DNA of 64,000 nucleotides, from NCBI RefSeq assembly GCF_054482525.1, contig NZ_JBTHVG010000003.1; one strand, 5' to 3'. The notes beneath the pieces are model-generated. The model saw only the letters and a list, made by a program, of their open reading frames with translations. It had not been told where the DNA came from and searched no databases. This document shows, in pieces, positions 1-64,000 of this stretch. The DNA is from a plasmid. Every line of letters starts with the position of its first letter. Within the stretch, counting starts at the first letter, position 1. The position numbers were made by a program, and so were the translations under genes.

Positions 1-664
1 GGTAGGGTCCTTCAACGTTGAGTTTTTTCAGCGAGAACTTGCTAAAAAACCCGATCAGGACATTTTTCCTGTTGCTGGTACGATTTATCCCGTTGAAGAA
101 AAGAGCATCATTAAAGAACTGGAAGAACGCGCACAAAAATATGACTGGGAAGGTGCAAAAAAAAGGGCCGTTGCGGACACCTGGAAAAATCAATGGATGG
201 TCGATCTCCCTCCTGCCCAGGAACACAAAGAATTTTTAATTGACCCTACAGTGAGGGTCACTCAGGACGTAAAAGATAAGCAGGGCCGTGTAATAGCTTC
301 CGCCGGTGAGTTGATTAATCCACTTTCGAGATTTCCTCAAAACCTGACGATGATAATTTTCGATCCACTCAATCCGGGCCAGCTGGTATGGGCTGAGCAG
401 CAGTATCGACAACGTCTGGGTAGTGGAAAAGTAATGCCAATGTTTACCCGTATCCAAAAAGATAATGGATGGGATCACCTAAATGATTTACGTGAAAAAT
501 TTAACGGTAAGGTGTTTAAAGTAAACGAACAGATTATCTCACGCTTTCAGATTAAAAATACACCTGCGCTTATAACTACTGACCAAGATAAATTCCGGAT
601 CACCCTGTTTAGCGAGGCAGAAGTCCGTGGAATCGGAGCCCCAAATCTTTCAGAGGAAAAATAA
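1..664 (+). CDS. traW: Conjugative transfer protein TraW/TrhW-like, 5' partial (gene begins before window)
   Basis: Frame 2 is open from nt 2 to the TAA at 662-664 (ORF-track fragment 197..664); lies immediately upstream of traU as in F-type T4SS operons. Family assignment is by position and size, not by a motif I can name. Confidence 0.55.
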   Translation, partial: VGSFNVEFFQRELAKKPDQDIFPVAGTIYPVEEKSIIKELEERAQKYDWEGAKKRAVADTWKNQWMVDLPPAQEHKEFLIDPTVRVTQDVKDKQGRVIASAGELINPLSRFPQNLTMIIFDPLNPGQLVWAEQQYRQRLGSGKVMPMFTRIQKDNGWDHLNDLREKFNGKVFKVNEQIISRFQIKNTPALITTDQDKFRITLFSEAEVRGIGAPNLSEEK

Positions 665-665
665 T

Positions 666-800
666 ATGAAACTCGGATTTATTATAGGCGCTCTCTTTGC
701 AACATGGCTGACGCTAAATTATCCGGACCAGATGAGAAGTTATTTTACCAAAGCCGTCGACTATATCGAAAGTGTTGCAACATTTATTACATCCAAGTGA
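666..800 (+). CDS. Small hydrophobic ORF (44 aa) between traW and traU
   Basis: ATG at 666 overlaps the traW stop (TAATATG); translation MKLGFIIGALFATWLTLNYPDQ... has a predicted TM segment; its TGA at 798-800 sits 2 nt before the traU ATG. Below the ORF-track size cutoff. Confidence 0.25.
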   Translation: MKLGFIIGALFATWLTLNYPDQMRSYFTKAVDYIESVATFITSK

Positions 801-802
801 GC

Positions 803-1864
803 ATGATGGTGAAAAAATTCAAAAAGTTACTTTTAGAGTTCATTGTAGCAGTTATGCTTTCGCTTTCTATACCTGGTATGGCTATGGCAGCAGATGCTGG
901 AGTCCCTGGGGCTATGTGTCAGTCAGCTGGAGTGTGGCAGGGCTTGATTAAGAATATCTGTTGGAGCTGCATTTTTCCCATGAGGATAATGGGCATAGGG
1001 GCTGCTCCAGAAGGCGCTGCACCTTCACGTCCGGGTTGCTACTGCACAGATCAGAACGGCGTACCGGAAATAGGTTGGCAATTGAGCTTCTTTCAGCCGG
1101 TGAAGATTGTAGAAGTTGTAAAGAGCCCCTGGTGCAGCCCCTTTCTTGAAGGCACGATGCTTCAAAAATCGCAGTTTGATATTGGTAAAAGCAACACTAA
1201 TCAGCCAATGACAGCAACTGAAGCCGGATTTTACGATGTTCATCTTTGGGAGTTCCCAATCATGACAATGCTCAAATTACTGATTATTGGCGAGTGCACT
1301 GCTGAACCCTATATAGATGCCAGCCTGACCTATATAAGCGAAGTGGACCCTATGTGGGAAAGTGATCTGCTTACACTCGTCCTGAATCCCGAGGCAGTAG
1401 TTTTTGCAAACCCAATTGCCTCAATGGTGTGCGCTGCTGACTGTGTAGCAGTAACAGCAGGAAAGGATAATCTCGCTGCATACTTTTGTGCCGGATGCGA
1501 TGGCAACCTTTACCCATTAACCGGCCACATTTACGCAAATGATGACGCTGTAAGGACGAGTTCACTGATTACCCAGCGTCTTCTGACAAAACTACATCGC
1601 CAAGGCATGCTGATGCGAACGATGGGAGCAGACGCAATGTGTGAGAAAACGTGGGAATACTTTACACCACGTTCCCAGTATCGGCTTTCAATGCTTTTCC
1701 CTACTCCTGAGGCGAAGGGACCGGATTGCTGTCATCGTCTTGGTGATTCGGTACACGACTGGTCAACCCTTAAAGGTGGGCGCAAAAAAATAGGCAACGA
1801 TAATTATGTCTATATGTTGTGGCGTTACAATGACTGTTGTGTTCGCTACGTTCCAGGCGTTTGA
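803..1864 (+). CDS. traU: Conjugal transfer protein TraU/TrhU
   Basis: Signal peptide then conserved TraU blocks ICWSCIFP and LNPEAVVFANPIA...KLHRQGMLM; Cys-rich. Start moved to the internal ATG at 803 (ORF-track ORF 704..1864). Confidence 0.9.
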   Translation: MMVKKFKKLLLEFIVAVMLSLSIPGMAMAADAGVPGAMCQSAGVWQGLIKNICWSCIFPMRIMGIGAAPEGAAPSRPGCYCTDQNGVPEIGWQLSFFQPVKIVEVVKSPWCSPFLEGTMLQKSQFDIGKSNTNQPMTATEAGFYDVHLWEFPIMTMLKLLIIGECTAEPYIDASLTYISEVDPMWESDLLTLVLNPEAVVFANPIASMVCAADCVAVTAGKDNLAAYFCAGCDGNLYPLTGHIYANDDAVRTSSLITQRLLTKLHRQGMLMRTMGADAMCEKTWEYFTPRSQYRLSMLFPTPEAKGPDCCHRLGDSVHDWSTLKGGRKKIGNDNYVYMLWRYNDCCVRYVPGV

Positions 1865-1882
1865 TTTCTAAGGAGAAAATAA

Positions 1883-4800
1883 GTGAAACTTAGAAAAACA
1901 ATCACCTCAGCGATTATTGCATCAATGGTTGCCAATACTATGAGTTGGGCTTTTTATGTCACACTCATAAACATGGTAATGACACCACGTGTTTACGCTG
2001 CTGACGCTATATTTGACCAGCTCGAAAATAATTTTAACCTTGCAAATCCTAACGCAAATCGCAATGCAACCACCAGTGCTCAGGACATTGTGGAGAAATA
2101 CAAGAACGCGGATTCAGGCGAGAATGTCAGTGGGAAGATCACCGAGAAATACGTGGGTAAAGCCGAATCCGCTAATCTTAATCTCGGGAAGTATGGGGCA
2201 GGGAACTCTAATGAAAGTGTCATGAAAAATGCCGCATCCGATGGAAAGTCTATTGGTAGCGCCGTACAACTGCCGAGTATGTCTGGAGGGACAATCAATT
2301 CAAACTACACCAAGGAAGGGGCAAAGCTGCTCTCTCGTGATGCTAATGGCAACATTGGTATAAGCAGTAATCCCAATACTACTCCTGGAACCAAAACAAA
2401 TACGGGAGAGATTTTCAGCTCAGAGCAAAAGCACAGCGATATAAAGTTCAACGCCGCAGATCGTTATGGGGATGAGGATGGCTTTGTTAACGATATAAAG
2501 AATCGGAAAAGCCAGTTATTTGATGCTCAAAGTTATGATGGCGTTGCCTACCGCACCCTCGTAAATGCTAACAAGGACAACCCGGCATCGTCTGTAAAGC
2601 CTAACGATCCCATGTTTACTGCGGGGAGAAATGAGATAACCAATGCTGTTGCTGGTACTGGAAACTGGCTTCAGAACTGTAATGTTGAGACCTCCAAAAA
2701 AACAGTAACCACACACTATCCTGATTACAAAGAGTTCTACTGTAACTCGCCTAAGCAAGATAACTTCAGCAGCTGCACGATAACTCGTGACTTCTCTGTT
2801 CCTGTATACATTTCAGGCGGAAACGGAGACATGTCGATGTGCGGCGATAATTGTGTGCGTATATGGTTTGGTCGCCGTGATGACAACTACTGGAGTGACG
2901 GGGTATTTGATAACGAACTGACATTAAAATTCCATCCGGATGCAAAATTGGCCTCAGCAAAGATTGTTAACGCGGAGTGGGATGACCACATGCGGGTAAC
3001 ACTTGATGGCACGCAGATTTTTGCTCACATAGATGGTGCATATCGAGAAAGTGACTATCCGGCTCCAAAGGGATCTTGGGAGTTAAAAAAATCGTGGAAA
3101 CTCGACAAAGTATACGATGTAACTGAAAAGGTCAGAAAATCAGTTTATGAAGAACCTGATCGTGAAGTGACAATGGCATCCAGAGTCTGGGTTGGTGGGG
3201 GAGGTGAAGGGTACTTTGAGGTTGAGCTGACGTTTGAAAATATGAAGCTCGAAGATAAGCACGTCCAGGAACCAGCTGGTTGTTACGATGCTGTACAAAC
3301 ACCAAATACATTCTGCCGTTTCGATCGGTTTAAAGATATGGATGTTGGCACGAAGCGGCTTCCGGAAAGCGTGCTTTCTATGGCAAAGCCGCTGTATGAA
3401 GGCGATAAAGGCTTTCTTACCTGGAAGACTAACCTTGAAGGCTATTTTTGTGATCCATTGGCTAAAGACAAGATTTGCTCTTATGACGCCAGTGGGAAAA
3501 TTATGAAAGACGCTAATGGAAAGGACCTCTGTTACAACTACGAAGAAATTAAGAGTATGCCTGATGCATGTAGTTCTTATAAAAATGATGCAGCATGTGT
3601 ACTCGATAAACAAACATGTGCAGAGGGTTGGTTCGATGAGGGCACTAACAGCTGCTACATGTATGAACAGAAATACACCTGTGACAGAGGTAAGGATGTA
3701 GTTCGTGAGGTTGAATCTTCTACAAATGCCTGTGTTGGCATGATCCCATGTTCTGGAGGAACATGCGAAACTGGGCCAAAGGAAGAGAACAACGATTTTG
3801 GAAAAGTTGCGGCTTATTCAAACATGGTTCAGTACATGCAGGGCGAAGCCAAATGCGAAGACCCTAACGATGCCAATTCCTGTTCTGTCTTTGAAGGAAA
3901 ACCTGAATGGTGTGGTCGTTCAGTAGGCTTTGTAAATGGCCTGGCAAAGACGGACTGCTGCGAAGCACCGCAGGGAACCGCAGGAGCACTTGAAGGTATC
4001 ATGCTTGCCGGATCTATGATCAGAAACACTAACTGGACCAGAGTTAATGCTCAGCTAATAAAATGGACCGGCGGTGATACAGGTACATGGGCTTCTATGT
4101 CCAATGCGGTCGGTGAGTGGACTGCATCAGCTGGTAAAACAGTAGGGCAAATGTGGAACAATGTCACGAGCTCCTTAACGAGCGTATATGAAAACGTCGC
4201 TGGTAATCTAAGCAGGGCAGTTGGGTCTTCCGCAACTTCTGGAGGGGCAGGAGGTGCTGGCCAGTTGGCACAGGAAACAATGTCCAGCTTCGGTATAGGT
4301 CAGCTTAAGCAGATGGCAATGAAGAAAGCCTACGAATTGCTACCAGATACAGTTCGAGACTTTGTCTTTAAGAACGTTGCTACTACCGGAGGAGAGGTTG
4401 TCTTCTCGGCTGCGGTTCAAAACTTTATGCTTGCATTAAACGTGATCGGTTGGATTTATACAGCCTATCAGGTCACTAAAATGCTTTTAGAAATGTTGGT
4501 AGCATGCGACCAGAAAGAGATGGAAGCTTCTATTCATAAGAATCAAAAATCCTGTTTTACATTAGATACGGAACGATGCGTCAAATATCTGAATGTTGGT
4601 TTCACAAAGAAATGCGTTAAAAAAGCAACAGACATGTGCTGTTATAATTCCATGTTGTCACGCGTTATTATGCAACAAGCTTATCCGCAATTAGGAATAG
4701 ACCCTGTCGCCTCTAATTGCGTGGGGCTATCAATAAAGCAAATACAGCAACTGGATTTCGATAAAATTGATCTGACGGAGTGGATTAATGATGCAGTTCA

Positions 4801-5071
4801 GGTAGGAGAAGTTCCTGATCAATATTCAAAATTCTCCGAAGAATCAATTGTGGAAAACTTACCATTCCAGAATGAGAACTATCAACTTCCATCAGAACGT
4901 ACCAAGGAAGCAATGGGCGGTGAAGAAAATATGATAAAGGCCAGACAAGAAAATGCTCAGGCTATAAAAGAGGAAAATGTAGATTGTAGCTATTTACCTC
5001 GACCGGCCATATGTGAGGTAGGTTCAACTACGCTGGATCCGGTTACGGGCAAGCAGTTGCCGAAATATTGA
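1883..5071 (+). CDS. traN: Mating-pair stabilisation protein TraN/TrhN-like (1062 aa, Cys-rich)
   Basis: GTG start with AAGGAG RBS; N-terminal signal peptide; many conserved Cys pairs, C-terminal CC motif (KKATDMCCYNSMLSRV); directly follows traU; size matches the long TrhN-type proteins of IncHI/SXT-like elements. Confidence 0.8.
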   Translation: MKLRKTITSAIIASMVANTMSWAFYVTLINMVMTPRVYAADAIFDQLENNFNLANPNANRNATTSAQDIVEKYKNADSGENVSGKITEKYVGKAESANLNLGKYGAGNSNESVMKNAASDGKSIGSAVQLPSMSGGTINSNYTKEGAKLLSRDANGNIGISSNPNTTPGTKTNTGEIFSSEQKHSDIKFNAADRYGDEDGFVNDIKNRKSQLFDAQSYDGVAYRTLVNANKDNPASSVKPNDPMFTAGRNEITNAVAGTGNWLQNCNVETSKKTVTTHYPDYKEFYCNSPKQDNFSSCTITRDFSVPVYISGGNGDMSMCGDNCVRIWFGRRDDNYWSDGVFDNELTLKFHPDAKLASAKIVNAEWDDHMRVTLDGTQIFAHIDGAYRESDYPAPKGSWELKKSWKLDKVYDVTEKVRKSVYEEPDREVTMASRVWVGGGGEGYFEVELTFENMKLEDKHVQEPAGCYDAVQTPNTFCRFDRFKDMDVGTKRLPESVLSMAKPLYEGDKGFLTWKTNLEGYFCDPLAKDKICSYDASGKIMKDANGKDLCYNYEEIKSMPDACSSYKNDAACVLDKQTCAEGWFDEGTNSCYMYEQKYTCDRGKDVVREVESSTNACVGMIPCSGGTCETGPKEENNDFGKVAAYSNMVQYMQGEAKCEDPNDANSCSVFEGKPEWCGRSVGFVNGLAKTDCCEAPQGTAGALEGIMLAGSMIRNTNWTRVNAQLIKWTGGDTGTWASMSNAVGEWTASAGKTVGQMWNNVTSSLTSVYENVAGNLSRAVGSSATSGGAGGAGQLAQETMSSFGIGQLKQMAMKKAYELLPDTVRDFVFKNVATTGGEVVFSAAVQNFMLALNVIGWIYTAYQVTKMLLEMLVACDQKEMEASIHKNQKSCFTLDTERCVKYLNVGFTKKCVKKATDMCCYNSMLSRVIMQQAYPQLGIDPVASNCVGLSIKQIQQLDFDKIDLTEWINDAVQVGEVPDQYSKFSEESIVENLPFQNENYQLPSERTKEAMGGEENMIKARQENAQAIKEENVDCSYLPRPAICEVGSTTLDPVTGKQLPKY

Positions 5072-5075
5072 AGAA

Positions 5076-5097
5076 GGGGCCGTTAGGCCCCTTTTTT
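5076..5097. terminator. Bidirectional rho-independent terminator between convergent traN and lipoprotein gene
   Basis: GGGGCC-GTTA-GGCCCC stem-loop followed by T6, with an A-rich run on the other side. Confidence 0.7.
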
Positions 5098-5099
5098 AA

Positions 5100-5972
5100 T
5101 TACTTGGCTTTCAATGTTTTTTCTGGGAAGCCTTTTTTACCGTATTCACCGGTAAAGAGGTAATAATCTTTTCCGTTGATGGAGGCTGCAACACCCCCTG
5201 GAGTTGTTGTATTTGGGCTATCAGAACGGAAAATGATACCCGAAAAATCAGCGCTTGTTTCGTTTCCTTTAAATGGGATGAACACATAACGAATTACAGC
5301 GTAATCACCAGCGGGAAGGTTTAGCTGAGGAATTTCGGTTCCTGTTGCGGGGCGAATCGCCTGAAAGCTGTACATTGAATCTGTAGGGAAAACATCAGCA
5401 TCAGGCTTAGAGGGCAGATCACAGGTACTCCATTTATTGACGACTGCCATATCAATTTTACATGTGGCCAGAGCTGCTTTCTGTTTTTCAGGGTTGTATC
5501 CAAATGAGGCCTGAGTTGCTTTTGTATGCTCAAAAACATACTTAGCTCCTTCACGTACCAAACTTTCATCATTGTAAGGCAATTTTTTTGGATTGGGGAC
5601 GAACACTAGGTATTGATTGACCTGGATGTATTCGGCGTCAGAAGAACTGTACAAAGAGCCGAGGCTCATGATCCCAAAACCTTTTAGACCGCCTGTTACG
5701 TAGCCCATCGAACTATTGATGAGATACTTAGAAAGAAAGTTGTCGGCATCCCCTCCAGGAGTAACCTCTTGCTCCTTAAAATTAACGTCGAAACCAGCAA
5801 ACGAATAGGCATTCTTGGCGACAGAATCATTTGCTTTAGCATGCCAGTACTGGCCGTGACTGTACGCATTCAGAGCGGTGCCTGGCGTAGTGCCGGTGTC
5901 ACCGGCACAACCCGATAGGGAAAAACCAATGACGACAGAAGAGACCAGAGATACTAAACGTAAAAGTTTCAT
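5100..5972 (-). CDS. Lipoprotein, unknown function
   Basis: Signal peptide with lipobox LSGC (MKLLRLVSLVSSVVIGFSLSGCAG); convergent with traN. Confidence 0.6.
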   Translation of the reverse strand: MKLLRLVSLVSSVVIGFSLSGCAGDTGTTPGTALNAYSHGQYWHAKANDSVAKNAYSFAGFDVNFKEQEVTPGGDADNFLSKYLINSSMGYVTGGLKGFGIMSLGSLYSSSDAEYIQVNQYLVFVPNPKKLPYNDESLVREGAKYVFEHTKATQASFGYNPEKQKAALATCKIDMAVVNKWSTCDLPSKPDADVFPTDSMYSFQAIRPATGTEIPQLNLPAGDYAVIRYVFIPFKGNETSADFSGIIFRSDSPNTTTPGGVAASINGKDYYLFTGEYGKKGFPEKTLKAK

Positions 5973-6151
5973 TTAAAGCCCTTTTTGTAATGTCTTTTGG
6001 AGATGGAACCATTATTCCATAGTCACGCGTTTCACAAACAACCTGATTGCATAAAAAAGGAAAAAAAGTGATTTCCAGTAGAACCAGCAGTACACAAGAA
6101 AAGCGCTTTTATAAAAATGTATAATTATTAAAACGAAGTAATGAGGTTGAA

Positions 6152-7936
6152 ATGGGTAAGCCAACAGAAGAGCAAAGACCTGTTATCGAGAATGCTAGCG
6201 CAAACAATATGGTGATAGCAGCGCCTGGATCAGGCAAATCATTCACCATGATAGAAGCGGTTATATCGATTCTCAAAAAGTATCCATATGCAAGAATCGG
6301 GATGGTGACCTTTACTCGCGCTGCAACAAACGCACTTGCAGCAAAGTTACAAAAGCGATTGAGCAAGAAGGATCTTGACCGGGTGCTGGTGGATACTTTT
6401 CACGGACTCGTTAAGAAGCAACTGGACATGATTCGCTGGCCGGGAAAGATGTTGATAGGGCCAGCACAGAGATCTGTCATTCACCGGGCTTTGAAAGAAT
6501 CCGGTGTAACGATGAAGTTTGCTGAAGCTGAATTCGTTATTGATGCTATCGGCAGAGAAATGGATACGGATGTGATTTCAGTTCGGCATAACAGACAACA
6601 GATCCATTTATTTAATACCTATCAGGCGTTATGCCAGAAAGACCATGTGGCGGACCTCAATGCTCTTTCAAAATTTGTTGTCGGTCAAATGCATTCGGGA
6701 AAAATGCGCACGTTAGATTTGACACATTTGATAGTAGACGAAGTTCAGGATACTGACTCTATACAATTCTCATGGATAGCATTGCATACAAGAGCTGGAG
6801 TCTATACGAGTATAGTTGGAGACGATGATCAGGCCATCTACTCCTTCAGATCCTCAGGAGGAGTCAAAATATTTCAACAGTTTGAAAAACACTTCAGACC
6901 TAACATATTTTACTTAAACACATGCTTTAGGTGTGAACCTGAAATTTTAGAGGTGGCCGGAGCACTGATAGGAAAGAATGTTTACCGTTATGCCAAAGAG
7001 TTACGCTCGGCAAAAAAGGGAGGAGGAAAGGTCACTTTTCGTTCATATGTAGATATGGAGGAACAGATACAGGGTATTTTAAGCCTTATAAATCAGGATC
7101 CACATGGATGGGCAATTCTAAGCCGCAATAATGCTCACTTGGATGAGCTAGAAAGTTTGATCGAACAGCCAGTAATTCGTTACGGAGGTAAATCATTCTG
7201 GGATGAAAAAGAAACAAGCGATGTGTTAAGCCTTATGGCCTTTTTCCGACAATCAAATGATCCTCGCTTAATGAAGAGAGTATTGGCATTGTTTGGAGAA
7301 CAGGAATCAGTTTTGGATGATGTGGCATTGAGTATGAGAGGAAGAAAAGTTACTTTTGGCGACCTTGCCATCCCGGAGGACAGTTCTCTCGAAACAAAAA
7401 CATTACATTCAAACTTCGTGCGCTTTACCCAGGAAAGTACTGATAAAGTTGAGATAGCAAAACGTTTCGCCAACCTTACGAAATGGATGGAATCGTCGTC
7501 AATCAAGATGAGGAGTAATAAAGGTACAGCAACCTTAACAAAAATTGCTTTAGACACTTGTAAACAGTGGGCAGAAAAGACTGGTTGGATGAATATGATC
7601 AATCGTGCTGCTGCAATGTCATTAGGCCCTAGGAAGAAGGACGAGGAATACAGCCCAGAGAAAGTAGTCCTATCAACCTTGCATGGTTCAAAGGGTCTTG
7701 AGTGGAATAAAGTAATAATAATGAGTTGTAATGCGGATCAGATACCAAGTAAAAGATCAGTTGGGGAGGAGGCAATAGAAGAAGAAAGACGTTTGCTTTA
7801 TGTTGGATTTACGCGTGCAGAAAAGCAACTTTTTGTAATGTGGTATGGTGACCCTTCTTTCTTTTTAAGAGAATGCAGTGAAGAAAAGATAAAAGAAGCA
7901 GCTAATATTCGAATTTCTCCAGTTTATACAGAATAA
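6152..7936 (+). CDS. UvrD/Rep/PcrA-like SF1 DNA helicase (594 aa), solitary
   Basis: Walker A AAPGSGKS, motif II LIVDEVQDTDS, motif III GDDDQAIYSFR, motif V VLSTLHGSKGLEWNKVII, motif VI YVGFTRAEKQL; GAGG RBS 5 nt upstream of the ATG. Confidence 0.85.
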   Translation: MGKPTEEQRPVIENASANNMVIAAPGSGKSFTMIEAVISILKKYPYARIGMVTFTRAATNALAAKLQKRLSKKDLDRVLVDTFHGLVKKQLDMIRWPGKMLIGPAQRSVIHRALKESGVTMKFAEAEFVIDAIGREMDTDVISVRHNRQQIHLFNTYQALCQKDHVADLNALSKFVVGQMHSGKMRTLDLTHLIVDEVQDTDSIQFSWIALHTRAGVYTSIVGDDDQAIYSFRSSGGVKIFQQFEKHFRPNIFYLNTCFRCEPEILEVAGALIGKNVYRYAKELRSAKKGGGKVTFRSYVDMEEQIQGILSLINQDPHGWAILSRNNAHLDELESLIEQPVIRYGGKSFWDEKETSDVLSLMAFFRQSNDPRLMKRVLALFGEQESVLDDVALSMRGRKVTFGDLAIPEDSSLETKTLHSNFVRFTQESTDKVEIAKRFANLTKWMESSSIKMRSNKGTATLTKIALDTCKQWAEKTGWMNMINRAAAMSLGPRKKDEEYSPEKVVLSTLHGSKGLEWNKVIIMSCNADQIPSKRSVGEEAIEEERRLLYVGFTRAEKQLFVMWYGDPSFFLRECSEEKIKEAANIRISPVYTE

Positions 7937-8330
7937 TTCGATATGGGCATTTACTTATGCTTAAAGCTATAGTATAAAAACAATGAGCTTAAATATCAGC
8001 TCCCAAATTTGAGTAACTTTGCTTAAAGTTACTTTCGCGTTAAGCGTTGATTTAGCCGTGAAAAGCGGCCAGCTTAAACAAGCTGTAAGACACCACCGGC
8101 AAAATGTCACCTTTGTCGCTGGTGCACTTCCCATGCCTGAAAAAGGCAATCTGAATTTACCAAACCGTAACTAATTTAGCTCCTCCTGGAGCTATTTTTG
8201 TTGCGTACTTCTAATGCCAGATAGTATAAATCAGGCGGTTCATAGCTTACGGGAGATGAATGACAGGCTTTGCCTTCGTGTTGAAACAAAAAATTGTTTC
8301 TTCCTTCTTACTATATATAGGTGACCCCAA

Positions 8331-9203
8331 ATGTCTAAAAATAAAGCTCGCAGTAAAGCCCTTCATCAAACCTTTAGTGAAATTATTCCAGAGATGGATA
8401 AGGCGCTAAACAAACAGCTCTTAGAAGTTCTGATGAAATATACAGAACGTGATAATGAACTGATTGTTATTTTGAATGAGGACGGCCCAAATATCATTGA
8501 ACTTAAGTCTCTTAAGCCTGTGTCGTTGTTGGCCGAAAAGCTTTCTGCTTATTCAAGCTATTATCATGTGGATGTTGTGGAGCTCGTGGTCAAGAAAATT
8601 GATTTCGAAGGAGCTTATAAGCTTCTTAAAGCTTCCCCAGATGTACCACTTTTTAAAAGCTTAACTGAACTGGATAAATATCTTGTTGAGGAGTTTGAAA
8701 AATACGGATTAAATTCATTTCTTGACGTGGATAATCTGGATTACTCACTTGAAAAAGCCAGTGAACTCAAAAATGAGCAGTTAATAAATTGGGTTTCGGA
8801 CATCATTTGCAAACGTGAAAAATTAACTTTACGTAAGCGTTTTGATGTCGCAGTAAAGGCCCACTACGAAAATGTAGAAAAAATGTATGATACCATTCGT
8901 CCGTTAATGAAAAAACTGGGTTTCCCAGAAGATCTCATGACGCACACCTTTAGTGAGTTAAGCGTTTTTGAAACTAAAGGATGGGACCATGCAATAAAAT
9001 CGAAAATTGAGACTCTCGCTAAGCGTGAAACTCAATATTTAGATGATGCGGCTAAAGCAGAGAATCGACGTCTTGTAACAGAGAAGTTGGAGAACTCTTT
9101 AGCGATTGCACCAACTAAACCAACAAGAAATTGGTTACATATTGCCGGAATTGCCTGTTTGGTAGTCTGCACGTTCATGTATGTAACTAATAAATTTATT
9201 TAA
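8331..9203 (+). CDS. Hypothetical protein with C-terminal membrane anchor
   Basis: 290-aa ORF, AT-rich codon usage, C-terminal hydrophobic helix WLHIAGIACLVVCTFMYV; no recognised motif. Confidence 0.5.
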   Translation: MSKNKARSKALHQTFSEIIPEMDKALNKQLLEVLMKYTERDNELIVILNEDGPNIIELKSLKPVSLLAEKLSAYSSYYHVDVVELVVKKIDFEGAYKLLKASPDVPLFKSLTELDKYLVEEFEKYGLNSFLDVDNLDYSLEKASELKNEQLINWVSDIICKREKLTLRKRFDVAVKAHYENVEKMYDTIRPLMKKLGFPEDLMTHTFSELSVFETKGWDHAIKSKIETLAKRETQYLDDAAKAENRRLVTEKLENSLAIAPTKPTRNWLHIAGIACLVVCTFMYVTNKFI

Positions 9204-9260
9204 TCCTGTTAAGGGGGAACCCTAACGGGGCTTCTCTTTGAACAAATCGAGGAGCGGAAA

Positions 9261-9638
9261 ATGTCATATCTTGAATATATCAATGAAGTAAAAGTGTCCG
9301 GGATAGTTATCAGTGCTGTGGAGAAAAAAATGACTGACCAGAGTATAGGTTTGTTAATAAAGCTCAAAAATAGGATGAAGACAGAAGTTGATGGTGAAAT
9401 CACTGAGAGAGAATTTTCAGTTCAAATCAAGGTGTCGCCTGAAATGTATTCAACCTGTTTCACTGGTATAAATCAGGGTGATGAGTTGATGGTCTCCGGT
9501 TATATTGTTGTCGATACTATTATGATTGAAGGGAGAGAACATCCTCTTGACTACATGAGAGTGGTAGCAACAAGTAAGTTGGCTCACATACCTAAACCTC
9601 TAAAAGGTTTTGGACAAAGTAGCTTTAATCAGATCTGA
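9261..9638 (+). CDS. Hypothetical protein, possible OB-fold ssDNA-binding-like
   Basis: 125 aa with GAGGAG RBS; beta-rich pattern loosely resembling SSB/PriB. Weak assignment. Confidence 0.4.
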   Translation: MSYLEYINEVKVSGIVISAVEKKMTDQSIGLLIKLKNRMKTEVDGEITEREFSVQIKVSPEMYSTCFTGINQGDELMVSGYIVVDTIMIEGREHPLDYMRVVATSKLAHIPKPLKGFGQSSFNQI

Positions 9639-9658
9639 CATTAAACCCACCCTAAAGG

Positions 9659-9689
9659 GGAGAAATCCCTTCATGGGATTTCTCCTTTT
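9659..9689 (+). terminator. Intrinsic terminator-like hairpin
   Basis: GGAGAAATCCC-TTCAT-GGGATTTCTCC perfect 11-bp stem followed by TTTT; lies between ORFs 9261..9638 and 9699..10676. Confidence 0.6.
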
Positions 9690-9698
9690 GGAGTCCCC

Positions 9699-10676
9699 AT
9701 GAAACAAAAATTTAGGGCTACTGCAATAAGTAGTAATCAACTTAGTTTTTTTTCTATACTCGATATAGATGAAGATGAAATAACGCAAATAGTTGATTCA
9801 CCCAAAGAGCATTTAAATGATGCTTACACGTCCGGATTAAACTTTAAATCAGAAGAAAGTAACATTTCTGAGATAAATTATGATTCTGAAAGGCGTGAAA
9901 ATCACCTTTATGAAAAATCCAAATTACTTAAAAATCAGATTTTGCATACAATTAATTTTGCAGCAGAAACAGATTATCTATATACGGTTGAAGAATATAA
10001 CCCAGATTTGGGTGGTCTGGTAATAGAATGGACCCCTGAGGATGTGTATGTTGTTTTTCTATCCGCTATGGAAGAGTCTTTGGAAATCATTAAAGAACTA
10101 GTGTTGAGGAGAAAGTTATTCTTCAAAGATGACAATGGTAATATCACAGTGAATCCACTTTTAGAAGCTGAAACACGGTGGTATATGTCAAAATCATTTG
10201 AATACACTTGTTTATGTCATGGACTTGATGCATGTGAATTTAGAGCGGAATTAAAATCATGGCTCTATTATCATTCGCATCGTTCGATTAGTGAAAACAC
10301 GAAATTAGCTGAATGCAGGAATGATGATGAAATCATTTTGCATGATTGCAATGACGATATGGGCTGGGACATCTTCTTTGATCAGGATTATTTAATGTCA
10401 GAAAAAAAACTGGCTGTTAAATGGACTGACAGGGAAATTATGGATGTTTACATAAAAGCTTTTAAATCCACATTAGAGTTGTTTGACGAGCTTGTTTCAT
10501 GTGATCTGTTAACTAAACGAAACGCTTTTGGCAAGTTAGAAATCAATCCAATATTCGAAAATCATTTTGAATGGATCATGTCTGAAGCTTTTGAAATAGT
10601 GGGAAATCATCTTGGTTATAATGTGCCTCAAATCAGGAAACTGATGGCAACTATTTGCCAAATGAATCTCAAATAA
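9699..10676 (+). CDS. Hypothetical protein
   Basis: 325-aa ORF, GGAG RBS, no recognised motif. Confidence 0.5.
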   Translation: MKQKFRATAISSNQLSFFSILDIDEDEITQIVDSPKEHLNDAYTSGLNFKSEESNISEINYDSERRENHLYEKSKLLKNQILHTINFAAETDYLYTVEEYNPDLGGLVIEWTPEDVYVVFLSAMEESLEIIKELVLRRKLFFKDDNGNITVNPLLEAETRWYMSKSFEYTCLCHGLDACEFRAELKSWLYYHSHRSISENTKLAECRNDDEIILHDCNDDMGWDIFFDQDYLMSEKKLAVKWTDREIMDVYIKAFKSTLELFDELVSCDLLTKRNAFGKLEINPIFENHFEWIMSEAFEIVGNHLGYNVPQIRKLMATICQMNLK

Positions 10677-10733
10677 AATGCCACTGGCAAACATCTGCCA
10701 GAGGGCGGTGTTTGCATTTTACCGGAGTTAAAA

Positions 10734-11792
10734 ATGTCTAATGCCGCTATGAAGTTAAATGAAACATCTTCTGATGCTTATGAAAAATTAGAAGCTCTTC
10801 TTTCCCCGGATGTTATAAAGTTAAAACATTATGTGGATAAAGGTGAGTATCTTTTAGTTCTAGCAAAGGACCTTTTTGGTATTCCAGAAATGGATCCAAA
10901 GATGGCTGTGCCTGTTTTCAAAACTAAAACCTCGTATCGAGCTCCGCTGAACAAAGACTACATACCAAATCCCCGAATACTTGAACAAGTGGTTAAACTG
11001 CTTATCAGTCCGGATATAGATTTAAGTGTGTGTCTTAAAGGTGAGTCCGGTTCTGGCAAGACTGAAATGGTAATGTACATTAGCCACATGATGAATTGGC
11101 CGCTGACAATTAAGCAGATCAACAGCAATATTCGAGTTGATGAGCTTGAAGGTGAGCGCAGTCTTAATGGTGGTAATACAGGTTTTGTACACAGCGATTT
11201 GGTAACGGGATTTCGTAATGGTCACCTCATTCTTCTGGATGAAGTGGACAAAATCGATCCTGATACGGCAGCAAAACTTCACATGCCCATTGAACGTAAG
11301 CCCTGGTCACTCAGTGCTAATGGTGGTGAGGTTATAACTGCTAATGGCTACACGCGATTTATTGGTACTGCAAACACAAACATGAGTGGAGGCGCTCGCC
11401 GGTTCGTTTCTTCTCAACGTCAAGATGCAGCTTTTATAAAGCGGTTCTTGATAGTTGAAATGGAGAAGCCCGACAAAGTTGCTTTAACCAATGTGCTTAC
11501 TAAACGATATAGCTCTTTGCCTTTTCAGGTCATTGAGAAGTTCGTAAGAGTAGCGATTGCAGTAAATGACTCTGGTACAGAAGACAGTGTGATGGATATT
11601 CGTCAATTAGTAGCTTGGGTTGGCACGTCGATGACGTTAAAAACCTTTAGTCTTCTTGACACTTTCAAAATAGCTTTTGCTTCTGCTTTACCTTTACATG
11701 TGGTCGATCTTGTTCTTCAAGCTATAGATCTTTCTCTTGGCGAAGACAAGGATAAATCGCTGGAGTATTTCACAGCAAAAAAGTCGAGTTAG
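10734..11792 (+). CDS. AAA+ ATPase, CobS-like/MoxR-like
   Basis: Walker A GESGSGKTEM, Walker B LILLDEVDK, about 350 aa as in the CobS-like ATPases of conjugative elements and phages. Confidence 0.8.
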   Translation: MSNAAMKLNETSSDAYEKLEALLSPDVIKLKHYVDKGEYLLVLAKDLFGIPEMDPKMAVPVFKTKTSYRAPLNKDYIPNPRILEQVVKLLISPDIDLSVCLKGESGSGKTEMVMYISHMMNWPLTIKQINSNIRVDELEGERSLNGGNTGFVHSDLVTGFRNGHLILLDEVDKIDPDTAAKLHMPIERKPWSLSANGGEVITANGYTRFIGTANTNMSGGARRFVSSQRQDAAFIKRFLIVEMEKPDKVALTNVLTKRYSSLPFQVIEKFVRVAIAVNDSGTEDSVMDIRQLVAWVGTSMTLKTFSLLDTFKIAFASALPLHVVDLVLQAIDLSLGEDKDKSLEYFTAKKSS

Positions 11793-12109
11793 ATGGGATT
11801 TGTTATGAAACCTCTGATATTTGTATCTCAGAGTTATCCCATCTTGAATTTAGTGCGTTTTTAAGTACGGATGGTGCTGCTACCATTGCTATAGCAAAAA
11901 ACGGAACTAATTTTACTGGACTTATGCAACTGAATAACGACTATTCTTTATTGTTTTATCATGATGGTAAAATAAATATGGAAGGTCTGATTAAACAAAT
12001 GGAATTAAAAGGTTATATGTATCAGGGAGCAATGGGCAATGATGATGTTGTTGCTGAGTTTCCCGGTATTCTTTTAATTTCACCAGAGAAGCTTTAATAT
12101 CAACCCTAT

Positions 12110-12150
12110 CGGGAAATCTTTCCCGTTGGGGAGGGTTTCCCCTTTTTTTT
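12110..12150 (+). terminator. Tandem hairpins with T8 tract
   Basis: CGGGA-AATCTT-TCCCG then GGGG-AGGGTTT-CCCC followed by TTTTTTTT, immediately before the GGAG RBS of the next gene. Confidence 0.6.
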
Positions 12151-12160
12151 GGAGAAACCC

Positions 12161-13288
12161 ATGACTTTAAATACTTCAATGCTTAACAAAGTATCTGCAA
12201 AACAAATCTCTGAGAATTTTGCAAAATCATATCCAGATTTACTGGAAGGTGCAGTTATAACAAAAATTGAAATAAGTGGCTGTCAAGGATCGCGTCGAAC
12301 CGATAAAATCGATTTGTCTTATGATGGAGATGATATTACGGATCAAAAAAGCGTATCTAAAAGCGAAGTACGCTGGATTGACATAAAAGCCCTTAGCTTC
12401 AAAAGTACGATTACCAGCAGAATATCAACTCTTTGCTCACGCTTGTGCATCCGCTATAGCAATATGTGGATTTTACCAGTATCCAGTATGGAAGAGTTTC
12501 TGGAAGGGGCCCAAGAGATTGAACGAGAGTTTCAGGCAGGTATTCAAAACGTTGTAGACAATTATGAGATGCATATTGAGGCTGAAAAAAATAGAAGCCC
12601 AAGAATGTCTTCTTTGATTGATCAGTTGAAATTAACTAAAGATGATTTCATAAAATCCTTTAGATTTAATATTGCTCACTTTATTCCTTTTACGCCTATT
12701 AGCGTTGAAGGTGATGAAACCCAGGACTACTATCAGGAACAATTGATAACAGATCTGGCAGAAGAAGCAATGAAGGTTTATGAAAAAATTAGCAAAAATA
12801 ACAATTTGCGCTCAAGTACTATTGACCGACTGAAGCAAATGCAAAATAAGATCATTAGCTTCATGTTTATACATAAAGAGGCGGCAGTACTTGCAGAAGC
12901 TATAAAACACATAATGAATAATTTACCTAAAGGTGCCATTTCTGAACCTCGCGACGTTGCGGTGTTACAGCAGTGGTTTTATTTCATGAGTGATGCTTCA
13001 ATGTTAAAGCGTATTATTTCAGGAGAGCAAAAGGTTACTGACTGGTTGGAATCTATTACCAGATCATTTAATCAAAGCTCACAAACAGAACCGAACGCGC
13101 TACAGAACACAGGTATTGAAGCTATTTTAGATTCAACAAATGTGTTCCAGGTTGAACCTGTCGTAGAGAACGATATAAATAACAGCACGTTTTCAAACAC
13201 TGATCCTGTAGCTGAACCTGAGAAATCAGTTTCGCAACAGGAAGACAATGTTGAAAATGGTTTTGATATCGAGCTCAAAGGCTGGTAA
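12161..13288 (+). CDS. Hypothetical protein (between the AAA+ and vWA genes)
   Basis: Start moved to the ATG at 12161 with a GGAG RBS (the ORF-track TTG start at 12149 lies inside the terminator T-tract); no recognised motif. Confidence 0.5.
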   Translation: MTLNTSMLNKVSAKQISENFAKSYPDLLEGAVITKIEISGCQGSRRTDKIDLSYDGDDITDQKSVSKSEVRWIDIKALSFKSTITSRISTLCSRLCIRYSNMWILPVSSMEEFLEGAQEIEREFQAGIQNVVDNYEMHIEAEKNRSPRMSSLIDQLKLTKDDFIKSFRFNIAHFIPFTPISVEGDETQDYYQEQLITDLAEEAMKVYEKISKNNNLRSSTIDRLKQMQNKIISFMFIHKEAAVLAEAIKHIMNNLPKGAISEPRDVAVLQQWFYFMSDASMLKRIISGEQKVTDWLESITRSFNQSSQTEPNALQNTGIEAILDSTNVFQVEPVVENDINNSTFSNTDPVAEPEKSVSQQEDNVENGFDIELKGW

Positions 13289-13308
13289 CTGTTTGCTTTA
13301 TTAAAAAC

Positions 13309-13350
13309 CCCAGATGGGTACTTCACCATCTGGGTGAGTACCCCTTTTTT
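13309..13350 (+). terminator. Terminator-like element with two mutually exclusive stems
   Basis: CCCAGATGG / CCATCTGGG stem overlaps an alternative GGGTAC / GTACCC stem, followed by T6. Confidence 0.55.
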
Positions 13351-13365
13351 ATAAAGAGGTATTCT

Positions 13366-15378
13366 ATGAAATTAGATCTTAAATCATCACCGCGCCATAT
13401 TAAGCGTTTACAGAATATAGCAAAAGTCATTAGCGGCTTAGGCGATGTAAGAGTTGTAATAGACGACAATACCAAAGGACCGTATTTTGATCCTGTAAAT
13501 AAAGTTTGTGTTTTACCAAACGGCGATTATAGCGATGATGACTTTGTCAGTCTGATTGAAGGTTTTACCTGTCATGAAGCTGGTCATGGTCGCTATACCG
13601 ACAGCGAGGTTTACAGTGACGCCTTTAATAGTGTTCTCAAGTCATCTGAAGGGTTTACACGCTTCGATGACGGAATGAATGCAGAGTTTGAGAGCCTCGC
13701 TGAGAAACGTAAAGCTTATAGCAGGGCAAAACGTCTTACCGGGCTTATAAATCTGTTCGATGATGTACAGATGGAAGAGAAGGTTGGTAACGATTATCCG
13801 GATGCAAAGCGGCGGCTTGCAGCCACTTACGCACTGATGGTTAAAGCCGGAAGGATGACTCCTGATATATCTTCTCGTCCGGAAAATCCTGTCCTATTTA
13901 TTGAGTGGTATCTGCTTAACTCATTGCGAGTAAAAGTCCTTCAGCAGGCAGGTCACAAAGAAACACTCGATCCGTTTTTTGACTATGCCCAAAAGATACT
14001 TTCTCCAGTAATTTCTGATGTTGAGGAAATTTTTCATGATGCTCTTGGTTGTGAAAATACTCAGGGCTGTGAATCCCTTGCTCGTAAGACCCTGGCTCTT
14101 TTAGAGAGACTGCGGGATGAGGCAAGGGAACAACAGCAGCAGACAGAGCAGGAGGAGCAGGAGGCATATGATGAATCCGAGACCGATACCGATACCGATA
14201 CCGAATCAGAAGATAAATCGCTTGAGTCGACTGATAGTCGTGAGGATGATTCTGAGGACGATAGTGAAGGTCAGGCAGATACTTCCGATAACTCTGATCT
14301 TGCTCAAGAGGGATGTTCTGAGCCTTCAGAACTTGCTGAAGATAACGAGGGAAATAATGAACCCACCGGTGGCAATCCCACAGGTGATAACATTATTGAA
14401 GACGATACTGATGCGATTAACCCTTCCGAGAGTGAATCAGATGAAGCCAGTTCGACTAACGTTGAAGATGAAAGTAACTTTTCATCGGCTCAATGGGAGA
14501 TACTGGCAGATTTGTTGGATGCCTTTCTTGGCAGTGATGAGGATAGCGAAGATTATCACGATGCTTTGGCTAAAGAGATTGAAGGTATTGCATCAAAAGT
14601 ATCCGATGACGTGAAAGCCGAATTCGGTGCTTCTGAATGGGATATCCCTGATCTCCTTATCGATTTGAATGTTTACAATGAGGCTTTGTCTCTGAGTCAT
14701 TCAATCGGTAGCGACTTGTCTGTTTTACAGCAGGTTAAAATGCGTGGCCGAAACAAAACTCATGAGCGTGGAATTACCTTCGATGGAAATCGATTAATTC
14801 TGTCACCAATGGGAGTTCGTGATGTCTTCAGAGCTCAAAGCGAATCTAAAAATAGAGGGCATGTTGGCCTCGTATTAGTTCGTGATATTTCAGCGTCAAT
14901 GGCTAATGATGAAAGATATATTCATGCCATTAAGTCAGATCTTGCTTTATCGATGGCCGCTGAAAGTTTGTCAAAAATGCATGTCTCCAATATAGTCTTT
15001 CCCTTCAAGGAAAGTGAATTTGAGATTATCAAAACGTTTGATCAAAGCGTTGAGGAATCTCTATCGAAATTCACTCTTGGATGTAAGGGTTATTATACCC
15101 CTACGGGATCGGCTTTAATGGCAGCTGTTGATCTGTTACTTGACAGCCAATTCGATAGGAAAATAATTTTTCTTATAACTGATGGTTATCCGAATAAATC
15201 GGAATTTACTATCGGCGAAGTTATGGAAAAGGCTAAGTGTAATGGAATAGAAATCGTTGGTGTTGGTATTAAGACTGATGAAATAATTGGTTTTGAAACG
15301 GACACTTTCGTAACAGTTGATGATACTTCTTTATTGTCTATTGAAGTCAGTAAGCTAGTTCATCAAATACTTTCTTAA
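13366..15378 (+). CDS. von Willebrand factor A protein with acidic linker, CobT-like
   Basis: C-terminal vWA with MIDAS motif (LVLVRDISASM, later ITDG); long D/E/S/T-rich low-complexity middle region; AAGAGG RBS; downstream of the CobS-like ATPase. Confidence 0.75.
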   Translation: MKLDLKSSPRHIKRLQNIAKVISGLGDVRVVIDDNTKGPYFDPVNKVCVLPNGDYSDDDFVSLIEGFTCHEAGHGRYTDSEVYSDAFNSVLKSSEGFTRFDDGMNAEFESLAEKRKAYSRAKRLTGLINLFDDVQMEEKVGNDYPDAKRRLAATYALMVKAGRMTPDISSRPENPVLFIEWYLLNSLRVKVLQQAGHKETLDPFFDYAQKILSPVISDVEEIFHDALGCENTQGCESLARKTLALLERLRDEAREQQQQTEQEEQEAYDESETDTDTDTESEDKSLESTDSREDDSEDDSEGQADTSDNSDLAQEGCSEPSELAEDNEGNNEPTGGNPTGDNIIEDDTDAINPSESESDEASSTNVEDESNFSSAQWEILADLLDAFLGSDEDSEDYHDALAKEIEGIASKVSDDVKAEFGASEWDIPDLLIDLNVYNEALSLSHSIGSDLSVLQQVKMRGRNKTHERGITFDGNRLILSPMGVRDVFRAQSESKNRGHVGLVLVRDISASMANDERYIHAIKSDLALSMAAESLSKMHVSNIVFPFKESEFEIIKTFDQSVEESLSKFTLGCKGYYTPTGSALMAAVDLLLDSQFDRKIIFLITDGYPNKSEFTIGEVMEKAKCNGIEIVGVGIKTDEIIGFETDTFVTVDDTSLLSIEVSKLVHQILS

Positions 15379-15393
15379 TAAACTCTACCCAAT

Positions 15394-15422
15394 CGGGGCA
15401 AAAGGCCCCGGTGGGTCTTTTT
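15394..15422 (+). terminator. Terminator-like hairpin
   Basis: CGGGGC-AAAAG-GCCCCG stem, T5 tract a few nt downstream. Confidence 0.5.
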
Positions 15423-15449
15423 GCTCCATGAAGGAATAAGGAGCAAAAT

Positions 15450-15671
15450 ATGACTCAGATAAAAACTTACCGTGTAGAACATGAAAAAGTCGGTGCGATG
15501 CATAAAGTCCGTATTTTCGGACGTGTTGGTGAAGTTATAAGCAATGATAGCCCTCAGGAAAGAATCTTCCGCGAAGTCACTATAGCGGAGGGTAATAGCC
15601 AGCAGGCTGCGTTACTTGTAGATAACTACATACAGTGTCTTGAGAATAATGGCTTCACGACTGAAGCATAA
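15450..15671 (+). CDS. Small hypothetical protein (73 aa)
   Basis: TAAGGAG RBS 6 nt upstream of the ATG; bracketed by terminator hairpins. Confidence 0.45.
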   Translation: MTQIKTYRVEHEKVGAMHKVRIFGRVGEVISNDSPQERIFREVTIAEGNSQQAALLVDNYIQCLENNGFTTEA

Positions 15672-15676
15672 ATGTT

Positions 15677-15700
15677 GAGGGCCCCCGGGCCCTCTTTCTT
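15677..15700 (+). terminator. Terminator-like hairpin
   Basis: GAGGGCCC-CCG-GGCCCTC followed by a T-rich run. Confidence 0.55.
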
Positions 15701-15784
15701 AAATTCTGCGTTGTGGGTTTCTCCCTGTCTTCTGCACCGCAGAAGGCATTGAGAAACTCACAATGCCAGATAAGAGAGATCATC

Positions 15785-17017
15785 ATGACTTATGCATCCC
15801 CGGCTCTTCGTCGTAATCCACAGGAAGTATCTGAACACTTTATTAAACTCGTTCATGCTCGAATTGCTGAAGTGTCTGGCTGGAAGTATATATTCGAAAG
15901 AATACCTGCTTTCAAAGACGCTTGTGCAAAAGCCCCGAGCCAGGTTCCTTGCCCGTTTACTGGCGCAGGGAAATCGAAGTTTCGTTTCCGACAAAAAGAC
16001 CTTTATACCGGATGTGCGATCCATAATGACTTTCCGGTAAATGAGTTTTGCGACGGAATTGATGTTCTGGCGAAATATTATGAATTAAGTAAAACGCAGA
16101 CTTGCAAAAAGATTCTCTCAGATTTTTTCGGGATGGATCTGCATGCTCCGTTAACTGACGCCGACATTGAAAATGAACGACGCTATAAATCAGCAGTTCG
16201 TGCCACAGAAACTCTTGACCGAGAGGAAGTGGCAAAGCGAATGCGAAAACTTGATGTGATGTATCACTATACCGGTGAAATCAAGCCTAATACTCCTGTT
16301 GCTTTGTACCTCCGTAATCGTGGGATCTCCCGCTTACTGAGTCACTTACCAAAGGATTTAGGCTTTAATAACCGGATCTACTATTGGGATAAAGATAAGC
16401 AGAAATCGATTATCTATCCGGGAATGATTGCGATCTATCGTGACACCCGAGGTCGGCCTCTGACTATTCATAGAACATACGTAGACAAAAATGGTGATAA
16501 GGCACCTGTAGAAAATCCAAAGCTGATGATGAAGCCTCCTGCCGATATGACAGGTGGCTCAATTCAGTTGTTTGACCCTCACTATGATTCAGGTAGTTCG
16601 ACCTGGACACTGGGAGTGGCTGAAGGGATCGAGAACGCGCTTTCTGTTGTAGAAGCGACTTCAACACCATGCTGGGCAGCCAGCTCCGCATGGTGCCTTG
16701 AAAACGTTACTGTTCCTGATTTTTTACTGCCTCCGCCGGATGTAAAATCTATAAACTTTTATATCTGGGCGGATAAGGATATTGCTAACTCACAAGGCAC
16801 TCGTGCCGGTATTGAAGCTGCTCAGCGACTTCAAAGCCGCATGGTTGAGTTTTTGGCTAAACGATATCCCGCATCAAAGCTGACAATTGAAGTCTTCGAA
16901 CCAGCACAAGATATTCCTGATGGGAAAAAGGGTATCGACTGGAACGATGTTCTCCAGTTAACAGGGCAGGATGGATTCCCGATTCACTGGGCTCCTGAAT
17001 GTCTTAATCAGCTGTAA
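15785..17017 (+). CDS. DNA primase, CHC2 zinc finger + TOPRIM
   Basis: Zinc-finger-like CPFTGAGKSKFRF...C..H; TOPRIM-like GVAEGIENALS and YIWADKD; start moved to the ATG at 15785 (the ORF-track GTG at 15713 overlaps the upstream terminator). Confidence 0.7.
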   Translation: MTYASPALRRNPQEVSEHFIKLVHARIAEVSGWKYIFERIPAFKDACAKAPSQVPCPFTGAGKSKFRFRQKDLYTGCAIHNDFPVNEFCDGIDVLAKYYELSKTQTCKKILSDFFGMDLHAPLTDADIENERRYKSAVRATETLDREEVAKRMRKLDVMYHYTGEIKPNTPVALYLRNRGISRLLSHLPKDLGFNNRIYYWDKDKQKSIIYPGMIAIYRDTRGRPLTIHRTYVDKNGDKAPVENPKLMMKPPADMTGGSIQLFDPHYDSGSSTWTLGVAEGIENALSVVEATSTPCWAASSAWCLENVTVPDFLLPPPDVKSINFYIWADKDIANSQGTRAGIEAAQRLQSRMVEFLAKRYPASKLTIEVFEPAQDIPDGKKGIDWNDVLQLTGQDGFPIHWAPECLNQL

Positions 17018-17028
17018 CAACGATAACT

Positions 17029-17060
17029 CCCCCGCTTTTTGCGGGGGGGGTTATCTTATC
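17029..17060 (+). terminator. Rho-independent terminator after primase
   Basis: CCCCCGC-TTTTT-GCGGGGG stem (G8 run) followed by a T-rich stretch. Confidence 0.6.
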
Positions 17061-17287
17061 AATATTATATTTTAAAATTGTATTGATAAGATAACCGCTT
17101 TCCTTCGTGATAATTACCTGCCTTTAAGGTCTTTTCACGGCTGAGATGCTTGCTCAGTTAAATAAATGTGCGGTACTACTGGCTATGGTCGGTTGTATGA
17201 CATGGTTATTCCATAAACTATTAAAACCCATAACGGGAGTATTACCGTTATGGTGATGCTCGTCGTTTTACATCGGAGAGCATTTTA

Positions 17288-17809
17288 ATGAATTTTCAAA
17301 TTAACGAAGTTTTTAATAAATTTGCTGCTGTTATAAAATCGCGCATCGTCAATGAACCATCGTCATGCTATTTGCTGCATGATAATGAGATAGATATAAC
17401 GATTTTGAAACATAGCATATTAGAAAATGACAGAAACCTGTTGTACGTAGTTCGTCCTTCAGGAACGTGTTTGTTGCGTTGTGACAAATATTTCTATCCG
17501 AAATATTATCTTCGTTGCCGTGGAGATTATAAGTCATTCATATATGTCCATCTTGATCTACATAGTGGTGAAGCTAAAGAAATCACATGGGAGCAAGCAG
17601 ACGATATGCTGTCTAGTCCAGGAAAACCCCCATTAAAAGGGAATCTTGGACGATTTGAGTATATAAAAGTTGTGGTTGAGGACCTTCGTATTCGAGGTTA
17701 CGCTGATTATCTTCCTGCGTATAATCTTGATGACCTTCGCCGTTTTGCCTTACAGGACGACCGCCCATCCCTTGTCAGATACATTGACAATGTCATGGCA
17801 ACGGTCTGA
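17288..17809 (+). CDS. Hypothetical protein
   Basis: 173-aa ORF, AT-rich, no recognised motif. Confidence 0.45.
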   Translation: MNFQINEVFNKFAAVIKSRIVNEPSSCYLLHDNEIDITILKHSILENDRNLLYVVRPSGTCLLRCDKYFYPKYYLRCRGDYKSFIYVHLDLHSGEAKEITWEQADDMLSSPGKPPLKGNLGRFEYIKVVVEDLRIRGYADYLPAYNLDDLRRFALQDDRPSLVRYIDNVMATV

Positions 17810-17887
17810 TTGATTGCTAATTGATTTACATATTTTCCCTGATGGCCAACCTGCATCAGGGAGGCCTCAATAACGAATGGAGGCTGT

Positions 17888-18766
17888 ATGAAGTTAGCTA
17901 CGGACCTGGTAAAAGCTATTTTGATTAGAAATGGCGTTGAACCAGTAAATATAAGCGAATCATCTAAGTTATCTTTGAAACAACCACTGACAGAACTTAA
18001 ATTCAGTTTATATTTGCGAACTGAGCATTTATCTCACTTCCTACCCGGTTATGTTTATTCTATAAAAGAATGTCCACTGTCATATGACATCGGGATCGAA
18101 ATTCAGAAAATCTTCGAAAGTTTACATTTGTTAAACGAAGAATTTGAATCCCTCGGTTTTGTTTCTGTATGGATAGAAATGCATCAAAGCATTTTTGAAC
18201 AAAGTCGGTTTAAGAAAAGTAACTTTACTTTTCGGGAGGAAGAGGTCGAGCTTGCTAAAGGGCTTGTTTGTTCTCACAATTCACAAATAAGTAATGCGGC
18301 TTATTTCTGGCTTCAGCACTTTGAGGAGTTTATGATTTATGTTCGTAATAAGCTTATCGACCTCTTTCGAGAGGCCTATGACCTGATCCTTGGAATGCAG
18401 CAAGTATTTTTCATTCGGGAAAAGGAAGAGCTGTTGAAAACTATAAGTTATGGCGATGAGCTGTATGAGGTGAAATTCATGGCGGCTGAGCTTTACTCTA
18501 TCGAACAGAACTTAAAGTGTTCTGAATCGATAAGTACAAAATCTCAAGCTTCGGCATATATTAACCGCATCCGTGAGTTTGTGCGTTCGGGGTGGAGGCA
18601 GGGCTATATAGTCTGCCATCATAAGCGAAGTAATCAAATTTCATCATTGTCATTACCGATGTACTTGAAAGATACGTCAGGCCGAAGTGCTCGAAAGCGA
18701 GTAAAACGTCTTATATCTTCTACAGTTTGTGGTAGAAATAAAGATTTAGGTCTTACAGATTTTTAA
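17888..18766 (+). CDS. Hypothetical protein, first of a run of about 300-aa ORFs
   Basis: 292 aa, GGAGG RBS, preceded by the hairpin CCCTGATG...CATCAGGG at 17837-17861. Confidence 0.5.
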   Translation: MKLATDLVKAILIRNGVEPVNISESSKLSLKQPLTELKFSLYLRTEHLSHFLPGYVYSIKECPLSYDIGIEIQKIFESLHLLNEEFESLGFVSVWIEMHQSIFEQSRFKKSNFTFREEEVELAKGLVCSHNSQISNAAYFWLQHFEEFMIYVRNKLIDLFREAYDLILGMQQVFFIREKEELLKTISYGDELYEVKFMAAELYSIEQNLKCSESISTKSQASAYINRIREFVRSGWRQGYIVCHHKRSNQISSLSLPMYLKDTSGRSARKRVKRLISSTVCGRNKDLGLTDF

Positions 18767-18784
18767 TTAAATTATACCCATGTG

Positions 18785-18820
18785 GGGATCACACCCCATA
18801 TGGGAGTGATCCCTTTTTTT
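18785..18820 (+). terminator. Terminator hairpin with T7
   Basis: GGGATCAC...GTGATCCC stem (loop ACCCCATATGGGA) followed by TTTTTTT. Confidence 0.6.
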
Positions 18821-18836
18821 ATTGAGAGAGGATCAC

Positions 18837-19772
18837 ATGAAAATTATCGAAAAAATCATTAATGCCTTTTTGGTTGTTCAACATAAAAAAATACAGGTTA
18901 AAAACATTACATTTTTAGACAATGGGCAGGGCATGTTCTCTGGTATGTCTTTTGATGCTGATGTTTCACTGGAGTTTATGTATGAATCAGCAAAAGCATA
19001 TAGTTCTTGTTTCTGTGATATTCCCTTTCCAGGTTTTGAAGATGCAAATCTGGAGGAAATTACGAAATTTCAATTAGATGCTTTGAAGCAAAGAAAGAAT
19101 CATTCTTTCTTTGTTAACCATTTGAGGTTTCCTATAGTTTTAAGGGAAGGGTGCAAAATCGAAAGAGGAGAAGTCTATTCAATTTCGAATTGCACTTATA
19201 ATAAAGAAAGATTGCAGTATCTTTTTTCTCAGGATATTTACGGTAAGTTGTATAATTCCTTAGAGAAAGAATTAAGCTCGTTTTTCTCATTTATCAATGT
19301 TGAGGTGCACGAGTTGTTAAAAGATGCTGTATGCTTTGCATTAAAAATCCTGAATAAGATATCTTTGGATACACCTGAAAGACTTATTAAAGCTTTTAAT
19401 TATCGTGACTGGTATTGTAGTTACGATGTTGAGCTTTTTAGGAAAGGCTTACCTGGTCATATTCTGGAAGAGCTCATTGCTCCAGATATCTTACTTTCAG
19501 ACCTTAACGGTTGTAGAAAAATACTTAGAAATGCAAAACGATTTCTAAATGGACATACACAAACCAATTGTGTTTATATTAAATATGAATGGTGGTTGGG
19601 GCCTGTTGATACCTCACACTCAGCTAAGTTGATGTCTGACAAAGAAATTAATAACCGAAGTGACTTGAAGAATTTTTCAAAGGTCTTTTTCAAAGAGTGT
19701 TTAAGTTCTGGTAAGTCGGAATATGAAAACCATCTTAGTGAAAAAGAACATGCGCTTCGCTATAATTATTAA
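18837..19772 (+). CDS. Hypothetical protein
   Basis: Start moved to the ATG at 18837 with an AGAGAGG RBS; about 311 aa. Confidence 0.5.
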   Translation: MKIIEKIINAFLVVQHKKIQVKNITFLDNGQGMFSGMSFDADVSLEFMYESAKAYSSCFCDIPFPGFEDANLEEITKFQLDALKQRKNHSFFVNHLRFPIVLREGCKIERGEVYSISNCTYNKERLQYLFSQDIYGKLYNSLEKELSSFFSFINVEVHELLKDAVCFALKILNKISLDTPERLIKAFNYRDWYCSYDVELFRKGLPGHILEELIAPDILLSDLNGCRKILRNAKRFLNGHTQTNCVYIKYEWWLGPVDTSHSAKLMSDKEINNRSDLKNFSKVFFKECLSSGKSEYENHLSEKEHALRYNY

Positions 19773-19840
19773 TTAAAATTATTTTCTCCCATAGGGATTT
19801 CTCCCTATGGGAGAAATCCCTCTATTAAGAGGGTATTGAA

Positions 19841-20761
19841 ATGAATGCTATACAAAAGTTAGTTGAATCTATTCTTGTTAAAATGGGTTTTGTTGGCGCT
19901 GTAGTGGAAAATATATATTTGGATTCAAAACCATTTCGGCATATTCGATTTGTGGCTGATATTCCAGTAATATCTTTTCTACCTCATTTGGTGAAATATC
20001 TTAAGGGTGCAGACCATCTTTACAGTGGTAACGATGATTTGCATCCTCTTTTCATTTATTTTTCCGAAGCGGCTACATTAAAAGCAGGTCCTGTAAATCT
20101 CGCGAACTTTCGTTTTGAAGTTTCTATAGCTTCAACTCATTTACGACTGGTCTCAGAGCAGCCTGATTTGCTTTTCAAAGGATTTAACCGGGATAATCTA
20201 GAATACGTTTATTACCGCTCAGATTTGGCCTCTAAGGATCTTATACTAGGCCTTGTTGAACACGGTTCTCCTTTCATAAAACATCTACATGGACTTATAC
20301 AAAAGCGAATTTTAAACGAGTTCTCTCTGATTTTTTCTGTTCTTGAAAAGATTTTAGAAAGCGCGAAGCCACAAATTCTTGCTTGCTTCCATAGTGTTGA
20401 TTATGAAATGAACGTAAAAATAATAGCCGAAGCTATACCTGAAACTGTATCTAATCAGATAGTCACATCTGATTATATAGTTAATTCTATATCAGATGCG
20501 GACAAGTTTATAAATCATGTTCGTCGCTATTTAGCAGGCAGGGTAATGAAGAGGCGGATATACGCTGAATTAGATGTTTGTGAAGAAACATCAAGTATTT
20601 CACTAGTGAACTTAGGATGCTTTACGTCTCCTCTGCTCGTTACGGAATATCAAATGTTTAAGCCACACTCTTCAGGGTTATATCGAAAAGCTATAAACAA
20701 CTCCTTAAAACAGTTCAAACCAGAAATGCATGTACCTTCTGAAGAACTCTTTTATAATTAA
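19841..20761 (+). CDS. Hypothetical protein
   Basis: 306 aa; preceded by the composite palindrome at 19783-19820. Confidence 0.5.
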   Translation: MNAIQKLVESILVKMGFVGAVVENIYLDSKPFRHIRFVADIPVISFLPHLVKYLKGADHLYSGNDDLHPLFIYFSEAATLKAGPVNLANFRFEVSIASTHLRLVSEQPDLLFKGFNRDNLEYVYYRSDLASKDLILGLVEHGSPFIKHLHGLIQKRILNEFSLIFSVLEKILESAKPQILACFHSVDYEMNVKIIAEAIPETVSNQIVTSDYIVNSISDADKFINHVRRYLAGRVMKRRIYAELDVCEETSSISLVNLGCFTSPLLVTEYQMFKPHSSGLYRKAINNSLKQFKPEMHVPSEELFYN

Positions 20762-20827
20762 TCTAACCCATCCGGGAACCTGCTTCCCGGTGGGAAGCAC
20801 TTCCTTTTTAGTCATGAGGTAGTGTAA

Positions 20828-21766
20828 ATGTTTAAAGAATCTGACCACGTGGAATTTGTTAGTGCCTTTCTTTATCAAAATTTAGGCCTTAATGTTTCCG
20901 CTGACGATATAACCGTTCAATTATCTGATACTTCGTTCGACAAAGTAACCTTTGATTACGATGTAGATATCGATAATTTAAATTGTATGTTGGATCTCTA
21001 CATATCTGAGCTAATAAAGCACAACGCATCTTACTCCGATTCTATTCTTTTGAAACAAAAAATAATTTATTTTCTTGGAGTATTTAAGAATTTCGGATTT
21101 TTTACGTTTGATATTCGCGGATATAGTAATACTTTAAGCCCAGTTAAAGTTATTGATATTGTTTCAATGATTATTAATGACTGTGAAGAGTTATCTAAAG
21201 CTAATTCTTCTACTGATGCTATAAGAAATCTTTATCTCGATAAAATGAAGGTGGATGGGAAAGTGTTAGTTGCGAAATTTGCACTTAAACAGTTTTTTCA
21301 TTCCGACTTTGGTGACTTTATCTCATTTGTCGAGAAAAGAATTACAGATTGTCTTAATGAAACTTTAAGGATTATCAAAGCTGTTGAACATGGCTTTGTA
21401 CGTGTAGGGCAGCATAAGATTAATCGCCGTATTAATGATGACTTAAAGTTATGCATTGATTTCAATACTGATGATTATCCGGCAAATATGCCAGATATAT
21501 ATATTAAGTTTAACGATACATTTGATGGGAACGGGGCGTTATATTGTGACAATGATGCCCTCATATCCCTCTATACCGATGTTGCTTCAATTATCAATGT
21601 GCCGGTGATGATGGAAGTAAGATTGATCAATAAAAGAGGGCGTGTTGTCTGTGATTCTTCGCATTCAACTTACGTATCTCTCGAAAGTAATGACCGATAC
21701 AGAGTAACTGATCGCACATTACTAATAACTGAAGCTTTTGACGATTTTCGTAACGCGTCTCAATGA
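20828..21766 (+). CDS. Hypothetical protein, tandem paralog A
   Basis: 312 aa; shares blocks with the next ORF (VDGKVLVAKFALKQF vs VDGQVMIARFALQQF; C-terminal ...VCDSSHSTYVSLESNDRYRVTDR vs ...VTDLCHTVYVSELTGGRIKIHDR); its upstream leader is also duplicated. Confidence 0.55.
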   Translation: MFKESDHVEFVSAFLYQNLGLNVSADDITVQLSDTSFDKVTFDYDVDIDNLNCMLDLYISELIKHNASYSDSILLKQKIIYFLGVFKNFGFFTFDIRGYSNTLSPVKVIDIVSMIINDCEELSKANSSTDAIRNLYLDKMKVDGKVLVAKFALKQFFHSDFGDFISFVEKRITDCLNETLRIIKAVEHGFVRVGQHKINRRINDDLKLCIDFNTDDYPANMPDIYIKFNDTFDGNGALYCDNDALISLYTDVASIINVPVMMEVRLINKRGRVVCDSSHSTYVSLESNDRYRVTDRTLLITEAFDDFRNASQ

Positions 21767-21937
21767 TCCTTTTGCTTCAGTCCAAAAAAGTAACTTTGGT
21801 TGGCTGAAGACACTTGTCTATGACAATGTAAAATCTGTCGCTGGCATCTTCTTTTAGCTTAACCAAATTTTTATCTAACCCAGTGGGGAAGTCGCTTCCC
21901 TTCTGGGGCACTTCCTCTCAAATTCGAGGTAGTGTAT

Positions 21938-22894
21938 ATGACACATTCATCTGATGATAAAAACTATGTCCGAGCAGTTCTGAGTTATCTTGGCATAGAT
22001 TTTGATGAGGCGGATATAGTATTAAGTGTTTGCCATTGTCAAAGTGACGAGCTTTCTTTTACCTGTAATATCAAAGCTATTGAACTCAAGAATGTTGTTG
22101 ATTTATATGTCGATAGTATCTCTGAGAATGAAATAGAAGCTTTAAACAGAGAATCTTTAAAATCGCGACTCTGTTACTTTCTTGAGGTGTTTGACGCAGT
22201 CTCTGGTCAGTACCTTGAAATTTCAGGAAAACACTTTGCAACTAGTCGTTTTGAATATGATGATGTTTGTAGTGAAGTTCTTAGCATGTCTAATGATGTT
22301 TCTCAGTCGAAAGGTTATGACCGGGATGAATATAACAGACTGATGCAGGTTGATGGTCAGGTTATGATTGCCCGTTTTGCTTTGCAACAGTTCTGGGATA
22401 CTCATTTTATTGGACTAATAACATTTGTATCTGAGTCTATAACATCGAGCCTCTATAAAGCTTATGAAACTTTTAGTGATATTAGTTTGGCTTGCTATAA
22501 ACTGAGTGAATATTCTTATTCACGCTCTATCAACAGTGAATTGACCCTTAATATTTCACTTAAAGAAAATGACTTCTGTGAGGACCTATCTGATTGCTAT
22601 ATGGAAGATGAGGCTTTACCTTCTGGTAGGGTAATTTCTCGACGCAACAATGACTCCATAATAAGTATTTATGAGAGCTATGCTGCGGCTTCTTATATTC
22701 CGATGATTGCATCTTTGGAAGTCGTTGATGAATACGGCGAAGTGGTTACTGACCTCTGCCATACCGTTTATGTTTCAGAGTTAACCGGTGGGCGGATTAA
22801 AATCCACGACCGTAATGACTTAGTATCTGAAGTTTTCGATAACCTAAGAAATTTAAATCTTGCAGTTGGAGATTCAGTTTCACAAGCTGCTTGA
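21938..22894 (+). CDS. Hypothetical protein, tandem paralog B
   Basis: Start moved to the ATG at 21938 so that the leader GAGGTAGTGTATATG matches paralog A's GAGGTAGTGTAAATG; about 318 aa. Confidence 0.55.
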   Translation: MTHSSDDKNYVRAVLSYLGIDFDEADIVLSVCHCQSDELSFTCNIKAIELKNVVDLYVDSISENEIEALNRESLKSRLCYFLEVFDAVSGQYLEISGKHFATSRFEYDDVCSEVLSMSNDVSQSKGYDRDEYNRLMQVDGQVMIARFALQQFWDTHFIGLITFVSESITSSLYKAYETFSDISLACYKLSEYSYSRSINSELTLNISLKENDFCEDLSDCYMEDEALPSGRVISRRNNDSIISIYESYAAASYIPMIASLEVVDEYGEVVTDLCHTVYVSELTGGRIKIHDRNDLVSEVFDNLRNLNLAVGDSVSQAA

Positions 22895-22933
22895 TTCTTT
22901 CCCTGATTTTGATTTTTTCTCACATACTCTTAT

Positions 22934-22958
22934 GGCACGGTTTCCGTGCCTTTTTTTT
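22934..22958 (+). terminator. Rho-independent terminator closing the paralog block
   Basis: GGCACGG-TTT-CCGTGCC followed by T8. Confidence 0.7.
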
Positions 22959-23157
22959 GCCTCGCTTACAAGCGTCTACTCCTCTTCTACCTATCCCACC
23001 TTACATCACCACTTAAAATCTATCTTTCTAATTCCATTATCCTTTTCGTAGCCTCTAATGCTCTGGTATGAACATACTCTTTAAACTCAAAAAAGTGCTA
23101 TTAACGAAAAAAAATCCCTAAAGAGATTTGTATACTGTTCTCAACCAAGGAGAGCTC

Positions 23158-23433
23158 ATGAATGAACTAAAATCCAAAAACGAGAACAGTACCAAAAGCA
23201 ACTTTCCCCCGGTTGATAATCAGTTTTGCTTTTACCATGTTGATTTCAGCATAGAACGACTACTTTCTACGGCCGAGGATCTCCAGCTTGAGTACATCTT
23301 CCAGAAACCTGGAAGTGAAGTAAGAAAGGATTTGGTTGAGCGATTCGAACGTGGAGAGCGCTTTGTTACAGCTTCACACTGTGACAATTTCTGTGAAATC
23401 CTTGGTTGTCAAGGCCATCAGGAAAATGCATAA
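23158..23433 (+). CDS. Small hypothetical protein
   Basis: AAGGAG RBS upstream of the ATG at 23158 (the ORF track starts at 23128). Confidence 0.4.
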   Translation: MNELKSKNENSTKSNFPPVDNQFCFYHVDFSIERLLSTAEDLQLEYIFQKPGSEVRKDLVERFERGERFVTASHCDNFCEILGCQGHQENA

Positions 23434-23477
23434 ACCCATAAACCTACATTTCCACTTTTAAGGATGTTCACTAAAGA

Positions 23478-24068
23478 ATGATTGGAGAAAGTATTTTTGA
23501 CTGGGTAATTTACGGAATATCCATTTTGATATTTGCCTCAGCACTAATTGAAGGAAAGACAACTCGCTACCCAGCACTTTTTTTCTATGGGAGTTTAATT
23601 TTAATGTTAATCCTGATAGTTGCTGGAGGCCTTAACTGGTGGTTCTACAGGTCAAAATATGGCGCAGTAATCGTTATCTTCACAGTGGTTTCTTTACTGA
23701 TGACTCGATTCCGCCTGGTCATATATAAATTAAGATTAAGAAAGTTAGTTTCAGAGATCAGATTTCGTATAAAAACGGGTTTTCGTATAATTCTTGTTTT
23801 GTCGGATAATGAGGATGAGCGTAATGTTCTGCTGTCTATGCTTAGCAACGTATTGCCAGAGCAAACGCTTATTCACACGCGTGATGCTCTCGGACCTCAT
23901 TCAGGGCCTATCCTAAAAGCTCTTGAGCTACATCATCAACAGGGAACAGGTTACATACTCGTCTGTGAACAACAAATCTCAGCGCGTACGTGGTTGAGTA
24001 TCGTAGAAAATGGGAAACCTGATACATCTATAGCTGTTAATTTTCATTCGATCCCAGAAATGGAGTGA
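23478..24068 (+). CDS. Membrane protein, unknown function
   Basis: Three predicted TM helices in the N-terminal half followed by a soluble domain. Confidence 0.5.
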   Translation: MIGESIFDWVIYGISILIFASALIEGKTTRYPALFFYGSLILMLILIVAGGLNWWFYRSKYGAVIVIFTVVSLLMTRFRLVIYKLRLRKLVSEIRFRIKTGFRIILVLSDNEDERNVLLSMLSNVLPEQTLIHTRDALGPHSGPILKALELHHQQGTGYILVCEQQISARTWLSIVENGKPDTSIAVNFHSIPEME

Positions 24069-24075
24069 TTTTTCA

Positions 24076-24333
24076 ATGAGTAGAACCGTTTCACAAAGTG
24101 TCACAGAAGATTGTCTTTTTGATACCCGCACACAAGTCAGATTACAACTAAGTCGAAGCGTTCATAAAACGCTGGCATCTGCTAAAGAAATTTTACAGGG
24201 AAGGGGGGTTGATTCGGTCTCTATTGAAGATCTTGTGCGAGCCTGTCTTGAAGAGAACCAGCCAATTGATCTCGCCTCACTTTACCTTGAAAATCTCTTA
24301 AAACAGAAAGGTACCAGCATTTGCGATTTTTAG
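24076..24333 (+). CDS. Small hypothetical protein
   Basis: 85-aa ORF starting 8 nt after the previous stop. Confidence 0.35.
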   Translation: MSRTVSQSVTEDCLFDTRTQVRLQLSRSVHKTLASAKEILQGRGVDSVSIEDLVRACLEENQPIDLASLYLENLLKQKGTSICDF

Positions 24334-24406
24334 TGTTTTCAAACCTATTAGATAAAATGCCGGTTGTGTTTATATAACATCAATAATTTCATGCAACAGG
24401 TAAAAC

Positions 24407-24943
24407 ATGAGTACTCAAAAGCAACTTTCCAGAACAACCGGCACTGAACGTATGTTTAAGGAAGAGCTGGCGTTATCCTTAATTTGTTGGGTTTTCACCA
24501 GTCCATTTACCAACTGGACCGATAAAGTCTTCAGTGGTATTGAAGTTCCGTCTGAAGGACCGTCAACATTACTGGGTGAGGCTGAAAAATTCTTTCGTTT
24601 TGTCGTTAATGAAGAAGGCTACGACGCAGGAAGGGCTGCTCTTGGTCTTGACCTATGTTGTTTTTCACTTCCGTCGTGTTTGTTCCCGGACGCTGCCCTG
24701 TCTGAGGAAGAGGTTATGAGTAAGTTAACCGGAGAAGTTATCCATGGGATTCTTCTTTCCTTACCTGAATTTATTGATATGCCAGAAGTGCTCGCTTACC
24801 AGGTCAGGGATGAAATTCTTGCTTTTAACACTCGCTGTGGAGACGGGATCTTTCATGGTTGGAACACGGCTTCAGAATTGTGGAAGTTTGAAATCTTTCC
24901 CCGCACCACCATCATGATGCAGCATACTTCGGCAATACATTAA
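24407..24943 (+). CDS. Hypothetical protein
   Basis: 178-aa ORF, no recognised motif. Confidence 0.4.
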   Translation: MSTQKQLSRTTGTERMFKEELALSLICWVFTSPFTNWTDKVFSGIEVPSEGPSTLLGEAEKFFRFVVNEEGYDAGRAALGLDLCCFSLPSCLFPDAALSEEEVMSKLTGEVIHGILLSLPEFIDMPEVLAYQVRDEILAFNTRCGDGIFHGWNTASELWKFEIFPRTTIMMQHTSAIH

Positions 24944-24959
24944 AATTAGGCGGGGCAGA

Positions 24960-25406
24960 ATGCATAAAAAACTTTTTCTTCTCGAATGGAAACCCTGTCA
25001 GAGCCGCGTATGGGCCGGTTGGATGGCCCTGTGGTTGACTATCAGTTTTCTGATGTTATCTGCCTTGCTTATGACAGATCATCTCCTGAACAAAGTCATC
25101 CTGCCGCCAACATGGTTGTTGATCTGGTTTTCGCCAATGCTGGGGTTTTTGATAAAAGTTCGCGTCGTCGAAACTCAACATTTCCTGGAGCATGACCTCT
25201 GTGTTGCAGGTTTCTCTTTTTACCGCTGGAAGAGGTTAGTTTCTCCCGGGCTTTGGTCAGTTGACTGTATAAATGGTCGTTTTCGCCTCAATCGGATCAC
25301 CCAGGTGGGTAAGACTATCCACTATCCATGGCGTCTCCATTATCATCCTTTGTTCATGAGCCCTATCGAACATAAATCGCATGCTGTGAAAGCTGTTTCA
25401 AAATGA
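24960..25406 (+). CDS. Hypothetical membrane protein
   Basis: 148 aa with hydrophobic N-terminal segments; ATG 17 nt after the previous stop. Confidence 0.4.
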   Translation: MHKKLFLLEWKPCQSRVWAGWMALWLTISFLMLSALLMTDHLLNKVILPPTWLLIWFSPMLGFLIKVRVVETQHFLEHDLCVAGFSFYRWKRLVSPGLWSVDCINGRFRLNRITQVGKTIHYPWRLHYHPLFMSPIEHKSHAVKAVSK

Positions 25407-25478
25407 CTTCTTTAGAGGTTTACATGACATTTATGTTCTGCAAGGTCAGCCAGGGCAGCAAAATTGATTTGAAATAAC

Positions 25479-26459
25479 ATGAGCCTGGAGAAACGTATGA
25501 GTTATGACGATTTGCCCTATTTTCGTGACCAGATTCTGGAACGTATCGACTCGCTTAAGTGTTTTCTTTCGAACACCCCCCCGCTGATGGCAAACCTGAT
25601 GACTGTCTCCACCGTATCTCGAACAGAAGAGCGACTGAAGCAGGTTAAACCCATCAGGGTTAGTGTTAAAGACGATGCTTCGGTTGAGGAAATTATTCAG
25701 GCACTTACTGACATCTGTGTGGATGACATAGAGTCATTAAGTCATGATTCCACCAAAGTGACCACTAAATACCCGGGTCTTATCATTGTCCCAGAAAGAG
25801 CAGATCTTCTCGAAAGCTTGATCACATCTATAAATGAAGCAAAAAATGATTTTGCTGCGGCAATGAGGCGTATCGATAATAAAAAGAATGTCCGTTTTGA
25901 TAAAGTGCACAAGAAGCTCCCGGGCCTTGTCGCTATGCACTCAACAAGAAATGTCCTTTTCATCAAGTCCCAGCTTAAAAAAGTTACTTTTTCATGGCGG
26001 CTAAACCGAAACCAGGAAGTTAAAACAGCAGAGCAACTTGTGAGTTTGTTGGAGCGCAGGAGAGCCTCAGAAGTAAAAAATGTAGCAACTACCAATTTGA
26101 ATGTCGTGTCTAATATCGATAAGGCTTTACACCGTCTTGAATTTCACCCACTGAAGCAGGGCGAATCTTATCGCCTTTGTCGAACTAACTCTTTCCCTGT
26201 TCCGATTGCTCACATTTTTGCATTTAGGCCTGAAGGCCAGGAACGAAACGGGAATAAATATGCTGAGACTGATTATTCAGTAGTAAAAGCATCCTTGCCC
26301 ATTTTCGCAGCAGGCAACATACCTCAATTAAAAACGCTCTCTGACTGGGCTCCTGAAAACAGCCAGGGCCCGTCCAACCAACGGAAGCTGAGCCTGAAAT
26401 ATACAGAACTCGTGCCGGGGGCTGAGCTGGGCATTTTCATTGTCAGCCCCGAAAATTAA
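25479..26459 (+). CDS. Tus-like (replication terminus-binding protein-like)
   Basis: Block FDKVHKKLPGLVAMHSTRNVLFI...FSWRLNR resembles the Tus block [23 protein letters not shown]...FGWANKH as I recall it; size about 320 aa. The real start may be the ATG at 25497 (GGAG RBS). Confidence 0.4.
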   Translation: MSLEKRMSYDDLPYFRDQILERIDSLKCFLSNTPPLMANLMTVSTVSRTEERLKQVKPIRVSVKDDASVEEIIQALTDICVDDIESLSHDSTKVTTKYPGLIIVPERADLLESLITSINEAKNDFAAAMRRIDNKKNVRFDKVHKKLPGLVAMHSTRNVLFIKSQLKKVTFSWRLNRNQEVKTAEQLVSLLERRRASEVKNVATTNLNVVSNIDKALHRLEFHPLKQGESYRLCRTNSFPVPIAHIFAFRPEGQERNGNKYAETDYSVVKASLPIFAAGNIPQLKTLSDWAPENSQGPSNQRKLSLKYTELVPGAELGIFIVSPEN

Positions 26460-26468
26460 GGAACAACA

Positions 26469-27374
26469 ATGCAATGGATTTCCACAGCCAGCCAGAAAAT
26501 CGATGAGCGTCTCTATCGTGTCTGCGTCTGGGTAAAAAAATATCACGCTGATGCGATTAACCGCGTTGTGCTTACCGTTGATCTAAGTAAAGCCCGACAT
26601 GACCCTGACGAGGACCAGGTAAGAGCAGAGCTGCTGTGCGGCCATTATTTTTTGCTTCGTAAGGAAAACGCTTCGAACTCTGCGCCTGACGATCAAAAGT
26701 TTGCTTTCCTGCCTGACGGGCGCAATCTGTGTTGGCAGACCGCAACCCCGGTGCTTCAGCATCTCCTGCTCAATAAAAACGTTCCTGAGTCGCTGAGGTT
26801 GCTTACGGACTACATACATATGCGTCTGGCCAGGCTGACAATGGTACCAATGTCCGGAACCATCATGAACGAGGCTCTGCTGGACAGCATCAGCTGGGTT
26901 AAGGTGGATTTGACCTACTTCTGGCAGTACGAACAGCTCAGCTCTCATCTGGGACCCATCCAGATAACCCACAAGGCACTAGTACGCTTCGGGCATCTGG
27001 CAAAGAATGATGAAAACTCCAGTGCCATAAGAATCCTGCGTCAGCGTCTGTCTTCAGAATTCTTACAAGAATTTCAGATGGCTGAGGATGAGCTAAAGCG
27101 CAAACAGTCGTTGATGGGCACCATGGACGTGAAAATGCTGTTTCATGCTCATTACCCCAGCCAGAAGATGCTGGTGGCTCGATATAAAAATGGTTGGGTA
27201 ATGGTGGATTGTTTTCTGTTTCATCATACCAAACCTAAGAAAAAAGCAAAAAACAAAACTACTGTGGCTAAGCCTCAACTTAAAGAGACTAAAAGAGAAG
27301 GGAGTGAAAATGGAACTGGGCATTATGGTGTGCATCGTGTTGTTACTCTCCGTGGCGGCGGCGTGGATCAGTAA
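26469..27374 (+). CDS. Hypothetical protein
   Basis: 301-aa ORF with a basic, lysine-rich C-terminal tail. Confidence 0.4.
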   Translation: MQWISTASQKIDERLYRVCVWVKKYHADAINRVVLTVDLSKARHDPDEDQVRAELLCGHYFLLRKENASNSAPDDQKFAFLPDGRNLCWQTATPVLQHLLLNKNVPESLRLLTDYIHMRLARLTMVPMSGTIMNEALLDSISWVKVDLTYFWQYEQLSSHLGPIQITHKALVRFGHLAKNDENSSAIRILRQRLSSEFLQEFQMAEDELKRKQSLMGTMDVKMLFHAHYPSQKMLVARYKNGWVMVDCFLFHHTKPKKKAKNKTTVAKPQLKETKREGSENGTGHYGVHRVVTLRGGGVDQ

Positions 27375-27654
27375 TAAGACAGTTGATTTGCTCGAAAGAT
27401 TCTATTTCAAGCGTCCGCTGAGCATGGAGTACGCGGCATGGCTACGTGTAATGTGTGCAGGCTTGTTATTGGTTTTTATTCAGGTTGCTCCACAATTTAC
27501 ACTTCTGTATACCCTTAAACTTGTCACGCTTATTAATCTTGGAATCCAGACAATGAAATTAAATGGCGTGTACAAATATAAAAGAACGGGAATTTTGCCT
27601 CCGGGAGGGGCACTCTCTAATCTCACCAGACTTAACCCGTTCAAGAAAAAATAA
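27310..27654 (+). CDS. Small hypothetical membrane protein
   Basis: AAGGGAG RBS 5 nt before the ATG at 27310; two predicted TM helices; overlaps the 3' end of the previous ORF in another frame. Confidence 0.3.
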   Translation: MELGIMVCIVLLLSVAAAWISNKTVDLLERFYFKRPLSMEYAAWLRVMCAGLLLVFIQVAPQFTLLYTLKLVTLINLGIQTMKLNGVYKYKRTGILPPGGALSNLTRLNPFKKK

Positions 27655-27675
27655 AGTTATGCGCCCGTGAGGGCG

Positions 27676-28860
27676 CTATTCATCAAAGGCATTTCGCATA
27701 AGCTTGATCATTGCTTTTTTACCAGCTTCAATATTACGAATGTAGCGCATAACCATTTCTTCATTCGACCAGTTCCCCATTTCCATAATCTGTGGTAGCG
27801 AGTAACCTTCAATATTTAGCTGTATCGCTCCGCCTACACGAACGCTGTGCCCTGTCCAGTAACGAGTTTTAGTCTCATTTGGATAAAGCTCATTCCACAT
27901 CTCTTTAAATGCTCGTAAAAGGGAATTTTTGCTGAGCATACCGGCATCGTCCACAGTGTCTTCTTCATCTTCATCGTTCAGAAGACTTTGCTTAGCACGA
28001 TAGGGTAGGTTATGCCTTTTAAGAAGTTCAGATAGCTCATTCCCCTTACTCCGAAGCTTCCAGCCGGGTGGCATATAGCCTGTATCATGGAAATTTACGG
28101 CCTGGAAAAGGAATTCATCCGGATGACTGTGCTGATCCATTTTCACGAGGTTCATCAATCTCAAGAGGCAGTTAGTTAACTGACGTGTCAGCCGGTAGGT
28201 AAGAAGTGTACTAATGTTCGTTTTTGTACGGTATACCGTCAGGTTAAATTCACCGGTCATACTATCCAGAGACAGATCTTTCAGACGTATACGTCGAATT
28301 TCGGATGAACGGAGCAGTGTTTCAAAGCCTGTCCAGATCAGGCACAGGTCACGAAGTTTACGAACTGAGTTTGTAGTACTGCGTAACTTTATCAGAGCCT
28401 TGAGATCGCCAATAAGAAAGGGAGTTGCCTGTTTAGTCGTCTTTCGCTTCCGGGCTTCCGATTGTTTTAAGGCTTCCAGCATGTACCATGCTTCAGACGT
28501 AATAATCCCGGGCAGGTTAAGCCCTTTTTTATGGATACTATTTAAGGCCTGAAGACAGCTGTTTATGCTGCTTCGTGACAATTTGCCTTCAAGATGCCCC
28601 ATAAACGCAAGCAGAGCGTCCTCAGACACGGGGAGCGAACTTACTGGCCAGTCTGTATGCAACCGGGCATTCGCCAGATACCATTCGTTCCATACTCGTA
28701 GCCAGTGCAGATAGGTTTTAGCAGTGTTGTATCTCAGATGGGAAAAGTAACGGATCAAGCGTGAAAGCTGTTTATCATGGTTGCCGAACGTTTCCAGCTG
28801 CTGATGCAATTCGCTTTCCGAAAACTGTCTGATCACTGATTGATTCTTCATCCTGCTCAC
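27676..28860 (-). CDS. Tyrosine site-specific recombinase/integrase
   Basis: C-terminal catalytic region HSVRVGGA...MRYIRN (H-x-x-R and catalytic Tyr); start may be the ATG at 28851 rather than the GTG at 28860. Confidence 0.8.
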   Translation of the reverse strand: MSRMKNQSVIRQFSESELHQQLETFGNHDKQLSRLIRYFSHLRYNTAKTYLHWLRVWNEWYLANARLHTDWPVSSLPVSEDALLAFMGHLEGKLSRSSINSCLQALNSIHKKGLNLPGIITSEAWYMLEALKQSEARKRKTTKQATPFLIGDLKALIKLRSTTNSVRKLRDLCLIWTGFETLLRSSEIRRIRLKDLSLDSMTGEFNLTVYRTKTNISTLLTYRLTRQLTNCLLRLMNLVKMDQHSHPDEFLFQAVNFHDTGYMPPGWKLRSKGNELSELLKRHNLPYRAKQSLLNDEDEEDTVDDAGMLSKNSLLRAFKEMWNELYPNETKTRYWTGHSVRVGGAIQLNIEGYSLPQIMEMGNWSNEEMVMRYIRNIEAGKKAMIKLMRNAFDE

Positions 28861-29021
28861 CGGGATACACTGGTTTTAATTACAGGTCATTTTAGCACTC
28901 ATGTACCTGGTTATGAACAGGGTGGAAACAACGAAAAAGGTTGTGAAATCGTTAGGCTTAAGTGAAAAATGATATTAAGATTATCCTTGGCCAGTTGAGG
29001 CCTGTCTAAAGAAGGTTGATT

Positions 29022-29234
29022 ATGTCTGACACAAAGCAGTCTTATTTAATGAAATTCCGTAAGTGTAGTTCGTTCGAAACGCTCGAAAAAGTATTTGAAA
29101 GGTTATGTGAAAAAAACTCGGGTGTCGCCTCTCTTGAAATTTCTGGTGCTTATGATCATCGTAAAGCCGAACTGACAATGAAAAAGTTATATGACAAAGT
29201 TCCTGCGAGTGTGTGGACCTTTGTTCGCGAGTAA
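29022..29234 (+). CDS. Small hypothetical protein
   Basis: GAAGG RBS before the ATG at 29022; about 70 aa. Confidence 0.3.
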   Translation: MSDTKQSYLMKFRKCSSFETLEKVFERLCEKNSGVASLEISGAYDHRKAELTMKKLYDKVPASVWTFVRE

Positions 29235-29594
29235 TTATTAATATTGGCACAACAAAAAGACTGTGCCTAGATTTGAAAATAGTTTATGCCCCTTTCGGGG
29301 CTAAAGGCATTGTAATAGCCTGTCTTTTAAAGTTGTTTATTAAGTTCGGAGAAAAACTTTAATCATAAGCCAAGCCCACTGCTAAATACATCCGATATTC
29401 TCCTTCATTTTATTAGAAGTGATAAAAGTTACTTTACCTAAACTTCTCTCTCAATATTTGTAAGGCTCTCATTTGATTTTTGTCAAACATTAATCTGGAA
29501 GACGGAAAAATCATTTCTTTTAATACGTTTTACAGAAATCCTCCTCCGTTATTTCGGATATAGTTTGAATCATTATCAAAAACGGGGTGCAGCC

Positions 29595-30677
29595 ATGCGT
29601 AAGAGTTATACATTTGGTATTCCATTTGGACTCCAGCGAGAATCAGGACTCTTTTTAGATATTACAGAGGTCAGCCGGGGTATTGACTGTAACTGCATCT
29701 GCCCCGCTTGCAAAACTGATCTGTTAGCAAAGCAGGGGGAGGTCAAGCTTTGGCATTTCTCACACAGTACAGCTGTAGCCGGTGACTGTGATGGTCTGAT
29801 GGAAGCCATCCGGGGAAAGATTATTGAAGTCATCAACGAGCACCAGGTTCTTGGTTTCCCAAATCTTCTCGCTGGCGACGATGGTGGGCCGGTTTCACTG
29901 AATGAGGTTAGTGGAAGCGGCAGTATGTTCGGAGGCACAGCTGATCTGTTCGTAAAGGTTAATGATTTATGTGTGGCCGTCTTTCTGGACAGGGATCGCA
30001 GCATTTCAGAGAAGTTAACCTTTGACCATCTTCATCCTTCCGAAAGAGTTGCCGCATTGCGTATCGATCTTCCTGATATTGAATATGAAATCAGTCAGGT
30101 GCAGCTCGGGCGACGTAAAACAACATACAGTGAGTGCATTGAAAGCCTGATCATTGATGAGACCAGTTCCCGGGAATGGCTATATCATCCATTAATGCAT
30201 GAACTTGAATCTGAACCTCTTCAGGAGTATCGGGGACGGGAGCCTTCAGAGGAAGGGCCTCTTCTTCAGCGCCTTGCTGACTGTAAGATGAAATTGCCTG
30301 ATATCCTTCCGGGCAGTCATAACGCGCTAGTCAGGTTACAGCAGGATACGATTGTATGTCTGTGTCGGTTAACGGTTCGGGCTTATGACATCGCTCAGAC
30401 CGATGAATTTCCTTTGTTCCTTCGCTATTTCAGGTTGCACTGCCTGGAAAACAGCGAACATGTCAGTTACGAAAGACTGATCTGCTGGCAGGAAATGATT
30501 TCAAAAACCCAGGAAGGCCAGTCCTTGACACAAAACGAACTTGAATATCTTCATGAGATTGTCCGCATCGCCTTTTACAATCACCGGCTTAACAATGTCA
30601 GTATTTCAGATGTTAAAAACCATGACACTGGAAAGAAGAGCGGCAGGGTAGAGTCACAAAATTATTCACTTTTATAA
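29595..30677 (+). CDS. CoiA-like zinc-finger protein, solitary
   Basis: N-terminal motif CNCICPACKTDLLAKQGEVKLWHFSH matches the C-x-C-P-x-C-K...HF-x-H signature also seen in the protein at 60984..61970; start moved to the ATG at 29595. Confidence 0.5.
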   Translation: MRKSYTFGIPFGLQRESGLFLDITEVSRGIDCNCICPACKTDLLAKQGEVKLWHFSHSTAVAGDCDGLMEAIRGKIIEVINEHQVLGFPNLLAGDDGGPVSLNEVSGSGSMFGGTADLFVKVNDLCVAVFLDRDRSISEKLTFDHLHPSERVAALRIDLPDIEYEISQVQLGRRKTTYSECIESLIIDETSSREWLYHPLMHELESEPLQEYRGREPSEEGPLLQRLADCKMKLPDILPGSHNALVRLQQDTIVCLCRLTVRAYDIAQTDEFPLFLRYFRLHCLENSEHVSYERLICWQEMISKTQEGQSLTQNELEYLHEIVRIAFYNHRLNNVSISDVKNHDTGKKSGRVESQNYSLL

Positions 30678-30843
30678 ATAACTTGGGCTTTGCGCATTAA
30701 ACCCTTGCCGCAGGCGGTGTACCGCATATCCGGCACAGACAGTCAGTTTTTTCTGGCAGCTTAAATTTGACACTGCTTAATATAGTGATTCATTAAACAG
30801 GTTCAGTATGCTGCCAGAACGTTTTAGTCGTAATGGGCGTCCG

Positions 30844-32343
30844 TTAGTTTTCAACTAACTGAACGACGACCAGCCTGCCGCCTTCCTCCTTTGACAGAAC
30901 AAACTGAGCGTTATTCGTCAGTTCAATTTTTTCCCCAATGGCAATCTGTCGTTTATCCGGTAATGACATAAGCCCATTTATGCCTTCATTTACTAACCAC
31001 CACTGATCGTTATGGAAAACAAAATACCCAACTCGTTTCCTTTGTGCATCGGTTGTGCGCTCATTTGGCGCAATGAGGCGATTCACATGCCACGCATAGA
31101 TTGACTGCCCGCTCCACACCATCAACCGGTGGTCGTCAGGACGATAACTGCCTTCCTTTCGGGATGAATATAAATTTAGAACCGGTAATTTACCCTTGTA
31201 TGGCGTACCGCAGTAGGGACAAACCGGCTTTGTCTTACCTGAGAAAACGTACCATTTCTGTTCACACGCCTTGTTCTGGCAGGGCTGTATCAGATCGACT
31301 GTTTTAACCAGGGCACTTTCCCACTCATCGGCGGTCGGGCGTTTATTGGCATCGTGTAAGCCATCAATAAAGGCGCGTTCAAACAAAGGCGTCAAATAAG
31401 GGCCCATGATGGTGTAAGGAATTTTCTCCGGGTCAGCCCAGGGCAGTGAAAAGGAGGATAGCTGACTGACTTTGACTGCATTGCTTTTGTCTGTCGGATG
31501 TTCAATGAAGAGTGCCTTCTCACCCATAGATAAGGTCTCATCACGTACTTCATCCGACATGTCATGTATTTTTCCGCCACGTAGCGGATGACGGAAGAAC
31601 AGATACATGTAGATAAGCACCGACAGCGCATGACGGTCAGTAGAAATGCTTGGCAATACGCGGTTCGGATCCTCTTTGGAAAGATGGCTGGTTTTCACCA
31701 CTTCCGGAGCGATAAAATCCGGGGTGCCCACGACGTCGGGAGGATACTTTCCAGGGACAACCAGGCCGTCTACGTCAATGATGCAGGCATGTCCCATTTC
31801 TGGATCGATAAGCACGTTTTTATAGCTTAGATCGCTGTGACAGAGACCTGCCGCATGCATCCTTCTGACGGCTCTTGTTAGCAGCAGACAGACCTTGAGA
31901 TAGGTAAGCGTATTGCCTCGTTCACGTAGGTCGAGAAATTTATTCTGGTTGCTGGCGCTGGCAAACCATTTGCCTTCCTTTTCACGGCCTTTTATGCCAA
32001 GAAAATCATCGTTTTTAGAGCCGTATTTAAAGAAAAAGTAGCTTTTGTAGGTTGGAACCACGATGCCGATTTTATCCCCATGCTCAACAACGTGGGTCGG
32101 CCAGCAAAACAGGTCCTTCCAGTATTCACCTCCGGACTGGCCAAAAATGTTTTGCCTGTAGCGTCCGGTGATCATATCAATCCGATCCCGGGCCTGCTCG
32201 TTCTGCGGTTTATGATAAAAAGCGACGACGTATGATTTATCAGGCGAGAAGTAAACATCCTTCATCGAGCCCGAACCAATTACCTCGTCAACATACTGGA
32301 CTGTTTCGCCGTCCTTTGTTTTGCACGTAACAATATTTGCCAT
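30844..32343 (-). CDS. Ser/Thr protein kinase with C-terminal zinc ribbon and FHA-like domain
   Basis: Gly loop GSGSMKDVY, catalytic loop CHSDLSYKNVLI, DVDG, APEVV; Zn ribbon CQNKAC...CPYC; start set at the ATG at 32343 (GGTGA RBS). The ORF-track start at 32397 would overlap the phosphatase gene. Confidence 0.85.
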   Translation of the reverse strand: MANIVTCKTKDGETVQYVDEVIGSGSMKDVYFSPDKSYVVAFYHKPQNEQARDRIDMITGRYRQNIFGQSGGEYWKDLFCWPTHVVEHGDKIGIVVPTYKSYFFFKYGSKNDDFLGIKGREKEGKWFASASNQNKFLDLRERGNTLTYLKVCLLLTRAVRRMHAAGLCHSDLSYKNVLIDPEMGHACIIDVDGLVVPGKYPPDVVGTPDFIAPEVVKTSHLSKEDPNRVLPSISTDRHALSVLIYMYLFFRHPLRGGKIHDMSDEVRDETLSMGEKALFIEHPTDKSNAVKVSQLSSFSLPWADPEKIPYTIMGPYLTPLFERAFIDGLHDANKRPTADEWESALVKTVDLIQPCQNKACEQKWYVFSGKTKPVCPYCGTPYKGKLPVLNLYSSRKEGSYRPDDHRLMVWSGQSIYAWHVNRLIAPNERTTDAQRKRVGYFVFHNDQWWLVNEGINGLMSLPDKRQIAIGEKIELTNNAQFVLSKEEGGRLVVVQLVEN

Positions 32344-32368
32344 ATTGATCACCGAAGAAGCGTATCCC

Positions 32369-34009
32369 TTACCACAACACCGCAATAGTGCGGTCATCGT
32401 GGTTCCCTGTGGAGAAAAAGTTAAGCCAGTCGCCTAACCTCTCAGGCGCAATACTGGCGTCTGTAAGGACAGGGATGAGCTCATCAAGGAGACGGGTCCA
32501 TTTTTCGTCACTGCGAAGCCCGTTATCTGTCTCAAACAGAGGGTCTGATACGCCATCTGTCATGAGGATCAAGTGAGATACATCATTCCATTTACCCACG
32601 CTGATGCGGCCGCTAAACGAGGGGTCTGCGATAATGCTCTGGTCAAGAAAGCGGGTTTGTCCTGCGTATTCTCCGCTATCGGGATTTCCCAGTATCCTGA
32701 CTTTACCGGAAGGGCTGTATGCACCTATCGCACCATCACCAAGCCAGAATGCAGCCGCAAACAGCTCGTTATCAGTTCGTAGCGCTACAGTTGCCAGTAG
32801 GGTTGTTGAATAGGATTTCACAGGTTGTTCTGCACAAATGGCTTCGTTCTGGATACTGTTGACCGCGAGCGTAGCTGCCTGTTTAAAATGATGAAGCATG
32901 GCGTTTATGGTTGCCTGCTGATCGCTCCCTTCCCACGCCGTGATGTGCTGCTTTAGATGGACGCCTTTCAAACCACTGAGCTGATTGAAAAGGTAATCGC
33001 CAGCCGTTTGGACTGCAATCCGGGAGCCTTCCCGGGAATTTACCGCACTACCGGCCCCGTCTGCGACCAGCATGACAGACCATCCTGTTTCCTGGCAGTG
33101 GTTGATATAGAAGTCGTCATCTCTGAAGCTCCCGGCATGCTCATGAGATCGTCCCCGGCGACTGGCGGCAGCAATACGTATGTCACCCCTGACCAGGCCA
33201 GCAGCGTCCAGATGGGACTTAGGGTAGGAAGCGTCTGCTGGTGGCTCTACCACCTTCCACAGGCTTCTCGGATCGGGATTGACTATAAAAAGCTGTTTTG
33301 TTTCGCATTCGTCGTGCGAAGCGCATGACCAGAGTACTGAAAGCTCTATATCGCCGCTTTCGGTGGGTGTACCTGTCAGCAACTTATGCTCTTTGTCAAA
33401 GGTCAGGCCAATGTTCCTGGGAAAGACAACGTCCCTGACAGTAGCCTGCTGGCCCTCATCCAGAACTATAGCAACCGGCGAAGAGAAACGTTCGCCTGCG
33501 CGGGCGTTGGGAATAACTATTTTAGCTCTCGGGGGAACGGCAGGTGGCACAGCTAATCCGGCCCGCTGCTGGCCTGTCGGTATCTGCCCGGGTTTTAATA
33601 CCAGGGAAGACAGGTTTTCGTCTTCCCTCTGTGCTGGTTTATCAAATTCGTAATAAGGCATCAGCTTCCAGAACGGAGGATGAGGTTCATTTTCTGGCAG
33701 GGGTTGCAGTAATGGTGTATCGGTAGCGTCAATGCCCGGGTTATCAGCATCACTTACGACCGTTTGTTGCTGATCGGAAAGGCTGGATGCTGACGAGGGG
33801 GCGATCTCTGCGTCGTTATAACCTTCGCTAACCCGCGCAGATAAACCCTGTGCAAGGCTCTCAATCCGCTCTTTAAGCCGCATAATCTCTTCAGTAAGGG
33901 AAGGGTCGTGCGATAGAAGAAAAAGCCGCTCACCTTCTACAGGGTGGCCCAGCTCAGACAGCACTAAGCGGATAATCTTCTCTTCAAGTAAAACATTTTG
34001 CGACATCAA
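32369..34009 (-). CDS. PP2C-family Ser/Thr phosphatase with long N-terminal extension
   Basis: PP2C motifs VMLVADGAGS and LILMTDGVSDPL; its ATG overlaps the stop of the upstream vWA gene (ATGA). Confidence 0.85.
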   Translation of the reverse strand: MMSQNVLLEEKIIRLVLSELGHPVEGERLFLLSHDPSLTEEIMRLKERIESLAQGLSARVSEGYNDAEIAPSSASSLSDQQQTVVSDADNPGIDATDTPLLQPLPENEPHPPFWKLMPYYEFDKPAQREDENLSSLVLKPGQIPTGQQRAGLAVPPAVPPRAKIVIPNARAGERFSSPVAIVLDEGQQATVRDVVFPRNIGLTFDKEHKLLTGTPTESGDIELSVLWSCASHDECETKQLFIVNPDPRSLWKVVEPPADASYPKSHLDAAGLVRGDIRIAAASRRGRSHEHAGSFRDDDFYINHCQETGWSVMLVADGAGSAVNSREGSRIAVQTAGDYLFNQLSGLKGVHLKQHITAWEGSDQQATINAMLHHFKQAATLAVNSIQNEAICAEQPVKSYSTTLLATVALRTDNELFAAAFWLGDGAIGAYSPSGKVRILGNPDSGEYAGQTRFLDQSIIADPSFSGRISVGKWNDVSHLILMTDGVSDPLFETDNGLRSDEKWTRLLDELIPVLTDASIAPERLGDWLNFFSTGNHDDRTIAVLW

Positions 34010-35046
34010 CCTCTCCCTCTGTTTACGTCGAAGTTAGTGTTTCCGCCATCATTGCTGAATGACAGACCTGTTTCACACCACGGGCAGATCACGTCATCCG
34101 GGCCGTCAATGCACAGCAATTTTCCGCATGAGCACAGGGCAAACGCACTGGCATTACCGCAGTGAGGGCAACCCGGTACGCCATGCAGTTCGCTGGTGTT
34201 TACCTGCAAACCGGTAGCGGTGGCATCTGACCATGCAAAATAGTCTTCATCGATGGGATAGCATCCGGCAATATTAAAGCTGTTCAGGTTCAGGCTGAAA
34301 TCGAGCCCGGAAATCCTTGCTGGTGGCCGTTCATACTTCATCAGATACGGACGACGGGTCTTGCTGCAACGGCCGGTAAGCGTAACGCAGTTTTCGTCGT
34401 ACGCTTTTACTGGCTCGTCCTTGGCCAGCCGGACTATGTATTCAGTCTGGCTGAGCTCAGGTTGTTTGTCGTCTCCGACGCTGCGGCTGTGCGCCGTAAC
34501 CGAGGCTGTGATCCATTTGATGAAGCGGGTAAAGTCCCCTTCCTGAGACTCGGTGAACAGCATGACATTCTCTGTCAGTTGCCGCAGGGTATTCAGGTCC
34601 GCTGACGGCCCCAGGCCAACGGCAATGAGATTCACTTTACTCGCGTAGTGATCCTTCCAGCGCTTCACTTCTGCGGTTGTGTCGTCAGTCGGACGTCCGT
34701 CGGTAAGGAGATACACGACGGGTTTCCAGTCGCCTTTAGCCTCATGAGTGGTTTTTCTGACCTGGGTATCAATTTGTACGGTCAGCTCACGCAATGCGGC
34801 CCCAAGGCTCGTACCGCCGCCAACGGGAAGGCGGGGAGGGTAGAACGAGGCAATTTCGTGAAGAGGTACAATCGTACGGGCTACACCGGCAAATGCGATT
34901 ACCGAAACCCAGGCTGTTTCAAGTGCGTGTGGATCCTTTCTTAAATCTCCGATGATCATTTGCAGACCATCAGTCATTTTTTTCAGGTTTTCACCAATCA
35001 TGGACTCTGAACAGTCCAGGACAAAAAACACGGGAAGGCGTCTCAT
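34006..35046 (-). CDS. TerY-like vWA protein with C-terminal zinc ribbon
   Basis: MRRLPVFFVLDCSESM MIDAS motif; C-terminal CPHC...CSC...CPWC; start moved to the ATG at 35046 with a GAGG RBS. Confidence 0.8.
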   Translation of the reverse strand: MRRLPVFFVLDCSESMIGENLKKMTDGLQMIIGDLRKDPHALETAWVSVIAFAGVARTIVPLHEIASFYPPRLPVGGGTSLGAALRELTVQIDTQVRKTTHEAKGDWKPVVYLLTDGRPTDDTTAEVKRWKDHYASKVNLIAVGLGPSADLNTLRQLTENVMLFTESQEGDFTRFIKWITASVTAHSRSVGDDKQPELSQTEYIVRLAKDEPVKAYDENCVTLTGRCSKTRRPYLMKYERPPARISGLDFSLNLNSFNIAGCYPIDEDYFAWSDATATGLQVNTSELHGVPGCPHCGNASAFALCSCGKLLCIDGPDDVICPWCETGLSFSNDGGNTNFDVNRGRG

Positions 35047-35131
35047 AATTTTCCTCGTACGGCTGGTACGGCCAGCAGAAAACGTTGCTGTACAGAAAGG
35101 TGCTGCCCGGAAAGCAGCACCTTTCTGTCTG

Positions 35132-35770
35132 TCAGAGCACCAGCTGGATTTCTGGTGGAGGAGGGGGAAGGGTATCAGTTCCGTTATTGATCCCCGCGCT
35201 TGTGCTGCCGGAAGACACGCTGGCCGATACCCATTTAAAGAAACCTGCAAACGCGGTTGAATCTAGCGTCTCCAGAGACACAACCTTATCGGTAAGCTGT
35301 TTTAAGTGCTCATGGCCTGCTTTAGGACCAACGGCGCAGGCAATGATGGATCCGAATCCCCGGCCGCGAATCGCTTTTACCGCTTCACCGTACGCCAGGG
35401 CATCAGAAGGGGTTCCATCAGTCATCAGGAATACCAGAGGACGCCAGTCTCCTTTTGTATCACCATCTGAGCGACGTACATCCCGTTCAACACACTGCAT
35501 CAGACATTCAAGGGCAGCACCGGTGAACGTCCCGCCTGCGCTTGGCACAACGATGTCAGAAAACTGGAAGTCTTCCAGCGGCGTGAGAGGAATGAACTCA
35601 CGCGCCTCATTGTCATAGGTGATAATGGAGATATGAACGCTTTCGAGGGCGTAGGGATCCTGGCGAAGAGCGCTAAGCATCGCCTGAATTCCAACGTTAA
35701 CGGAATGGATGGACTCACCGCGCATCGAGCCGGATGTGTCGATAACAAGGTAAACAGGCAGGCGGCGCAT
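35132..35770 (-). CDS. terY: TerY-family vWA protein
   Basis: MRRLPVYLVIDTSGSM MIDAS motif, about 212 aa; its ATG at 35770 overlaps the terX stop (ATGA). Confidence 0.8.
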   Translation of the reverse strand: MRRLPVYLVIDTSGSMRGESIHSVNVGIQAMLSALRQDPYALESVHISIITYDNEAREFIPLTPLEDFQFSDIVVPSAGGTFTGAALECLMQCVERDVRRSDGDTKGDWRPLVFLMTDGTPSDALAYGEAVKAIRGRGFGSIIACAVGPKAGHEHLKQLTDKVVSLETLDSTAFAGFFKWVSASVSSGSTSAGINNGTDTLPPPPPEIQLVL

Positions 35771-36411
35771 CACATGTAATTCCTCAGGTGCGAGACAAAC
35801 GAATCTGATTCTGAAGGCTCACCAATTGCCCTGAGTTTCCAGCCTGTAGCCTCGCGTATCAGCTCGGCAAAAACCATGGAGCGCTGGCTGGCGAAGGCGG
35901 GTCCGCCAGAAAGATCGAATCGTGCCATTTCAATATTACGGGCATCTACTGCCCGGATGAAGGCATTCTGAACTTTACCAAAGTGCTGCTGGAGCTTTTC
36001 ACCATTGTAGATCTGAACGATGAACACAATTTTCTCGTACTGAGCGTCAAGGGAATTCAGGCGCACAATAATTTGCTCATCGTCACCATCACCGGCTCCG
36101 GTTCGGTTATCGCCCGTCAGCCAGATATTTCCTGACTTATGGCGAAGGCTGTTGAAAAAGATGATATCGCCATTCACAAGCGTTGGTTTACCATTTTCCA
36201 CATTGCCGAGATCGGTCACCTTTCCGGCTGAATTACACAGGAAAGCGATCACATCAAGGTCGTATTCTTCTTCTTTTTTACCAAAGATCCCGCCGAGGAA
36301 ACCTTTCTTTTCCTCATTAATATCCCAACCCAGGCCGATAGTAACGGACGAGAGATCGTATTCATTTTTTTTCAGGCTTACGCCCTGGCCTTTGCTCAGA
36401 CTGACAGACAT
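35770..36411 (-). CDS. terX: TerD-family protein TerX
   Basis: TerD-domain hallmarks [13 protein letters not shown] and GDNRTGAGDGDDE; 213 aa; sits between two terY genes. Confidence 0.85.
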   Translation of the reverse strand: MSVSLSKGQGVSLKKNEYDLSSVTIGLGWDINEEKKGFLGGIFGKKEEEYDLDVIAFLCNSAGKVTDLGNVENGKPTLVNGDIIFFNSLRHKSGNIWLTGDNRTGAGDGDDEQIIVRLNSLDAQYEKIVFIVQIYNGEKLQQHFGKVQNAFIRAVDARNIEMARFDLSGGPAFASQRSMVFAELIREATGWKLRAIGEPSESDSFVSHLRNYM

Positions 36412-36433
36412 GACATCCCCTTAATTAATAAAA

Positions 36434-37072
36434 TTATAAGACCACGTTTACTTCTGGCGGCGGCGGTGGCAGGTCTTCAAGACCGATCACTTCTTTTTTG
36501 CTGGACTCCACTTTCTGACTGCCTACCGAAATGCTCGCACTGACCCATTTAAAGAAAGCTTTAATCGTCGAACTGTCAGCTGTATCGAGCTGAACCACGA
36601 TTTCAGTGATTTCTTTGAGGACGCTGGTATCGGCATCATGCCCGGCTGCACATGCCACAACAACGCCGGTTCTGGCCGCTTTAAAGTCATTCAGGCCTTT
36701 ACGCCAGTCATCATTCGGACTTCCATCCGTCATCAGGAATACAAGGGGACGCCAGTCACCTTTAGTGTCAGCCGTCGTTTTCTGTACTTCTTTGGCAATG
36801 GAGCTGGCCGTCAGGGTAAGCGCTTCGCCAAGAGAGGTGGTGCCGCTGGCTGTTAGTGCTGGCATCTGGAAACTCAGGAGGTCTGTCAGGGGGACTGCCT
36901 GTCGGGCTGAAGAATCAAAGGTGATCACTGACACGTAAGCCGTTTCGAGTGCATACGGATCCTGTTTCAGCGTGGTAAGCAGCGTCTGAACGCCATTCTT
37001 AACCGCTTCGATAGGCTCTCCGTGCATAGAGCCGGACGTGTCGAGTAGCAGATATACGGGTAAGCGTCTCAA
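36434..37072 (-). CDS. terY: TerY-family vWA protein
   Basis: (M)RRLPVYLLLDTSGSM; start moved to the TTG at 37072 with an AAGGAA RBS 7 nt upstream. The ORF-track start at 37153 adds an unsupported N-terminal extension. Confidence 0.75.
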   Translation of the reverse strand: MRRLPVYLLLDTSGSMHGEPIEAVKNGVQTLLTTLKQDPYALETAYVSVITFDSSARQAVPLTDLLSFQMPALTASGTTSLGEALTLTASSIAKEVQKTTADTKGDWRPLVFLMTDGSPNDDWRKGLNDFKAARTGVVVACAAGHDADTSVLKEITEIVVQLDTADSSTIKAFFKWVSASISVGSQKVESSKKEVIGLEDLPPPPPEVNVVL

Positions 37073-37496
37073 ATGTAATTCCTTCTTAAGAGATCGGAAG
37101 AGGAGAGTAGTTTCAGGAAGAGGCCAGAGTTTGTAGATTTGATAAAACGGCACGACATCTGTCGGGTGGAGATTAAATACTCAGAAGCGGCATTAAAGAA
37201 ATAAGTTAACCACCATTGAATTACCGACATGTGAATGGCCTCTTATCAGAGAAAAAAATTCAGACCGTACTGGAATATAAATTTCTGAAAAAAACTCCGG
37301 CAAAAATAAACTTTCTTATGTATGAAAATCATCATACATCACAGATCTGCATGAATGGAGTGTAAATCGCCCAAAGATTGATGTGTAGCACAAGAGGATG
37401 TCAAGACACCAGGTTTTGTAGGCAGAAAGGCGCTGCTGACATTGCGGGAGGAGAATAGATCAAAACTCCGTCACGCAGATACAGAGGTGAAATATG

Positions 37497-37520
37497 ACAA
37501 AACCGGGGTTTTCACCCCGG
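37497..37520 (-). terminator. Rho-independent terminator after terW
   Basis: CCGGGG-TTTTCA-CCCCGG (plus-strand reading) with a T-run on the minus strand just downstream of the terW stop. Confidence 0.6.
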
Positions 37521-37534
37521 TCTGAGATTTAGCG

Positions 37535-38002
37535 TCAGGACTTTTTAGCGCTGTATTCTTTTATCAGTTCATCAACGGAGTGCAGAGCCAGCTTCTCTAC
37601 CGCTTCACTTCGGGTCGAGCCACTCAGCGCAGCCAGACGGTCAATTTTTCTTAAAATCCGCATGCGTAGCGATAATGACACGGCTGTTTTTTTATCCTTA
37701 TCGAGTACGACCTTCCCTGTGGACTCACCGGTTTTCAGTTCAGCATTCTGTGCGAGCGCTTCATTCATCCGGCGAAGGGTCTTTTTATCCAGCTGGCCCG
37801 GATTAACGAGATGGTAGGAATGACCTGCCTTGCTGTATTTGATCTCCGCAGAATATGACTCGCGTAGCTCTTTGAGTGCCCGGGTTAATGTCGGCTCTGA
37901 GCATTCCAGACTGGTTATAATGTCGGCAGCGGAAACGGGCTTGCCGGTGCCCAGTAAGTTGGCAAGCTTAAAAATCCGGGCCTGTCTGGTATTTAATTGC
38001 AT
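37535..38002 (-). CDS. terW: TerW, DNA-binding protein of the ter locus
   Basis: 155 aa, HTH-like segment SAADIITSLECSEPTLTRALKELRES; size and position match terW of plasmid and island ter loci. Confidence 0.75.
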   Translation of the reverse strand: MQLNTRQARIFKLANLLGTGKPVSAADIITSLECSEPTLTRALKELRESYSAEIKYSKAGHSYHLVNPGQLDKKTLRRMNEALAQNAELKTGESTGKVVLDKDKKTAVSLSLRMRILRKIDRLAALSGSTRSEAVEKLALHSVDELIKEYSAKKS

Positions 38003-38019
38003 CGTAAGATTTAGCCTGC

Positions 38020-39228
38020 TTAAAGGGTTAGTGGTTCAATAGGCTGAAAAATGAAGGTACTGCTCATCTTTCGAATAACCGGGTGATCGCCTAACGCTTC
38101 AACCGGATCAATGTGTTCTAAGCCTGCAAAATTTACTGACGACATCTGGCTGCGACTGCATTTGCAGGACAGGATATACTCATCCTCCAGATAGCCGGTC
38201 CGCTTACTGACCCGTTGCGTAAAGCCTGACACAATCACGTTGTCGAACGGTAGCGTATGTAAAACGATACCGACCAGGCGGAACAAGCAGCCATGGACGT
38301 GGCGGGCATAGTTTTCGCGTACGGCTTTTTGCGTCATGGCTTTTTCCGTCAGCTCCGTGCCCCGGGCATTAACGCCGTAAATCTTATCAGGGAAATCTTC
38401 AATCTCAGCTAAATCAACATCCAGCAGGACTGCTGATAGCTCCGGCTTTACTTCAAATGCAACAAGCGTTTCACGCGGCCATTCAGTTTCTGCCAGCACA
38501 CCCGCCAGGTATGATTCGAAAAACGCGGCGTCTGTCCGGAACTGCTGCCGGGCATCTGCCTGAGCCGTGGCGAGCCGTTTTTCATGTTCTTCAGCCTCAA
38601 ACTTCCAGTTTGCATACTGTTCGGCCCAGGCCGTCCGTTGTTGCTGGTACCGGTGCTGTCGAAGGGTATTCTCACGCTCCACATCAATCAGCTCCTGCTG
38701 CCACCGGCGAAGATTTTCGGCGTGGCGCTCAGCTTTAGCTGATTCCGATTCAAACCATTTACCCAGAAAACTAATGCCTTCGCTCTCGGCAGGCTTTTCC
38801 GGCAATGCAAGATAGTCTGGCTTTTCTGGACGCACCGGTGCCGGAACCTGAAAAGGCGACGTTCTGTTATGCAGGTATACTGCTTCCAGCTCTGCCCAGC
38901 TGATGCCTGTTTTAGGATCCGGCGTCAGCTCGTGAATATTACGGATTGCGGTCACCGCTGACATGAGATCAGCGGCTTCCTCCTCAAGCGCCTGTCTGAG
39001 CCCCGGGTCGGTAGCCGTCCGGTTCCCACCTCCGGAACGCGCGGCCCGATCAAGCCGGGTACGGTAACTCAGCCCGGTACCGGGCAAGCCCAGATTGGCA
39101 TAGGTCCCCCGGCTTCCAAAAGAAACGGAAGCACCTCTCGGCCCGACACTCAGGCTCGGTGCACCGTTACTCAGGTTGAGGCGAACACCAGGAATAATGT
39201 TGATCGACTTTCTGAATCTGAACCCCAT
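38020..39228 (-). CDS. ter-associated protein of unknown function
   Basis: Starts MGFRFRKSINIIPGVRLNLS (DUF4236-like as I recall it); AAGGA RBS; last gene of the biosynthetic operon. Confidence 0.5.
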   Translation of the reverse strand: MGFRFRKSINIIPGVRLNLSNGAPSLSVGPRGASVSFGSRGTYANLGLPGTGLSYRTRLDRAARSGGGNRTATDPGLRQALEEEAADLMSAVTAIRNIHELTPDPKTGISWAELEAVYLHNRTSPFQVPAPVRPEKPDYLALPEKPAESEGISFLGKWFESESAKAERHAENLRRWQQELIDVERENTLRQHRYQQQRTAWAEQYANWKFEAEEHEKRLATAQADARQQFRTDAAFFESYLAGVLAETEWPRETLVAFEVKPELSAVLLDVDLAEIEDFPDKIYGVNARGTELTEKAMTQKAVRENYARHVHGCLFRLVGIVLHTLPFDNVIVSGFTQRVSKRTGYLEDEYILSCKCSRSQMSSVNFAGLEHIDPVEALGDHPVIRKMSSTFIFQPIEPLTL

Positions 39229-39238
39229 TATGATTTCC

Positions 39239-40195
39239 TTAATGATGCTGGGTCACGGTAAGTAATCTGATTCCATCAGCGCTTTGCTCGTTCTGTAACC
39301 CATAAAAACGAGCTCTGTCCAGAATGCCAGCCGCCCAGCGGCGATGTGTGGCGGGTTCACACATTGCTCCCTGCGACTTAAACACGGCCTGGGTAGAGTT
39401 CAGGATCCGCAGAGCGTCAGAATGCTCACCCTGAGTGACCATCAGCGCGTTTTGAATGACCTCTATCTGACCCGGGTGAATGGCCGTTTTCCCAACAAGC
39501 CCATGTGCCATATCAAGAGCCAGCTCTCTGGCCATTACGGCATGATCGTCAATATGCTCACATACGGGCGCGGTCAGGGCAAAATCACGCGGGCCGAAGA
39601 CCGAAACGAGCATTTTGATGACGTAGCCCATCGGGCTGTCATACAGCGTCAGGTCCCGGGGACGGCGAAGCGACACAACGTTCATAAGATCGTTGCCGCC
39701 GATTCGAAGCGCAATAATGCGGTCGTGGCAGGGATGTTCCACCAGACGGGTGGCCAGCTCCCGCATCTGAACCACGTCAAAGACGTCTTCTGTTTCCAGC
39801 GTTGGCATCATGCACAGGTGAGTCCCGCCCATGATATCCCACCATTCAGCTAACGAACTGAGGGTAAATTTCGGCAACACAAACCCGTCGACAGCGGAAA
39901 GATCATAATGCGCTTTTAACCATCTGCCCATTTCGGCATGCCGGGGGCGAATGAACACCAGAGGCCAGTCATTTTTACCCAGGCTATGCATGCTGTTACT
40001 GAGCTCGTGCAGCAGGTGCTCCAGATTTTTGAGGGCGACGGGGATGTCTGCTTCACTGACAGCATCCTCCAGGCAAATCACCAGAGAGCGCAAACCCGGG
40101 ATTTTCCCGTGCAGGACGGCATCAGCAATATCTTCCCGTGTTGCAGGCATGTATAGCGTGGCTCCCAGATTCCAGGGAGAAAGACGATTTTTCAT
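39239..40195 (-). CDS. HpcH/HpaI aldolase / citrate lyase beta-like TIM-barrel enzyme
   Basis: Citrate-lyase-beta-like sequence (…LVICLEDAV…) ; its ATG at 40195 overlaps the stop of the upstream PRTase-like gene (ATGA). Confidence 0.65.
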   Translation of the reverse strand: MKNRLSPWNLGATLYMPATREDIADAVLHGKIPGLRSLVICLEDAVSEADIPVALKNLEHLLHELSNSMHSLGKNDWPLVFIRPRHAEMGRWLKAHYDLSAVDGFVLPKFTLSSLAEWWDIMGGTHLCMMPTLETEDVFDVVQMRELATRLVEHPCHDRIIALRIGGNDLMNVVSLRRPRDLTLYDSPMGYVIKMLVSVFGPRDFALTAPVCEHIDDHAVMARELALDMAHGLVGKTAIHPGQIEVIQNALMVTQGEHSDALRILNSTQAVFKSQGAMCEPATHRRWAAGILDRARFYGLQNEQSADGIRLLTVTQHH

Positions 40196-41274
40196 CAAAG
40201 TACCTTCTTGATAATGGTTACAGCCCGATACTGGCCGAGGGTTCCCCCCATTTCTGTAACAACTATTCCCTTTTCACGAGCAAGCCCTACAAGCAAGGCA
40301 ACGTCCGAGTCGTCAATAGAACGCACAAATACATGGTCCGGTACCCGACGTAATACAGCCCGGGTTGCTTCAGCAATACCGGGTTTTATACGATTGACGC
40401 TGTCCACTTTAAATTCATCGGCCAGGAACGCGATAACGTCGCGACTTGTCTGCCATAAGACCCGGGCTGACTCCGTATTCCAGCTCAGGGGAGCGAGGGA
40501 TGACGGGGTTAACTTCTTACGGAAATGAGCGACGGTATCGACAAGCATCCGGCTGCATTCGAATTCACTGAGATGCTCGCAAACCATGCACCCGTGTAAT
40601 CCTTCAGAGGACCACACTGACCGGGAGATCAGGCCTGACACCGGCGCACCCATGATGCCAAAAGGAATGAGCCAGTCATCATCACTGGCTGCAAGCCAGG
40701 AGCAGCCACAGGGATCGGCCAGGACAACCAGTCGCGGCTGCTCAGGATAGCCCGGGCGATCTTTCAGTGCGCGTACAAGCTCTCCGGTAATTGCGCCTTT
40801 ACCTGTCCATCCGTCAACAAAGACAATACCGCTGGTACCATGCCGCTCTTCAATGACGTCGAGGGCTGCACCGTCAATTCCACGATCCCGGATAATGCTG
40901 ATACCGTAATGCCATGAGGTTTTCCCCATGTCACGCAGGGCCTGGTGCAGCATAACGCCGAGCGGCACGCCAGCCCTGACAAGACTGGCCAGTACAATGG
41001 GCTCATCACCAAAGCGTTTGGCCAGAGCAATAGCGAGCTGTGTGACTTCTTTTGCAAGTCTCTCTGCGCCCCGATCCAGCGCCCGGTGAAACAAATCAAG
41101 ATGCCATTGTGTTGGCGCTGGCTCCTGACTGAGCATGTCCGAATAATGTTTCTTCCCTGACTGAATCAGCTCTTCTTTTTGCTCAACCGGCGTCATCTCA
41201 ATGACAACCGGCTTTAGCAGAAATTCCACGTCACCGGGCTGGTATGAGCCGGTAAATGTGTCATGTGGCTGCAT
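40195..41274 (-). CDS. Phosphoribosyltransferase-like protein (ter-associated)
   Basis: PRPP-binding-like segment GIVFVDGWTGKGAITGEL; ATG at 41274 lies 1 nt after the HAD stop. Confidence 0.55.
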   Translation of the reverse strand: MQPHDTFTGSYQPGDVEFLLKPVVIEMTPVEQKEELIQSGKKHYSDMLSQEPAPTQWHLDLFHRALDRGAERLAKEVTQLAIALAKRFGDEPIVLASLVRAGVPLGVMLHQALRDMGKTSWHYGISIIRDRGIDGAALDVIEERHGTSGIVFVDGWTGKGAITGELVRALKDRPGYPEQPRLVVLADPCGCSWLAASDDDWLIPFGIMGAPVSGLISRSVWSSEGLHGCMVCEHLSEFECSRMLVDTVAHFRKKLTPSSLAPLSWNTESARVLWQTSRDVIAFLADEFKVDSVNRIKPGIAEATRAVLRRVPDHVFVRSIDDSDVALLVGLAREKGIVVTEMGGTLGQYRAVTIIKKVL

Positions 41275-41275
41275 T

Positions 41276-42049
41276 TTAATTTTCTCCAAAAATTCGCTGT
41301 GAAATGGCATCTGCAAACTGACTCTGACGCGGGATGCCAAACCAGCTGCACAGTTTCATAAAACGATGATCGCTCAGGCTGTCGCCCAGGCCAATTACGG
41401 GGAAGACTCCGCGTTCAGCCCGAAGTTTTTCAAGCAGCCATCTGACTGCCAGCCCTTTCTCAACCGGGGTGGGAAGCCAGGCCACGTTATTACTGTTGCG
41501 GTGGATGTAGAAGCCCTCGGTCGGAAACACCGTTTCTATCTCATCTGCAATGGCATTAAGCTCGTCAAGGCGGGTGCTGTCGCGGTGCTTCATCACCATA
41601 TAAACCGCCGTTTCACCGTATTCGAAGTTCAGCCTTGCCCAGGCATTGATCCCTTTTGCGTCCATCATTTCAGTGATCAGACGCTGCATCGATGTCAGCT
41701 TTTCCTGGTAGGGAGCCAGCTGGCCAAGCATATGGGCCTTCCACTCCTCGTCGGGTTTGCCTTCAGGCGTGAGAATGACGGCCCCGTGCGTGGTGATTGC
41801 CCAGGAGTGGAAAGGGATCCGGACGCGGCTGATTTCTTCAGTTCCCCGGGCGGTAACAGGTATGAGTTCAGCCTGCTCCAGGAGCCAGTCCACCAACATG
41901 GACTGTTCTTCCGTCATAAAGCTTCGTGGATTCAGGGTGCGATCAACGGCACCGGTACGGAATGGCTCCAGGGCCAGCTCGTCCACCATTTTACGACGGG
42001 TCTGAAAGAGCGTGTCGTCAAGGTCGCTCAGAACAACGGGTTTATTCAT
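41276..42049 (-). CDS. HAD-superfamily hydrolase
   Basis: Motif I VVLSDLDDTLF; start moved to the ATG at 42049 (MNKPVV...), which overlaps the 3' end of the upstream PRTase gene. Confidence 0.8.
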   Translation of the reverse strand: MNKPVVLSDLDDTLFQTRRKMVDELALEPFRTGAVDRTLNPRSFMTEEQSMLVDWLLEQAELIPVTARGTEEISRVRIPFHSWAITTHGAVILTPEGKPDEEWKAHMLGQLAPYQEKLTSMQRLITEMMDAKGINAWARLNFEYGETAVYMVMKHRDSTRLDELNAIADEIETVFPTEGFYIHRNSNNVAWLPTPVEKGLAVRWLLEKLRAERGVFPVIGLGDSLSDHRFMKLCSWFGIPRQSQFADAISQRIFGEN

Positions 42050-43184
42050 AGGTAACAATCTCCACGACGGGCGCAACCTCAGCCAGGGCTTTAAGAAGCT
42101 GCGTGTCAATACTTTCTGCGGGTGTCTCAGTACACACAAGAATACGGTCAAACTGCTGGTGGGCGACGTTATAGACAAAATTGGGGATGCCCAGCCCGTA
42201 GTTATCCGTAAAGGAAATGGCGGACTCAATGGCATAACCAACGGCGATAGGGGAGCGGGTGGTCGAACCATAAAGTGCCTGTGCTCCGGCAGCTTCGAGC
42301 CGTTCAGCAAGCAGGAACGGCTCCCAGACGAATTCCCCGGTCCCGAGAACCAGAATACGTTCCCCCTTGCGGACGGAGACCTCATGGCCGAGATCGGCCG
42401 CAGGTGCGAGCATCCCCAGTCGACCCCAGGACTGTTTTCCCAGGATGTCCCATTCTCCGCGTGAAGTTACGTTGACTTTCGGCATGTCCGGGACAGGTGC
42501 ATCAGGTAATGGGGTCCATCCCCACTGACCGCTTACAAGCGAAACCGAAGTGACGGGCAAGGATGTGCGCTCCGACAGGGCGTTGCTACTCCAGTCGGTA
42601 AGCGTAACGGCGATAACCTGTTCAATATGTTGAAGCTTGCCGGTATTACGCAGGGCAGAAAGCAGGTTAATAAAGGTATTACCGGTGGTTGCCTCGTCAT
42701 CAATCAAAACCAGCGTTCGTGCGTTGGTAACACGACGTCTTTTCTCTTCATCATCTGGCAGATAGATCAGATGATCGGTGGCGTGGCTGTGTTCTTCCTT
42801 GAACTCGCAAAGTAACGTGCCATCAACCGGGTGACGGGTAGAGGTCAGATAGACAGATTCACGATGCTGGTGGCGCACTTCATCAAACACACCGGCCCCT
42901 AGCCCAACGGCGGTTTCAGCCATACCGATAAAAAGTACGGGCCCTGTCAGCGTTGCGGGGAACTGGCTGGCAAGCTGTCTGTAGGCCTGCCGCATGACTG
43001 AGGGTGGCACGGGAATGTGCCTGCCGAGTACTTTGCTGACAAACAGAAAGGCGCGTTTCGGGTTACGTCTTTCAGCGATATCAAACAGGTCATCGAGCGA
43101 AACATCACCCTGGTCGCGGGTTACCTGTATCGTACCGCATGAGAGGGTACGGCGATAAATCATATCTTCGAGGGTATCAGACAT
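42042..43184 (-). CDS. Phosphoribosyltransferase (PRTase)
   Basis: Canonical PRPP-binding motif TLVLIDDEATTGNT; ATG at 43184 lies 9 nt after the ATP-grasp stop. Confidence 0.8.
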   Translation of the reverse strand: MSDTLEDMIYRRTLSCGTIQVTRDQGDVSLDDLFDIAERRNPKRAFLFVSKVLGRHIPVPPSVMRQAYRQLASQFPATLTGPVLFIGMAETAVGLGAGVFDEVRHQHRESVYLTSTRHPVDGTLLCEFKEEHSHATDHLIYLPDDEEKRRRVTNARTLVLIDDEATTGNTFINLLSALRNTGKLQHIEQVIAVTLTDWSSNALSERTSLPVTSVSLVSGQWGWTPLPDAPVPDMPKVNVTSRGEWDILGKQSWGRLGMLAPAADLGHEVSVRKGERILVLGTGEFVWEPFLLAERLEAAGAQALYGSTTRSPIAVGYAIESAISFTDNYGLGIPNFVYNVAHQQFDRILVCTETPAESIDTQLLKALAEVAPVVEIVTYE

Positions 43185-43193
43185 AAACACGCC

Positions 43194-44252
43194 TTAATTC
43201 AGATGGTTAGAGAGTGATTCCGGGTAAACGATGACATCTGTGATGGATCTCACTGCAACCGGAGAAAAGGTATTTCTGGCGCTCTGGATCACCGCATCTT
43301 CAGACATCAGACCGAGCTTAAAGGCAGCAAACAACCCGGGAAGGTTCACCCCGCTGTGAAGGGTATAACCCACCCCGCCTGACGGACGCATGTTGGTTTC
43401 AAGCAGCACCGGGTTGCCATTCACATCGTTTCGCGTCTGAACATTCACCAGCCCGTCGGCCTTCATAACCCGGGCGCAGTCACAAGCCAGTTCCCAGGCG
43501 CTTCCTTCGTTTACCAGATACTGGATAGCCCCTTCCTTACGGCGTCCCACGGCTGCGAGTATTTCGCCCTTATCCGCGAGGATATCGACGGAAAATTCCG
43601 GGCCTGGCAGGTACGGCATCAAAACAAGGGGTTTAAACGACTCAGAAGCCGATGCTGCTGCAATATACTGTTGCGGACTGACCAGACGATGTTCGGGATG
43701 ATTAAAGACGGCCATGGGCGAAGCACTGTCATCAAAGCGCCAGAATCCCATGCCATAGATACCCGTCACCGGCTTCACGCATACCGGGCTGTCCGAGAAC
43801 GGCGGGGCCGCGAGGTGCGTCTTTAATTCTGCCAGCGTATTCACCCGCCAGGACGGTACGACCGGGAGCCCGTTTTGCTCCATAAACTGAGCAAAAGTAA
43901 CTTTTTCGTCAGCCAGAGTTAACCAGTCGACGCCTGTTGCACCGGTAGTAAGGGTGGCTCCGGTCGATTCAATGGCTGAACGGTGTTCTTCAAACCACTG
44001 GCTGTTACGGCCAGTATGAATATGGTGGATGCCGTAGGTCTGAATGGTTTCCTGAATAAACTGAAGACGTTTTTGAGGATCTTCAGGTTCAGTCAAAGAA
44101 TAATCGGCAACGGAAAGAATTTCATGTCTTTCGTTACGGTGGGAGGCAAATACGGTAATAGCAAAATTATTTTTTTGTGCAAATGATTTTACCCCCTGAA
44201 TAATATCTCGCTGGGAGGACAAACCTTCCATAAACCAAATTTTCTTGTTCAT
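43194..44252 (-). CDS. ATP-grasp enzyme
   Basis: ATP-grasp-like core with Gly-rich and acidic segments (…VLLETNMRPSGG…); first gene of the operon, divergent from terZ. Confidence 0.7.
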   Translation of the reverse strand: MNKKIWFMEGLSSQRDIIQGVKSFAQKNNFAITVFASHRNERHEILSVADYSLTEPEDPQKRLQFIQETIQTYGIHHIHTGRNSQWFEEHRSAIESTGATLTTGATGVDWLTLADEKVTFAQFMEQNGLPVVPSWRVNTLAELKTHLAAPPFSDSPVCVKPVTGIYGMGFWRFDDSASPMAVFNHPEHRLVSPQQYIAAASASESFKPLVLMPYLPGPEFSVDILADKGEILAAVGRRKEGAIQYLVNEGSAWELACDCARVMKADGLVNVQTRNDVNGNPVLLETNMRPSGGVGYTLHSGVNLPGLFAAFKLGLMSEDAVIQSARNTFSPVAVRSITDVIVYPESLSNHLN

Positions 44253-44575
44253 TTTTTTTAATTATCCGGAACGCCATGCAAATTTATGATTGAGAAGTGA
44301 GTCTATGAGTGTCTACGCTACATGTCAATCATAATATGATTAATAACTTCAGTGGTTATGGAGTGCGTCAGTGTTTTTTTTAGTGCCTTATAACGTATTG
44401 ATATTTAAATTAAAAATAGAAAAATGAACACCATGAAAAGGATTTATTTTTGTGTTTTTGAAGAAAACTACCAAAATTTCCCTTGTCAGAGAACTTCATC
44501 ATGATATGATTTTCTTCGTCAGTTACTAAATATACCTTTGATTGTCTCGGTCATTACCATTTTAAGGAATAAAAC

Positions 44576-45157
44576 ATGGTTTCATTAAGTAAGAACCAGA
44601 CGGTATCACTCAGCAAAGAATCTTCAGCATTAAGCCAGCTTCAATTCGGTCTCGGTTGGGATCCGGTTAAGAAAAAAGGTCTTCTTGGAGGATTGTTTGG
44701 AGGCAACGACTCAATCGATCTCGATGCTGGCTGCGTATTAATGGACAGCACCGGTAAAACAATTGACACCATCTGGTTCCGCAAACTGGAATCCACCTGC
44801 GGCGCTGTTGTGCACAGTGGCGATAACCTGACCGGTGAGGGTGACGGTGACGATGAGGTGATTAAGGTCAACCTCTCCCGACTGCCTGCAAACGTTGAAT
44901 ACCTGGCGTTTACGGTAAACAGCTTCCGTGGTCAGTCGTTCAATGACGTCGAAAACGCGTTCTGCCGCGTTGTCGATCAAACCGGCAAAGAGCTGGCTCG
45001 CTACAAGCTGACTGAGCAGGGCTCACATACCGGGATCGTTATTTCTTCGCTGCGCCGTAATAACGGCAACTGGGACTTTACCGCCCTTGGCCATGCCTGT
45101 CGCGGCCGCACAATTGACGATATGCACTCCGATATCGTTTCAGCGGTTATTCGCTAA
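44576..45157 (+). CDS. terZ: Tellurium resistance protein TerZ
   Basis: TerD domain ([13 protein letters not shown]), 193 aa, first gene of the Z-A-B-C-D-E order. Confidence 0.9.
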   Translation: MVSLSKNQTVSLSKESSALSQLQFGLGWDPVKKKGLLGGLFGGNDSIDLDAGCVLMDSTGKTIDTIWFRKLESTCGAVVHSGDNLTGEGDGDDEVIKVNLSRLPANVEYLAFTVNSFRGQSFNDVENAFCRVVDQTGKELARYKLTEQGSHTGIVISSLRRNNGNWDFTALGHACRGRTIDDMHSDIVSAVIR

Positions 45158-46314
45158 TGAACCTGACGCCGGGGGGCAATGCCCCCGTTCCAGCCCAGGA
45201 GTTGCGGGTCCGGATCACCTCGGGCGGCCAGGTGGATGCTTCGGCGTTTCGCCTGTATGCCGACGGGAAGGTGCAGGGTGATGCGGACATGGTGTTTTAT
45301 GGTCAGCCACGTAACGATGATGGTACCGTCAGCCTGGTCAGTGAAGGCCAGTACTCAACCTTTACTGTCGCGCTCAACCGGCTGAAACCTGATGTCCAGA
45401 AAATTGCGTTCACCGTGACCTGTGACGGTGGGCAGACGGTGTCCGGTCTTCGTAATCTTTCCATCGACGTGGAGCAAGGGGCTACCGGCCTGGTTAGCGG
45501 CAGTGTCGAACTGAGCGGCCGTCAGGAAGCAGCCTTAATTCTGGGTGAATTTTACCGTCGTAATAATGACTGGAAATTCCGCTTCGTTGCGCAGGGGTTC
45601 AACGGTGGACTTAAACCGCTGGCAGAGCATTTCGGCGTAAATATTGCCGACGAACCGGCTCCCGCAGCCCCGACTCCTCCGGTTGTAACCCCTCCGCCAG
45701 TTGAGACAAAAATCAGCCTGAGCAAGGTATCGCTGACAAAAGAGAAGCCTGCAATCAGCCTGACCAAACGGGATAACTTCGGTGAAATCCGGATCAACCT
45801 GAACTGGCACCGGGGCAGCGGCAAATCAGGCTTTGCAGGCATGTTCGGCTCCAAAGGAATCGACCTGGATCTGGGGGCCTTTGTTGAGCTTCAGGACGGG
45901 TATAAATCGGTCATTCAGGCGCTCGGTAATGCATTCGGTAATTATCGCGATGAACCGTATGTTCAGCTCAAGGGCGATGACCGGACGGGTGATGTATCAG
46001 ACGGCGAGTGGCTGCATATCAATGGACGTGAATGGAAGCATATCCGCGAAGTGCTGATTTACGCCTTTATTTATGAAGGTGTTCCCAGCTGGGACAAGAC
46101 TGATGGTGTGGTCACCATTCATGTGCCGGATCAACCGCCCATTGAGACCCGCCTGACCGAAGGTGAAAACCGTCGCACATTGTGCGCCATTGCCAGACTC
46201 GTAAACGAAAACGGCGCAATTAAAGTCGAGCGAATTAACCAGTACTTCAAAGGCCAGGACGAAATGGACCGGGCATTTGGCTGGGGATTTCGCTGGAGCG
46301 CCGGTTCTAAATAA
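45157..46314 (+). CDS. terA: Tellurium resistance protein TerA
   Basis: 385 aa with two TerD-like domains; its start overlaps the terZ stop (TAATG). Confidence 0.9.
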   Translation: MNLTPGGNAPVPAQELRVRITSGGQVDASAFRLYADGKVQGDADMVFYGQPRNDDGTVSLVSEGQYSTFTVALNRLKPDVQKIAFTVTCDGGQTVSGLRNLSIDVEQGATGLVSGSVELSGRQEAALILGEFYRRNNDWKFRFVAQGFNGGLKPLAEHFGVNIADEPAPAAPTPPVVTPPPVETKISLSKVSLTKEKPAISLTKRDNFGEIRINLNWHRGSGKSGFAGMFGSKGIDLDLGAFVELQDGYKSVIQALGNAFGNYRDEPYVQLKGDDRTGDVSDGEWLHINGREWKHIREVLIYAFIYEGVPSWDKTDGVVTIHVPDQPPIETRLTEGENRRTLCAIARLVNENGAIKVERINQYFKGQDEMDRAFGWGFRWSAGSK

Positions 46315-46336
46315 CACAGCAACAAAGGAAACAGGT

Positions 46337-46792
46337 ATGAGCTTTTTCGACAAGGTAAAAGGTGCCATTAACTCTGGCCGGGACGAACTGACCCGCCAGG
46401 TTGGTCGTTTCAAAAACAAAAAATTTATGCACGGCACCGTTGCTGTATGTGCCCGTATTGCCGTATCGAGTGACGGCGTGAGTTCGGAAGAAAAGCAGAA
46501 AATGATGGGCTTTCTTCGCTCTTCAGAAGAGCTGAAGGTCTTCGATACCAATGAGGTGATCGAGTTCTTCAATAAACTGGTTTCAAGCTTCGATTTCGAT
46601 GTTGAAATCGGCAAGGGCGAAACCATGAAATACATCCTGGCGCTGAAAGATCAGCCTGAGGCCGCTCAGCTGGCCTTACGTGTTGGTATTGCCGTTGCGA
46701 AAAGTGACGGTAACTTCGATCAGGACGAGAAACTGGCCTCCCGCGAGATCGCTATCGCGTTGGGCTTCGACCCGGCTGAATTTGGCCTCTGA
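46337..46792 (+). CDS. terB: Tellurium resistance protein TerB
   Basis: 151 aa beginning MSFFDKVKGAINSGRDELTRQ; start moved to the internal ATG with an AGGAAACAGG RBS. Confidence 0.9.
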   Translation: MSFFDKVKGAINSGRDELTRQVGRFKNKKFMHGTVAVCARIAVSSDGVSSEEKQKMMGFLRSSEELKVFDTNEVIEFFNKLVSSFDFDVEIGKGETMKYILALKDQPEAAQLALRVGIAVAKSDGNFDQDEKLASREIAIALGFDPAEFGL

Positions 46793-46814
46793 TCCACATC
46801 CCTAAGGGTAAAAT

Positions 46815-47855
46815 ATGGTTTCCACACACATCGGCTTCCCGACTGAAACGGTCATTGTTTTCATTGCGCTTTCAGTCGGTGCCATCTTTATTGACCTGTT
46901 TATGCACCGTGATGACAAGCCCATTTCCCTGAAGAGTGCGGCGCTCTGGTCCGTATTCTGGGTTGTGGTTGCGATGGCATTTGCCGGTTTCCTCTACATC
47001 CACCACGGTGCTGAGGTTGCCAGCCTGTTTGTAACGGGTTATGCGCTGGAGAAAGTGCTGTCGGTCGACAACCTGTTTGTCATGATGGCCATCTTCTCCT
47101 GGTTCGCCGTTCCTGATCGTTACCGCCACCGTGTTCTCTACTGGGGGATCATTGGTGCCATCGTCTTCAGGGGCATCTTTGTCGCCATCGGTACGAGCCT
47201 GCTGAGTCTGGGGCCGTATGTTGAAGTTGTCTTCGCTATCATCGTCGCCTGGACGGCGGTCATGATGCTTAAAAGCGGTGATGACGATGATGAAATTGAG
47301 GATTATTCCCAGCATCTGGCTTACCGCATGGTTAAACGCTTCTTCCCTATCTGGCCGAAGCTCAGAGGTCATGCTTTCCTGCTTAACCAGAAGGAAGTGG
47401 ATGCCGAACTGGCGAAACCAGAAAACAGCGATGTCACCATTGGCCGTGGTAAAAAGGCGGCGCTGTATGCGACCCCTCTGTTCCTGTGTGTGGCCGTGGT
47501 TGAACTCTCGGATGTTATGTTTGCGTTTGACTCGGTACCGGCAATCATTGCCGTCAGTCGTGAACCGCTTATCGTCTATAGTGCCATGATGTTTGCTATC
47601 CTGGGCCTGCGTACTCTGTACTTTGTCCTTGAAGCACTGAAACAGTACCTGGTTCATCTGGAGAAGGCCGTTATCGTGCTGCTGTTCTTCATCGCGGCAA
47701 AACTGGGCCTGAATGCGACCGATCACATTTGGCATCATGGTTACAGCATCGCGGCGACAACCAGCCTGTATGTTGTACTGGGTGTTTTGGCGCTGGGCAT
47801 TCTCGCAAGCGTCATGTTCCCGGGCAAACCTGAATCTGAGGAAAAGGGGAGCTGA
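46815..47855 (+). CDS. terC: Tellurium resistance membrane protein TerC
   Basis: 346 aa, multiple TM helices, acidic loop DDDDEIED. Confidence 0.9.
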   Translation: MVSTHIGFPTETVIVFIALSVGAIFIDLFMHRDDKPISLKSAALWSVFWVVVAMAFAGFLYIHHGAEVASLFVTGYALEKVLSVDNLFVMMAIFSWFAVPDRYRHRVLYWGIIGAIVFRGIFVAIGTSLLSLGPYVEVVFAIIVAWTAVMMLKSGDDDDEIEDYSQHLAYRMVKRFFPIWPKLRGHAFLLNQKEVDAELAKPENSDVTIGRGKKAALYATPLFLCVAVVELSDVMFAFDSVPAIIAVSREPLIVYSAMMFAILGLRTLYFVLEALKQYLVHLEKAVIVLLFFIAAKLGLNATDHIWHHGYSIAATTSLYVVLGVLALGILASVMFPGKPESEEKGS

Positions 47856-47903
47856 TCCCCTGAAGTGTTAACCTGAACAATTACTAATCGAAGAGGTTAT
47901 TTT

Positions 47904-48482
47904 ATGAGTGTTTCTCTTTCCAAAGGCGGGAACGTCTCCCTGAGTAAAGCAGCTCCGTCAATGAAAAACGTCCTGGTGGGCCTTGGCTGGGATGCGCGTT
48001 CAACAGACGGTCAGGACTTTGACCTGGATGCTTCAGCATTCCTGCTGGCCGCAAATGGCAAAGTGCGCGGCGATTCAGATTTCATCTTCTATAACAACCT
48101 GACGTCATCTGACGGTTCCGTAACCCATACCGGTGATAACCGTACCGGTGAAGGTGATGGTGATGATGAATCGCTGAAAATTAAACTGGACGCCGTCCCG
48201 TCTGATGTTGACAAGATCATCTTCGTTGTCACTATCCATGATGCTCAGGCTCGTCGCCAGAGCTTTGGTCAGGTATCCGGTGCGTTTATTCGCCTGGTCA
48301 ATGACGATAACCAGACTGAAGTCGCTCGCTACGATCTGACCGAAGATGCGTCCACTGAGACTGCCATGCTGTTCGGCGAGCTGTATCGCCACAATGGTGA
48401 GTGGAAATTCCGCGCAGTGGGCCAGGGTTATGCTGGTGGTCTGGCATCTGTATGTGCTCAGTACGGCATTAACGCGTCCTGA
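47904..48482 (+). CDS. terD: Tellurium resistance protein TerD
   Basis: 192 aa, [15 protein letters not shown]...[13 protein letters not shown]. Confidence 0.9.
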
Positions 48483-48549
48483 TCGAAAAGTAACTTTTCA
48501 CCCGGGGCTGTTAATGCAGCCCTCATTCAACTGTTTGCAGGAGCTAAAA

Positions 48550-49125
48550 ATGGCAGTTTCTCTCGTAAAAGGCGGCAACGTATCTCTGACCAAAGAAGCA
48601 CCAACCATGAATATCGCTATGGTTGGCCTCGGCTGGGATGCCCGTGTAACTGACGGTCAGGCTTTTGACCTGGACGCTTCCGTGTTCGCAGTAGGCGAAG
48701 ACGGTAAAGTGCTGTCAGATGCGCATTTCATTTTCTTCAATAACAAAACCAGCCCTGATGGCGCGGTAGAGCACCAGGGCGACAACCGTACCGGTGAAGG
48801 CGACGGTGACGATGAGCAGGTCAAAATCGATCTGACCAAAGTCTCAGCAGATATCAAAAAACTGGTGTTTGCCGTTACCATCTATGATGCAGAAGCGCGT
48901 AAACAAAACTTCGGCATGGTGAGCAACAGCTTCATGCGCGTTTACAACAACGACAACGGCACGGAAATTGCCCGTTTCGATCTGTCTGAAGATGCCTCAA
49001 CCGAAACCGCTATGGTCTTCGGTGAACTGTATCGTCATGGCGCTGAGTGGAAGTTTAAAGCTGTCGGTCAGGGCTTTGCCGGTGGCCTGGCGGCTCTTGC
49101 CTCCCAGCACGGCGTTAACATCTAA
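48550..49125 (+). CDS. terE: Tellurium resistance protein TerE
   Basis: 191 aa, [15 protein letters not shown]...[13 protein letters not shown]; start moved to the internal ATG at 48550. Confidence 0.9.
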
Positions 49126-49142
49126 AACAACGCTGAATCATA

Positions 49143-49167
49143 CCCCGGCAATGCCGGGGTTTTTTTT
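49143..49167 (+). terminator. Rho-independent terminator after terE
   Basis: CCCCGGC-AAT-GCCGGGG followed by T8. Confidence 0.8.
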
Positions 49168-49553
49168 GGTTGCGATCCGCTTTCAGGAGGGAGTAGTAGA
49201 AAGGGGACTGGAAATTTCAGAAAGCAGGTCATGTTAATTCAGACCTGAGCCTTTTAAAGGCAGGAAACGGATTTATCTCTGGTTGCTGGTTAAAGCCGGT
49301 ATTCCGTGCCTTTTATCAACAGAATGCCCCTCTGATATATGTTACTTTTGCGGTTTATGAAGGAACGGGATCTGGAACATAAGATACCCGGTCAATCAAA
49401 ATTCCAGTTCAACAGGTATAGAAACTTCAGCGTGATGAAATATGGTGTCACACCATATATACGCCTCACCAGAAATCCAGCGTCCTGAACTAAGCCTGGG
49501 GAACATATATAAGCGCTGCGCTTTAAAAATAATCAAAAATCAGGAGAGTTAAT

Positions 49554-50795
49554 GTGAATCTACAATCCGGACAAAACATACCGCTTCAGCAATCTGCGAT
49601 CAGGCTGAATCTTCAGTACCCTGCCAAATCCGGCTTTAAAGGCGAACCCGATACCTGCCTCTTCCTGCTTAATGCTCAGGGAAAGGTAACCGGCGATTCT
49701 GACTTTATCTTTTATAATAATCTGTCTTCTCCTGAAGGGGCAGTAAAGCTCGTTACCGGTTCTCAGCAGTCCAGCATTGAGATAGCACTGGATCGTGTTC
49801 CGGCGAACGTCAGTAAGATTGCGATCACCGTTGTCATTGATGGTGAAGATACTATCAGTGGGCTCAGTTTATTGAGCATTCAGGCTCCTGGTATCGCTGA
49901 TTTTCAGGCTGAGACTCAGGGCCGCAGTGAGAAAGCAATCATCCTGGGTGAAGTATATCGGCACAATGGCGCCTGGAAGCTTCGTGCGCTCGGGCAGGGT
50001 TTCAACGGTGGTCTTGAGCCTCTGGCCATTAGCTTTGGCGTTGATGTCGCACAGCCAGCTCCGCAGCCAGCAAAGCCCGCTCGTATCAGTCTGGAAAAGA
50101 AACTTGAAACCAGATCTCCGCGCCTCGTAAGCCTCGCTAAAAAAGCCTCGGTCAGTCTCACTAAAAATAAACTGGACACCCTTGAGGCAGCGGTTGCATT
50201 TGTACTTGACGCATCCGGCTCAATGAGTGGCCAGTTCAGTAAGGGCAACGTTCAGTCTGTGCTGGACCGCATCGCCGTTCTTGCCGCCCAGTTCGACGAC
50301 GACGGTGAAATGGATGTCTGGGGATTTGGAGAGAAGCACAAGAAGTATCCAAACGTCACACTGGACAACCTGGACACATATATTCAGTCCATTCGCGGGT
50401 CTGGAAAGCGTTCAGCCTGGGAGAACCTGCCGGGACTTGGTGGGACAAACAATGAGCCCCCTGTGATGGAAGAAATTGTCGACTACTTTAAGGACTCGAA
50501 AATCCCGGTATATGTTGTATTTATTACCGATGGCGGGATCAGCAAGACCCGGGCGATTAAAGATGCAATCCGGCGTTCTGCCAACTACCCCATCTTCTGG
50601 AAGTTTGTCGGCCTGGGTGGTTCAAGCTACGGTATCCTCAAAAATCTGGATGACTTTACTGACCGCCGGGTTGATAACACCCACTTCTTTGCCATGGATG
50701 ATTTCGGTTCGATCAGCGATGAAAAGTTATATGATAATTTACTGGAAGAATTCAGACCGTGGATCGATGAAACAAAAAGGTTAGGCATCCTGTAA
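49554..50795 (+). CDS. terF: TerF (TerD domain fused to vWA domain)
   Basis: N-terminal TerD-like domain plus C-terminal vWA ([17 protein letters not shown]); GTG start with a GGAGAG RBS; 413 aa. Confidence 0.8.
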
Positions 50796-50885
50796 TACGC
50801 ACAGTTTTCGCATGGTTAAAGGAGCTCTACAGCAGCTTAATACTGTAGAGCCTTTGTTCACTGGAAATCGTACAGGGAGGAGCAT

Positions 50886-51017
50886 ATGGACCGCATCAAG
50901 TACCTGAAATGGATAGCTGAAGAATCACCAACTGATGATGAAATCGACAACTACGATAGTATCATTAGTCGGGGCGCAGAAAGGGCCGAGAAGGTTCAGT
51001 TGTCTTTAAGACGTTAA
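50886..51017 (+). CDS. Small ORF (43 aa)
   Basis: Strong GGGAGGAG RBS 5 nt upstream of the ATG; not in the ORF track because of its size. Confidence 0.3.
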   Translation: MDRIKYLKWIAEESPTDDEIDNYDSIISRGAERAEKVQLSLRR

Positions 51018-51357
51018 TATACGGGAGTTTAAATGTTCGCAGAAATCAAAGATAATTATTCGTTAGGTGGATAAAGAAAGGTTGCCATTACCAGCTTTCG
51101 ACGAGTCGAAAATAAAAACCTTATTTATAGTGACAGGGAGTATGAGCTGACGCTTGCCAATGGAACAATAATTAAAAATGTACTTAGAAAAGAAGAGTGG
51201 GAACTGTTAGAAAGCAATTCAATTAAGGTTATATTATAACGAAAATATATTTACAGTTTTGGATAGGTTTCAAACGAGTCCGGACATTTGTACCTGAAGT
51301 ATCTGACATTACAGTTAAGTGACGATTATGTCAGCACGTCTGTTGCTGGCAGCTTAG

Positions 51358-51639
51358 CTATCGGTCTAAAAGCTGATCCATTAATAATTCTTCGTAAAGC
51401 CCAGAGGTATCGGGCTTTATTACAATATCCGTTATTTCGAAGCGTTCAAGTACAAATTGCAGATATTCCGGAGTAACGTAGTAGGGATCAGGTTCAGCCA
51501 GATTAGTATAGAGTGGGTCTTCTGCTGCATTAATGTCATAATCAATGCACATATGAAACCACTGCAAAGGTGGATCCCAGCCTAACATCACCTGAACAAT
51601 TCCCTGATTGCTTTTCACCTCATACCAGTGCTGGCTCAT
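51358..51639 (-). CDS. Hypothetical protein
   Basis: 93-aa ORF in a run of three small minus-strand ORFs. Confidence 0.3.
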   Translation of the reverse strand: MSQHWYEVKSNQGIVQVMLGWDPPLQWFHMCIDYDINAAEDPLYTNLAEPDPYYVTPEYLQFVLERFEITDIVIKPDTSGLYEELLMDQLLDR

Positions 51640-51688
51640 ACTTAGTCCTTAAGAAAATTTGTCATCGGAAAATAACACGAAGCCTGCA

Positions 51689-51880
51689 TCATCGAGGCGC
51701 ATAACCTTCTTCCCTTAACGCCTGTTGTAATTTATCAACTGCGCTTTTCATTACCCAGGCTTCTTCGTCACTCACAGCACAACCACGTAGATCGCTCCAG
51801 CTCAGACGTTTAACAAATTGAGCAAGGGCCATAGTTTCGTTCTCATCAAGCCGCAAACTCAGTGTCTCAATACCTTCCAC
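51689..51880 (-). CDS. Small hypothetical protein
   Basis: 63-aa ORF. Confidence 0.3.
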   Translation of the reverse strand: MEGIETLSLRLDENETMALAQFVKRLSWSDLRGCAVSDEEAWVMKSAVDKLQQALREEGYAPR

Positions 51881-51971
51881 TATCTAACCTCCCTTATAAT
51901 GAAAAATGGCGCTTTACTTCTGACCAGATGCCGAAGCCTTGAATGCAGCCGGAACTGTCGTTGTTTCTACT

Positions 51972-52343
51972 TTACAGAAATGGAATTAAAAAGTGGTGAT
52001 GCTGGGCACGTTTCTTTTCCAGCCGGGGTTTAAGCCAGAGCTGAAACTCATTCAACTTCTCAGCAGCCAAAACCGCTTCAACGGGGAAAACTTTATATTT
52101 ACCCTGTTGCTGAGGTTCACCCAGCCATCGCCTGATGGCTCCGTCAGTCCATAAACGAGTCTCTTTTAGCCTAGTTACAGTGACCCATTTTCTGGACCAT
52201 TCATCAAATTGTCGCTGGCGATCCCGATAACGTTGTTCTTCCTGCTGCCGAAGCCACTCGCGATCAACAGCAAATTTTCGGTATCCAACAAAGAGCCCTT
52301 GTACTTTGGCCATGTCATATTCCGGTTGCTTAGAGTTACTCAT
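51972..52343 (-). CDS. Hypothetical protein
   Basis: 123-aa ORF with a basic, R/Q/E-rich segment. Confidence 0.35.
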   Translation of the reverse strand: MSNSKQPEYDMAKVQGLFVGYRKFAVDREWLRQQEEQRYRDRQRQFDEWSRKWVTVTRLKETRLWTDGAIRRWLGEPQQQGKYKVFPVEAVLAAEKLNEFQLWLKPRLEKKRAQHHHFLIPFL

Positions 52344-52646
52344 TCAACCAAAACCTAAACGTCGATACAAACTCTGTTTCATAACCAGGGTTTTATCCTT
52401 ACCGCGACAGTAAGTAACAGGGGCTGCATAAACCGGTCATTTAGTCCGTTATGCAAAAATTATTGAGGATCCGGGCTGTTAAACTGTTCTTCCTCTTTCG
52501 CTTCCGGTGAAAAGGGGAGGTGTCACCCTGCGAGCCCGTGTAGTGAAAGGGATTCGTCGTAATACAGGCCAAAGGCTAACATGACCGCAAAGGACGCCCG
52601 GGCGACCGGATACCTGCCGGGTTGTGCGATGTAAAATCCGGAAGCA

Positions 52647-53078
52647 GTGATAACACAAACAGGCCCCTACAGCGTAAGGATTGTGATGGACGATAAAGAG
52701 CAGTTTACGAATCTTGTGGCAAAGCATGCCTCCGGACTCACCGAAGAGCAGCTGGCCGGGTACGATGCCTGTTCCCTGGATGGTGAATGCGTCACGCCTT
52801 CATACGAGGTTTTCCGGGGGTATCGTACCCGCCACACACTGGATGAATTTCTGGAGATGGCCATATCGCTGAATGCCATCCACCCGGATGAATATTTAAC
52901 GGATATGCTGCTGAAGCCTCATGAGGTGATCGGCGCTCTGGCCGATGAAGGCGACCAGCTGAACAACGCCACCCCGGTTTATTTCTTTCCGGATACCGGC
53001 GTCTATGCAGCGGCCGTTAGTGAAACCCGGGTGCTCGATGCCTGGCTTTGCTGGCCATGCTACCCGGCGAACTGGTAA
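52647..53078 (+). CDS. Hypothetical protein
   Basis: 143-aa ORF; no recognised motif. Confidence 0.4.
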   Translation: MITQTGPYSVRIVMDDKEQFTNLVAKHASGLTEEQLAGYDACSLDGECVTPSYEVFRGYRTRHTLDEFLEMAISLNAIHPDEYLTDMLLKPHEVIGALADEGDQLNNATPVYFFPDTGVYAAAVSETRVLDAWLCWPCYPANW

Positions 53079-53552
53079 CGCGGCCGTTGGAATTGCACCG
53101 GCCGGATACGAATTTAACCGACCCCGTGGCGGGAAGGCTATCAGAGTTGCATGTCCTCATCCCTCAAGCCCCCTGCCAGGCCCCAACGTGCTGTCAGGCT
53201 TCGCCTGATTCCCGATCTGCGCCGATACTTCAGCCGATAACTTTTTGTTTTCTTTTTATTTTCTTCCCATTTCCTCAAAAATCGCGGGCGGCGTGGACAG
53301 GGCACCATTGCCGCATGTGGGGTCTTAATAAGGGCAGGGTGGTCAGTTTTGCTCGATGCCAGGGTTAGGCCCTCCCCTTCATGGGATGAGGACATGCAAG
53401 TAAGCTAACTATCTGAAATGACGAAGGTTCATTTGGTGAATGTCGCTTCATATTAATGTTGTGTCACTTATGATCGTATGTAGCTGGTTGCAAAGAGGAG
53501 CGATGAGACAATAAAGTTGTATCGCTAACAAGATTTATGCTGCCACATAGTA

Positions 53553-53620
53553 ACAGCCTAAAAGTTGTACGCCCTATTTAACAGCTTTTAGGCTGTTAAT
53601 TTGATATTACAGCTTTTAGG
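53553..53620. promoter_or_regulatory. Operator-like repeat array upstream of hipB
   Basis: 12-bp motif ACAGCTTTTAGG occurs at 53581 and 53609 as direct repeats, with an inverted near-copy ACAGCCTAAAAG at 53553; 60-120 bp upstream of hipB. Confidence 0.35.
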
Positions 53621-53678
53621 GTGTATGTTTAGGAAACAGCCTGCAAGGTGTATCAGAGGAAACTACTGAGGCCAGCTT

Positions 53679-53975
53679 ATGATCAATAATGATTACCCGT
53701 TAAACACGCTCAACCAGCTGCGTCCCTTGCTCATTGGTTTTCGCAAGGCGAATGGCCTGACGCAAAAAGACCTGTCCGAAAGGTTAGGCGTCACTCAACA
53801 GACATACTCACGTCTGGAAGCCAACCCTGCCAGTGCGAGCATTGAACGGCTATTCAAGGTGTTTTCCATCCTGGGCGTAAAAATCAGCTTCTCCTCGGCA
53901 ACCACCTCTTCAGAGAGGAAGCAGACGGAAGAAATGCTTAAATCAAACTCACCTGCACGACAGGAGGATTGGTAA
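53679..53975 (+). CDS. hipB: HipB-like XRE-family antitoxin
   Basis: HTH segment GLTQKDLSERLGVTQQTYSRLE; stop 4 nt before the hipA start. Confidence 0.75.
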   Translation: MINNDYPLNTLNQLRPLLIGFRKANGLTQKDLSERLGVTQQTYSRLEANPASASIERLFKVFSILGVKISFSSATTSSERKQTEEMLKSNSPARQEDW

Positions 53976-53979
53976 CGAT

Positions 53980-55305
53980 ATGAGCCGGAAACAGCAACGT
54001 CTGGTAATTTGGATGAACGGCATCAAAGTCGGGTACTGGGAAAAAAGCAAAGGGGTAGACAGCTTAGAATACCTTCCTGAATGGGTTGCTGACGAACAGG
54101 GAAGGCCGCTGTCATTGTCCCTTCCTTTTACTCCCGGGAACCAGGTCTGGCGTGGAAATGTGGTACGTGACTATTTTGATAATTTACTGCCGGACAGCGA
54201 AGGCATACGCAGACGTCTGGCAATGCGTTACAAGGCCGATAGCCTGGAGCCTTTTGATCTGCTGACGGAGCTGGGAAAAGACTGCGTGGGCGCGATACAG
54301 CTGCTTCATGACGGAGATGAACCCACTGATTTATATTCCGTGAAGTATCACCCGCTTACTGAATCAGAAATTGCGGCAACTTTGCGTAATACCACGGAGA
54401 CATTGCTACCGGGCAGGCCAGAAGATAACGACGACTTACGTTTATCTATTGCCGGTGCTCAGGAGAAAACAGCCCTACTGTGGCATGAAGAACGGTGGTG
54501 TATGCCGGAGGGTAATACACCAACGACGCATATATTCAAGCTACCGCTCGGACTTGTGGGGAACATGAAAGCCGACATGAGCTCGTCGGTTGAAAATGAA
54601 TGGCTCTGCTCGGTACTTCTCGGCCAGTACGGGCTCCCCGTGGCAAGAACGCAGATTGCTCACTTTGAAGATCAGAAAGCGCTGGTGGTAGAACGTTTTG
54701 ACCGAAAATGGTCAGGAGACGGACAATGGATCATTCGTTTACCCCAGGAGGATATGTGTCAGGCCCTGGGCGTTTCGCCATTACGAAAATATCAGGCGGA
54801 CGGCGGGCCAGGTATATCGGAAATTATGGAGGTTCTGAGTAATTCAGACCGTGCTGAGCGTGACAAAGCGCAGTTTTTTATGACGCAGATAATTTTCTGG
54901 ATGATGGCCGCAACAGATGGCCACGCTAAAAATTTCAGTATTTCTATTGGGCCACAGGGACGTTATCACCTTACACCAAACTATGATGTGTTGTCGGCAT
55001 GGCCGGTGATCGGTCATGGGAACAATCAGATATCCTGGCAGAAGTGCAAACTGGCGATGGCCGTACGTGGCAGTAGCAACTATTACCAGATATATCGAAT
55101 ACAACGACGCCACTGGATCAGGCATGGTGAGATAACCGGCCTGAGTAAACAGCAGACAGAGGCGATGATAGAGGAAATCATCGCCAGAACCCCGGGTGTC
55201 ATTGAACGTGTTAGCGGGCTTCTTCCGGACCAGTTCCCCCAGCAGCTTGCGGAAAGTATTTTTGATGGAATGAGGCAGCAATGCAGGCGCCTGGCTGAGA
55301 AATGA
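53980..55305 (+). CDS. hipA: HipA-family Ser/Thr kinase toxin
   Basis: 441 aa with HipA-like blocks SIAGAQEKTALLWHEERWCMP and GHAKNFSI. Confidence 0.85.
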   Translation: MSRKQQRLVIWMNGIKVGYWEKSKGVDSLEYLPEWVADEQGRPLSLSLPFTPGNQVWRGNVVRDYFDNLLPDSEGIRRRLAMRYKADSLEPFDLLTELGKDCVGAIQLLHDGDEPTDLYSVKYHPLTESEIAATLRNTTETLLPGRPEDNDDLRLSIAGAQEKTALLWHEERWCMPEGNTPTTHIFKLPLGLVGNMKADMSSSVENEWLCSVLLGQYGLPVARTQIAHFEDQKALVVERFDRKWSGDGQWIIRLPQEDMCQALGVSPLRKYQADGGPGISEIMEVLSNSDRAERDKAQFFMTQIIFWMMAATDGHAKNFSISIGPQGRYHLTPNYDVLSAWPVIGHGNNQISWQKCKLAMAVRGSSNYYQIYRIQRRHWIRHGEITGLSKQQTEAMIEEIIARTPGVIERVSGLLPDQFPQQLAESIFDGMRQQCRRLAEK

Positions 55306-55365
55306 CAGCCGCAATTTATAGTGTGCATGTTTTCAGAATAGCTGATGTAAGCGTGAGGATTCAGT

Positions 55366-55572
55366 ATGACTGAAGAACAAAAAAGAATAGAGCGGGCTAT
55401 TGAGTTGGCTTGTCGTTACGGCGGAACCGATGAAATGCATCATCTGCAATGGGTCGTGGATCAGATGGTAAGAGAACTTGCTGGAGAACGTTATGCACAG
55501 ATTGTAGCTGATGCCACCAGCGGAGAAGATGGGCCTGATACTTACAAATGGAGTGTTGGGATCGCGCCTTAA
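55366..55572 (+). CDS. Small hypothetical protein
   Basis: 68-aa ORF. Confidence 0.3.
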   Translation: MTEEQKRIERAIELACRYGGTDEMHHLQWVVDQMVRELAGERYAQIVADATSGEDGPDTYKWSVGIAP

Positions 55573-55673
55573 CAGCTGTCGGTCTGGGGGTGAAAACGTA
55601 TTCTTCATTCAGCGAATTCCCAGGCTTCACATTAAGACTAAAGCGGCGGCCGCAGTAACGTAAGAGAAAATAA

Positions 55674-56084
55674 ATGGCTATTTTAGCAATCATTGCAGTT
55701 ATCGCCCTGGGTGGGTACGCCTACGGATTTATTAAAACCCGTGAGCTGAGCGCTTTGCGTAAAGAAATGAAACTATACGTGGATCGCATGGAAGCGGCGG
55801 AGCTGGACTTACACGCAATCAGAAGTGTAGCGGAGCACCGGTTGCACGGTGCAGGTAAACAGTTTGCCGACCTTTACAGCCGTATCGACGGTGCAACTGT
55901 GACGCTGACACCCGAAGATCAGCTGTTACTGGCAACGATGCCATTTAATATTCAGGATGTAGAAGACATCGTAAACGAGCGCGGTCCAAAGACAATTAGC
56001 GGCCGTCCATTCTGGGAAGTTGAGCCAGGCCCGCATGATTATGAATATGGCCCGCAATATCCGTATTTCCCAGACCAGCGCTAG
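55674..56084 (+). CDS. Hypothetical protein with N-terminal TM helix
   Basis: MAILAIIAVIALGGYAYGFI; ends 12 nt before the HNH gene. Confidence 0.4.
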   Translation: MAILAIIAVIALGGYAYGFIKTRELSALRKEMKLYVDRMEAAELDLHAIRSVAEHRLHGAGKQFADLYSRIDGATVTLTPEDQLLLATMPFNIQDVEDIVNERGPKTISGRPFWEVEPGPHDYEYGPQYPYFPDQR

Positions 56085-56096
56085 GAAGAGATCAAG

Positions 56097-56912
56097 ATGA
56101 GAGAGCCAAGACCACGCCATACCTTGCAGGTCATTCGTGTACCTTCTCTGGAGGTTCAGGACCTGGGGCTGACCAGCTTTGATAGCTGGCTTGACGAGCA
56201 CGGGTATGACAAAACGAATGCCAGAAATAACCGTACCATCTGGGCGAGAGAAGGCGGATGGCATCTGAAACGTTGCAGAAATCTTGAAACTGGCACGGAC
56301 GATTTCTGGTTTATCGCTTTCGATGGTAAAGGCGGGAAGATTTACCCGCTGAAAACCCAAAGAGACTACCGGGCTGCATATCGTAAGCTGGAAGCAGAAG
56401 GTTATGCGCCTGCGGTCATCGAGCAAATGACCACAGGCGCAGCATATAACCTGGCCTATCCACGTTCCACCCTAAAACAAGCTGAGACGGCCACCAGCGA
56501 GCCAATTCGGAAACCTGACGTAGATATCCAGGGTGAGCACTGCGAGCGCGTAGTGACGCAACGTAGTGGCGTGGCACAGGGTAAATTCAAAGCTCTGCTC
56601 ATCGAGAATTTCGCAGGCCGTTGTGCGGTAACCGGTTGGGTTAATGGAGGTGTCCTGGATGCGGCACACATTGAACATGGAACCCGGTACAATCCGTCTA
56701 ATGGCATCCTGATGACTCCAACAATGCATGCGCTGTTTGATGCCGATCTTATGGGCATAGATCCGGCCACCCTGACCGTTCATTTTAAGCCAGGCATTGA
56801 GGTGGGCGAGCTGTTTGAAGGCCGTAAAATCACACCGCTGGTGTACGATCTGGACTTAGAGCGGCTGGCCGTACGCTGGGCAGAATACCAGGGCCTTGCT
56901 CAGGACCAATGA
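56097..56912 (+). CDS. HNH endonuclease with N-terminal extension
   Basis: HNH core CAVTGWVNGGVLDAAHIEHGTRYNPSNGILMTPTMHALFD; AGGAAGAG RBS. Confidence 0.75.
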   Translation: MREPRPRHTLQVIRVPSLEVQDLGLTSFDSWLDEHGYDKTNARNNRTIWAREGGWHLKRCRNLETGTDDFWFIAFDGKGGKIYPLKTQRDYRAAYRKLEAEGYAPAVIEQMTTGAAYNLAYPRSTLKQAETATSEPIRKPDVDIQGEHCERVVTQRSGVAQGKFKALLIENFAGRCAVTGWVNGGVLDAAHIEHGTRYNPSNGILMTPTMHALFDADLMGIDPATLTVHFKPGIEVGELFEGRKITPLVYDLDLERLAVRWAEYQGLAQDQ

Positions 56913-57165
56913 AGGGTGACAGCCAGGTTGTGCCTAAACCTGGCAGTAAAACCTGCATGCCACAAACCTTTAAATTCTGACTCAAGAGCCTGGCACAAGA
57001 TAAAAGCGAAATGAAAAGGTTAAAACCGGTGCACCAGACCTCTTAGGTTTAATACCTGAGCCAGTATACTGGCAGTCTCAGGTAAGTGGGTATCATACAC
57101 TTCAGAAATATCCACACCGAGATAACCGCAACAGTTAAAGAGCTAAAAAGGACGGTTTTAATTTT

Positions 57166-57591
57166 ATGAATAAAACAGCTTTAATTATGATTCTGGGAAT
57201 CCTCGGATGTGGTAAAGCATTTGCAGCCACTGAATTACAGCTCCAGCAAAAACGCGTTATGCATTTCTGTGCCAATGCCAGCCTTCCGTTGTTGATTGCC
57301 GGTACAACTTATGCGAATACGTCTGACAATGGACGACCAGAAAAAGAAAGAGTGGCAATCCTGAAAAATTCAGTTGCAAGCTCGACAGCTTATAAAATGG
57401 CATCTCCCGGAGTTCAGATGGCCATGATGAGCGTGGTGGAAGATATTGCCGATCCGAAAGAATTAGCTCTACATCAAAAAGAAGTTAGACGTCTTGGGGC
57501 TAGTTATCTTTCCGACAGCGGTGTTTCATGGGCTTCAAAAACTGTTTCACCATTTACAGCCTGGTGTAACTTTAACCGTTTAGAAAGTTAA
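57166..57591 (+). CDS. Secreted/periplasmic hypothetical protein
   Basis: Signal peptide MNKTALIMILGILGCGKAFAA. Confidence 0.45.
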   Translation: MNKTALIMILGILGCGKAFAATELQLQQKRVMHFCANASLPLLIAGTTYANTSDNGRPEKERVAILKNSVASSTAYKMASPGVQMAMMSVVEDIADPKELALHQKEVRRLGASYLSDSGVSWASKTVSPFTAWCNFNRLES

Positions 57592-58044
57592 GGCTGGCAA
57601 GGCGGTTCCTGTTCAGGAAAGTTACTTTCCGTGCGGGGACCGTAAGATACAGATAAAGCTTAAGGCCTTTGAATTTTTGGAAAGCATTTGAAAATTTCAT
57701 TGCGCTTGTCTGATATGAAACAGCCCTGCATTTCTGCAAAGGCTGAAAGAGTGTGTACGGACTTTGGAAGGAGTGATGATATACGCCTGAGCCATCCCAT
57801 CACCGCAGACAGGGTAATTAACCCTGACTAAAGCTTTCACCTATTCCGTCGCTCGCAAGCGGCTTTCGCACACTAACGAAGGTATGGCCTTTCGTCGGTG
57901 TTAAATTTTTCGGCTATTTGCAATCTGAGGTTGGATTGTAGATTTTAGTTAGAAATGGATCAAAGTCCGTTTTGTGCAAAACTTGGTTGACAACCCTCTT
58001 TTGGATGATGTGCCGTTTCGTGCAAAAGTTGGTTGGAGGCCAAG

Positions 58045-58287
58045 ATGGCAGAGTTCGTAGGTTCGGCTGCTTCGCAAGCTGATTTCATTTGGAAGAACGC
58101 GGAAGACCTGTGGGGGGGGGATTTCAAGCATACCGACTTCGGCAAGATCATTTTGCCGTTTACCCTGCTGCGTCGATTGGAGTGCGCACTGGAGTCTACA
58201 CGGGAAGCATCGCTCGATAGCCAACCAGCCACGATTGAGTTCTTAGAAGCAGAGTTCAGTGTTGATTTCGATGCGCTGCTATCTTGA
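58045..58287 (+). pseudogene. N-terminal fragment of an HsdM-like N6-adenine methyltransferase
   Basis: [36 protein letters not shown] matches the HsdM N-terminal domain pattern; the reading frame ends at a TGA after about 80 aa with no methyltransferase catalytic domain; GGAGG RBS; contains a G9 tract at 58112-58120. Confidence 0.45.
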
Positions 58288-58947
58288 CCGCCAATCAGAC
58301 CCGCATGGTTCAGGTTTGTGTATGAGAGTCCCCAAATGGCTGTAGTTCTAACCAAAGCCTTGATTGAAGCCGGCCGCACCGGAAATAGTGGGTACAGAAA
58401 AAAGCAGTTGCTTGCGCTGGGCGTAAGTAACCCGCCGAAAAGCGGCTGGATCGAACGACTGATCGGCACTGAGGTATCTGACGAGCAGTACGAACGCTTT
58501 CTGGGGCACAGCACGAGCAAGCTGCATATTCCGGTCGAAAATGAACACCTATTCCGGTTTAAAATGAACGCTGATTCCGGCTTGCGTGTACACCGATTCC
58601 GGACACCTCAGTGCACGTACTCTGATGTCAGATGAACCGTCCTGTTCCAACGTCTTGGATCCACAACTGCCGCGCTGCGCTTGGCTGCTGGCTTGTTCAG
58701 TGAGTCGAAAAGATGCCTCCCCTCAAAGCTCAGCTTCTGCTCGAAGAATCCCTGTCCGCATACTTTCCGGAATCACTGTTCAACTTCACCGGAATACGCA
58801 CAAGCAGGCTGAACAGATCCTACGCGGAGAGCAGCCAGCCAAGGGGCTTCAGTATGCAAAGCGAGCGAAGAAGCTCGCTTCTGAAAGAAAAGCCACAATT
58901 GATCTGGATAACGAGCACCTGTCTGAAATCGAAAAGTATCGGTAGCC

Positions 58948-60987
58948 CTAGACTTTTAGCCGCTGAAGATCTCTTAGATACCATTGGTGAAACTTGCTGA
59001 AGTCAGCCTTCTGTTTCTCTACCGTGCTTTTATAGATCGCATCACTGGTAACCGCACAAGCAGTCCAGCCAGCCTCATAGACGAAGCGAGTAGCTATCGG
59101 TGACTTCTTCGGGGTGCTATCCCAGCGGTTTTTGAGCCACCGCGCAAGCCCTTCATCAAGAGGGACAACCAGATTTAGCTGCTGTTTTGTGCGAGTGATA
59201 CCGACATAAAACAGCCGACGTTCCTCCTCGATTACCTCTTCGGTCGGAGGGGTGTTCATCGATGTGCGAACGCTGTAAACATCATCGGGTTTGCCGCCAG
59301 GAAATTCCTGCTCATTCAGCCCGACCAGTATTACGTTATCCCACTCCAGCCCCTTGGAACCATGCAGTGTGGAAAGGATGAAGGGATCGCAGTCAGTTGC
59401 AGCCTCGCCTGGATTCAAGATAAGGTTTAAAAACGTGCGGGAATCGATCTTACTGGAGACAAGTAGCTCCTCGATCCTCTTGACCCCTCGTTGCTGGTCG
59501 TTCGATCCAGTGCGAGTTACACCCTCAGAGCCAACACTATCAATGAAACCCTCCATACGCAGGCGTAGTAACACATCGATAGCAGGCGTTTCCTCTCCGT
59601 CTTTCTGGCAGATAGTGGCGAGCCTGCCCAGCCGATCTTTTTGGTTTTGTGCGCCCTCGAATAACTGGCCTAGAGCAGACCATAGGTCGGCGTGCGGAGC
59701 CATCAATCCACTGAGCGCCGCTTTGAATTGCCCTTTCTGCCAGCTAAAACCAGCCTCCTTCAGAAAGCCGTAAACAATCGCTTGTTTGTTGGGATGGTTT
59801 TCCAGTAGCCGCAGATCGCCGTACACAGACAGCAAGACGCCAACTACCAGTATCCCGATTTCAGTGCGGGTGTGTAATGCGCTTGAACCATTGAGGTAGC
59901 GATAAGGTAGCCCACACAGGCGTAAAGTAATTTCCGCCTCAGCAAGGTTCGCCTTAGTGCGGGACAATATGGCTTGTGTTCCACTGCTCACCGAGAGGTT
60001 TGATAGCACCTTGGATAGGCAGTTATCAAAGTGCAATCTGACCTCTGTTTTGGGGGTGCTAGGATGACTGACACAAAGCTTGGTCAGCTTTGTAGAGTTG
60101 CGCCGAATTACCGAGTTAGCCATCAAGGAAAGCTCATGGCCAAATCTGAACGTGCATGACAGTTGAAACACCTTCGTATTCGGGTAGTGCTTTTCAAACA
60201 GTCCGCCGATAAAGTCTGGTCGAGCACCACGCCACTCATAAATACACTGGTTAACATCACCAACAGCCATAACTGACGTATCCGACTTAGATAGCAAGCG
60301 GGTCATGTCATGCTGTATCAGGTTAACGTCCTGATATTCATCAACAATGATGTGCTTGAAGTGGGCACCAAGGCTGCTGTCATTACGCAACAGTGCGACA
60401 GCCTCAACCAAACAGTCATCAAAGGTTCGCAGACTGTTTTCCTCCAGCAGCTCACAATAGCGGCCATAGGCGCGAATAAACTCCCGTTTGATGTTGCTGA
60501 ACGTTGGATCATTGGCAGCATCAACAGGAGTTACGGCCGCCGCCCGGCAGCGAGCAATAAACAGCTCGAAGTTTTCAATTTCATTGGGGTCAATAAAATT
60601 CGCCTCATGGTCAAAGCCATAGCAGTAGGCTTGCTTTACCAGTTGCTCATAGCGGTAGTCGCTTGGAGTAATGAGGTCTTTCTTCTTGATTATCTGTTGG
60701 CGTTCTCCGTAACCAACAATCTTTAAGGCCAAGCTGTGGAACGTGCGGATTTCTGGAATCACGCTCGACATCAGTGCCGTCTTCAACTTCTCCGTGAAGC
60801 TCACCTGCGCCGACTTGTTGTACATCAGGATCAGAATGGAGCGAGGATCAGTTCCCGTCTTGACCAGCCGCTCAACGCGCTTTACAAGTATGGTTGTTTT
60901 CCCGCTACCAGGTACGGCTTTTACCAACGCATGTCCGGTGTCATGGCTGACAATACTTTTCTGCTCCCAAGTCAGTCTTTTTGTCAT
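58948..60987 (-). CDS. UvrD/PcrA-like SF1 DNA helicase (679 aa)
   Basis: Walker A AVPGSGKTT, motif II IIVDEYQDVN, motif III VGDVNQCIYEWRGARPDF, motif V ILSTLHGSKGLEWDNVIL, motif VI FYVGITRTKQQL; its ATG overlaps the stop of the upstream gene (ATGA). Confidence 0.85.
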   Translation of the reverse strand: MTKRLTWEQKSIVSHDTGHALVKAVPGSGKTTILVKRVERLVKTGTDPRSILILMYNKSAQVSFTEKLKTALMSSVIPEIRTFHSLALKIVGYGERQQIIKKKDLITPSDYRYEQLVKQAYCYGFDHEANFIDPNEIENFELFIARCRAAAVTPVDAANDPTFSNIKREFIRAYGRYCELLEENSLRTFDDCLVEAVALLRNDSSLGAHFKHIIVDEYQDVNLIQHDMTRLLSKSDTSVMAVGDVNQCIYEWRGARPDFIGGLFEKHYPNTKVFQLSCTFRFGHELSLMANSVIRRNSTKLTKLCVSHPSTPKTEVRLHFDNCLSKVLSNLSVSSGTQAILSRTKANLAEAEITLRLCGLPYRYLNGSSALHTRTEIGILVVGVLLSVYGDLRLLENHPNKQAIVYGFLKEAGFSWQKGQFKAALSGLMAPHADLWSALGQLFEGAQNQKDRLGRLATICQKDGEETPAIDVLLRLRMEGFIDSVGSEGVTRTGSNDQQRGVKRIEELLVSSKIDSRTFLNLILNPGEAATDCDPFILSTLHGSKGLEWDNVILVGLNEQEFPGGKPDDVYSVRTSMNTPPTEEVIEEERRLFYVGITRTKQQLNLVVPLDEGLARWLKNRWDSTPKKSPIATRFVYEAGWTACAVTSDAIYKSTVEKQKADFSKFHQWYLRDLQRLKV

Positions 60988-61970
60988 GCCTTAACCTTGT
61001 AATTGGCGCACTGACGGGCCTCGGTGTAGGGAACGATCTTTGCTTTACTGTGACATTGCAGATAGCCATCCTCCCATCGGCCTGCTTGCTCGCACATAAT
61101 GCAGTTGGGAAATAGTGAATGAGGATCGGCGTGACGGATAAAAGCTCGTAAGTTATCTGCCAGCTCAGCGGCCCCTAACGATCTAGGCCATGTGTTCACG
61201 TCAGAATTGATTGTTAAATCCACTTCAGCGAGCGGCATCGTTTGTTCGTTGAGTCGGCCGGAACCACTTAAACTCCAGACAGACATATCCACGTTACCTA
61301 CTGAGCAGACGCCGCTACAGGTGTCCACAGATTGAAACGGGGGAAGCCAGTTGAATACTCTCAGGATCTTCTCCTTGATCGAGTAGGCCCCGGTAAGCAA
61401 CATCTGAATATCAGAGGCAGATTGGACCTTAAACTCAAGAATCGGGATACCGGCTTCGATCTTGTCTTGAGAGCAGGGGTGTGTGACACAAATCTCTACG
61501 TAGCAACGCCTTTCGCCAGTCGTATCATACAACATCACGTCTGGTCGCAGCCCTGTGACCTTATCGTGTTTTTCCAGCTCTGCCTGATCGAAAAATTGAG
61601 TCAAGTTGTAGCGTGCAGGCACGGATTTTACGCACTGACGTGCTTCGTCTCTAACTAAGGCTAAATGAGGACCATTACAGGCAACCCGGCGCTCCAGCTC
61701 AAGGCTAATAGGCATTTCACGGCTGAGAGCTTGTTGGTAGCGATAGAAGAATGCTTCTTTGCCGCACTTGTGAAGATAGGTTTCAAGGGCACAGCATTCT
61801 TCCGAATGGCGAAAGTGCTTAGCGTTGAACTCGCCCATTACCGGGGTCAGGGGGCTCTTACAACCTGGGCAGGTGTAAGTATGTGAGCGCAGGGCAGCGC
61901 CAATGTGCGTGAGGGTGCCCTCGTCGTCTAGCGCGTAAGCGTATTGTATTGAGCTGGATTGAGTTGTCAT
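60984..61970 (-). CDS. CoiA-like zinc-finger/nuclease-family protein, helicase partner
   Basis: N-terminal YTCPGCKSPLTPVMGEFNAKHFRH signature; further Cys/His clusters; RPDVML...E-x-C patch suggestive of a nuclease core; start set at the ATG at 61970 (ORF-track TTG at 61988). Confidence 0.55.
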   Translation of the reverse strand: MTTQSSSIQYAYALDDEGTLTHIGAALRSHTYTCPGCKSPLTPVMGEFNAKHFRHSEECCALETYLHKCGKEAFFYRYQQALSREMPISLELERRVACNGPHLALVRDEARQCVKSVPARYNLTQFFDQAELEKHDKVTGLRPDVMLYDTTGERRCYVEICVTHPCSQDKIEAGIPILEFKVQSASDIQMLLTGAYSIKEKILRVFNWLPPFQSVDTCSGVCSVGNVDMSVWSLSGSGRLNEQTMPLAEVDLTINSDVNTWPRSLGAAELADNLRAFIRHADPHSLFPNCIMCEQAGRWEDGYLQCHSKAKIVPYTEARQCANYKVKA

Positions 61971-62600
61971 GACTGCGTAGCCTCCCAAAAAAATCCAGCT
62001 AAGAACAGACCTTACGACAGGGAAATGGTAAGTAGTGCTTCTTGAAGCAGTCGAGTGTACAGCGGCTCAGTGAAAAAGCTAATCGCCCGCTCAACAACCT
62101 AGTGATACTGGTGCAGATTCGACAATGAGTTAATGCCCGGAGAGCATCTGCAAGACTTCTAGCTGGAAGGCATTCCAACCAGCCCTCGCTTCTGAAAAGC
62201 CGTCAGGAAACGGTAAAATCCAACCAAGTGAGCAACTTCACTTGATCAAAGATCTAAGGCTAGAATGATGGAATTACAACCTTAGTTTGCAAATAGCCAA
62301 TTTTTCAAACTTTGCTTACTTTGTCAAGGAAGGTGACCGCAGTAGCAGGCACAACTACTTTAATCTGTATGAATAATAAGGTAGAACCGGCCAGTGAATG
62401 AATGCTTACCCTGAAATCAGGCGGACAACCTTCAGGAATATTGATAGCAAGACTGAATCTCTCGCTGCGGCGATAAACATTTCGCCATAACCCTGAACGA
62501 GAGTGGTTCATCCATCATATACAGGAGCGTTACATGCGCAAATTTAAGTACATAATCTGTCACCAGTCCTGACCAAGGTCCTTTCGCCCGGGATGTTAGG

Positions 62601-62939
62601 TTGAATTGCTACGGGCGATGTGTTGTCACCGGCGTAAGGTCCCCCTGGCGTACTGAGGCCGCGCACTTAACGCCACGTCATGAAGAAGGCATTCCCGACG
62701 TAACGAACGGAATTTTACTTCGCCGTGATATCCATACACTGTTCGACAATGACCATTGCGCCATAAACCCTGACACTATGAAAATTTACTTCAGCCGGGA
62801 GGCCCGGGAGTTGGATGATGATCTCCTGAAATGGCATGGGAATGAGATAGAGACGACACGCATGCAGGTTCCGGTTAACATCGAAAACCTTCGGATACGA
62901 TGGCAAAAATTTAAGGCTAAGGATCGTCAGCGTAAATAA
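62601..62939 (+). CDS. Short HNH-domain protein, possibly truncated
   Basis: CVVTGVRSPWRTEAAHLTPRHEEGIPDVTNGILLRRDIHTLFDND aligns to the HNH core of the 56097..56912 protein; TTG start, only 112 aa. Confidence 0.45.
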   Translation: MNCYGRCVVTGVRSPWRTEAAHLTPRHEEGIPDVTNGILLRRDIHTLFDNDHCAINPDTMKIYFSREARELDDDLLKWHGNEIETTRMQVPVNIENLRIRWQKFKAKDRQRK

Positions 62940-63000
62940 AGCCATAAGCTGAACCACGGCGAGGATTAGTCTTGTTCACTAAATGACAGCGAGAGATTAA

Positions 63001-63204
63001 ATGCAAACCCAAAAAGAAATTACAGTTGGCCAGATCTGGGAAGAAGTGGATCCAAGACTGATCCGGAAAGTGCGGGTTGTTGAGGTGGCCTCGTTAGAAG
63101 GGCCCAAAGGCATCCTTATCGAAAACGTGGAGTCTGGTCGTAAGAACTGGGCGTCGTCATCCCGCTTTAATGGAAAGCGTGGAGGGTATCGTCTTATTTC
63201 CTGA
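63001..63204 (+). CDS. Small hypothetical protein
   Basis: 67-aa ORF. Confidence 0.3.
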   Translation: MQTQKEITVGQIWEEVDPRLIRKVRVVEVASLEGPKGILIENVESGRKNWASSSRFNGKRGGYRLIS

Positions 63205-63545
63205 CGGTTTTGCCAATATGGGAAACTGAAGAGGTTGAAACCATCCCGGTGAGGGAGCATATCTGGTAAAGAAGAGTCTTTAAAAAGGTTTTACGCGACC
63301 TGGGATAATAAACGGGAAAACGATACCCAAAAAAAGAATACAGCGATGATAACGATAAGGAATGGTAAGGGCTTCAATATTTTGAGAAATGCCCTGGCTT
63401 CCTTTGCATCTGCATTTCTAATCAAACTGTCCACATAGGGATCACAGCTCTTAGGTTCTGAATTTTTCATATGTTCTGTACCTGAAATTGATTCCGTATG
63501 AGAAAAGGCCACCGAAGTGGCCTCTATCAAAACTGGTGGCAAAAG

Positions 63546-63950
63546 TTAGATCAGGAAATCATCAAGACTTTTACCGGCTGCAATTTGTTCTGCCAGAGCT
63601 TTGGGGGTACGGCCCTGTCCAGTCCACGTTTTTGTTTCGCCATTTTCATCAGTAAATGAGTATTTGGCCGGGCGTGGTCCACGGCTTTTCTTGGTAGCCG
63701 TAGATTTGGCCTGGAATGAGCCAAGCAGCTCTTCCGGGTTGATACCATCTTCTTCCATTAACTTACGCAGGGCGTCAAGTTTCTCCTGACGAGCTTGCAG
63801 TTCGGCAGCTTTGGATGATTCTTCCTGACGACGCTCATCAACAATGACATTAAGCTTTTCGAGGATTTCCTCAAGTACTTCTAAAGGCAGCTCGCGGCCC
63901 TGGGCGCGAAGAGTACGAATATTGTTTAACGATTTGAGTGCTTCAGACAT
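63546..63950 (-). CDS. hns: H-NS family nucleoid-associated protein
   Basis: [20 protein letters not shown] at the N-terminus and the DNA-binding block [10 protein letters not shown] near the C-terminus; 134 aa. Confidence 0.9.
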
Positions 63951-64000
63951 ACGACCCCACTTTCTAATTCTTTGATAAGGATTTACTTAATCATAATACA

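What the first reader, a model, noticed from the sequence alone, without database searches (positions are those of the whole stretch)
53553..55305. hipBA toxin-antitoxin module with an upstream operator-like repeat array
The HipB HTH protein and HipA kinase are separated by 4 nt. Upstream, a 12-bp motif occurs three times (two direct copies and one inverted near-copy), consistent with autoregulatory operator sites.
Basis: partly seen in the sequence, partly recalled or inferred. Interest (0 to 1): 0.3.

Follow-up and report, generated by a model that had tools for sequence, protein, structure and literature searches.

The report
IncHI2 plasmid hipBA toxin-antitoxin operon
This is the hipBA toxin-antitoxin operon of the IncHI2 resistance-plasmid backbone, already annotated in over a thousand plasmids, with four evenly spaced repressor-binding palindromes over its promoter; it is ordinary, apart from an operator sequence I found described in no searched paper.

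Summary
hipB (53679-53975, HTH_3) and hipA (53980-55305, Couple_hipA + HipA_C) lie 4 nt apart. The 12-mer ACAGCTTTTAGG occurs exactly twice, with one inverted 1-mismatch copy.

The real unit is a 16-18 bp imperfect palindrome, W-ACAGC-N6-GNTGT-W, present four times (53552-69, 53580-97, 53608-25, 53635-52) at 28/28/27 bp spacing. The sites bracket a promoter-like -35/-10. These are the only exact matches in the 64 kb window.

In 79 related loci from two proteobacterial classes (HipA 59-81% identical), hipB always sits directly upstream of hipA. Its promoter region carries the same ACAG-N8-CTGT sites, 32-fold enriched and locked to a 27-bp register.

HipA keeps every catalytic and regulatory residue of K-12 HipA that I checked. 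HipB keeps the C-terminal Trp and has a predicted disordered tail.

The DNA is 100% identical to IncHI2 plasmids, where RefSeq annotates the pair and papers list hipAB as a backbone maintenance module. I found no experiment on it.

Verdict: a known kind of system at a known locus. The operator sequence and its strict phasing are a modest, apparently undescribed detail. Binding, toxicity and kinase target are inferred.

The parts
53552..53569 (.). Operator-like site S1, AACAGCCTAAAAGTTGTA (core ACAGC-N6-GTTGT)
   Evidence: It aligns with conserved sites in 17 Enterobacterales promoters. The only substitution against the R478-type allele is at a centre position.
53580..53597 (.). Operator-like site S2, AACAGCTTTTAGGCTGTT (perfect palindromic arms AACAGC/GCTGTT)
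   Evidence: It was also flagged as a weak terminator-like hairpin, which I read as a by-product of the palindrome.
53601..53606 (+). Promoter-like -35 hexamer TTGATA, between S2 and S3
   Evidence: Consensus scan, 9/12 matches with a 17-nt spacer. The TTG is conserved at this aligned position in most relatives. A prediction only.
53608..53625 (.). Operator-like site S3, TACAGCTTTTAGGGTGTA, filling the -35/-10 spacer
   Evidence: Its position is equivalent to K-12 O2.
53624..53629 (+). Promoter-like -10 hexamer TATGTT, overlapping the right end of S3
   Evidence: 'GTGTAtT.T' is conserved in relatives. A prediction only.
53635..53652 (.). Operator-like site S4, AACAGCCTGCAAGGTGTA, at or near the predicted transcription start
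Evidence: Its position is equivalent to K-12 O1.
53668..53671 (+). Shine-Dalgarno-like GAGG, 7 nt before the hipB ATG
   Evidence: Read directly from the sequence.
53679..53975 (+). hipB: a 98-aa Cro/C1-type HTH antitoxin/repressor with a predicted disordered tail (75-98) ending in Trp98
   Evidence: HTH_3 E 4.5e-15. Matches K-12 HipB chain 2wiu_B at E 1.4e-06. 32% identical to K-12 HipB over the HTH. The AlphaFold model has four helices and pLDDT below 50 for residues 75-98. The C-terminal Trp is present in 77 of 79 relatives.
53962..53967 (+). AGGAGG ribosome-binding site for hipA, inside the 3' end of hipB
   Evidence: Read directly from the sequence.
53980..55305 (+). hipA: a 441-aa Ser/Thr kinase toxin
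   Evidence: HipA_C and Couple_hipA. E 2e-100 to E. coli HipA structures. 41% identical to K-12 HipA. S156, K187, D313, N318, D336, G25 and D295 correspond to K-12 S150, K181, D309, N314, D332, G22 and D291.

Best explanation
This is an intact, autoregulated type II HipBA toxin-antitoxin operon on the backbone of an IncHI2 conjugative plasmid.

Shown by sequence:
- hipB encodes a Cro-like HTH protein and hipA a full-length HipA kinase with all the catalytic residues I checked.
- Four 16-18 bp palindromes (W-ACAGC-N6-GNTGT-W) at 27-28 bp spacing cover a promoter-like -35/-10.
- The same sites, in the same register, accompany hipB relatives across Enterobacterales and Betaproteobacteria.

Inferred by analogy with E. 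coli K-12 HipBA:
- A HipB dimer binds each palindrome through its recognition helix (TQQTYSRLE here, KQATISNFE in K-12).
- HipA joins as co-repressor, giving HipA2HipB2 units on neighbouring operators that shut off the promoter and hold HipA inactive.
- The disordered HipB tail (residues 75-98, ending ...RQEDW) makes HipB protease-labile once it is free.
- When the plasmid is lost or HipB is depleted, HipA phosphorylates an aminoacyl-tRNA synthetase, most probably GltX. This stops translation and growth, giving post-segregational killing and plasmid maintenance, and possibly antibiotic tolerance.
- The operator and recognition helix differ from the chromosomal K-12 system, so the two systems should not cross-regulate in an E. 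coli host.
For: - Domains and structural homologues. Catalytic, autophosphorylation and hipA7-site residues are all conserved.
- All four exact ACAGC-N6-GNTGT matches in the 64 kb window lie at 53553-53651.
- The promoter-like TTGATA-17-TATGTT is interleaved with S2/S3/S4, mirroring the K-12 layout O4, O3, [-35] O2 [-10] O1 read. K-12 operator spacing is 28/39/28.
- All 79 related loci with enough flank have hipB immediately upstream of hipA.
- Sites matching at least 8 of 10 core positions occur at 13.5 per kb in the 200 nt before hipB, against 0.43 per kb in the rest of the loci. 65 of 80 loci have two or more.
- Spacing between sites is 27 bp (116 times), 28 (13), 54 (9) and 45 (1).
- An alignment of 17 Enterobacterales promoters, made without reference to the motif, conserves ACAGC and TGT while the site centres and surroundings vary.
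- The family HipB recognition helix is invariant (G.TQQ.YA.lEANP) and differs from K-12.
- HipB ends in Trp in 77 of 79 relatives, and its tail is predicted disordered. In K-12 the 16-residue tail is the Lon degradation signal and W88 docks on HipA (PMC3376134).
- Selection is purifying: hipA pN/pS is 0.36 against the R478-type allele and about 0.15 against L004. Operator substitutions between the two plasmid lineages fall only at centre positions.
- The locus is 100% identical to IncHI2 plasmids and is found in 1186 plasmid records.
- A different plasmid-borne HipBA has been shown to be toxic, to be neutralised by HipB and to stabilise a plasmid (PMC11487325).
Against: - Nothing was measured for this locus: no HipB-DNA binding, HipA toxicity, HipB lability, kinase target or plasmid stabilisation. 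The papers that mention IncHI2 hipAB only annotate it or assume its role (PMC4855149, PMC6306219, PMC6617520).
- The promoter call is a 9/12 consensus match. The region gave 5 such matches against 3.0 expected.
- In some relatives the centre of the fourth site is TATAAT, so the -10 could lie elsewhere.
- HipB scores below the NCBIfam HipB equivalog cut-off (41.5 against 79 bits), so this is a different subfamily and details may not transfer. In Shewanella the HipA-HipB-DNA assembly differs markedly from K-12 and operator binding is not cooperative (PMC4150777).
- HipA homologues can target TrpS or LysS rather than GltX (PMC8262856).
- In K-12, W88A and tail deletion did not change HipA or DNA affinity (PMC3376134), so the role of the conserved Trp is unclear.
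Confidence: 0.85

Rival explanations
1. The module is a functional HipBA, but its main role on the plasmid is not post-segregational killing. It might instead promote host persistence or antibiotic tolerance, exclude competing elements, or act in abortive-infection phage defence.
For: - K-12 and Caulobacter HipBA are linked to persistence rather than addiction (PMC8262856, PMC7029023).
- The close relatives listed are mostly on large contigs or chromosome records, where plasmid addiction may be irrelevant (replicon type not checked).
- No stability experiment on the IncHI2 module was found.
Against: - There is no significant PADLOC defence-family match, only generic HTH hits and a weak PDC-M03A hit at 3.4e-05.
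- The module is a conserved backbone feature in 1186 large, mostly conjugative plasmids.
- Another plasmid HipBA does stabilise its plasmid (PMC11487325).
- The roles are not mutually exclusive.
Confidence: 0.2
2. The four repeats are not HipB operators. They would instead be binding sites for another plasmid or host factor, or remnants of a mobile-element end, that happen to lie upstream of hipB.
For: - No binding data exist.
- The break in homology between the two IncHI2 lineages lies only about 29 nt upstream of S1, so a recombination junction is close by.
Against: - The sites travel with hipB in both chromosomal and plasmid contexts, across two proteobacterial classes and in unrelated flanks.
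- They lie inside the conserved module, not outside the homology break.
- Their layout over the promoter copies that of K-12.
- A family-invariant HipB recognition helix accompanies a family-invariant half-site.
Confidence: 0.04
3. The palindromes act as RNA or DNA secondary structure, for example a terminator insulating hipBA from upstream transcription or a leader hairpin, rather than as protein-binding sites.
For: - S2 followed by a T-rich run was flagged as terminator-like.
- Region 53540-53680 folds at -48.1 kcal/mol with a z-score of -4.5.
Against: - The fold signal follows trivially from several copies of one palindrome.
- Most of the region lies upstream of the predicted start site.
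- The S2 stem has only 3 G-C pairs.
- Conservation is of the sequence ACAG/CTGT, with no covariation seen in those columns, and of a 27-bp register.
- There is no Rfam match.
Confidence: 0.03
4. The module is a decaying or silenced remnant that no longer produces an active toxin.
For: - Highly toxic HipA genes readily acquire inactivating mutations (PMC11487325).
- No expression or toxicity data exist for this allele.
Against: - Both ORFs are intact and all catalytic residues I checked are conserved.
- pN/pS is below 1.
- 1153 plasmid records cover at least 80% of the queried locus at 95-100% DNA identity.
- hipA/B transcripts were differentially expressed in an IncHI2 transcriptome study (PMC13183382).
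Confidence: 0.05

Closest known systems
Escherichia coli K-12 chromosomal HipBA (hipB b1508 / hipA b1507; structures 3DNV, 2WIU, 3HZI)
   Same: - Gene order hipB then hipA, with tight coupling.
- HipA has the same two domains and is 41% identical, with S150, K181, D309, N314, D332, G22 and D291 all conserved.
- HipB is a Cro-type HTH with an unstructured tail ending in Trp.
- Four palindromic sites are interleaved with the -35/-10, and neighbouring sites are 28 bp apart.
   Different: - The half-site is ACAGC (ACAGC-N6-GCTGT) rather than TATCC (TATCC-N8-GGATA). No K-12-type operator lies at this promoter.
- The recognition helix is TQQTYSRLE rather than KQATISNFE.
- Spacing is a uniform 28/28/27 instead of 28/39/28.
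- There is a 4-nt intergenic gap instead of a 1-nt overlap (coordinates).
- HipB is only 32% identical and falls below the NCBIfam equivalog cut-off.
- This copy is plasmid-borne.
Shewanella oneidensis MR-1 HipBA (SO0705/SO0706; structures 4PU3-4PU5)
   Same: - Four palindromic operators with a 5-N6-5 design (GTGTA-N6-TACAC).
- The genes are separated by a few nt (3 bp).
- The HipB C-terminus is sequestered by HipA (PMC4150777).
   Different: - The half-site sequence differs.
- The Shewanella operators are 34 bp apart and one lies inside hipB (PMC4150777). Here the gaps are 10-12 bp and all sites are upstream.
- The Shewanella HipA is far more distant from this HipA than K-12 HipA is (E 1.5e-21 against 2e-100).
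Klebsiella michiganensis pPSKoxy4_2 (IncA/C) HipBA
   Same: It is a plasmid-borne hipBA. It is the only one I found that has been shown experimentally to be toxic, to be neutralised by HipB and to stabilise a plasmid (PMC11487325).
   Different: It belongs to a different plasmid family. It probably also belongs to a different HipA subfamily: it is 43.9% identical to K-12 HipA (PMC11487325), and the non-IncHI2 Enterobacter plasmid HipAs are about 44% identical to this one. I did not compare the two proteins directly.
HipBST tripartite systems (E. coli O127:H6, Legionella pneumophila)
   Same: They share a HipB-like HTH partner and a HipA-family kinase core.
   Different: In those systems the kinase is split into HipS (N-terminal-domain-like, the antitoxin) and HipT. 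Here HipA is full length with its own Couple_hipA N-domain and there is no third gene.

Membership tests
HipBA type II toxin-antitoxin system | The toxin is a full-length HipA kinase with the N-terminal Couple_hipA domain and the HipA_C kinase domain. | tested here: met
   PF13657 E 3.7e-21 (residues 9-108) and PF07804 E 3.6e-51 (residues 155-405). E 2e-100 to E. coli HipA structures across residues 7-431.
HipBA type II toxin-antitoxin system | Catalytic and regulatory residues of K-12 HipA are present: autophosphorylated Ser150 in the P-loop, Lys181, Asp309, Asn314 and Asp332. | tested here: met
   Pairwise alignment gives S156, K187, D313, N318 and D336, with the P-loop AGAQEK identical. The functional roles of these residues are from my own knowledge of K-12 HipA.
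HipBA type II toxin-antitoxin system | The antitoxin is a Cro/C1-type HTH protein encoded immediately upstream in the same operon. | tested here: met
   HTH_3 E 4.5e-15. Matches K-12 HipB chains at E 1.4e-06. The gap is 4 nt. The pairing is conserved in 79 of 79 related loci.
HipBA type II toxin-antitoxin system | HipB has an unstructured C-terminal tail ending in a conserved Trp. | tested here: met
   The protein ends ...RQEDW. 77 of 79 relatives end in W. pLDDT is below 50 for residues 75-98. For comparison, W88 is 'universally conserved' and the K-12 tail is the Lon tag (PMC3376134).
HipBA type II toxin-antitoxin system | Several palindromic operators overlap the promoter, allowing autoregulation. 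| tested here: met
   The sequence-level criterion is met: four palindromes interleaved with the -35/-10 and conserved across the subfamily. Actual binding and repression cannot be tested here.
HipBA type II toxin-antitoxin system | HipA expression arrests growth, HipB neutralises it, and HipB binds the operators. | not testable with these tools
   This needs wet-lab assays. I found no published test of the IncHI2 allele.
HipBA type II toxin-antitoxin system | The kinase target is an aminoacyl-tRNA synthetase (GltX for K-12 HipA). | not testable with these tools
   Targets vary among HipA homologues: GltX, TrpS or LysS (PMC8262856). Sequence alone does not decide.
K-12 HipB equivalog (NCBIfam NF007271) | The score reaches the curated equivalog cut-off of 79 bits. 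| tested here: not met
   The score is 41.5 bits. This is the same kind of antitoxin but a distinct subfamily, with a different recognition helix and operator.
HipBST tripartite system | The kinase is split (HipT lacks the N-domain) and a separate HipS antitoxin gene is present. | tested here: not met
   HipA is a single 441-aa protein with both domains, and there is no third ORF between hipB and hipA.

The most novel reading that the evidence does not exclude
The near-invariant 27-bp register of two to six ACAG-N8-CTGT operators is kept from Enterobacterales plasmids to Burkholderiales chromosomes, and it matches the 28-bp O1-O2 and O3-O4 pairing of K-12 despite a different half-site. This would mean that contact between HipA2HipB2 units on neighbouring operators is an ancient, selected feature of HipBA. 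That contact is the higher-order assembly proposed for K-12 as the basis of HipA inhibition and of the hipA7 phenotype. If so, the IncHI2 module and its relatives would give a natural series of two-, three-, four- and six-operator promoters on which to test the model. The orthogonal operator code would also let plasmid and chromosomal HipBA coexist in one E. coli cell without cross-talk.
Probability: 0.3. Interest if true: 0.4.

Novelty: already known. Interest (0 to 1): 0.15.

Why it matters
IncHI2 plasmids carry mcr-1, mcr-9, CTX-M and oqxAB genes through E. coli, Salmonella and Enterobacter. Their stable inheritance is often attributed to hipAB without any test.

This work gives the exact operators, the promoter layout and the residues to mutate, which makes such a test simple to design. 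It could also inform plasmid-curing approaches that de-repress or unbalance the module.

For toxin-antitoxin biology the gain is incremental. It adds a third HipB operator sequence to those of K-12 and Shewanella, and comparative evidence that operator spacing, not only operator sequence, is under selection.

Tried and rejected
- **K-12-type operators.** I searched the window for TATCC-N8-GGATA. The only hit is a chance-level 1-mismatch match at 4682, so this promoter does not use the K-12 code.
- **Rfam.** A scan of 53000-55700 at E <= 1 found nothing.
- **RNA folding.** The repeat region gave z = -4.5. I rejected this as evidence for an RNA element because repeated palindromes must fold, most of the region is probably not transcribed from the hip promoter, and conservation is of sequence and register rather than of pairing.
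- **PADLOC.** The scan gave only generic HTH hits and a weak PDC-M03A hit, so I did not file the module as a known defence system.
- **Literature.**
  - Searches for IncHI2 + hipA, hipBA + R478, HipB + operator and hipB + ACAGC found no experimental study of this module and no description of the ACAG-N8-CTGT operator. The ACAGC hit I opened (PMC8978831) was in primer sequences; the others were not opened.
  - Schumacher et al. 2015 (Nature 524:59) could not be retrieved. Statements about HipA-HipA contacts between operator-bound complexes and the hipA7 interface therefore rest on my own knowledge.
- **Motif pattern.** My first, strict pattern missed many betaproteobacterial sites. A scoring scheme requiring 8 of 10 core positions recovered them. 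Fifteen of 80 loci still show one site or none. Some of these probably reflect my approximate hipB start estimates: two obviously wrong starts, L042 and L083, appear.
Full report
**1. What is in the sequence**

Two same-strand ORFs fill the reported interval. The first is 53679-53975 (98 aa) and the second 53980-55305 (441 aa).

The first ends in TAA at 53973-75 and the second starts with ATG at 53980. An AGGAGG at 53962-67 inside the end of the first ORF can serve the second. A GAGG at 53668-71 precedes the first ORF.

Pfam assigns the small protein to HTH_3 (E 4.5e-15). It assigns the large one to Couple_hipA (E 3.7e-21) plus HipA_C (E 3.6e-51).

Among solved structures, the best matches of the large protein are E. 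coli HipA entries (E about 1e-100, aligned over residues 7-431). The best matches of the small protein are E. coli HipB chains (E 1.4e-06).

Against K-12, fetched as L003, HipA is 41% identical and the HipB HTH region 32% identical.

In a pairwise alignment every K-12 residue I checked is retained. The roles of these residues are from my own knowledge of K-12 HipA:
- the autophosphorylated P-loop serine (S150 becomes S156, with AGAQEK identical);
- K181 becomes K187, D309 becomes D313, N314 becomes N318 and D332 becomes D336;
- the two hipA7 positions, G22 becomes G25 and D291 becomes D295.

**2. The repeats**

An inverted copy with one mismatch lies at 53557-68. Six matches at <=1 mismatch were found in the window against 0.32 expected.

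The repeat finder shows that the real unit is longer and palindromic, and that there is a fourth copy:
- S1, 53552-69: AACAGCCTAAAAGTTGTA
- S2, 53580-97: AACAGCTTTTAGGCTGTT
- S3, 53608-25: TACAGCTTTTAGGGTGTA
- S4, 53635-52: AACAGCCTGCAAGGTGTA

The pattern ACAGC-N6-GNTGT matches exactly four times in the 64 kb window, and all four matches are these sites. Start-to-start spacing is 28, 28 and 27 bp.

A consensus scan places a promoter-like TTGATA (53601-06), a 17-nt spacer and TATGTT (53624-29) among the sites. S3 therefore fills the spacer and S4 sits at about +1. This is a weak prediction, since the region gave 5 such matches against 3.0 expected.

**3. Comparison with the reference system**

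The K-12 hip promoter reads O4, O3, -35 (TTGACT), O2, -10 (TATAAT), O1. Its four TATCC-N8-GGATA sites start 28, 39 and 28 bp apart. This agrees with the published 10/21/10-bp gaps (PMC4150777).

The plasmid promoter has the same logic: two upstream sites, one in the spacer and one at the start. It also has the same 28-bp neighbour distance. The half-site differs, however, and no K-12-type operator lies at this promoter.

Shewanella oneidensis HipBA uses a third sequence, GTGTA-N6-TACAC, four times with 34-bp gaps (PMC4150777).

**4. Evidence from relatives**

A scan of one genome per species returned 80 loci whose HipA is 59-81% identical (one further hit was a truncated 100% match). They come from Enterobacterales (Citrobacter, Serratia, Brenneria, Rahnella, Yersinia and others) and from Betaproteobacteria (Paraburkholderia, Caballeronia, Gallionella, Rhodocyclales and others).

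All 79 loci with enough flank have a HipB homologue directly upstream of hipA.

I scored 16-mers against ACAGC-N6-GCTGT and kept those matching at least 8 of 10 core positions:

| Region searched | Sites | Sites per kb |
|---|---|---|
| 200 nt before hipB | 218 | 13.5 |
| Rest of the same loci | 192 | 0.43 |

65 of 80 loci, counting the window, have two or more sites.

Distances between successive sites are 27 bp (116 times), 28 (13), 54 (9) and 45 (1). The derived consensus is TT-ACAG-c-y-T-A-T-A-r-g-CTGT-A-w.

A MAFFT alignment of the 165 nt before hipB in the window and 16 Enterobacterales relatives did not use the motif. It shows the same footprint: ACAGC and TGT columns are conserved at four positions, and a TTG sits between sites 2 and 3. 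Site centres and everything upstream of site 1 vary.

On the protein side, the family's recognition helix is essentially invariant (G.TQQ.YA.lEANP). It differs from K-12 (GIKQATISNFENNP). A conserved reader paired with a conserved half-site is what a cognate repressor-operator pair should look like.

**5. HipB tail**

77 of 79 relatives end in Trp, within a (K/R)(K/R)-E-x-W motif. The two exceptions are cases where my start-codon estimate was wrong.

The linker before the motif varies in sequence and length. HipB is 93-178 aa long among relatives, and longest in Burkholderiaceae.

An AlphaFold model built on a 13-sequence alignment gives four helices (11-24, 29-36, 40-48, 55-65). pLDDT is below 50 for residues 75-98.

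In K-12 the 16-residue unstructured tail is the Lon degradation signal, and W88 docks in a HipA surface pocket. W88A and tail deletion did not change affinity for HipA or DNA (PMC3376134). I infer, but have not shown, the same lability mechanism here.

**6. Where it comes from, and what is already known**

The 2-kb region is 100% identical to large E. coli plasmids. It matches 1186 PLSDB records, mainly from Escherichia, Salmonella, Enterobacter, Klebsiella and Citrobacter, and 986 of them are predicted conjugative. The one record whose typing I examined is IncHI2A/MOBH.

The 18 kb around the locus are base-for-base identical to pXDL-CTX-M-14. There the pair lies downstream of the ter (tellurite resistance) cluster, in a plasmid carrying IncHI-type trh transfer genes.

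RefSeq already names the products 'helix-turn-helix transcriptional regulator' and 'type II toxin-antitoxin system HipA family toxin'.

Papers list hipA/hipB as an IncHI2 backbone stability module (PMC4855149, PMC6617520, PMC6306219). One transcriptome study saw it differentially expressed (PMC13183382). I found no experiment on it.

The only tested plasmid hipBA I found is on an IncA/C plasmid of Klebsiella michiganensis. Its authors state that HipBA had not previously been characterised as a plasmid-stabilising factor (PMC11487325). That system is probably a different subfamily: non-IncHI2 enterobacterial plasmid HipAs are about 44% identical to this one. I did not compare the two directly.

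No searched paper contained an ACAG-type HipB operator.

**7. Module boundary and selection**

The second IncHI2 lineage (R478-type, 97.9% identical) aligns from about 53523 onwards and is unrelated upstream of that point. The unit conserved between the two lineages therefore begins about 29 nt before S1.

Within the operators, the two lineages differ only at centre positions of S1 and S4, never in ACAG or TGT.

hipA pN/pS is 0.36 between the plasmid lineages and hipB 0.51, based on few differences. Against the Citrobacter youngae homologue, hipA has pN 0.105 and pS 0.70. This is consistent with a maintained function.

**8. Most likely mechanism**

The sequence shows an intact HipB/HipA pair with a four-operator promoter.

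By analogy with K-12 I infer the following (PMC3920265, PMC8262856, PMC3376134; statements about higher-order complexes are from my own knowledge of Schumacher et al. 2015, which I could not retrieve):
- HipB dimers occupy the four palindromes.
- HipA binds as co-repressor and is held inactive.
- Free HipB is degraded through its tail.
- Surplus HipA phosphorylates an aminoacyl-tRNA synthetase, arresting translation.

On a plasmid, the expected outcome is killing or stasis of plasmid-free segregants.

My confidence by claim:
- a real HipBA with these operators: about 0.85;
- post-segregational killing as the main role: about 0.6;
- GltX as the target: about 0.5.

**9. Rivals**

- *Another factor binds the sites.* This is unlikely because the sites travel with hipB through unrelated genomic contexts.
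- *An RNA or terminator reading.* It rests on a weak terminator-like call at S2 and a fold z-score of -4.5. Both are expected from repeated palindromes, and Rfam finds nothing.
- *A phage-defence role.* It has no support from PADLOC, but it is not excluded.
- *Decay.* Intact ORFs, conserved residues and purifying selection argue against it.

**10. Verdict**

The locus is a known kind of system, already annotated and named in the literature.

The points added here are these:
- There are four operators, not three.
- The palindrome definition is ACAG-N8-CTGT.
- The operators are placed over the promoter.
- They keep a strict 27-bp phasing across a large HipBA subfamily.
- The recognition helix and operator differ from the chromosomal K-12 system.

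Interest is low.

Noticed in passing
window 53679-53684: RefSeq (PGAP) starts hipB at 53682, an ATC codon, giving 97 aa. An ATG lies one codon upstream at 53679 with a GAGG 7 nt before it, and an ATG aligns at this position in all 16 Enterobacterales relatives. The annotated start looks one codon short.
   Followed up: partly
window ~53079-53678, junction near 53523: About 600 bp upstream of hipB carry no annotated gene and include a pyrimidine-rich tract near 53240-53275. The two IncHI2 lineages (this one and the R478-type) are unrelated upstream of about 53523 and 98% identical downstream. A recombination or indel junction therefore sits right at the left edge of the hipBA module.
   Followed up: partly
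L014-L017 (Rahnella and relatives), fourth site about 45-47 nt before hipB: In these relatives the centre of the fourth operator is TATAAT (ACAGCCTATAATCTGT), and in many others it is TATAG-like. The -10 may therefore lie inside operator 4 in them. In the window the centre is CTGCAA and the best -10 candidate overlaps S3. Promoter position may differ within the family.
   Followed up: no
L020 (Yersinia thracica), 55-190 nt before hipB: Six ACAG-N8-CTGT-type sites lie in an unbroken 27-bp register, the longest array seen. Other loci have two or three sites, or gaps of exactly 54 bp as if one site had decayed.
   Followed up: no
L032, L033, L041, L053, L055, L066, L071 and others (Burkholderiaceae): HipB homologues here are 165-178 aa instead of about 98 aa. 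The extra length is a long linker between the HTH and the conserved C-terminal (K/R)(K/R)ExW motif. The function of the extended linker is unknown.
   Followed up: no
window 55366-56912: Three ORFs follow hipA on the same strand: 68 aa, 136 aa and a 271-aa HNH-endonuclease-motif protein. Similarly placed ORFs follow hipA in the R478-type plasmid, where the third is annotated shorter (525 nt). They may travel with the module or simply be backbone.
   Followed up: no
window 1-50000 vs NZ_CP043034.1 31469-81468: The 18 kb around hipBA are identical to pXDL-CTX-M-14, but the first 50 kb of the window are not collinear with it at fixed offset. At least one insertion or deletion separates the two plasmids; that record has an IS903B at 51110-52078.
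   Followed up: no
window 63444-63459: ACAGCTCTTAGGTTCT is a single 1-mismatch match to the operator pattern, far from hipBA. The total of 1-mismatch hits in the window was 22 against 11.7 expected, but eight of the 22 are the four hip sites counted on both strands. This one is probably chance.
   Followed up: no

Follow-up and report, generated by a model that had tools for sequence, protein, structure and literature searches.

A short reading frame that resembles the N terminus of HsdM, with a run of nine G residues in its coding sequence, an in-frame TGA, and two direct repeats upstream, raises the question of whether it is what remains of a decayed restriction-modification (R-M) gene or a slippage-prone, phase-variable remnant. 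A sequence-only reading of the locus had offered both answers. We examined the locus within the window, by which we mean the whole 64-kb stretch of plasmid DNA that was analyzed, and compared it with related plasmids and transposons. These comparisons indicate that the fragment (here hsdM′) is very probably a nonfunctional scar that represents the ~300 bp at the left end of an ISKpn25-family (ISL3) transposon, once the carrier of a type I R-M operon. The features discussed below are listed in Table 1.

Table 1. Coordinates of the element, its ends, and its genes in the window
Feature	Position	Strand	Basis or remark
Target-site duplication, left copy, 8 bp, AATTTTTC	57904..57911	.	Same 8-mer at 62299-62306
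IRL of ISKpn25-like ISL3-family element, GGCTATTTGCAATCTGAGGTTGGATTG	57912..57938	+	Matches IRL/IRR of ISKpn25 on pKpQIL
Direct repeat 1 (DR1), IR-like subterminal repeat (core TGCAA-N5-GGTTG), ends in TTGACA	57967..57989	+	Fixed offset in relatives
Direct repeat 2 (DR2), IR-like subterminal repeat, overlaps Shine-Dalgarno GGAGG (58035-58039)	58013..58035	+	Fixed offset in relatives
hsdM′ remnant ORF, 80 aa	58045..58287	+	Pfam HsdM_N; PGAP pseudogene; homology to intact hsdM ends at ~58208
G9 homopolymer, encodes LWGGDF	58112..58120	+	Read directly; length polymorphic among IncHI2 plasmids
Deletion/replacement junction, +/- ~5 bp	58208..58209	.	Nucleotide match to intact hsdM stops here
Chimeric "next ORF": codons 1-62 (58336-58522) are a real small gene, the rest miniature-transposon read-through	58336..58635	+	Reconstruction
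Miniature nonautonomous transposon, 278 bp	58523..58800	+	13-bp TIRs (12/13); absent from R478-type copies of the unit
UvrD-like SF1 helicase, 679 aa, cargo	58948..60987	-	Pfam UvrD-helicase/UvrD_C; PADLOC GajB-like models, 1e-51
Zn-ribbon (CoiA_N-like) + PD-(D/E)xK-fold nuclease-like protein, 328-334 aa, cargo	60984..61988	-	Overlaps helicase start
IRR; reverse complement GGCTATTTGCAAACTAAGGTTGTAATT	62272..62298	-	Homologous to ISKpn25 IRR
Target-site duplication, right copy, 8 bp, AATTTTTC	62299..62306	.	Perfect match to left copy

A transposase-less ISL3-family element on IncHI2 plasmids

The fragment lies within a discrete ISKpn25-like element of 4,387 bp with terminal inverted repeats at both ends. 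IRL and IRR are identical at 21 of 25 positions, and both are homologous to the inverted repeats (IRs) of ISKpn25 and of a larger relative, L025. On the left, homology to every relative begins at IRL, and homology to L012, R478, and L018 stops exactly at IRR. In the isogenic plasmid L036, position 57911 is joined directly to 62299 through a single AATTTTTC, which is the exact empty site. The reconstructed empty site was matched at 100% identity over its full length, with coverage of 80% or more in 621 plasmid records. The unit also resides at other sites, with the duplication TAAACATA around the R478 copy and CTTAAATT around copies on the metagenomic contigs L012 to L015. There is evidence that the transposase-less derivative has moved at least three times.

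Within these ends the element has kept the leader, hsdM codons 1 to ~55, a small ORF, and a convergent nuclease-helicase pair; the rest of hsdM, hsdS, hsdR, and the transposase gene are missing. No ISL3 transposase homolog was found in the unit, in the 64-kb window, or on a complete 243.6-kb plasmid, used for all replicon-wide searches, that matches the window base for base from 57600 to 59000. Consequently, the unit can only be a nonautonomous derivative: it has the related terminal IRs, the 8-bp duplication, and the empty site of an ISL3-family element, and it encodes no transposase. We conclude that 57912 to 62298 is a transposase-less ISL3-family transposon derivative carried by many IncHI2 resistance plasmids.

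A parent-type element, an 11.4-kb ISL3-family transposon (L025/L026), is present on the Enterobacter hormaechei IncC plasmid pC-CRECL423 (NZ_CP133339.1). It shares with the window unit the IRs, an 8-bp duplication (GTTTAATG), and the helicase/nuclease pair. Unlike the window unit, it is intact and autonomous (hsdMSR-tnp-helicase pair), and of the small ORF it has just the final ~18 codons. Window positions 57912 to 58208 match L025 10868 to 11161, and the match resumes from 58891 (L025 18870 onward) and extends to 62266, with ~88% identity on both sides of the missing hsdM 3′ end, hsdS, hsdR, and tnp, which occupy ~7.7 kb in the parent-type element. The deletion junction, which the sequence-only reading had proposed to find by comparison with intact HsdM, could thus be placed at ~58208. 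The DNA to its right, 58209 to 58335, showed no significant similarity to hsdM, hsdS, hsdR, or tnp of five relatives (blastn and tblastx), nor to L012 by local alignment. In the plasmid collection, the L025-type element was found in a single record, versus ~810 records of the deleted form.

According to our model, the ancestor would have resembled the 11.4-kb element, with the order IRL, leader with two IR-like repeats, hsdM, hsdS, hsdR, tnp, helicase/nuclease, and IRR. Internal deletion or replacement of the segment between hsdM codon ~55 and a point just beyond the transposase gene probably produced the 4.1-kb transposase-less unit. Its insertion into the IncHI2 backbone at 57911/62299 generated the 8-bp duplication. 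Since both ends are retained, the unit should be mobilizable by a related transposase supplied in trans, and it may be moved in this way. The IncHI2 plasmid yielded no transposase that could move the unit, and we therefore infer mobilization in trans, as we do the order of these events. L018 to L022 were considered as ancestral, scar-free arrangements and rejected; they have kept IRR and lost the left end and are further-decayed copies.

Identity of the direct repeats, the hsdM fragment, and the downstream ORF

The two 23-bp direct repeats described ahead of the ribosome-binding site are present, and their nature as transposon repeats had been missed. They are identical at 21 of 23 positions, can be extended to 34 nt at 79% identity, and lie 46 bp apart, with DR2 ending 10 bp before the hsdM′ ATG. 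Measured from the IRL core, the offset of DR1 is +56 in L025, L024, and L007; L006 has DR1 in the same place, and the spacer between the repeats has diverged. The offset of DR2 is +102 in every intact member of the family. A 46-bp deletion between the repeats has removed one copy from L012. The core TGCA[AT]-N5-GGT[TG]G occurs four times in the window on both strands, versus 0.4 times expected from shuffles. All four occurrences are at the ends of the one element (IRL, DR1, DR2, and IRR), and in the whole plasmid the motif is likewise found only there. In a distant Acinetobacter element, the repeats co-vary with the IRs of that element and occupy the same fixed offsets. The direct repeats are IR-like subterminal repeats of the transposon.

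The HsdM-N-like domain had been read from 58045 to a TGA at 58285 to 58287, and the sequence, the ORF list, and Pfam agree with this. HsdM_N (PF12161) was matched with an E value of 1.6e-9, residues 13 to 59 aligning with profile positions 3 to 48 of 135. By tblastn, hsdM′ is 74 to 77% identical to amino acids 1 to 70 of intact HsdM. Only codons 1 to ~55 (58045 to ~58208) are derived from hsdM; the last ~25 codons are an unrelated read-out of junction DNA that runs into the TGA. PGAP annotates 58045 to 58266 as an HsdM N-terminal pseudogene. A homolog search with the 80-aa fragment protein returned short proteins only and no full-length HsdM, and intact relatives were obtained by tblastn against plasmids. 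The closest intact homologs, HsdM proteins of 675 aa, are encoded in hsdM-hsdS-hsdR operons, which identifies the fragment as type I HsdM rather than a PglX/BREX-type protein. As every close intact homolog is located in such an operon, the PglX/BREX affiliation was set aside. A comparison of the intact-type N terminus with PDB chains gave chance matches only.

The catalytic domain of an N6-adenine methyltransferase (SAM-binding and NPPF/Y motifs) is absent from hsdM′, and none of the remaining ORFs has a methylase domain. Searches for hsdS and hsdR, which the sequence-only reading had suggested for the rest of the replicon, and for a second hsdM found none in the window (tblastn with HsdS and HsdR of two relatives) and none on the complete plasmid (annotation and tblastn). 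The proposal of a decayed R-M gene was therefore borne out, but it was incomplete: the gene is a type I hsdM truncated at ~codon 55. The surviving hsdM codons would owe their persistence to their position, since they adjoin the cis-acting left end (IRL and the two IR-like repeats).

After the TGA, the hsdM′ frame indeed stays open from 58288 to 58635 (348 nt, or 116 codons including the stop), through the ORF at 58318/58336 to 58635. The observation stands, but not the meaning given to it, as the sequence past ~58208 is not hsdM and the ORF that follows is a gene in its own right. Uninterrupted, this small gene encodes 108 aa, resuming here at 58806 to 58945, and intact versions of 108 to 112 aa are present in databases. 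Its dN/dS is 0.11 relative to L012, and it had no match in Pfam, NCBIfam, or PADLOC (PHROG-independent). We see next to no chance that the TGA is read through or recoded to fuse HsdM_N to the downstream ORF. The shared frame and the 116 open codons would allow it, but a same-frame relation has a prior of one in three, exists only with tracts of G6, G9, or G12, and is contradicted by the lack of frame conservation. Moreover, R478-type copies combine G7 or G8 with another 1-nt change, in an A-run of the small ORF. The stretch that separates the two ORFs shows no conservation with L012, and the downstream gene, which a miniature transposon disrupts here, is independent and has a conserved start of its own. 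The relation between the in-frame TGA and the next ORF is coincidental, and the ORF is an unrelated small cargo gene. The TGA is just the point at which the read-out into junction DNA stops.

In this window, the small cargo gene is split by the 278-bp insert, which is flanked by a 5-bp duplication, CAAGC (58518 to 58522 and 58801 to 58805). The insert carries subterminal repeats of ~22 to 23 bp containing ATTCCGG, four on the left and two on the right. An independent 300-bp copy in Aeromonas is flanked by the duplication ATTGG. Elements of this kind (278 to 300 bp, with no ORF or transposase of their own) occupy 355 places on a total of 323 plasmids, with Aeromonas and IncQ2 among the contexts. 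With its TIRs, target duplication, absence of a transposase, and occurrence at unrelated sites, the sequence at 58523 to 58800 has the properties of a MITE or mobile insertion cassette, and its right 198 bp are common to the qnrS2 mobile insertion cassette (PMC2600179). A neighboring Tn7-like transposon, past the window end, was considered as its parent and dismissed, as the ends are unrelated. The MITE of Aeromonas pAC3 (PMC5444012) is a different element with a 75-bp core.

Length variation of the G tract

A direct read of the sequence confirmed the G9 run within the coding sequence, which exceeds every other homopolymer, whatever the base, in the 64-kb window. At the tract position, intact relatives and L012 read TGGGG(T/C)GA. 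Read directly, the tract is G4 in pKpQIL, Azospira, and L012 and G6, G7, G8, or G9 in IncHI2 plasmids. A census of consensus assemblies was performed with 90/91-nt probes; a 61-nt megablast probe had matched nothing, each flank being shorter than the 28-nt word. The segment is present on ~800 plasmids, with exact G9 in 193. An even sample of 60 plasmids contained 35 with G8, 15 with G9, 7 with G7, and 2 with G6. G10 was found in ~7 records and G12 in one assembly. The tract varies inside both sub-lineages, and lengths from G6 to G10 occur among IncHI2 plasmids that are 98.5 to 100% identical around it.

Sequencing or assembly error, mainly homopolymer miscalls in long reads over a tract that is invariant within each lineage, is an improbable explanation for most of this polymorphism. 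Long reads underlie many of the plasmid records, L003 (G7) shows an additional indel and a helicase that is not annotated as intact, and lengths cluster by lineage, G9 with the miniature transposon and G8 in R478-like Enterobacter plasmids. However, lengths already differ in early records, Sanger-era as judged from their accessions: R478 reads G7 directly, and pO111_1 (NC_013365) is one base shorter than NC_012555 by record span. Further, L004 (G6) has no other indel over 2.6 kb and an annotated intact helicase, and G10 is common to four independent poultry isolates. The in-frame G6 version (P0004) is common in short-read assemblies, its peptide being encoded on 491 contigs from several sources. 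Some individual length differences in long-read assemblies may nevertheless be sequencing errors.

The tract could alternatively switch a functional, stand-alone HsdM_N peptide by slippage, ON with G6, G9, or G12 and OFF with G7, G8, or G10. Such a peptide might act, for example, as a decoy or regulator of incoming ISKpn25-type R-M systems or of the neighboring nuclease-helicase pair. The Shine-Dalgarno sequence and the ATG are intact, several tract lengths are in frame, and the ORF is kept, with 136 aa, beside the same gene pair in the diverged L012 lineage. Over the 55 hsdM codons, the window and L012 differ almost only synonymously (dS 0.55, dN/dS 0.03). A value this low is unlike that of a long-dead shared pseudogene, so that either independent truncations of intact alleles or refreshment of the left end by recombination with intact elements is required. 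The scar junctions differ (codon ~55 in the window, 84 in L012), and dS along the unit is mosaic, at 0.55 to 0.62 on the left and 0.03 to 0.16 on the right. Both features are compatible with either of these possible histories. The low dN/dS can also be explained by divergence in intact alleles, and HsdM N termini are mosaic among L024, L025, and L006.

Other evidence makes the peptide highly improbable. About 70% of the ~800 IncHI2 plasmids are out of frame, close to the two-thirds expected without selection on frame, and the tract is not conserved, being G4 in the intact relatives and L012. The C-terminal tails are wholly different (25 aa here versus 52 aa in L012), and only 46 of the 135 HsdM_N profile positions are covered. 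The further-decayed copies L018 to L022 lack the fragment and still have the gene pair. A simple scan of the plus strand upstream of hsdM′ found no sigma-70-like promoter, a weak negative.

The description of the tract as slippage-prone and phase-variable thus holds in its first half only. Phase-variable R-M contingency loci (hsdM, hsdS, or mod genes with simple-sequence repeats) are known in Haemophilus, Neisseria, and Helicobacter. Like them, hsdM′ has a homopolymer in the 5′ coding region of a methylase gene and frame-shifting length differences between close relatives. Unlike them, its tract turns no functional product ON or OFF and is missing (G4) from the functional relatives, and most copies are out of frame. 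The fragment lacks the catalytic domain and the partner subunits, and it can have no switchable phenotype through R-M activity. The data fit slippage in a pseudogene, presumably neutral, rather than functional phase variation. A synonymous change in the ancestral TGGGGYGAY probably created a run of G6, which replication slippage would since have let drift from G6 to G10, and to G12 in one assembly, with no consequence.

Cargo, significance, and relation to known systems

On ~800 sequenced IncHI2 resistance plasmids, pipelines label this segment with a bare "HsdM N-terminal pseudogene" beside "hypothetical proteins." A single 4.1-kb ISL3-derived unit, defined by its ends, target duplications, and empty site, explains the four adjacent genes together. 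Taken by itself, the hsdM′ remnant is ordinary, and its history as part of a mobile element is instructive. Its analysis disposes of a false lead, as R-M phase variation is not switched by the G tract, and documents the turnover of defense cargo inside an IS-family transposon, in which the R-M system was lost and the nuclease-helicase pair kept. In addition, the unit provides typing markers for IncHI2 plasmids: the site of insertion (A or B), the 278-bp insert, and the tract length.

Apart from a marginal DruB match, the nuclease-like partner of the helicase matched no PADLOC system. A broader proposal, which we regard as rather unlikely, is that ISKpn25-family transposons are dedicated to carrying defense genes, namely type I R-M, Abi, and a pair, listed in no defense catalogue, of a PD-(D/E)xK nuclease and a UvrD-like helicase. 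The three transposase-site-like repeats in the same orientation at the left end (IRL; DR1, which covers a -35-like TTGACA; and DR2, which covers the hsdM ribosome-binding site) would couple transposase occupancy to R-M expression. The 4.1-kb IncHI2 derivative would still be mobilized in trans by resident ISKpn25-type elements, and the pair would be kept as a working, uncharacterized module for defense or plasmid competition.

Among known elements, ISKpn25 is listed as an 8,154-bp ISL3 element with hsdMSR and tnp ORFs (PMC8796155), and its transposition, with AT-rich 8-bp duplications, has been shown experimentally (PMC8768599). On pKpQIL, its order is IRL-hsdM-hsdS-hsdR-tnp-IRR, with the duplication GAAATTAG. 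The window unit resembles ISKpn25 in its terminal inverted repeats (GGCTATTTGCA...), its AT-rich 8-bp target duplications, and the arrangement of the left end, with IRL, two IR-like repeats at equal offsets, a Shine-Dalgarno sequence, and the hsdM ATG at element position 134. The hsdM 5′ ends show ~75% nucleotide identity, which makes ISKpn25 a relative and not a copy. Unlike ISKpn25, the window unit lacks hsdM past codon ~55, hsdS, hsdR, and the transposase gene, and it carries the small ORF and the nuclease-helicase pair. In its general design, the 4.1-kb unit is like mic-qnrS2 (PMC2600179), in which IS-type IRs and a target duplication surround transposase-less cargo at several sites. The two differ in family and duplication length, ISL3 with 8 bp versus another IS family with 5 bp, and in cargo, which is a defense-type gene pair with an R-M scar in the 4.1-kb unit and a resistance gene in mic-qnrS2.

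The hsdM remnant and the transposon that carries it

The ORF reported from the sequence alone runs from an ATG to an in-frame TGA as described, and the HsdM-N-like domain ascribed to it was recovered as a Pfam HsdM_N match (residues 13 to 59; E=1.6e-9) that covers only profile positions 3 to 48 of 135. The NCBI pipeline labels 58045-58266 a pseudogene, "type I R-M subunit M N-terminal domain," with a missing C terminus. Using tblastn, we found that intact homologs of this remnant (hsdM') are 675 aa long and form the first gene of hsdM-hsdS-hsdR operons on pKpQIL and on Azospira, Acinetobacter, Shewanella, and Enterobacter plasmids, with an ISL3-family transposase after each. On pKpQIL, the operon and transposase constitute ISKpn25 and lie between inverted repeats of ~27 bp (GGCTATTTGCATTCT...) with an 8-bp duplication, GAAATTAG. 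ISKpn25 is an 8,154-bp ISL3 element, listed with exactly the hsdMSR and transposase ORFs (PMC8796155), and its transposition into an entrapment vector has been shown to generate AT-rich 8-bp duplications (PMC8768599).

Alignment to the intact genes located the deletion junction. Nucleotide identity between the window and ISKpn25 (75%) begins exactly at the left inverted repeat (IRL; 57912) and stops at ~58208, comprising a 133-bp leader and hsdM codons 1 to ~55; 3' of this point, no likeness to any part of five related elements was detected. The ~25 codons that precede the TGA are read-out into junction DNA. By annotation and tblastn, neither hsdS, hsdR, a second hsdM, nor an ISL3 transposase is encoded on a complete plasmid of 243.6 kb that shares window 57600-59000 at 100% identity, and all four are likewise absent from the window. 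The proposal of a decayed restriction-modification (R-M) gene was thus borne out: what remains is the 5' end of hsdM. The remnant is genuine but unexceptional, a scar at the left end of an ISKpn25-family transposon that has lost its R-M cargo and its transposase to deletion. Our literature search found no paper connecting IncHI2 or R478 to hsdM.

The right end was recognized in four metagenomic contigs (L012 to L015), reached via a diverged relative of the small ORF that lies downstream. These contigs share the gene order of the window and carry an ISKpn25-type right inverted repeat (IRR) past a convergent helicase pair. In the window, the unit is bounded by both inverted repeats and by copies of AATTTTTC. 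A synthetic empty site, built by fusing the two window flanks through a single AATTTTTC, gave full-length plasmid matches at 100% identity and was at least 80% covered in 621 records. Moreover, an isogenic plasmid without the unit (L036) shares 99.9% identity with the window as far as 57911, where its sequence passes straight to 62299. The repeats, duplications, empty site, and isogenic plasmid together identify the 4,387-bp unit as a transposon insertion. The L012 unit is flanked on both sides by CTTAAATT, and the R478 unit (4,101 bp) lies between two copies of TAAACATA at another backbone site. The most useful by-products of this analysis are two: a 4.1-kb nonautonomous unit has been defined, for which an empty site and three independent insertion sites are known, and the arrangement of inverted-repeat-like repeats in this IS group has emerged, as described below.

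Features of the transposon unit in the window
Feature	Position	Description
8-bp target duplication	57904-57911 and 62299-62306	AATTTTTC, both sides of unit
Transposon unit	57912-62298	4,387 bp
DR1	57967-57989	direct repeat
DR2	58013-58035	direct repeat
hsdM' ORF	58045-58287	TGA at 58285-58287
G tract	58112-58120	G9, within LWGGDF
A-run of small ORF	~58397-58403	
5-bp duplication	58518-58522 and 58801-58805	CAAGC
Miniature transposon	58523-58800	278 bp, TG...CA ends, 13-bp TIRs
Subterminal repeats of miniature transposon		~23 bp, ATTCCGG; four left, two right
Helicase and partner genes	58948-61988	overlapping; both on minus strand
IRR	ends 62298	

We assigned the window to an IncHI2 plasmid because the ter operon and hipBA lie nearby and the fetched relatives were typed IncHI2A. 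Many E. coli and Salmonella plasmids match the 1.4 kb around hsdM' at 100% identity, and the hsdM-like segment is found on ~800 plasmids. Two IncHI2 sublineages differ around the unit (window 52335-57911 versus 623-1091 and 5193-5470 of the R478 locus, L017). The immediate flanks of the R478 site are absent from the window, and the 5.6-kb window block (hipBA, an HNH endonuclease, and small ORFs) has no match in the examined 8 kb of R478; some plasmids, such as L036, have the block without the unit. This suggests relocation of the unit within the plasmid, followed by loss of the old site by deletion.

The G tract, the downstream ORF, and selection

The G9 tract is present as reported and exceeds every other homopolymer in the 64-kb window. 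Intact relatives and L012, whose diverged copy retains 84 hsdM codons, read TGGGG(T/C)GA(C/T), that is, G4. The shortest IncHI2 form, TGGGGGGAT, is G6 and differs from the G4 form by a single synonymous change. Direct reading of other IncHI2 loci gave G8 (L002), G7 (R478 and L003), and G6 (L004). Exactly G9 occurs in 193 of the ~800 plasmids carrying the segment; an even sample of 60 contained 35 G8, 15 G9, 7 G7, and 2 G6 tracts, ~7 records have G10, and one assembly encodes G12. Length varies within each of the two sublineages. Early reference records also disagree (R478 has G7, and pO111_1 is one base shorter than NC_012555), so the polymorphism is not only a long-read artifact. The frame is preserved only by G6, G9, and G12, which puts ~70% of copies out of frame, close to the 2/3 expected without selection. 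The suggestion of a slippage-prone, phase-variable remnant therefore holds for the length polymorphism (G6 to G10, and G12 once) but not for phase variation: since the product has neither a catalytic domain nor partner subunits, R-M activity cannot be switched by tract changes. The tract lies in a dead gene, and its length drifts.

In an Enterobacter asburiae IncHI2 plasmid (L005, 4028-5260), the IS3-family element ISSen4 lies directly after the tract (G8 plus AT, then the IS), which accounts for database ORFs in which a foreign N terminus is joined at "DFKHT." Further independent insertions or rearrangements at this position are suggested by two more fusion ORFs (P0015 and P0020). Apart from the G tract, the window has one long G run, G8 at 17043-17050, which lies in an intergenic hairpin resembling a terminator (CCCCCGC-TTTTT-GCGGGGGGGG), closely following an ORF that ends at 17017.

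The frame does stay open for 348 nt after the TGA, through an ORF ending at 58635; however, this relation is coincidental. The ORF that follows is a small gene in its own right, 108 aa when uninterrupted, and has no known domain; databases contain intact versions of 108 to 112 aa. It has been inactivated in two ways in two lineages: in R478-type plasmids, a 1-nt length change in an A-run shifts the frame, and in the window, a miniature transposon breaks it after codon 62. The residues "...HIPVENEHLFRFKMNADSGLRVHRFRT..." of the window ORF are translated transposon-end repeats. An independent 300-bp copy on an Aeromonas plasmid has the duplication ATTGG and one extra right repeat. The miniature transposon shares its right 198 bp with the right end of a mobile insertion cassette carrying qnrS2 on IncQ2/IncU plasmids, which was described with 22-bp inverted repeats and a 5-bp duplication (PMC2600179). 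A Tn7-like transposon lies ~3 kb beyond the right edge of the window (L001 18300-19401, NZ_CP031547.1 ~40.8-48 kb), with genes for a TnsA-domain protein, a transposase, and a TnsD-like protein, a frameshifted ATP-binding protein annotated between the latter two, and typical repeated end motifs; it was rejected as the parent of the miniature transposon, as the ends differ.

Comparison of the window with L012 gave dS values of 0.55 for the 55 hsdM' codons (dN/dS, 0.03), 0.62 for the small ORF (dN/dS, 0.11), 0.16 for the helicase, and 0.03 for the nuclease-like gene. These unequal values indicate that the unit is mosaic. The dN/dS of 0.03 means that the hsdM' divergence built up under purifying selection. 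That hsdM' encodes a functional peptide is highly improbable; the simplest reading is that the divergence accrued in intact hsdM alleles, which implies independent truncations or recombination with intact elements. The truncation points differ (codon ~55 in the window and codon 84 in L012), the junction DNAs are unrelated, and HsdM N termini are visibly mosaic among relatives.

Repeats and cargo of the transposon

Both direct repeats upstream of hsdM' were found where the sequence-only reading placed them. They are identical at 21 of 23 positions, lie 46 bp apart, and can be extended to 34 nt at 79% identity. DR1, DR2, IRL, and IRR have a common core, TGCAA-N5-GGTTG, which occurs four times in the window (0.4 expected by chance); these four sites are also the only full matches across the whole plasmid. 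In the intact element described below (L025), in L024, and in Azospira (L007), left-end copies sit at fixed offsets of 0, +56, and +102, all oriented as IRL; DR1 and DR2 are placed identically in another relative (L006). Only one core copy is present at the right end, and the DR1-DR2 spacer is unconserved among relatives. In a distant Acinetobacter element, the repeats 5' of hsdM covary with its own inverted repeats. The upstream repeats are part of the transposon end and are putative subterminal sites of the transposase-binding type. Their position next to the hsdM start would explain why the first hsdM codons outlived the deletion. The last bases of DR1 are TTGACA, whereas the Shine-Dalgarno sequence is overlapped by DR2. 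In L012 (5452-5541; see also protein P0014), the two repeats have been reduced to one by a 46-bp deletion between them.

The cargo consists of a 679-aa UvrD-like helicase and a 328- to 334-aa Zn-ribbon protein of the PD-(D/E)xK fold, with an invariant N-terminal Cys/His cluster and invariant D143, E158, and K169. The pair is kept at 53 to 65% identity in Vibrio, Halomonas, and others (L027, L028, and L029), with no ISL3 or hsd genes nearby and with relaxase, deaminase, SIR2, and FRG genes as neighbors. It is therefore an autonomous nuclease-helicase module captured by the transposon family. The two-gene module occurs across Gammaproteobacteria in defense-island-like or conjugative-element contexts. 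As a pair it matched no PADLOC v2 system, and we regard it as a candidate uncharacterized module for defense or plasmid competition.

Parent-type element and related transposons

An intact 11.4-kb element is present on the Enterobacter IncC plasmid NZ_CP133339.1, in the order IRL, hsdM, hsdS, hsdR, ISL3 transposase, convergent helicase (679 aa) and 328-aa genes, and IRR, flanked by the duplication GTTTAATG. Its helicase and 328-aa genes are the same pair as in the window. The window matches it at ~88% in two segments, 57912-58208 and 58891-62266, between which 7.7 kb of the element is missing; the window unit is thus a derivative that arose by internal deletion (or replacement) and has no transposase. 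In the plasmid collection, intact copies are rare (1 record versus ~810 with the deleted form). Other ISL3/hsdMSR transposons carry additional defense-type cargo: the Acinetobacter element (L016), which has five inverted-repeat-like repeats on its left side, contains an Abi gene between hsdS and hsdR, and the Azospira element contains a PDDEXK nuclease, a nucleotidyltransferase, and a third gene between hsdM and hsdS.

Follow-up and report, generated by a model that had tools for sequence, protein, structure and literature searches.

A coupled gene pair for a CoiA-like predicted nuclease and a UvrD-type helicase on an IncHI2 plasmid: a candidate module of defence against invading DNA

Genuine CoiA, which is reported to be restricted to Bacillota (Hardy et al.), is a D-loop resolvase that works in synergy with a helicase, and in transformation it acts on incoming single-stranded DNA. 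A CoiA-domain anti-phage protein was also described (Vassallo et al. 2022). In Gabija, as in the pair described below, the unit consists of two genes, one for a nuclease and one for a UvrD-like SF1 helicase. Hachiman (PMC11914072) shares with our pair its gene order, nuclease first and then helicase, and an effector of the PD-(D/E)xK type. We looked at two overlapping genes in a window of 64,000 nucleotides, the whole stretch of DNA analysed, which comes from a large antibiotic-resistance IncHI2 plasmid. Neither of the two proteins was mentioned or described in the literature that we found on CoiA, UvrD-like helicases and anti-phage defence.

The gene pair and its two predicted proteins

The positions of both genes and of their features are collected in Table 1. 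The longest open reading frame of gene 1 covers 60984-61988 on the minus strand (334 aa, TTG start). The ATG at 61970, which is preceded by GGGAGG and is the start used by RefSeq, yields the 328-aa form. Listing of the open reading frames and the RefSeq start of gene 1 placed both genes where the earlier note had put them, and the ATGA overlap that it had described between the 328-aa and 679-aa genes was confirmed by direct reading. It had also reported the surroundings correctly: hipB and hipA, a 271-aa HNH protein, an HNH fragment and a frameshifted N-terminal remnant of HsdM were all found. Both genes are conserved, with hundreds of homologues in database comparison, and are therefore not chance open reading frames. 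An Rfam scan of 57.5-63 kb gave no match.

Table 1. Positions in the window of the two genes and of their features
Feature	Position	Strand	Basis
Gene 1, 328-aa CoiA-like zinc-finger protein, predicted PD-(D/E)xK nuclease	60984..61970	-	RefSeq WP_001572342.1
Gene 2, 679-aa SF1A UvrD/Rep/PcrA-type helicase	58948..60987	-	RefSeq WP_032192809.1; open reading frame, Pfam and closest PDB sequences
ATGA stop/start overlap (translational coupling)	60984..60987	-	Direct reading (...GGC ATG ACA AAA...)
Shine-Dalgarno sequence GGGAGG, 10 nt 5' of the ATG at 61970	61981..61986	-	Sequence reading
Candidate sigma-70 promoter TTGACA-16-AAAAAT, about 330 nt 5' of gene 1	62300..62327	-	Consensus match only
Helicase motif I / Walker A, AVPGSGKTT (K30)	60892..60918	-	Located, conserved in 12 orthologues
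Helicase motif II, VDEYQD	60328..60345	-	Located, conserved in 12 orthologues
Helicase motif III, VGDVNQCIYEWRG	60226..60264	-	Located, conserved in 12 orthologues
Helicase motif V, TLHGSKGLEWD	59338..59370	-	Located, conserved in 12 orthologues
Helicase motif VI, EERRLFYVGITRTK	59185..59226	-	Located, conserved in 12 orthologues
C2H2 zinc finger (C34, C37, H52, H55)	61806..61871	-	Pfam CoiA_N; 36-sequence alignment
Predicted PD-(D/E)xK nuclease core, residues 63-181	61428..61784	-	
C-terminal four-cysteine module (C290-x2-C293 ... C306 ... C321), presumed metal-binding	61008..61103	-	Alignment

Gene 2 matched the Pfam models UvrD-helicase (3.7e-44) and UvrD_C (4.9e-18), and motifs I, Ia, II (DExQ), III, IV, V and VI follow each other in order and are kept in 12 orthologues. 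Its closest PDB sequences are UvrD, PcrA and Rep. Since it stayed under the NCBIfam equivalog cut-offs of PcrA, Rep, UvrD and HelD, it is not an orthologue of any of these. Judged from its sequence, the protein is an active-looking SF1A helicase of the UvrD type; the N- and C-terminal UvrD domains and the 12 orthologues agree with the SF1 helicase of 679 aa with motifs I-VI that had been read from the letters alone.

For gene 1, Pfam CoiA_N (PF25164) matched residues 27-59 (E 4.7e-5). In an alignment of 36 sequences reaching down to about 25% identity, H55 of the finger is invariant and C34, C37 and H52 are conserved in at least 90%. The finger reads Y-T-C34-P-G-C37-K ... H52-F-R-H55. The earlier note had given the signature as C-x-C-P-x-C-K ... 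HF-x-H; the zinc finger is indeed present, but the extra cysteine is absent and the finger is of the C2H2 type. The core that follows is predicted to comprise a helix with E63, H67 and K71, P143-D144 at strand 2, E159-I-C161 on strand 3, K170 and E179. The predicted fold of gene 1 has the Asp on strand 2 and the Glu on strand 3 that characterize the PD-(D/E)xK fold, and both D144 and E159 are invariant among the relatives. The position of the canonical (D/E)xK lysine is occupied by Cys161, and by Cys or Ala in the relatives. K71 and K170, also invariant, may substitute for the missing lysine; with Cys161 in its place, the catalytic competence of the protein is an assumption. At the C-terminus, C290, C293, C306 and C321 are all invariant in the same alignment, and the motif NCxLCxYH...C...C is also visible in distant and duplicated members of the family.

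This wider family comprises at least 3,300 sequence clusters. Among its best 150 representatives, a Rosetta-stone test detected no nuclease-helicase fusion protein; those of greater length carry the nuclease core duplicated in tandem. PF06054, the Pfam model of the CoiA nuclease domain, did not match the gene 1 protein or two distant relatives even at E <= 10, and none of the database relatives carries it. Neither NCBIfam nor PHROGs matched the gene 1 protein, and in PADLOC its sole match, a weak one, was to the N-terminus of DruB. The family profile gave chance TIM matches only when compared with the PDB, and a Foldseek search of the PDB returned nothing at E <= 0.001, so that no solved counterpart was found; AddA, RecB and AdnA appear among the weak sequence or fold matches. 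The label "CoiA-like" is therefore apt for the zinc finger and the overall architecture, but not for PF06054, which is without a match, nor for the hosts, genuine CoiA being reported from Bacillota only. Altogether, gene 1 is predicted to encode an endonuclease built like CoiA, with a C2H2 finger, an atypical PD-(D/E)xK core (D144, E159, ExC for ExK) and a four-cysteine domain.

Conservation of the pair and its place on IncHI2 plasmids

In each of the 24 loci whose nuclease gene is full-length (about 28-83% identity of the nuclease), the helicase gene lies directly 3' of the nuclease gene and overlaps it, and the ATGA junction is identical in 17 of the 21 other loci. The pair is thus conserved across genomes. 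Moreover, nuclease and helicase identities co-vary between loci (r = 0.97), and no third conserved gene was found across them. In a neighbour-joining tree the helicase-linked nucleases form one clade, and more distant relatives occur without the helicase. The family extends over Gammaproteobacteria and IncHI2 plasmids and, more distantly, Bacteroidota and Cyanobacteria. Pairs are found on the chromosomes of Vibrio, Halomonas, Shewanella, Colwellia, Marinobacter, Aeromonas and Pseudomonas, where transfer genes do not lie close by, as well as in 116 of 5,426 complete E. coli genomes, where nearly all copies are on plasmids. A phage origin was rejected: the nuclease is absent from 50,697 phage records, and the helicase homologues of phages are generic, at <= 30% identity. 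A linker-fused AlphaFold2 model of the pair, built with 9 paired orthologues, reached a pTM of 0.44, and this crude run lends no support to a defined complex.

IncHI2 plasmids are important carriers of mcr-1 and of carbapenemase genes. Among PLSDB plasmids, trhI is present in 1,115 and the pair in about 825, so that about 74% of IncHI2 plasmids carry the pair and about 26% do not. In 218 of 823 carriers (about 26%), the helicase gene is interrupted by an insertion after motif V; the nuclease gene is intact in these plasmids, and the truncated helicase keeps its N-terminal 553 residues and lacks motif VI. The missing pairs and broken helicases indicate that the pair is dispensable for the plasmid. 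Within IncHI2 the pair has the character of a frequent accessory of the backbone and not of a variable cargo cassette, which leaves room for a role in plasmid biology. One such role would be in conjugation or establishment, for instance in processing the incoming single strand, as the action of CoiA on incoming strands in transformation and the presence of the pair on about 800 conjugative IncHI2-type plasmids might suggest. However, this would not explain the chromosomal pairs that stand away from transfer genes, many IncHI2 plasmids in which the pair is absent or disrupted are still typed conjugative, and the plasmid already encodes TrhI as its own transfer helicase. We consider a transfer function very improbable.

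The same insertions bear on a second alternative, namely that the pair is a selfish addiction module that stabilises the island or plasmid, the nuclease being a toxin restrained by the helicase here and by an XRE-type HTH protein in Bacteroidota. Of 31 Bacteroidota loci, about 20 have a coupled gene for a HipB/XRE-like HTH protein of about 160 aa in front of the related nuclease, a layout like that of a controller or antitoxin, and hipBA lies beside the pair in the window. Yet a helicase of 679 aa that has kept all its ATPase motifs is unlikely to be a simple antitoxin, and about a quarter of the carriers keep the nuclease gene intact next to a helicase cut off before motif VI. Helicase activity would therefore seem dispensable for holding a lethal toxin in check, with the reservation that 553 N-terminal residues are retained. 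Addiction is accordingly rated as quite improbable.

Genomic neighbourhoods and the most likely role

The neighbourhoods of the pair vary between genomes and are rich in defence genes. PADLOC models were matched at E < 1e-5 by 16 of 20 large flanking proteins; these proteins were picked by size and without a background control, so that the association with defence is qualitative. The matches comprise type I restriction-modification (RM), Mrr-type type IV restriction, a PtuA-like ATPase, SoFic, a ThsA-like SIR2 protein and several PDC candidates. In the window, the pair adjoins the decayed hsdM, an HNH nuclease and hipBA. Stand-alone relatives of the nuclease likewise adjoin RM genes, and one relative is fused to a SLOG (YAcAr) domain, a domain typical of conflict systems.

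A third alternative is that the pair is a mobile recombination or repair module, in which a CoiA-like structure-specific endonuclease and its own helicase process D-loops, forks or multimers to the benefit of the element, comparable to CoiA/RadA, to YraN/ComM in transformation or to AddAB-type end processing. Recombination intermediates are known substrates of UvrD-family helicases, genuine CoiA shares the three-part architecture and resolves D-loops together with a helicase, and the pair is frequent on the IncHI2 backbone. Against this, housekeeping-type repair genes are seldom sporadic, borne on islands and set amid RM, SIR2 and Septu-like genes. Moreover, plasmids without the pair (about 26% of IncHI2) or with a broken helicase (about 26% of the carriers) show no evident loss of lineage, and the hosts are already equipped with RecBCD, RuvABC and YraN/ComM. 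A repair function is therefore judged unlikely.

In the reading that we prefer, both genes together make up a single mobile nuclease-helicase module that most likely serves as a defence against invading DNA, phage and/or competing plasmids; we give it slightly better than even odds (about 0.55). It is supported by the conservation of the pair, the conserved catalytic-type residues and helicase motifs, the defence-like context and the sporadic, accessory distribution. As the pair recurs intact in anti-phage defence islands across many unrelated bacteria and fits none of the named systems, it is a credible candidate for a new nuclease-helicase immunity module. The two-gene defence system proposed in the earlier note stands as a conserved, coupled unit in defence-rich loci, but its function is assigned by guilt by association only. 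We infer that the two proteins act as a physical complex, with a substrate, a trigger and a defence phenotype as follows. The ATGA overlap would lead to nuclease and helicase being made in fixed proportion. The helicase would load where the replication or recombination of foreign DNA exposes single strands, branched DNA or DNA ends, and would unwind this DNA or translocate along it. It could thereby present the substrate to the structure-specific nuclease, or license the enzyme, which would then cut the DNA.

A more far-reaching version of this defence reading is offered tentatively and is possible rather than probable. The pair would be an immunity system not described so far, made up of a structure-specific endonuclease of the CoiA type hard-wired to its own UvrD-type motor; it would recognise and cut D-loops, forks or further single-stranded or branched intermediates that arise when foreign DNA replicates. 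It would be a defence offshoot of the nuclease/helicase partnerships for which the resolution of D-loops in transformation was recently shown. Most IncHI2 multidrug-resistance plasmids would carry it and would thereby shield their hosts from phage or keep rival plasmids out. If the immunity reading is true, the wider family would supply a versatile nuclease effector that acts alone, alongside an HTH regulator or together with the helicase, and a large family now mislabelled "competence protein CoiA" would gain a function. Immunity encoded on the IncHI2 backbone could then influence the host range of these plasmids, how they compete with other plasmids and how phage therapy turns out. Competence-type D-loop nucleases would also be linked to immune effectors, with the hypothesis that structure-specific cleavage is coupled to a 3'-5' motor. 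A corrected annotation (not CoiA, and not a 3'-5' exonuclease) is a practical result already.

Comparison with known systems

No named system in PADLOC 2.0, NCBIfam or the literature matches the pair. In PADLOC 2.0 it is absent from the candidate families as well, which indicates that earlier guilt-by-association screens did not flag it. With genuine CoiA, the gene 1 protein shares an N-terminal C2H2 zinc finger, an atypical PD-(D/E)xK core with its strand-2 Asp and strand-3 Glu, and a long C-terminal extension. As with CoiA and RadA, the nuclease has a helicase partner, here a paired gene whose joint action is presumed. In contrast to CoiA, gene 1 is without a PF06054 match and its C-terminal domain has four invariant cysteines; the hosts are Gammaproteobacteria and plasmids instead of Bacillota; the partner is a co-transcribed SF1 UvrD-type helicase and not the unlinked, DnaB-type RadA; and the context is defence islands in place of a competence regulon. 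As to the CoiA-domain anti-phage protein of Vassallo et al. (2022), the gene 1 protein matched none of the PADLOC models PD-T4, PD-T7 and PD-Lambda.

AddAB, RecBCD and AdnAB also combine a UvrD-like SF1 motor with a PD-(D/E)xK nuclease that has a conserved cysteine cluster. The pair departs from these complexes in that its nuclease is encoded separately, as a small zinc-finger protein, that a second motor and a Chi-recognition subunit are lacking, and that the cysteines are spaced differently from those of the AddB/Cas4 "iron staple". The similarity to DruB of Druantia type I covers residues 13-85 of gene 1, the finger and first helix (E 3.9e-4), and one distant family member gave the same match; the literature found on DruB reports no function for it. 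Only about 75 residues match, however, DruA, DruC, DruD and DruE are absent, and the unit consists of two genes.

Gene 2 matched the PADLOC models of GajB (best E 1.4e-51) and of RTasHel (6.3e-51), and a match to both is generic. In contrast to Gabija, there is no OLD-family ATPase/TOPRIM GajA and the nuclease fold of gene 1 differs; gene 2 scores far better against UvrD/PcrA/Rep (4e-34) than against solved GajB (1e-11), and exceeds the latter in length by about 180 aa. A Gabija system with a missed GajA was rejected, as there is no GajA match and no third conserved gene, and the helicase is nearer to UvrD than to GajB. In Hachiman, HamA belongs to DUF1837 and HamB is an SF2 helicase; the pair matches neither model. 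The earlier view that the pair fits none of the named helicase-containing systems is upheld in PADLOC 2.0, there being no GajA or HamA partner and the helicase being SF1, not SF2. Should the pair prove to restrict phage or plasmids, the defence catalogue would gain a nuclease-helicase architecture that differs from both Gabija and Hachiman. What it would have in common with Hachiman (PMC11914072) is the presumed logic of a helicase that senses the state of the DNA and controls the nuclease. The proposed mechanism would follow Hachiman and Gabija in its logic, and the nuclease-helicase partnership of CoiA and RadA in its enzymology.

Linkage and setting of the two genes

We compared the nuclease-helicase pair with loci from public assemblies and one-genome-per-species collections. 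Full-length nuclease genes were found in the window, in 20 gammaproteobacterial genomes and in three lineages further removed, and each of them is followed directly, with an overlap, by a homologous helicase gene of the same strand, so that the pair proves conserved across genomes, a check proposed in an earlier note on this DNA. Identities in the 20 gammaproteobacterial genomes are 38-83% for the nuclease and 40-88% for the helicase, and the three distant lineages keep the pair at about 28% identity; across loci, nuclease and helicase identity co-vary (r = 0.97). At one further locus (L022), the nuclease gene is truncated. The ATGA start/stop overlap that the note described between the 328-aa and 679-aa genes was read directly in the window and is retained in 17 of the 21 other loci, and no third gene is conserved in more than three of 21 loci. 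In a neighbour-joining tree without bootstrap, helicase-linked nucleases form one clade, and a helicase was present in both of its nearest sister groups, which were tested afterwards. Altogether, the nuclease and helicase genes are one unit.

The window is a portion of an IncHI2-type conjugative plasmid, with the transfer genes trhI/trhN/trhU as well as the ter operon and an H-NS gene; a related plasmid has the PLSDB type IncHI2A/MOBH/MPF_F. The neighbours named in the note (hipB/hipA, a 271-aa HNH protein, an HNH fragment and a frameshifted HsdM N-terminal remnant) were recovered. We detected no intrinsic terminator behind the helicase gene, whose stop is followed by a non-coding stretch with a tandem and an inverted repeat. 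Elsewhere in the window, a 123-aa ORF gave a weak PADLOC match to JetB (Wadjet MukE-like; E 6.6e-5, ~40 residues), which alone is probably not meaningful.

A 22-nt element occurs exactly twice in the 64 kb, against 0.01 expected by chance, as an inverted pair enclosing the hsdM remnant and the nuclease-helicase operon. Either copy lies upstream of, and is oriented like, the gene it precedes, and the right one begins 1 nt past the predicted -10 of the nuclease gene's candidate promoter. Other IncHI2 plasmids have the element too, but it was not seen ahead of the pair in other genomes. A shared operator or leader is one possible role, a cassette boundary another.

Coordinates of the features in the window and at other loci (L-numbers, loci from other genomes)
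Feature	Locus	Coordinates	Strand	Remark
Helicase gene	window	58948-60987	-	679 aa, ORF
Nuclease ORF, longest form	window	60984-61988	-	upstream of helicase gene
Nuclease gene, likely start ATG 61970	window	60984-61970	-	328 aa; same start in RefSeq
Shine-Dalgarno GGGAGG	window	10 nt upstream of ATG 61970	-	sequence read
ATGA, nuclease stop and helicase start in common	window	60984-60987	-	sequence read
Helicase split site in other carriers	window	~59320-59328		residue ~554
22-nt element GGCTATTTGCAA[T/A]CT[G/A]AGGTTG	window	57912-57933; 62277-62298	+; -	two copies
Tandem 23-nt repeat pair	window	58527-58572		83% identical
Inverted repeat, 16-30 nt	window	58565-58795		arms ~160-190 nt apart; non-coding, just 3' of helicase
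DruB-like stretch of nuclease	window	~61716-61934		residues 13-85
ORF with JetB match	window	51972-52343	-	123 aa
WP_095454422.1	window	29595-30614	+	340 aa
HNH near pair	window	56097-56912	+	271 aa
HNH near pair	L018	13568-14716
HNH near pair	L021	13113-14255
HNH near pair	L003	17703-18830
HNH near pair	L004	413-1654
HTH gene and nuclease, Bacteroidota example	L050	7493-7981 and 7971-9020

Domains and conserved residues

In the nuclease, Pfam detected only the CoiA N-terminal zinc-finger domain (residues 27-59, E 4.7e-5); the CoiA nuclease-domain model PF06054, NCBIfam and PHROGs gave no match. In an alignment reaching down to ~25% identity, H55, E63, H67, K71, C113, E133, D144, E159, K170, E179, C222, C290, C293, C306 and C321 are invariant, and C34, C37, H52, C60, C98 and H164 are conserved at 90% or more. 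In the structural model, the first helix bears E63, H67 and K71, strand 2 begins at P143-D144, strand 3 holds E159-I-C161 and the next helix K170; the core, as modelled, is a PD-(D/E)xK fold whose third position is atypical. At the C-terminus, four cysteines (CxxC...C...C) make up a conserved module that presumably binds metal. The only PADLOC match, a weak one (E 3.9e-4) that one distant family member gives as well, covers the first ~75 positions of the Druantia type I protein DruB. Going by this match, DruB may have the nuclease's zinc-finger and helix module at its start.

CoiA, reported as restricted to Bacillota, consists of a C2H2 finger, an atypical PD-(D/E)XK core (D95, E105) and a long C-terminal region, and acts as a structure-specific endonuclease, resolving the transformation D-loop with the RadA helicase (Hardy et al., bioRxiv 10.1101/2024.02.06.579203). 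The nuclease has the same three-part architecture, but it fails the PF06054 sequence model and occurs in other organisms and contexts. Therefore, we call it CoiA-like in design and not a CoiA family member; the earlier "CoiA-type" description stands for the zinc finger and architecture and falls short at PF06054. A second protein of the window labelled "competence protein CoiA family", WP_095454422.1, adjoins an Hha/YmoA gene, has no PADLOC match and has only the zinc finger (CPxCK...HFSHS) in common with the nuclease, the remainder being unrelated.

The helicase matches UvrD-helicase (3.7e-44) and UvrD_C (4.9e-18) in Pfam, and motifs I, Ia, II, III, IV, V and VI, of which the note had given I-VI, were all found and are conserved in 12 orthologues. 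It falls far under all NCBIfam equivalog cut-offs (PcrA, Rep, UvrD, HelD and others). Among solved structures, D. radiodurans UvrD (4e-34), PcrA and Rep are the best relatives, whereas solved GajB of Gabija reaches only 1e-11; the PADLOC matches to GajB and RTasHel are generic SF1 matches. The pair might also be read as a mobile recombination or repair module, which we consider rather unlikely.

Distribution, neighbourhoods and wider nuclease family

Of 5,426 complete E. coli genomes, 116 have the pair, plasmid-borne in all but one; in PLSDB, it is on ~825 plasmids (95-100% identity). With 1,115 PLSDB plasmids having the backbone gene trhI, ~74% of IncHI2-type plasmids bear the pair. Among 823 carriers, 218 (~26%), mostly Enterobacter hormaechei lineages, have a transposon/IS insertion that splits the helicase at one site just past motif V, removing motif VI; PGAP labels the orphan 3' fragment "3'-5' exonuclease", which is misleading. 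Since the pair is absent from ~26% of IncHI2-type plasmids and its helicase is split in those 218 carriers, the plasmids can be maintained, and probably transferred, without it. An addiction-type toxin module seems improbable to us, and a conjugation function very improbable. No phage record searched encodes the nuclease, and the helicase homologues seen in phages are generic.

The flanks of the pair vary from genome to genome. We took 20 large proteins from the flanks at 11 loci, picked by size and without background control; 16 of them match PADLOC models (E < 1e-5), and the matches include complete type I RM sets, an Mrr-type type IV enzyme, SoFic, a ThsA-like SIR2 protein, a PtuA-like ATPase inside an RM operon, MADS-like ATPases and several PDC candidates. 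These neighbourhoods fit a defence-island resident. Several unrelated genomes have an HNH-type nuclease at most a few kb from the pair, at varying distance and orientation; homologues of the window's HNH protein are found at two Colwellia loci, and the Vibrio and Halomonas loci have HNH_2 proteins. This recurrence may be coincidental co-residence in islands.

An exhaustive profile search gave 3,332 representative clusters of the nuclease family (E <= 0.001). Outside the helicase-linked clade, the partner differs. In 31 Bacteroidota loci, with nuclease relatives at 23-35% identity, no helicase homologue was found within ~8 kb, and about 20 of them have a coupled ~160-aa gene upstream (-10 or +2 nt) with a C-terminal XRE/HipB-type HTH; here the same nuclease seems to form part of another two-gene system. 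Other members stand alone, and one of these adjoins a type IIG RM gene. Several proteins of 440-725 aa (P0078, P0080, P0136, P0154 and similar) carry two tandem nuclease cores and then a single C-terminal cysteine module, the entire protein being duplicated in P0154. A YAcAr SLOG domain, fused to one family member, is present in P0236 and P0237. With partners so varied, the nuclease has the look of a reusable effector, and the helicase that of one partner among several.

Reading of the pair and related systems

The best-supported reading, to which we give a probability of about 0.55, is that the two genes form a nuclease-helicase module directed at foreign DNA. A conserved, coupled pair in defence islands may point to a defence role, and by analogy the CoiA-like fold would allow structure-specific cleavage. 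A crude linker-fused AlphaFold run of the pair (pTM 0.44) was uninformative on complex formation. As the earlier note had claimed for named helicase-containing systems, neither in PADLOC 2.0 (2023) nor in the literature searched did we find a named system, model or paper for the pair, although an unpublished or very recent name may exist. The pair sits on clinically dominant resistance plasmids, is linked to the newly defined CoiA mechanism and belongs with the nuclease-helicase defence candidates. Its module logic would be comparable to that of Gabija and Hachiman, and its enzymology to that of CoiA with a helicase.

What the first reader, a model, noticed from the sequence alone, without database searches (positions are those of the whole stretch)
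62601..62939. Short HNH paralog of the 56097..56912 nuclease
Only the HNH core is present (112 aa, TTG start), resembling the C-terminal half of the larger HNH protein 6 kb upstream; it is a likely truncated duplicate.
Basis: seen in the sequence. Interest (0 to 1): 0.3.

Follow-up and report, generated by a model that had tools for sequence, protein, structure and literature searches.

The report
Deletion remnant of a plasmid nuclease gene
The short HNH reading frame is the leftover 3' end of a separate 285-residue nuclease gene of IncHI2 resistance plasmids, beheaded by a 776-base deletion; it is not a copy of the neighbouring HNH gene and is an ordinary gene relic.

Summary
62601..62939 is an open 112-codon frame with a full Pfam HNH_2 match (E 3e-13). 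It resembles the C-terminal part of the 271-aa HNH protein at 56097..56912 (32% identity, E 1e-12).

The interpretation as a truncated duplicate of that gene does not hold. The window is IncHI2 plasmid backbone. A near-identical plasmid (pYLMB15a) carries both the 271-aa gene and, at this locus, an intact operon of a 102-aa gene and a 285-aa HNH gene.

The window lacks exactly 776 bp of that operon. The loss lies between two copies of the 12-bp repeat TCTGTCACCAGT, and one copy remains at 62556..62567. What is left is:
- codons 1-11 of the 102-aa gene, now a 12-codon mini-ORF (62534..62572);
- codons 159-285 of the HNH gene (62556..62939), out of frame with the mini-ORF.

The "TTG start" is the internal Leu174 codon. 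No remnant of the missing N-terminal part exists anywhere in the window.

268 of 969 plasmid records with this locus carry the same junction. The 271-aa protein is the most distant of 169 relatives compared.

The parent protein models as a PUA-like barrel plus HNH, closest to the modification-dependent restriction enzymes VcaM4I and TagI. The relic is most likely non-functional. Interest is low.

The parts
62601..62939 (+). The reported 112-codon ORF. It equals codons 174-285 plus the stop of the ancestral 285-aa HNH gene. The TTG 'start' is the internal Leu174 codon.
62556..62939 (+). Full extent of the retained 3' part of the 285-aa HNH gene (codons 159-285 plus stop). Codons 159-173 cannot be translated because an in-frame TAA (62553..62555) lies just upstream and no start codon occurs before 62601.
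   Evidence: tblastn gives 100% identity for residues 159-285; codon list
62556..62567 (+). Deletion junction: the single remaining copy of the 12-bp direct repeat TCTGTCACCAGT. In the intact allele the two copies lie 776 bp apart (L005 8557..8568 and 9333..9344).
62534..62572 (+). Mini-ORF MRKFKYIICHQS*. It consists of the first 11 codons of the upstream 102-aa gene (WP_001224686.1 in L004, WP_001224687.1 in L005), fused out of frame to HNH sequence and stopping at TGA 62570..62572.
62523..62527 (+). AGGAG Shine-Dalgarno-like sequence 6 nt before the ATG at 62534. It serves the mini-ORF, not the HNH remnant.
   Evidence: sequence reading
62299..62533 (+). Retained upstream non-coding region of the former 102-aa/HNH operon, conserved in plasmids with the intact allele. 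It holds the likely operon promoter, supported only by consensus-like sites.
56097..56912 (+). The 271-aa HNH_2 protein used for comparison (WP_001572439.1). It is a distant family relative, not the parent of the short ORF.

Best explanation
The 112-codon ORF is a 5'-truncated relic of a distinct IncHI2 backbone gene. In the ancestral state a small zinc-finger-like 102-aa gene is followed 15 bp later by a 285-aa gene. That gene encodes an N-terminal PUA-like beta-barrel, a linker and a C-terminal HNH_2 nuclease domain. This architecture is that of modification-dependent (type IV) restriction endonucleases such as VcaM4I and TagI.

In the lineage of this window, illegitimate recombination or replication slippage between two copies of TCTGTCACCAGT removed 776 bp. 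One copy lay in codons 8-12 of the 102-aa gene and the other in codons 159-162 of the HNH gene. The deletion removed most of the 102-aa gene and the HNH gene's ribosome-binding site, start codon, reader domain and linker.

The retained operon signals now drive only a 12-codon mini-ORF in another frame. The HNH core that remains has no native start: the first possible start is an internal Leu TTG with no convincing Shine-Dalgarno sequence. It also lacks three conserved residues of the helix that precedes the catalytic motif. It is therefore most likely an untranslated or inactive relic that gene callers report because the frame stays open and carries the HNH_2 signature.

Shown: the deletion, its junction, the parent gene, and the frequency of the allele. 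Inferred: the slippage mechanism, the lack of expression, and the restriction function of the parent.
For: Plasmid identity and the parent gene:
- The window is IncHI2 backbone.
- L005 (pYLMB15a) is 99.7% identical to window 54000..62567 and 99.8% identical to 62556..64000, with 776 extra bases in between. Those bases complete a 102-aa and a 285-aa gene.
- The same is true of L004.

The deletion:
- The two BLAST segments overlap by 12 bp, which is the repeat TCTGTCACCAGT.
- The window retains residues 159-285 of the 285-aa protein at 100% identity and residues 1-11 of the 102-aa protein. The deleted DNA is nowhere else in the window.
- There is no ATG, GTG or TTG between the in-frame TAA and 62601.
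- The junction is present in 268 of 969 plasmid records. The intact 1251-bp operon is present in 554 of 979 records.

Full length is the ancestral state:
- Full-length homologues of 264-332 aa at 41-75% identity share the N-terminal domain.
- Among the best 150 representatives, the median length is 289 aa with the HNH at the C-terminus, and only 7 of 148 are 150 aa or shorter.
- Q165, F168 and V172 are nearly invariant in the family and lie upstream of the TTG.

Parent architecture:
- The AF2 model has pLDDT 71, with a beta-barrel at 15-137 and HNH at 165-285.
- Foldseek gives VcaM4I E 9.6e-5 and TagI E 1e-3.
- The only PDB sequence hit is VcaM4I, E 2.5e-4.
- PUA-HNH fusions are established modification-dependent restriction enzymes (PMC6765204, PMC7897488).
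Against: - The frame is open for 112 codons and keeps the whole Pfam HNH_2 region, including the catalytic His22, Asn36 and His45. Low-level translation from TTG, or re-initiation after the mini-ORF that ends 28 nt upstream, cannot be excluded from sequence alone.
- The allele is carried by 268 plasmids, so it is at least not strongly deleterious.
- A few short homologues of 116-137 aa exist elsewhere and start at the same domain boundary.
No Pfam PUA, EVE or SRA family is matched by any family member.
Confidence: 0.9

Rival explanations
1. One reading: the short ORF is a truncated duplicate of the 271-aa HNH gene at 56097..56912, made by duplication within the plasmid.
For: Both carry HNH_2, and they align at 32% identity, E 1e-12, including the region after the catalytic motif. 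They lie 6 kb apart on the same strand.
Against: - No DNA similarity.
- The 271-aa protein ranks last of 169 relatives of the short ORF, and the short ORF ranks 106th among relatives of the 271-aa C-terminus.
- The orthologous intact gene at the same locus in sister plasmids is a different 285-aa protein whose N-terminal 150 residues show no similarity to the 271-aa protein.
- No N-terminal remnants of either protein lie upstream.
Confidence: 0.02
2. The ORF is a genuine, functional free-standing small HNH nuclease gene, as its RefSeq annotation as an ordinary CDS implies.
For: - It has an open frame, a complete Pfam domain match and catalytic residues.
- It is retained unchanged in 268 plasmids.
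- Short homologues of 116-137 aa exist, for example in Erwinia.
- The operon promoter region upstream is retained.
Against: - The start is an internal Leu codon of the intact gene, and no convincing SD precedes it.
- The conserved Q165, F168 and V172 are cut off.
- The deletion alleles are about 100% identical, so their number reflects recent clonal spread, not selection.
- The short homologues align to the C-termini of full-length relatives such as P0011 (275 aa). The Erwinia-type one sits beside a truncated PtuA-like ATPase gene, so it also looks like a relic.
- Several other differently truncated versions of the same gene are in the databases: P0002-P0004 and the R478 202-aa form.
Confidence: 0.07
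3. The polarity is the reverse: the window shows the original state and the 776 bp in other plasmids is an insertion.
For: A pair of 12-bp direct repeats flanks the extra segment, superficially like a target-site duplication.
Against: - The segment carries no transposase or terminal inverted repeats. It consists of the 3' 90% of one gene and the 5' 55% of the next, with both frames continuous across both boundaries.
- Full-length 264-332-aa homologues with the same N-terminal domain occur in other bacteria at 41-75% identity.
Confidence: 0.01

Closest known systems
IncHI2 backbone gene WP_000784387.1 (285 aa, 'HNH endonuclease signature motif containing protein'), intact in pYLMB15a, pC16_001 and 554 PLSDB records
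   Same: Same locus and same flanks. The retained 127 codons are 100% identical.
   Different: The window lacks codons 1-158, the RBS and most of the upstream 102-aa gene, owing to a 776-bp deletion.
VcaM4I (EVE-HNH) and TagI (SRA-HNH) modification-dependent restriction endonucleases (PDB 6yex, 6ghs; PMC7897488, PMC6765204)
   Same: The parent 285-aa protein has the same domain order (beta-barrel reader, linker, HNH_2-type nuclease). These two enzymes are its best structural and only PDB sequence matches.
   Different: - Sequence identity is only 12-18%.
- No Pfam EVE or SRA match.
- The reader domain is modelled at medium confidence, and specificity is unknown.
- The window's relic has no reader domain at all.
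The 271-aa HNH_2 protein of the same plasmid (56097..56912, WP_001572439.1)
   Same: HNH_2 domain plus a C-terminal helix; 31-32% identity over about 110-130 residues.
   Different: - The N-terminal 150 residues are unrelated.
- It has its own set of full-length orthologues.
- It is not the closest relative.
Other truncated alleles of the same gene, such as the R478 202-aa form WP_000289256.1 and database fragments P0002-P0004
   Same: They are 5'-truncated or disrupted versions of the same IncHI2 HNH gene.
   Different: The breakpoints and causes differ (mer transposon, IS26/IS1, frameshift). The window's allele is a clean microhomology deletion.

Membership tests
Pfam HNH_2 (PF13391) nuclease domain | Profile match above the gathering score | tested here: met
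   49.8 bits against a cut-off of 21, E 3.1e-13, profile positions 1-66 of 66.
Pfam HNH_2 (PF13391) nuclease domain | Catalytic His / Asn / His of the beta-beta-alpha-metal motif | tested here: met
   His22, Asn36 and His45 of the ORF fall in family columns H195 (90% or more), N209 and H218 (invariant).
Intact member of the 285-aa IncHI2 HNH family | N-terminal beta-barrel domain (residues about 15-137) and the conserved Q165/F168/V172 helix | tested here: not met
   Codons 1-158 are deleted. Codons 159-173 are present but lie behind an in-frame stop with no start codon.
PUA-superfamily-HNH modification-dependent restriction endonucleases (VcaM4I/TagI type) | Modified-base reader domain of the PUA superfamily fused N-terminally to HNH | tested here: not met
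PUA-superfamily-HNH modification-dependent restriction endonucleases (VcaM4I/TagI type) | Cleavage dependent on 5mC, 5hmC or another modification | not testable with these tools
   Needs biochemistry on the intact 285-aa protein.
Recent duplicate (paralog copy) of 56097..56912 | The two are each other's closest relatives, with residual DNA similarity | tested here: not met
   32% protein identity, no blastn hit, rank 169 of 169.
Gene remnant / pseudogene | An intact orthologue at the same locus in close relatives, and a defined lesion removing the start and 5' coding sequence | tested here: met
   Intact allele in L005, L004 and 554 records. The lesion is a 776-bp deletion between 12-bp repeats.
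Gene remnant / pseudogene | No expression of a product | not testable with these tools
   The only evidence is the absence of a native start and a weak SD.

The most novel reading that the evidence does not exclude
The relic is not silent. After translation of the retained 12-codon mini-ORF, ribosomes re-initiate at TTG 62601 and make a reader-less HNH core with some activity of its own. Alternatively, the loss is adaptive. Different IncHI2 lineages have lost one or the other of two HNH nuclease genes: the 285-aa gene here and in R478, and the 271-aa gene in pC16_001. This could reflect selection to resolve a conflict between modification-dependent restriction and host or plasmid DNA methylation.
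Probability: 0.07. Interest if true: 0.35.

Novelty: already known. Interest (0 to 1): 0.1.

Why it matters
It matters little in itself. It corrects an annotation: RefSeq lists the relic as an ordinary CDS (WP_223231361.1) rather than a pseudogene. It also provides a simple structural marker, the 776-bp deletion junction, for one E. coli/Salmonella sublineage of IncHI2 resistance plasmids (268 of 969 records). The intact parent gene is an uncharacterised candidate modification-dependent restriction enzyme on a major multidrug-resistance plasmid family. It could be worth testing, but it is not present in this window.

Tried and rejected
- **N-terminal remnants.** tblastn of the 271-aa, 285-aa and 102-aa proteins against the whole window, all frames, E up to 10, found nothing beyond the retained parts. 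Three-frame translation of 61901..62939 showed none either.
- **DNA similarity.** Word-7 blastn between the two HNH loci found none.
- **NCBIfam and PADLOC scans.** These gave only weak generic HNH hits. PT-DNA_restrict scored 20 bits against a cut-off of 180, and PADLOC 'HNH' models gave E 2e-3 to 2e-8. They allow no assignment to a defined system.
- **Pfam scan of all 21 family members for a reader domain.** No PUA, EVE, SRA, ASCH or YTH match.
- **AF2 model of the 271-aa protein.** It was too poor to use (pLDDT 48), so I could not compare the two N-terminal domains by fold.
- **Literature search for this gene in IncHI2.** It gave only incidental mentions of 'HNH endonuclease' near mcr-1.
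- **A weak tblastn hit of the ORF at 24160..24258** (E 0.34). No HNH ORF is there.

Full report

Yes. The ORF 62601..62939 (+, TTG, 112 aa) is in the mechanical ORF list. RefSeq annotates exactly this frame on identical plasmids as WP_223231361.1, 'HNH endonuclease signature motif containing protein'. It matches Pfam HNH_2 (PF13391) across the whole profile, E 3.1e-13, 49.8 bits against a cut-off of 21. The 271-aa ORF at 56097..56912 matches the same family at residues 176-222.

BLASTP aligns the short protein (2-106) with residues 171-266 of the long one at 32% identity, E 1e-12. With tblastn the similarity continues nine codons upstream of the TTG, to 62574. That was the first hint that the annotated start is not the real beginning of the homologous region.

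**2. Where the window comes from**

Megablast of 61900..63300 finds 1115 plasmid records, mostly conjugative plasmids of Escherichia, Salmonella and Enterobacter. Several of them match at 100%. The annotated context in pM160133_p1 is typed IncHI2A/MOBH and reads as follows:
- HipA toxin;
- the 271-aa HNH gene;
- a UvrD-like helicase and its partner;
- the short HNH ORF;
- a 67-aa ORF;
- an H-NS-family gene.

The window is therefore IncHI2 backbone.

**3. The decisive result: an intact parent gene at the same locus**

A 'spread' listing of the matches showed that many plasmids match 62299..63000 in two pieces spanning about 776 extra bases. In pC16_001 (L004) the extra DNA completes two genes:
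- a 102-aa gene (WP_001224686.1, with two CxxCxGxG-like motifs);
- 15 bp later, a 285-aa HNH gene (WP_000784387.1).

pYLMB15a (L005) is the clearest comparison. It is 99.7% identical to window 54000..62567 and 99.8% identical to 62556..64000. It contains the same 271-aa HNH gene and helicase module, and it also has the intact 102-aa and 285-aa genes.

The two alignment blocks overlap by 12 bases. Reading the sequence shows TCTGTCACCAGT at L005 8557..8568, inside codons 8-12 of the 102-aa gene. It occurs again at 9333..9344, in codons 159-162 of the HNH gene, exactly 776 bp apart. The window has one copy, at 62556..62567. This is the signature of a microhomology-mediated deletion; the slippage or illegitimate-recombination mechanism itself is inferred.

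The reverse polarity, an insertion in the other plasmids, is not credible for two reasons:
- The segment is made of the 3' 90% of one gene and the 5' 55% of the next, with both frames continuous across both boundaries.
- Full-length homologues of 264-332 aa with the same N-terminal domain occur elsewhere at 41-75% identity.

**4. What is left in the window**

- tblastn shows residues 159-285 of the 285-aa protein at 62556..62936 (100% identity) and residues 1-11 of the 102-aa protein at 62534..62566. The deleted 776 bp and the missing protein parts occur nowhere else in the window.
- The ATG at 62534 keeps its AGGAG box (62523..62527). It now reads MRKFKYIICHQS and stops at TGA 62570..62572.
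- The HNH frame is different (67 nt offset). It has an in-frame TAA at 62553..62555, contributed by the upstream gene's sequence. The codons from there to 62600 (TCT GTC ACC AGT CCT GAC CAA GGT CCT TTC GCC CGG GAT GTT AGG) include no ATG, GTG or TTG.
- The 'TTG start' at 62601 is therefore simply Leu174 of the intact protein. The bases before it (GGGATGTTAGG) offer no well-spaced Shine-Dalgarno sequence; this is my reading of the sequence.
- In the family alignment, Q165, F168 and V172 are at least 90% conserved and lie upstream of Leu174. Even a product started at the TTG would lack part of the conserved helix that precedes the catalytic motif.
- The catalytic residues themselves are retained: H195, N209 and H218 in family numbering, which are His22, Asn36 and His45 of the ORF.

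**5. Not a duplicate of 56097..56912**

- There is no DNA similarity between the loci.
- The full-length 285-aa and 271-aa proteins share only the C-terminal 130 residues (31% identity). Their N-terminal halves show nothing in common.
- An exhaustive phmmer search of 1.84 billion representatives found 3756 relatives of the retained region, 100 of them at E<=1e-10, with identities up to 67%.
- The 271-aa protein was added to a set of 172 proteins made up of the best 150 of these plus other proteins fetched. It ranked 169th of the 169 that hit the short ORF. The short ORF ranked 106th among hits to the 271-aa C-terminus.
- The 271-aa protein has its own orthologue series at 77-84% identity.

The two are distant members of one large domain family that happen to sit on the same plasmid.

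**6. How common the allele is, and other lesions**

A 90-bp query across the junction is covered by at least 80% in 268 of 969 plasmid records. All sampled carriers are E. coli or Salmonella. In the other records the two halves match separately. The intact 1251-bp operon is present in 554 of 979 records.

Other lineages carry different lesions:
- R478, the IncHI2 prototype, has a 202-aa 5'-truncated form abutting the mer operon.
- pGENC174 has IS26 immediately upstream of the gene.
- The protein databases hold further fragments of 76-149 aa with unrelated N-termini.

Conversely, in pC16_001 the 271-aa gene is cut at window position 56521 by the mer module, while the 285-aa gene is intact. Both genes border a variable region and are evidently dispensable.

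**7. What the parent gene probably does**

Relatives of the retained region have a median length of 289 aa, with the HNH domain at the C-terminus. Only 7 of 148 are 150 aa or shorter.

An AlphaFold2 model of the 285-aa protein was built from a 21-sequence alignment. It has mean pLDDT 71, about 75-84 in the structured parts. It shows a beta-barrel at residues 15-137, a disordered linker at 139-164, and the HNH domain at 165-285.

| Method | Result |
|---|---|
| Foldseek vs PDB | VcaM4I E 9.6e-5; TagI E 1e-3; nothing else significant |
| Profile search of PDB sequences | VcaM4I only, E 2.5e-4 |

Fusions of a PUA-superfamily reader with an HNH domain are established modification-dependent restriction endonucleases (PMC6765204, PMC7897488). 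I therefore infer that the intact gene encodes such an enzyme.

Three caveats apply. No Pfam reader family is matched by any member. The model is of medium confidence. The specificity is unknown.

The window's relic has lost the reader domain entirely. It cannot be filed in that family.

**8. Rival readings**

A functional free-standing mini-HNH cannot be excluded from sequence alone. The frame is open, the core is complete, the mini-ORF stop lies 28 nt upstream, and 268 plasmids carry the allele.

Several points argue against it:
- The carriers are essentially identical, so their number reflects clonal spread rather than selection.
- The start is an internal codon.
- The short homologues in other genomes (116-137 aa) align to the C-termini of full-length relatives such as P0011. 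In the one context recovered, the short homologue sits next to a truncated PtuA-like ATPase gene. These also look like relics.

I give this rival about 7%, the duplicate hypothesis about 2% and the reverse polarity about 1%.

**9. Verdict**

The feature is an ordinary gene remnant, already present in public annotation though not flagged as a pseudogene. Interest is low. Its only practical value is as a lineage marker and as a pointer to an untested candidate type IV restriction gene on IncHI2 plasmids.

Noticed in passing
window 57912..62298 (genes 58948..60987 - and 60984..61988 -): This 4.4-kb segment is absent from pC16_001-type IncHI2 plasmids, where window 57911 joins directly to 62299. 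It carries two genes whose ends overlap by 4 bp. One is a 679-aa UvrD-like helicase with GajB-like PADLOC hits (E 1.5e-51). The other is a 334-aa (PGAP: 284-aa) protein with a CoiA_N-type zinc-finger match (E 2.4e-5, below the gathering score). It could be a two-gene nuclease-helicase defence-like module; no defined PADLOC system matched the partner.
   Followed up: partly
window 56097..56912, breakpoint at 56521: The 271-aa HNH gene is itself truncated in pC16_001-type plasmids: the mer module abuts window position 56521, leaving only the 3' 392 bp. Truncated protein forms of 154-214 aa are also in the databases. Different IncHI2 lineages have thus lost one or the other of the two HNH genes, while pYLMB15a keeps both.
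   Followed up: partly
window 62601..62939: RefSeq/PGAP annotates the relic as a normal CDS (WP_223231361.1) rather than as a pseudogene or fragment of WP_000784387.1.
   Followed up: yes
L002 694..2098 (Logan contig SRR6219983_766; protein also named for Erwinia tasmaniensis): A 135-aa homologue (51% identity) starts at the same domain boundary (MTRPDQ...). It lies 360 bp downstream of a 211-aa ORF that matches only the C-terminal part (positions 281-480 of a 482-position PADLOC PDC-M01A model; it also matches PtuA-like models). This looks like another decayed locus.
   Followed up: partly
window 53980..55305 (+) and 63546..63950 (-): A HipA-family toxin gene, with an HTH antitoxin gene annotated just upstream in the reference plasmid, and an H-NS-family gene flank the region. 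Both are annotated backbone genes of the reference IncHI2 plasmid.
   Followed up: no
L001 17958..19385 (outside the window, about 7 kb beyond its 3' end): A DNA cytosine methyltransferase gene lies on the same plasmid backbone. If the HNH proteins are 5mC-dependent nucleases, this could create an epigenetic conflict of the kind described in the abstract of PMC8989522. I did not examine it.
   Followed up: no
window 63001..63204 (+): A 67-aa ORF (WP_001194555.1) lies 61 bp downstream of the relic on the same strand. It has no Pfam match and is possibly the last gene of the former operon.
   Followed up: no
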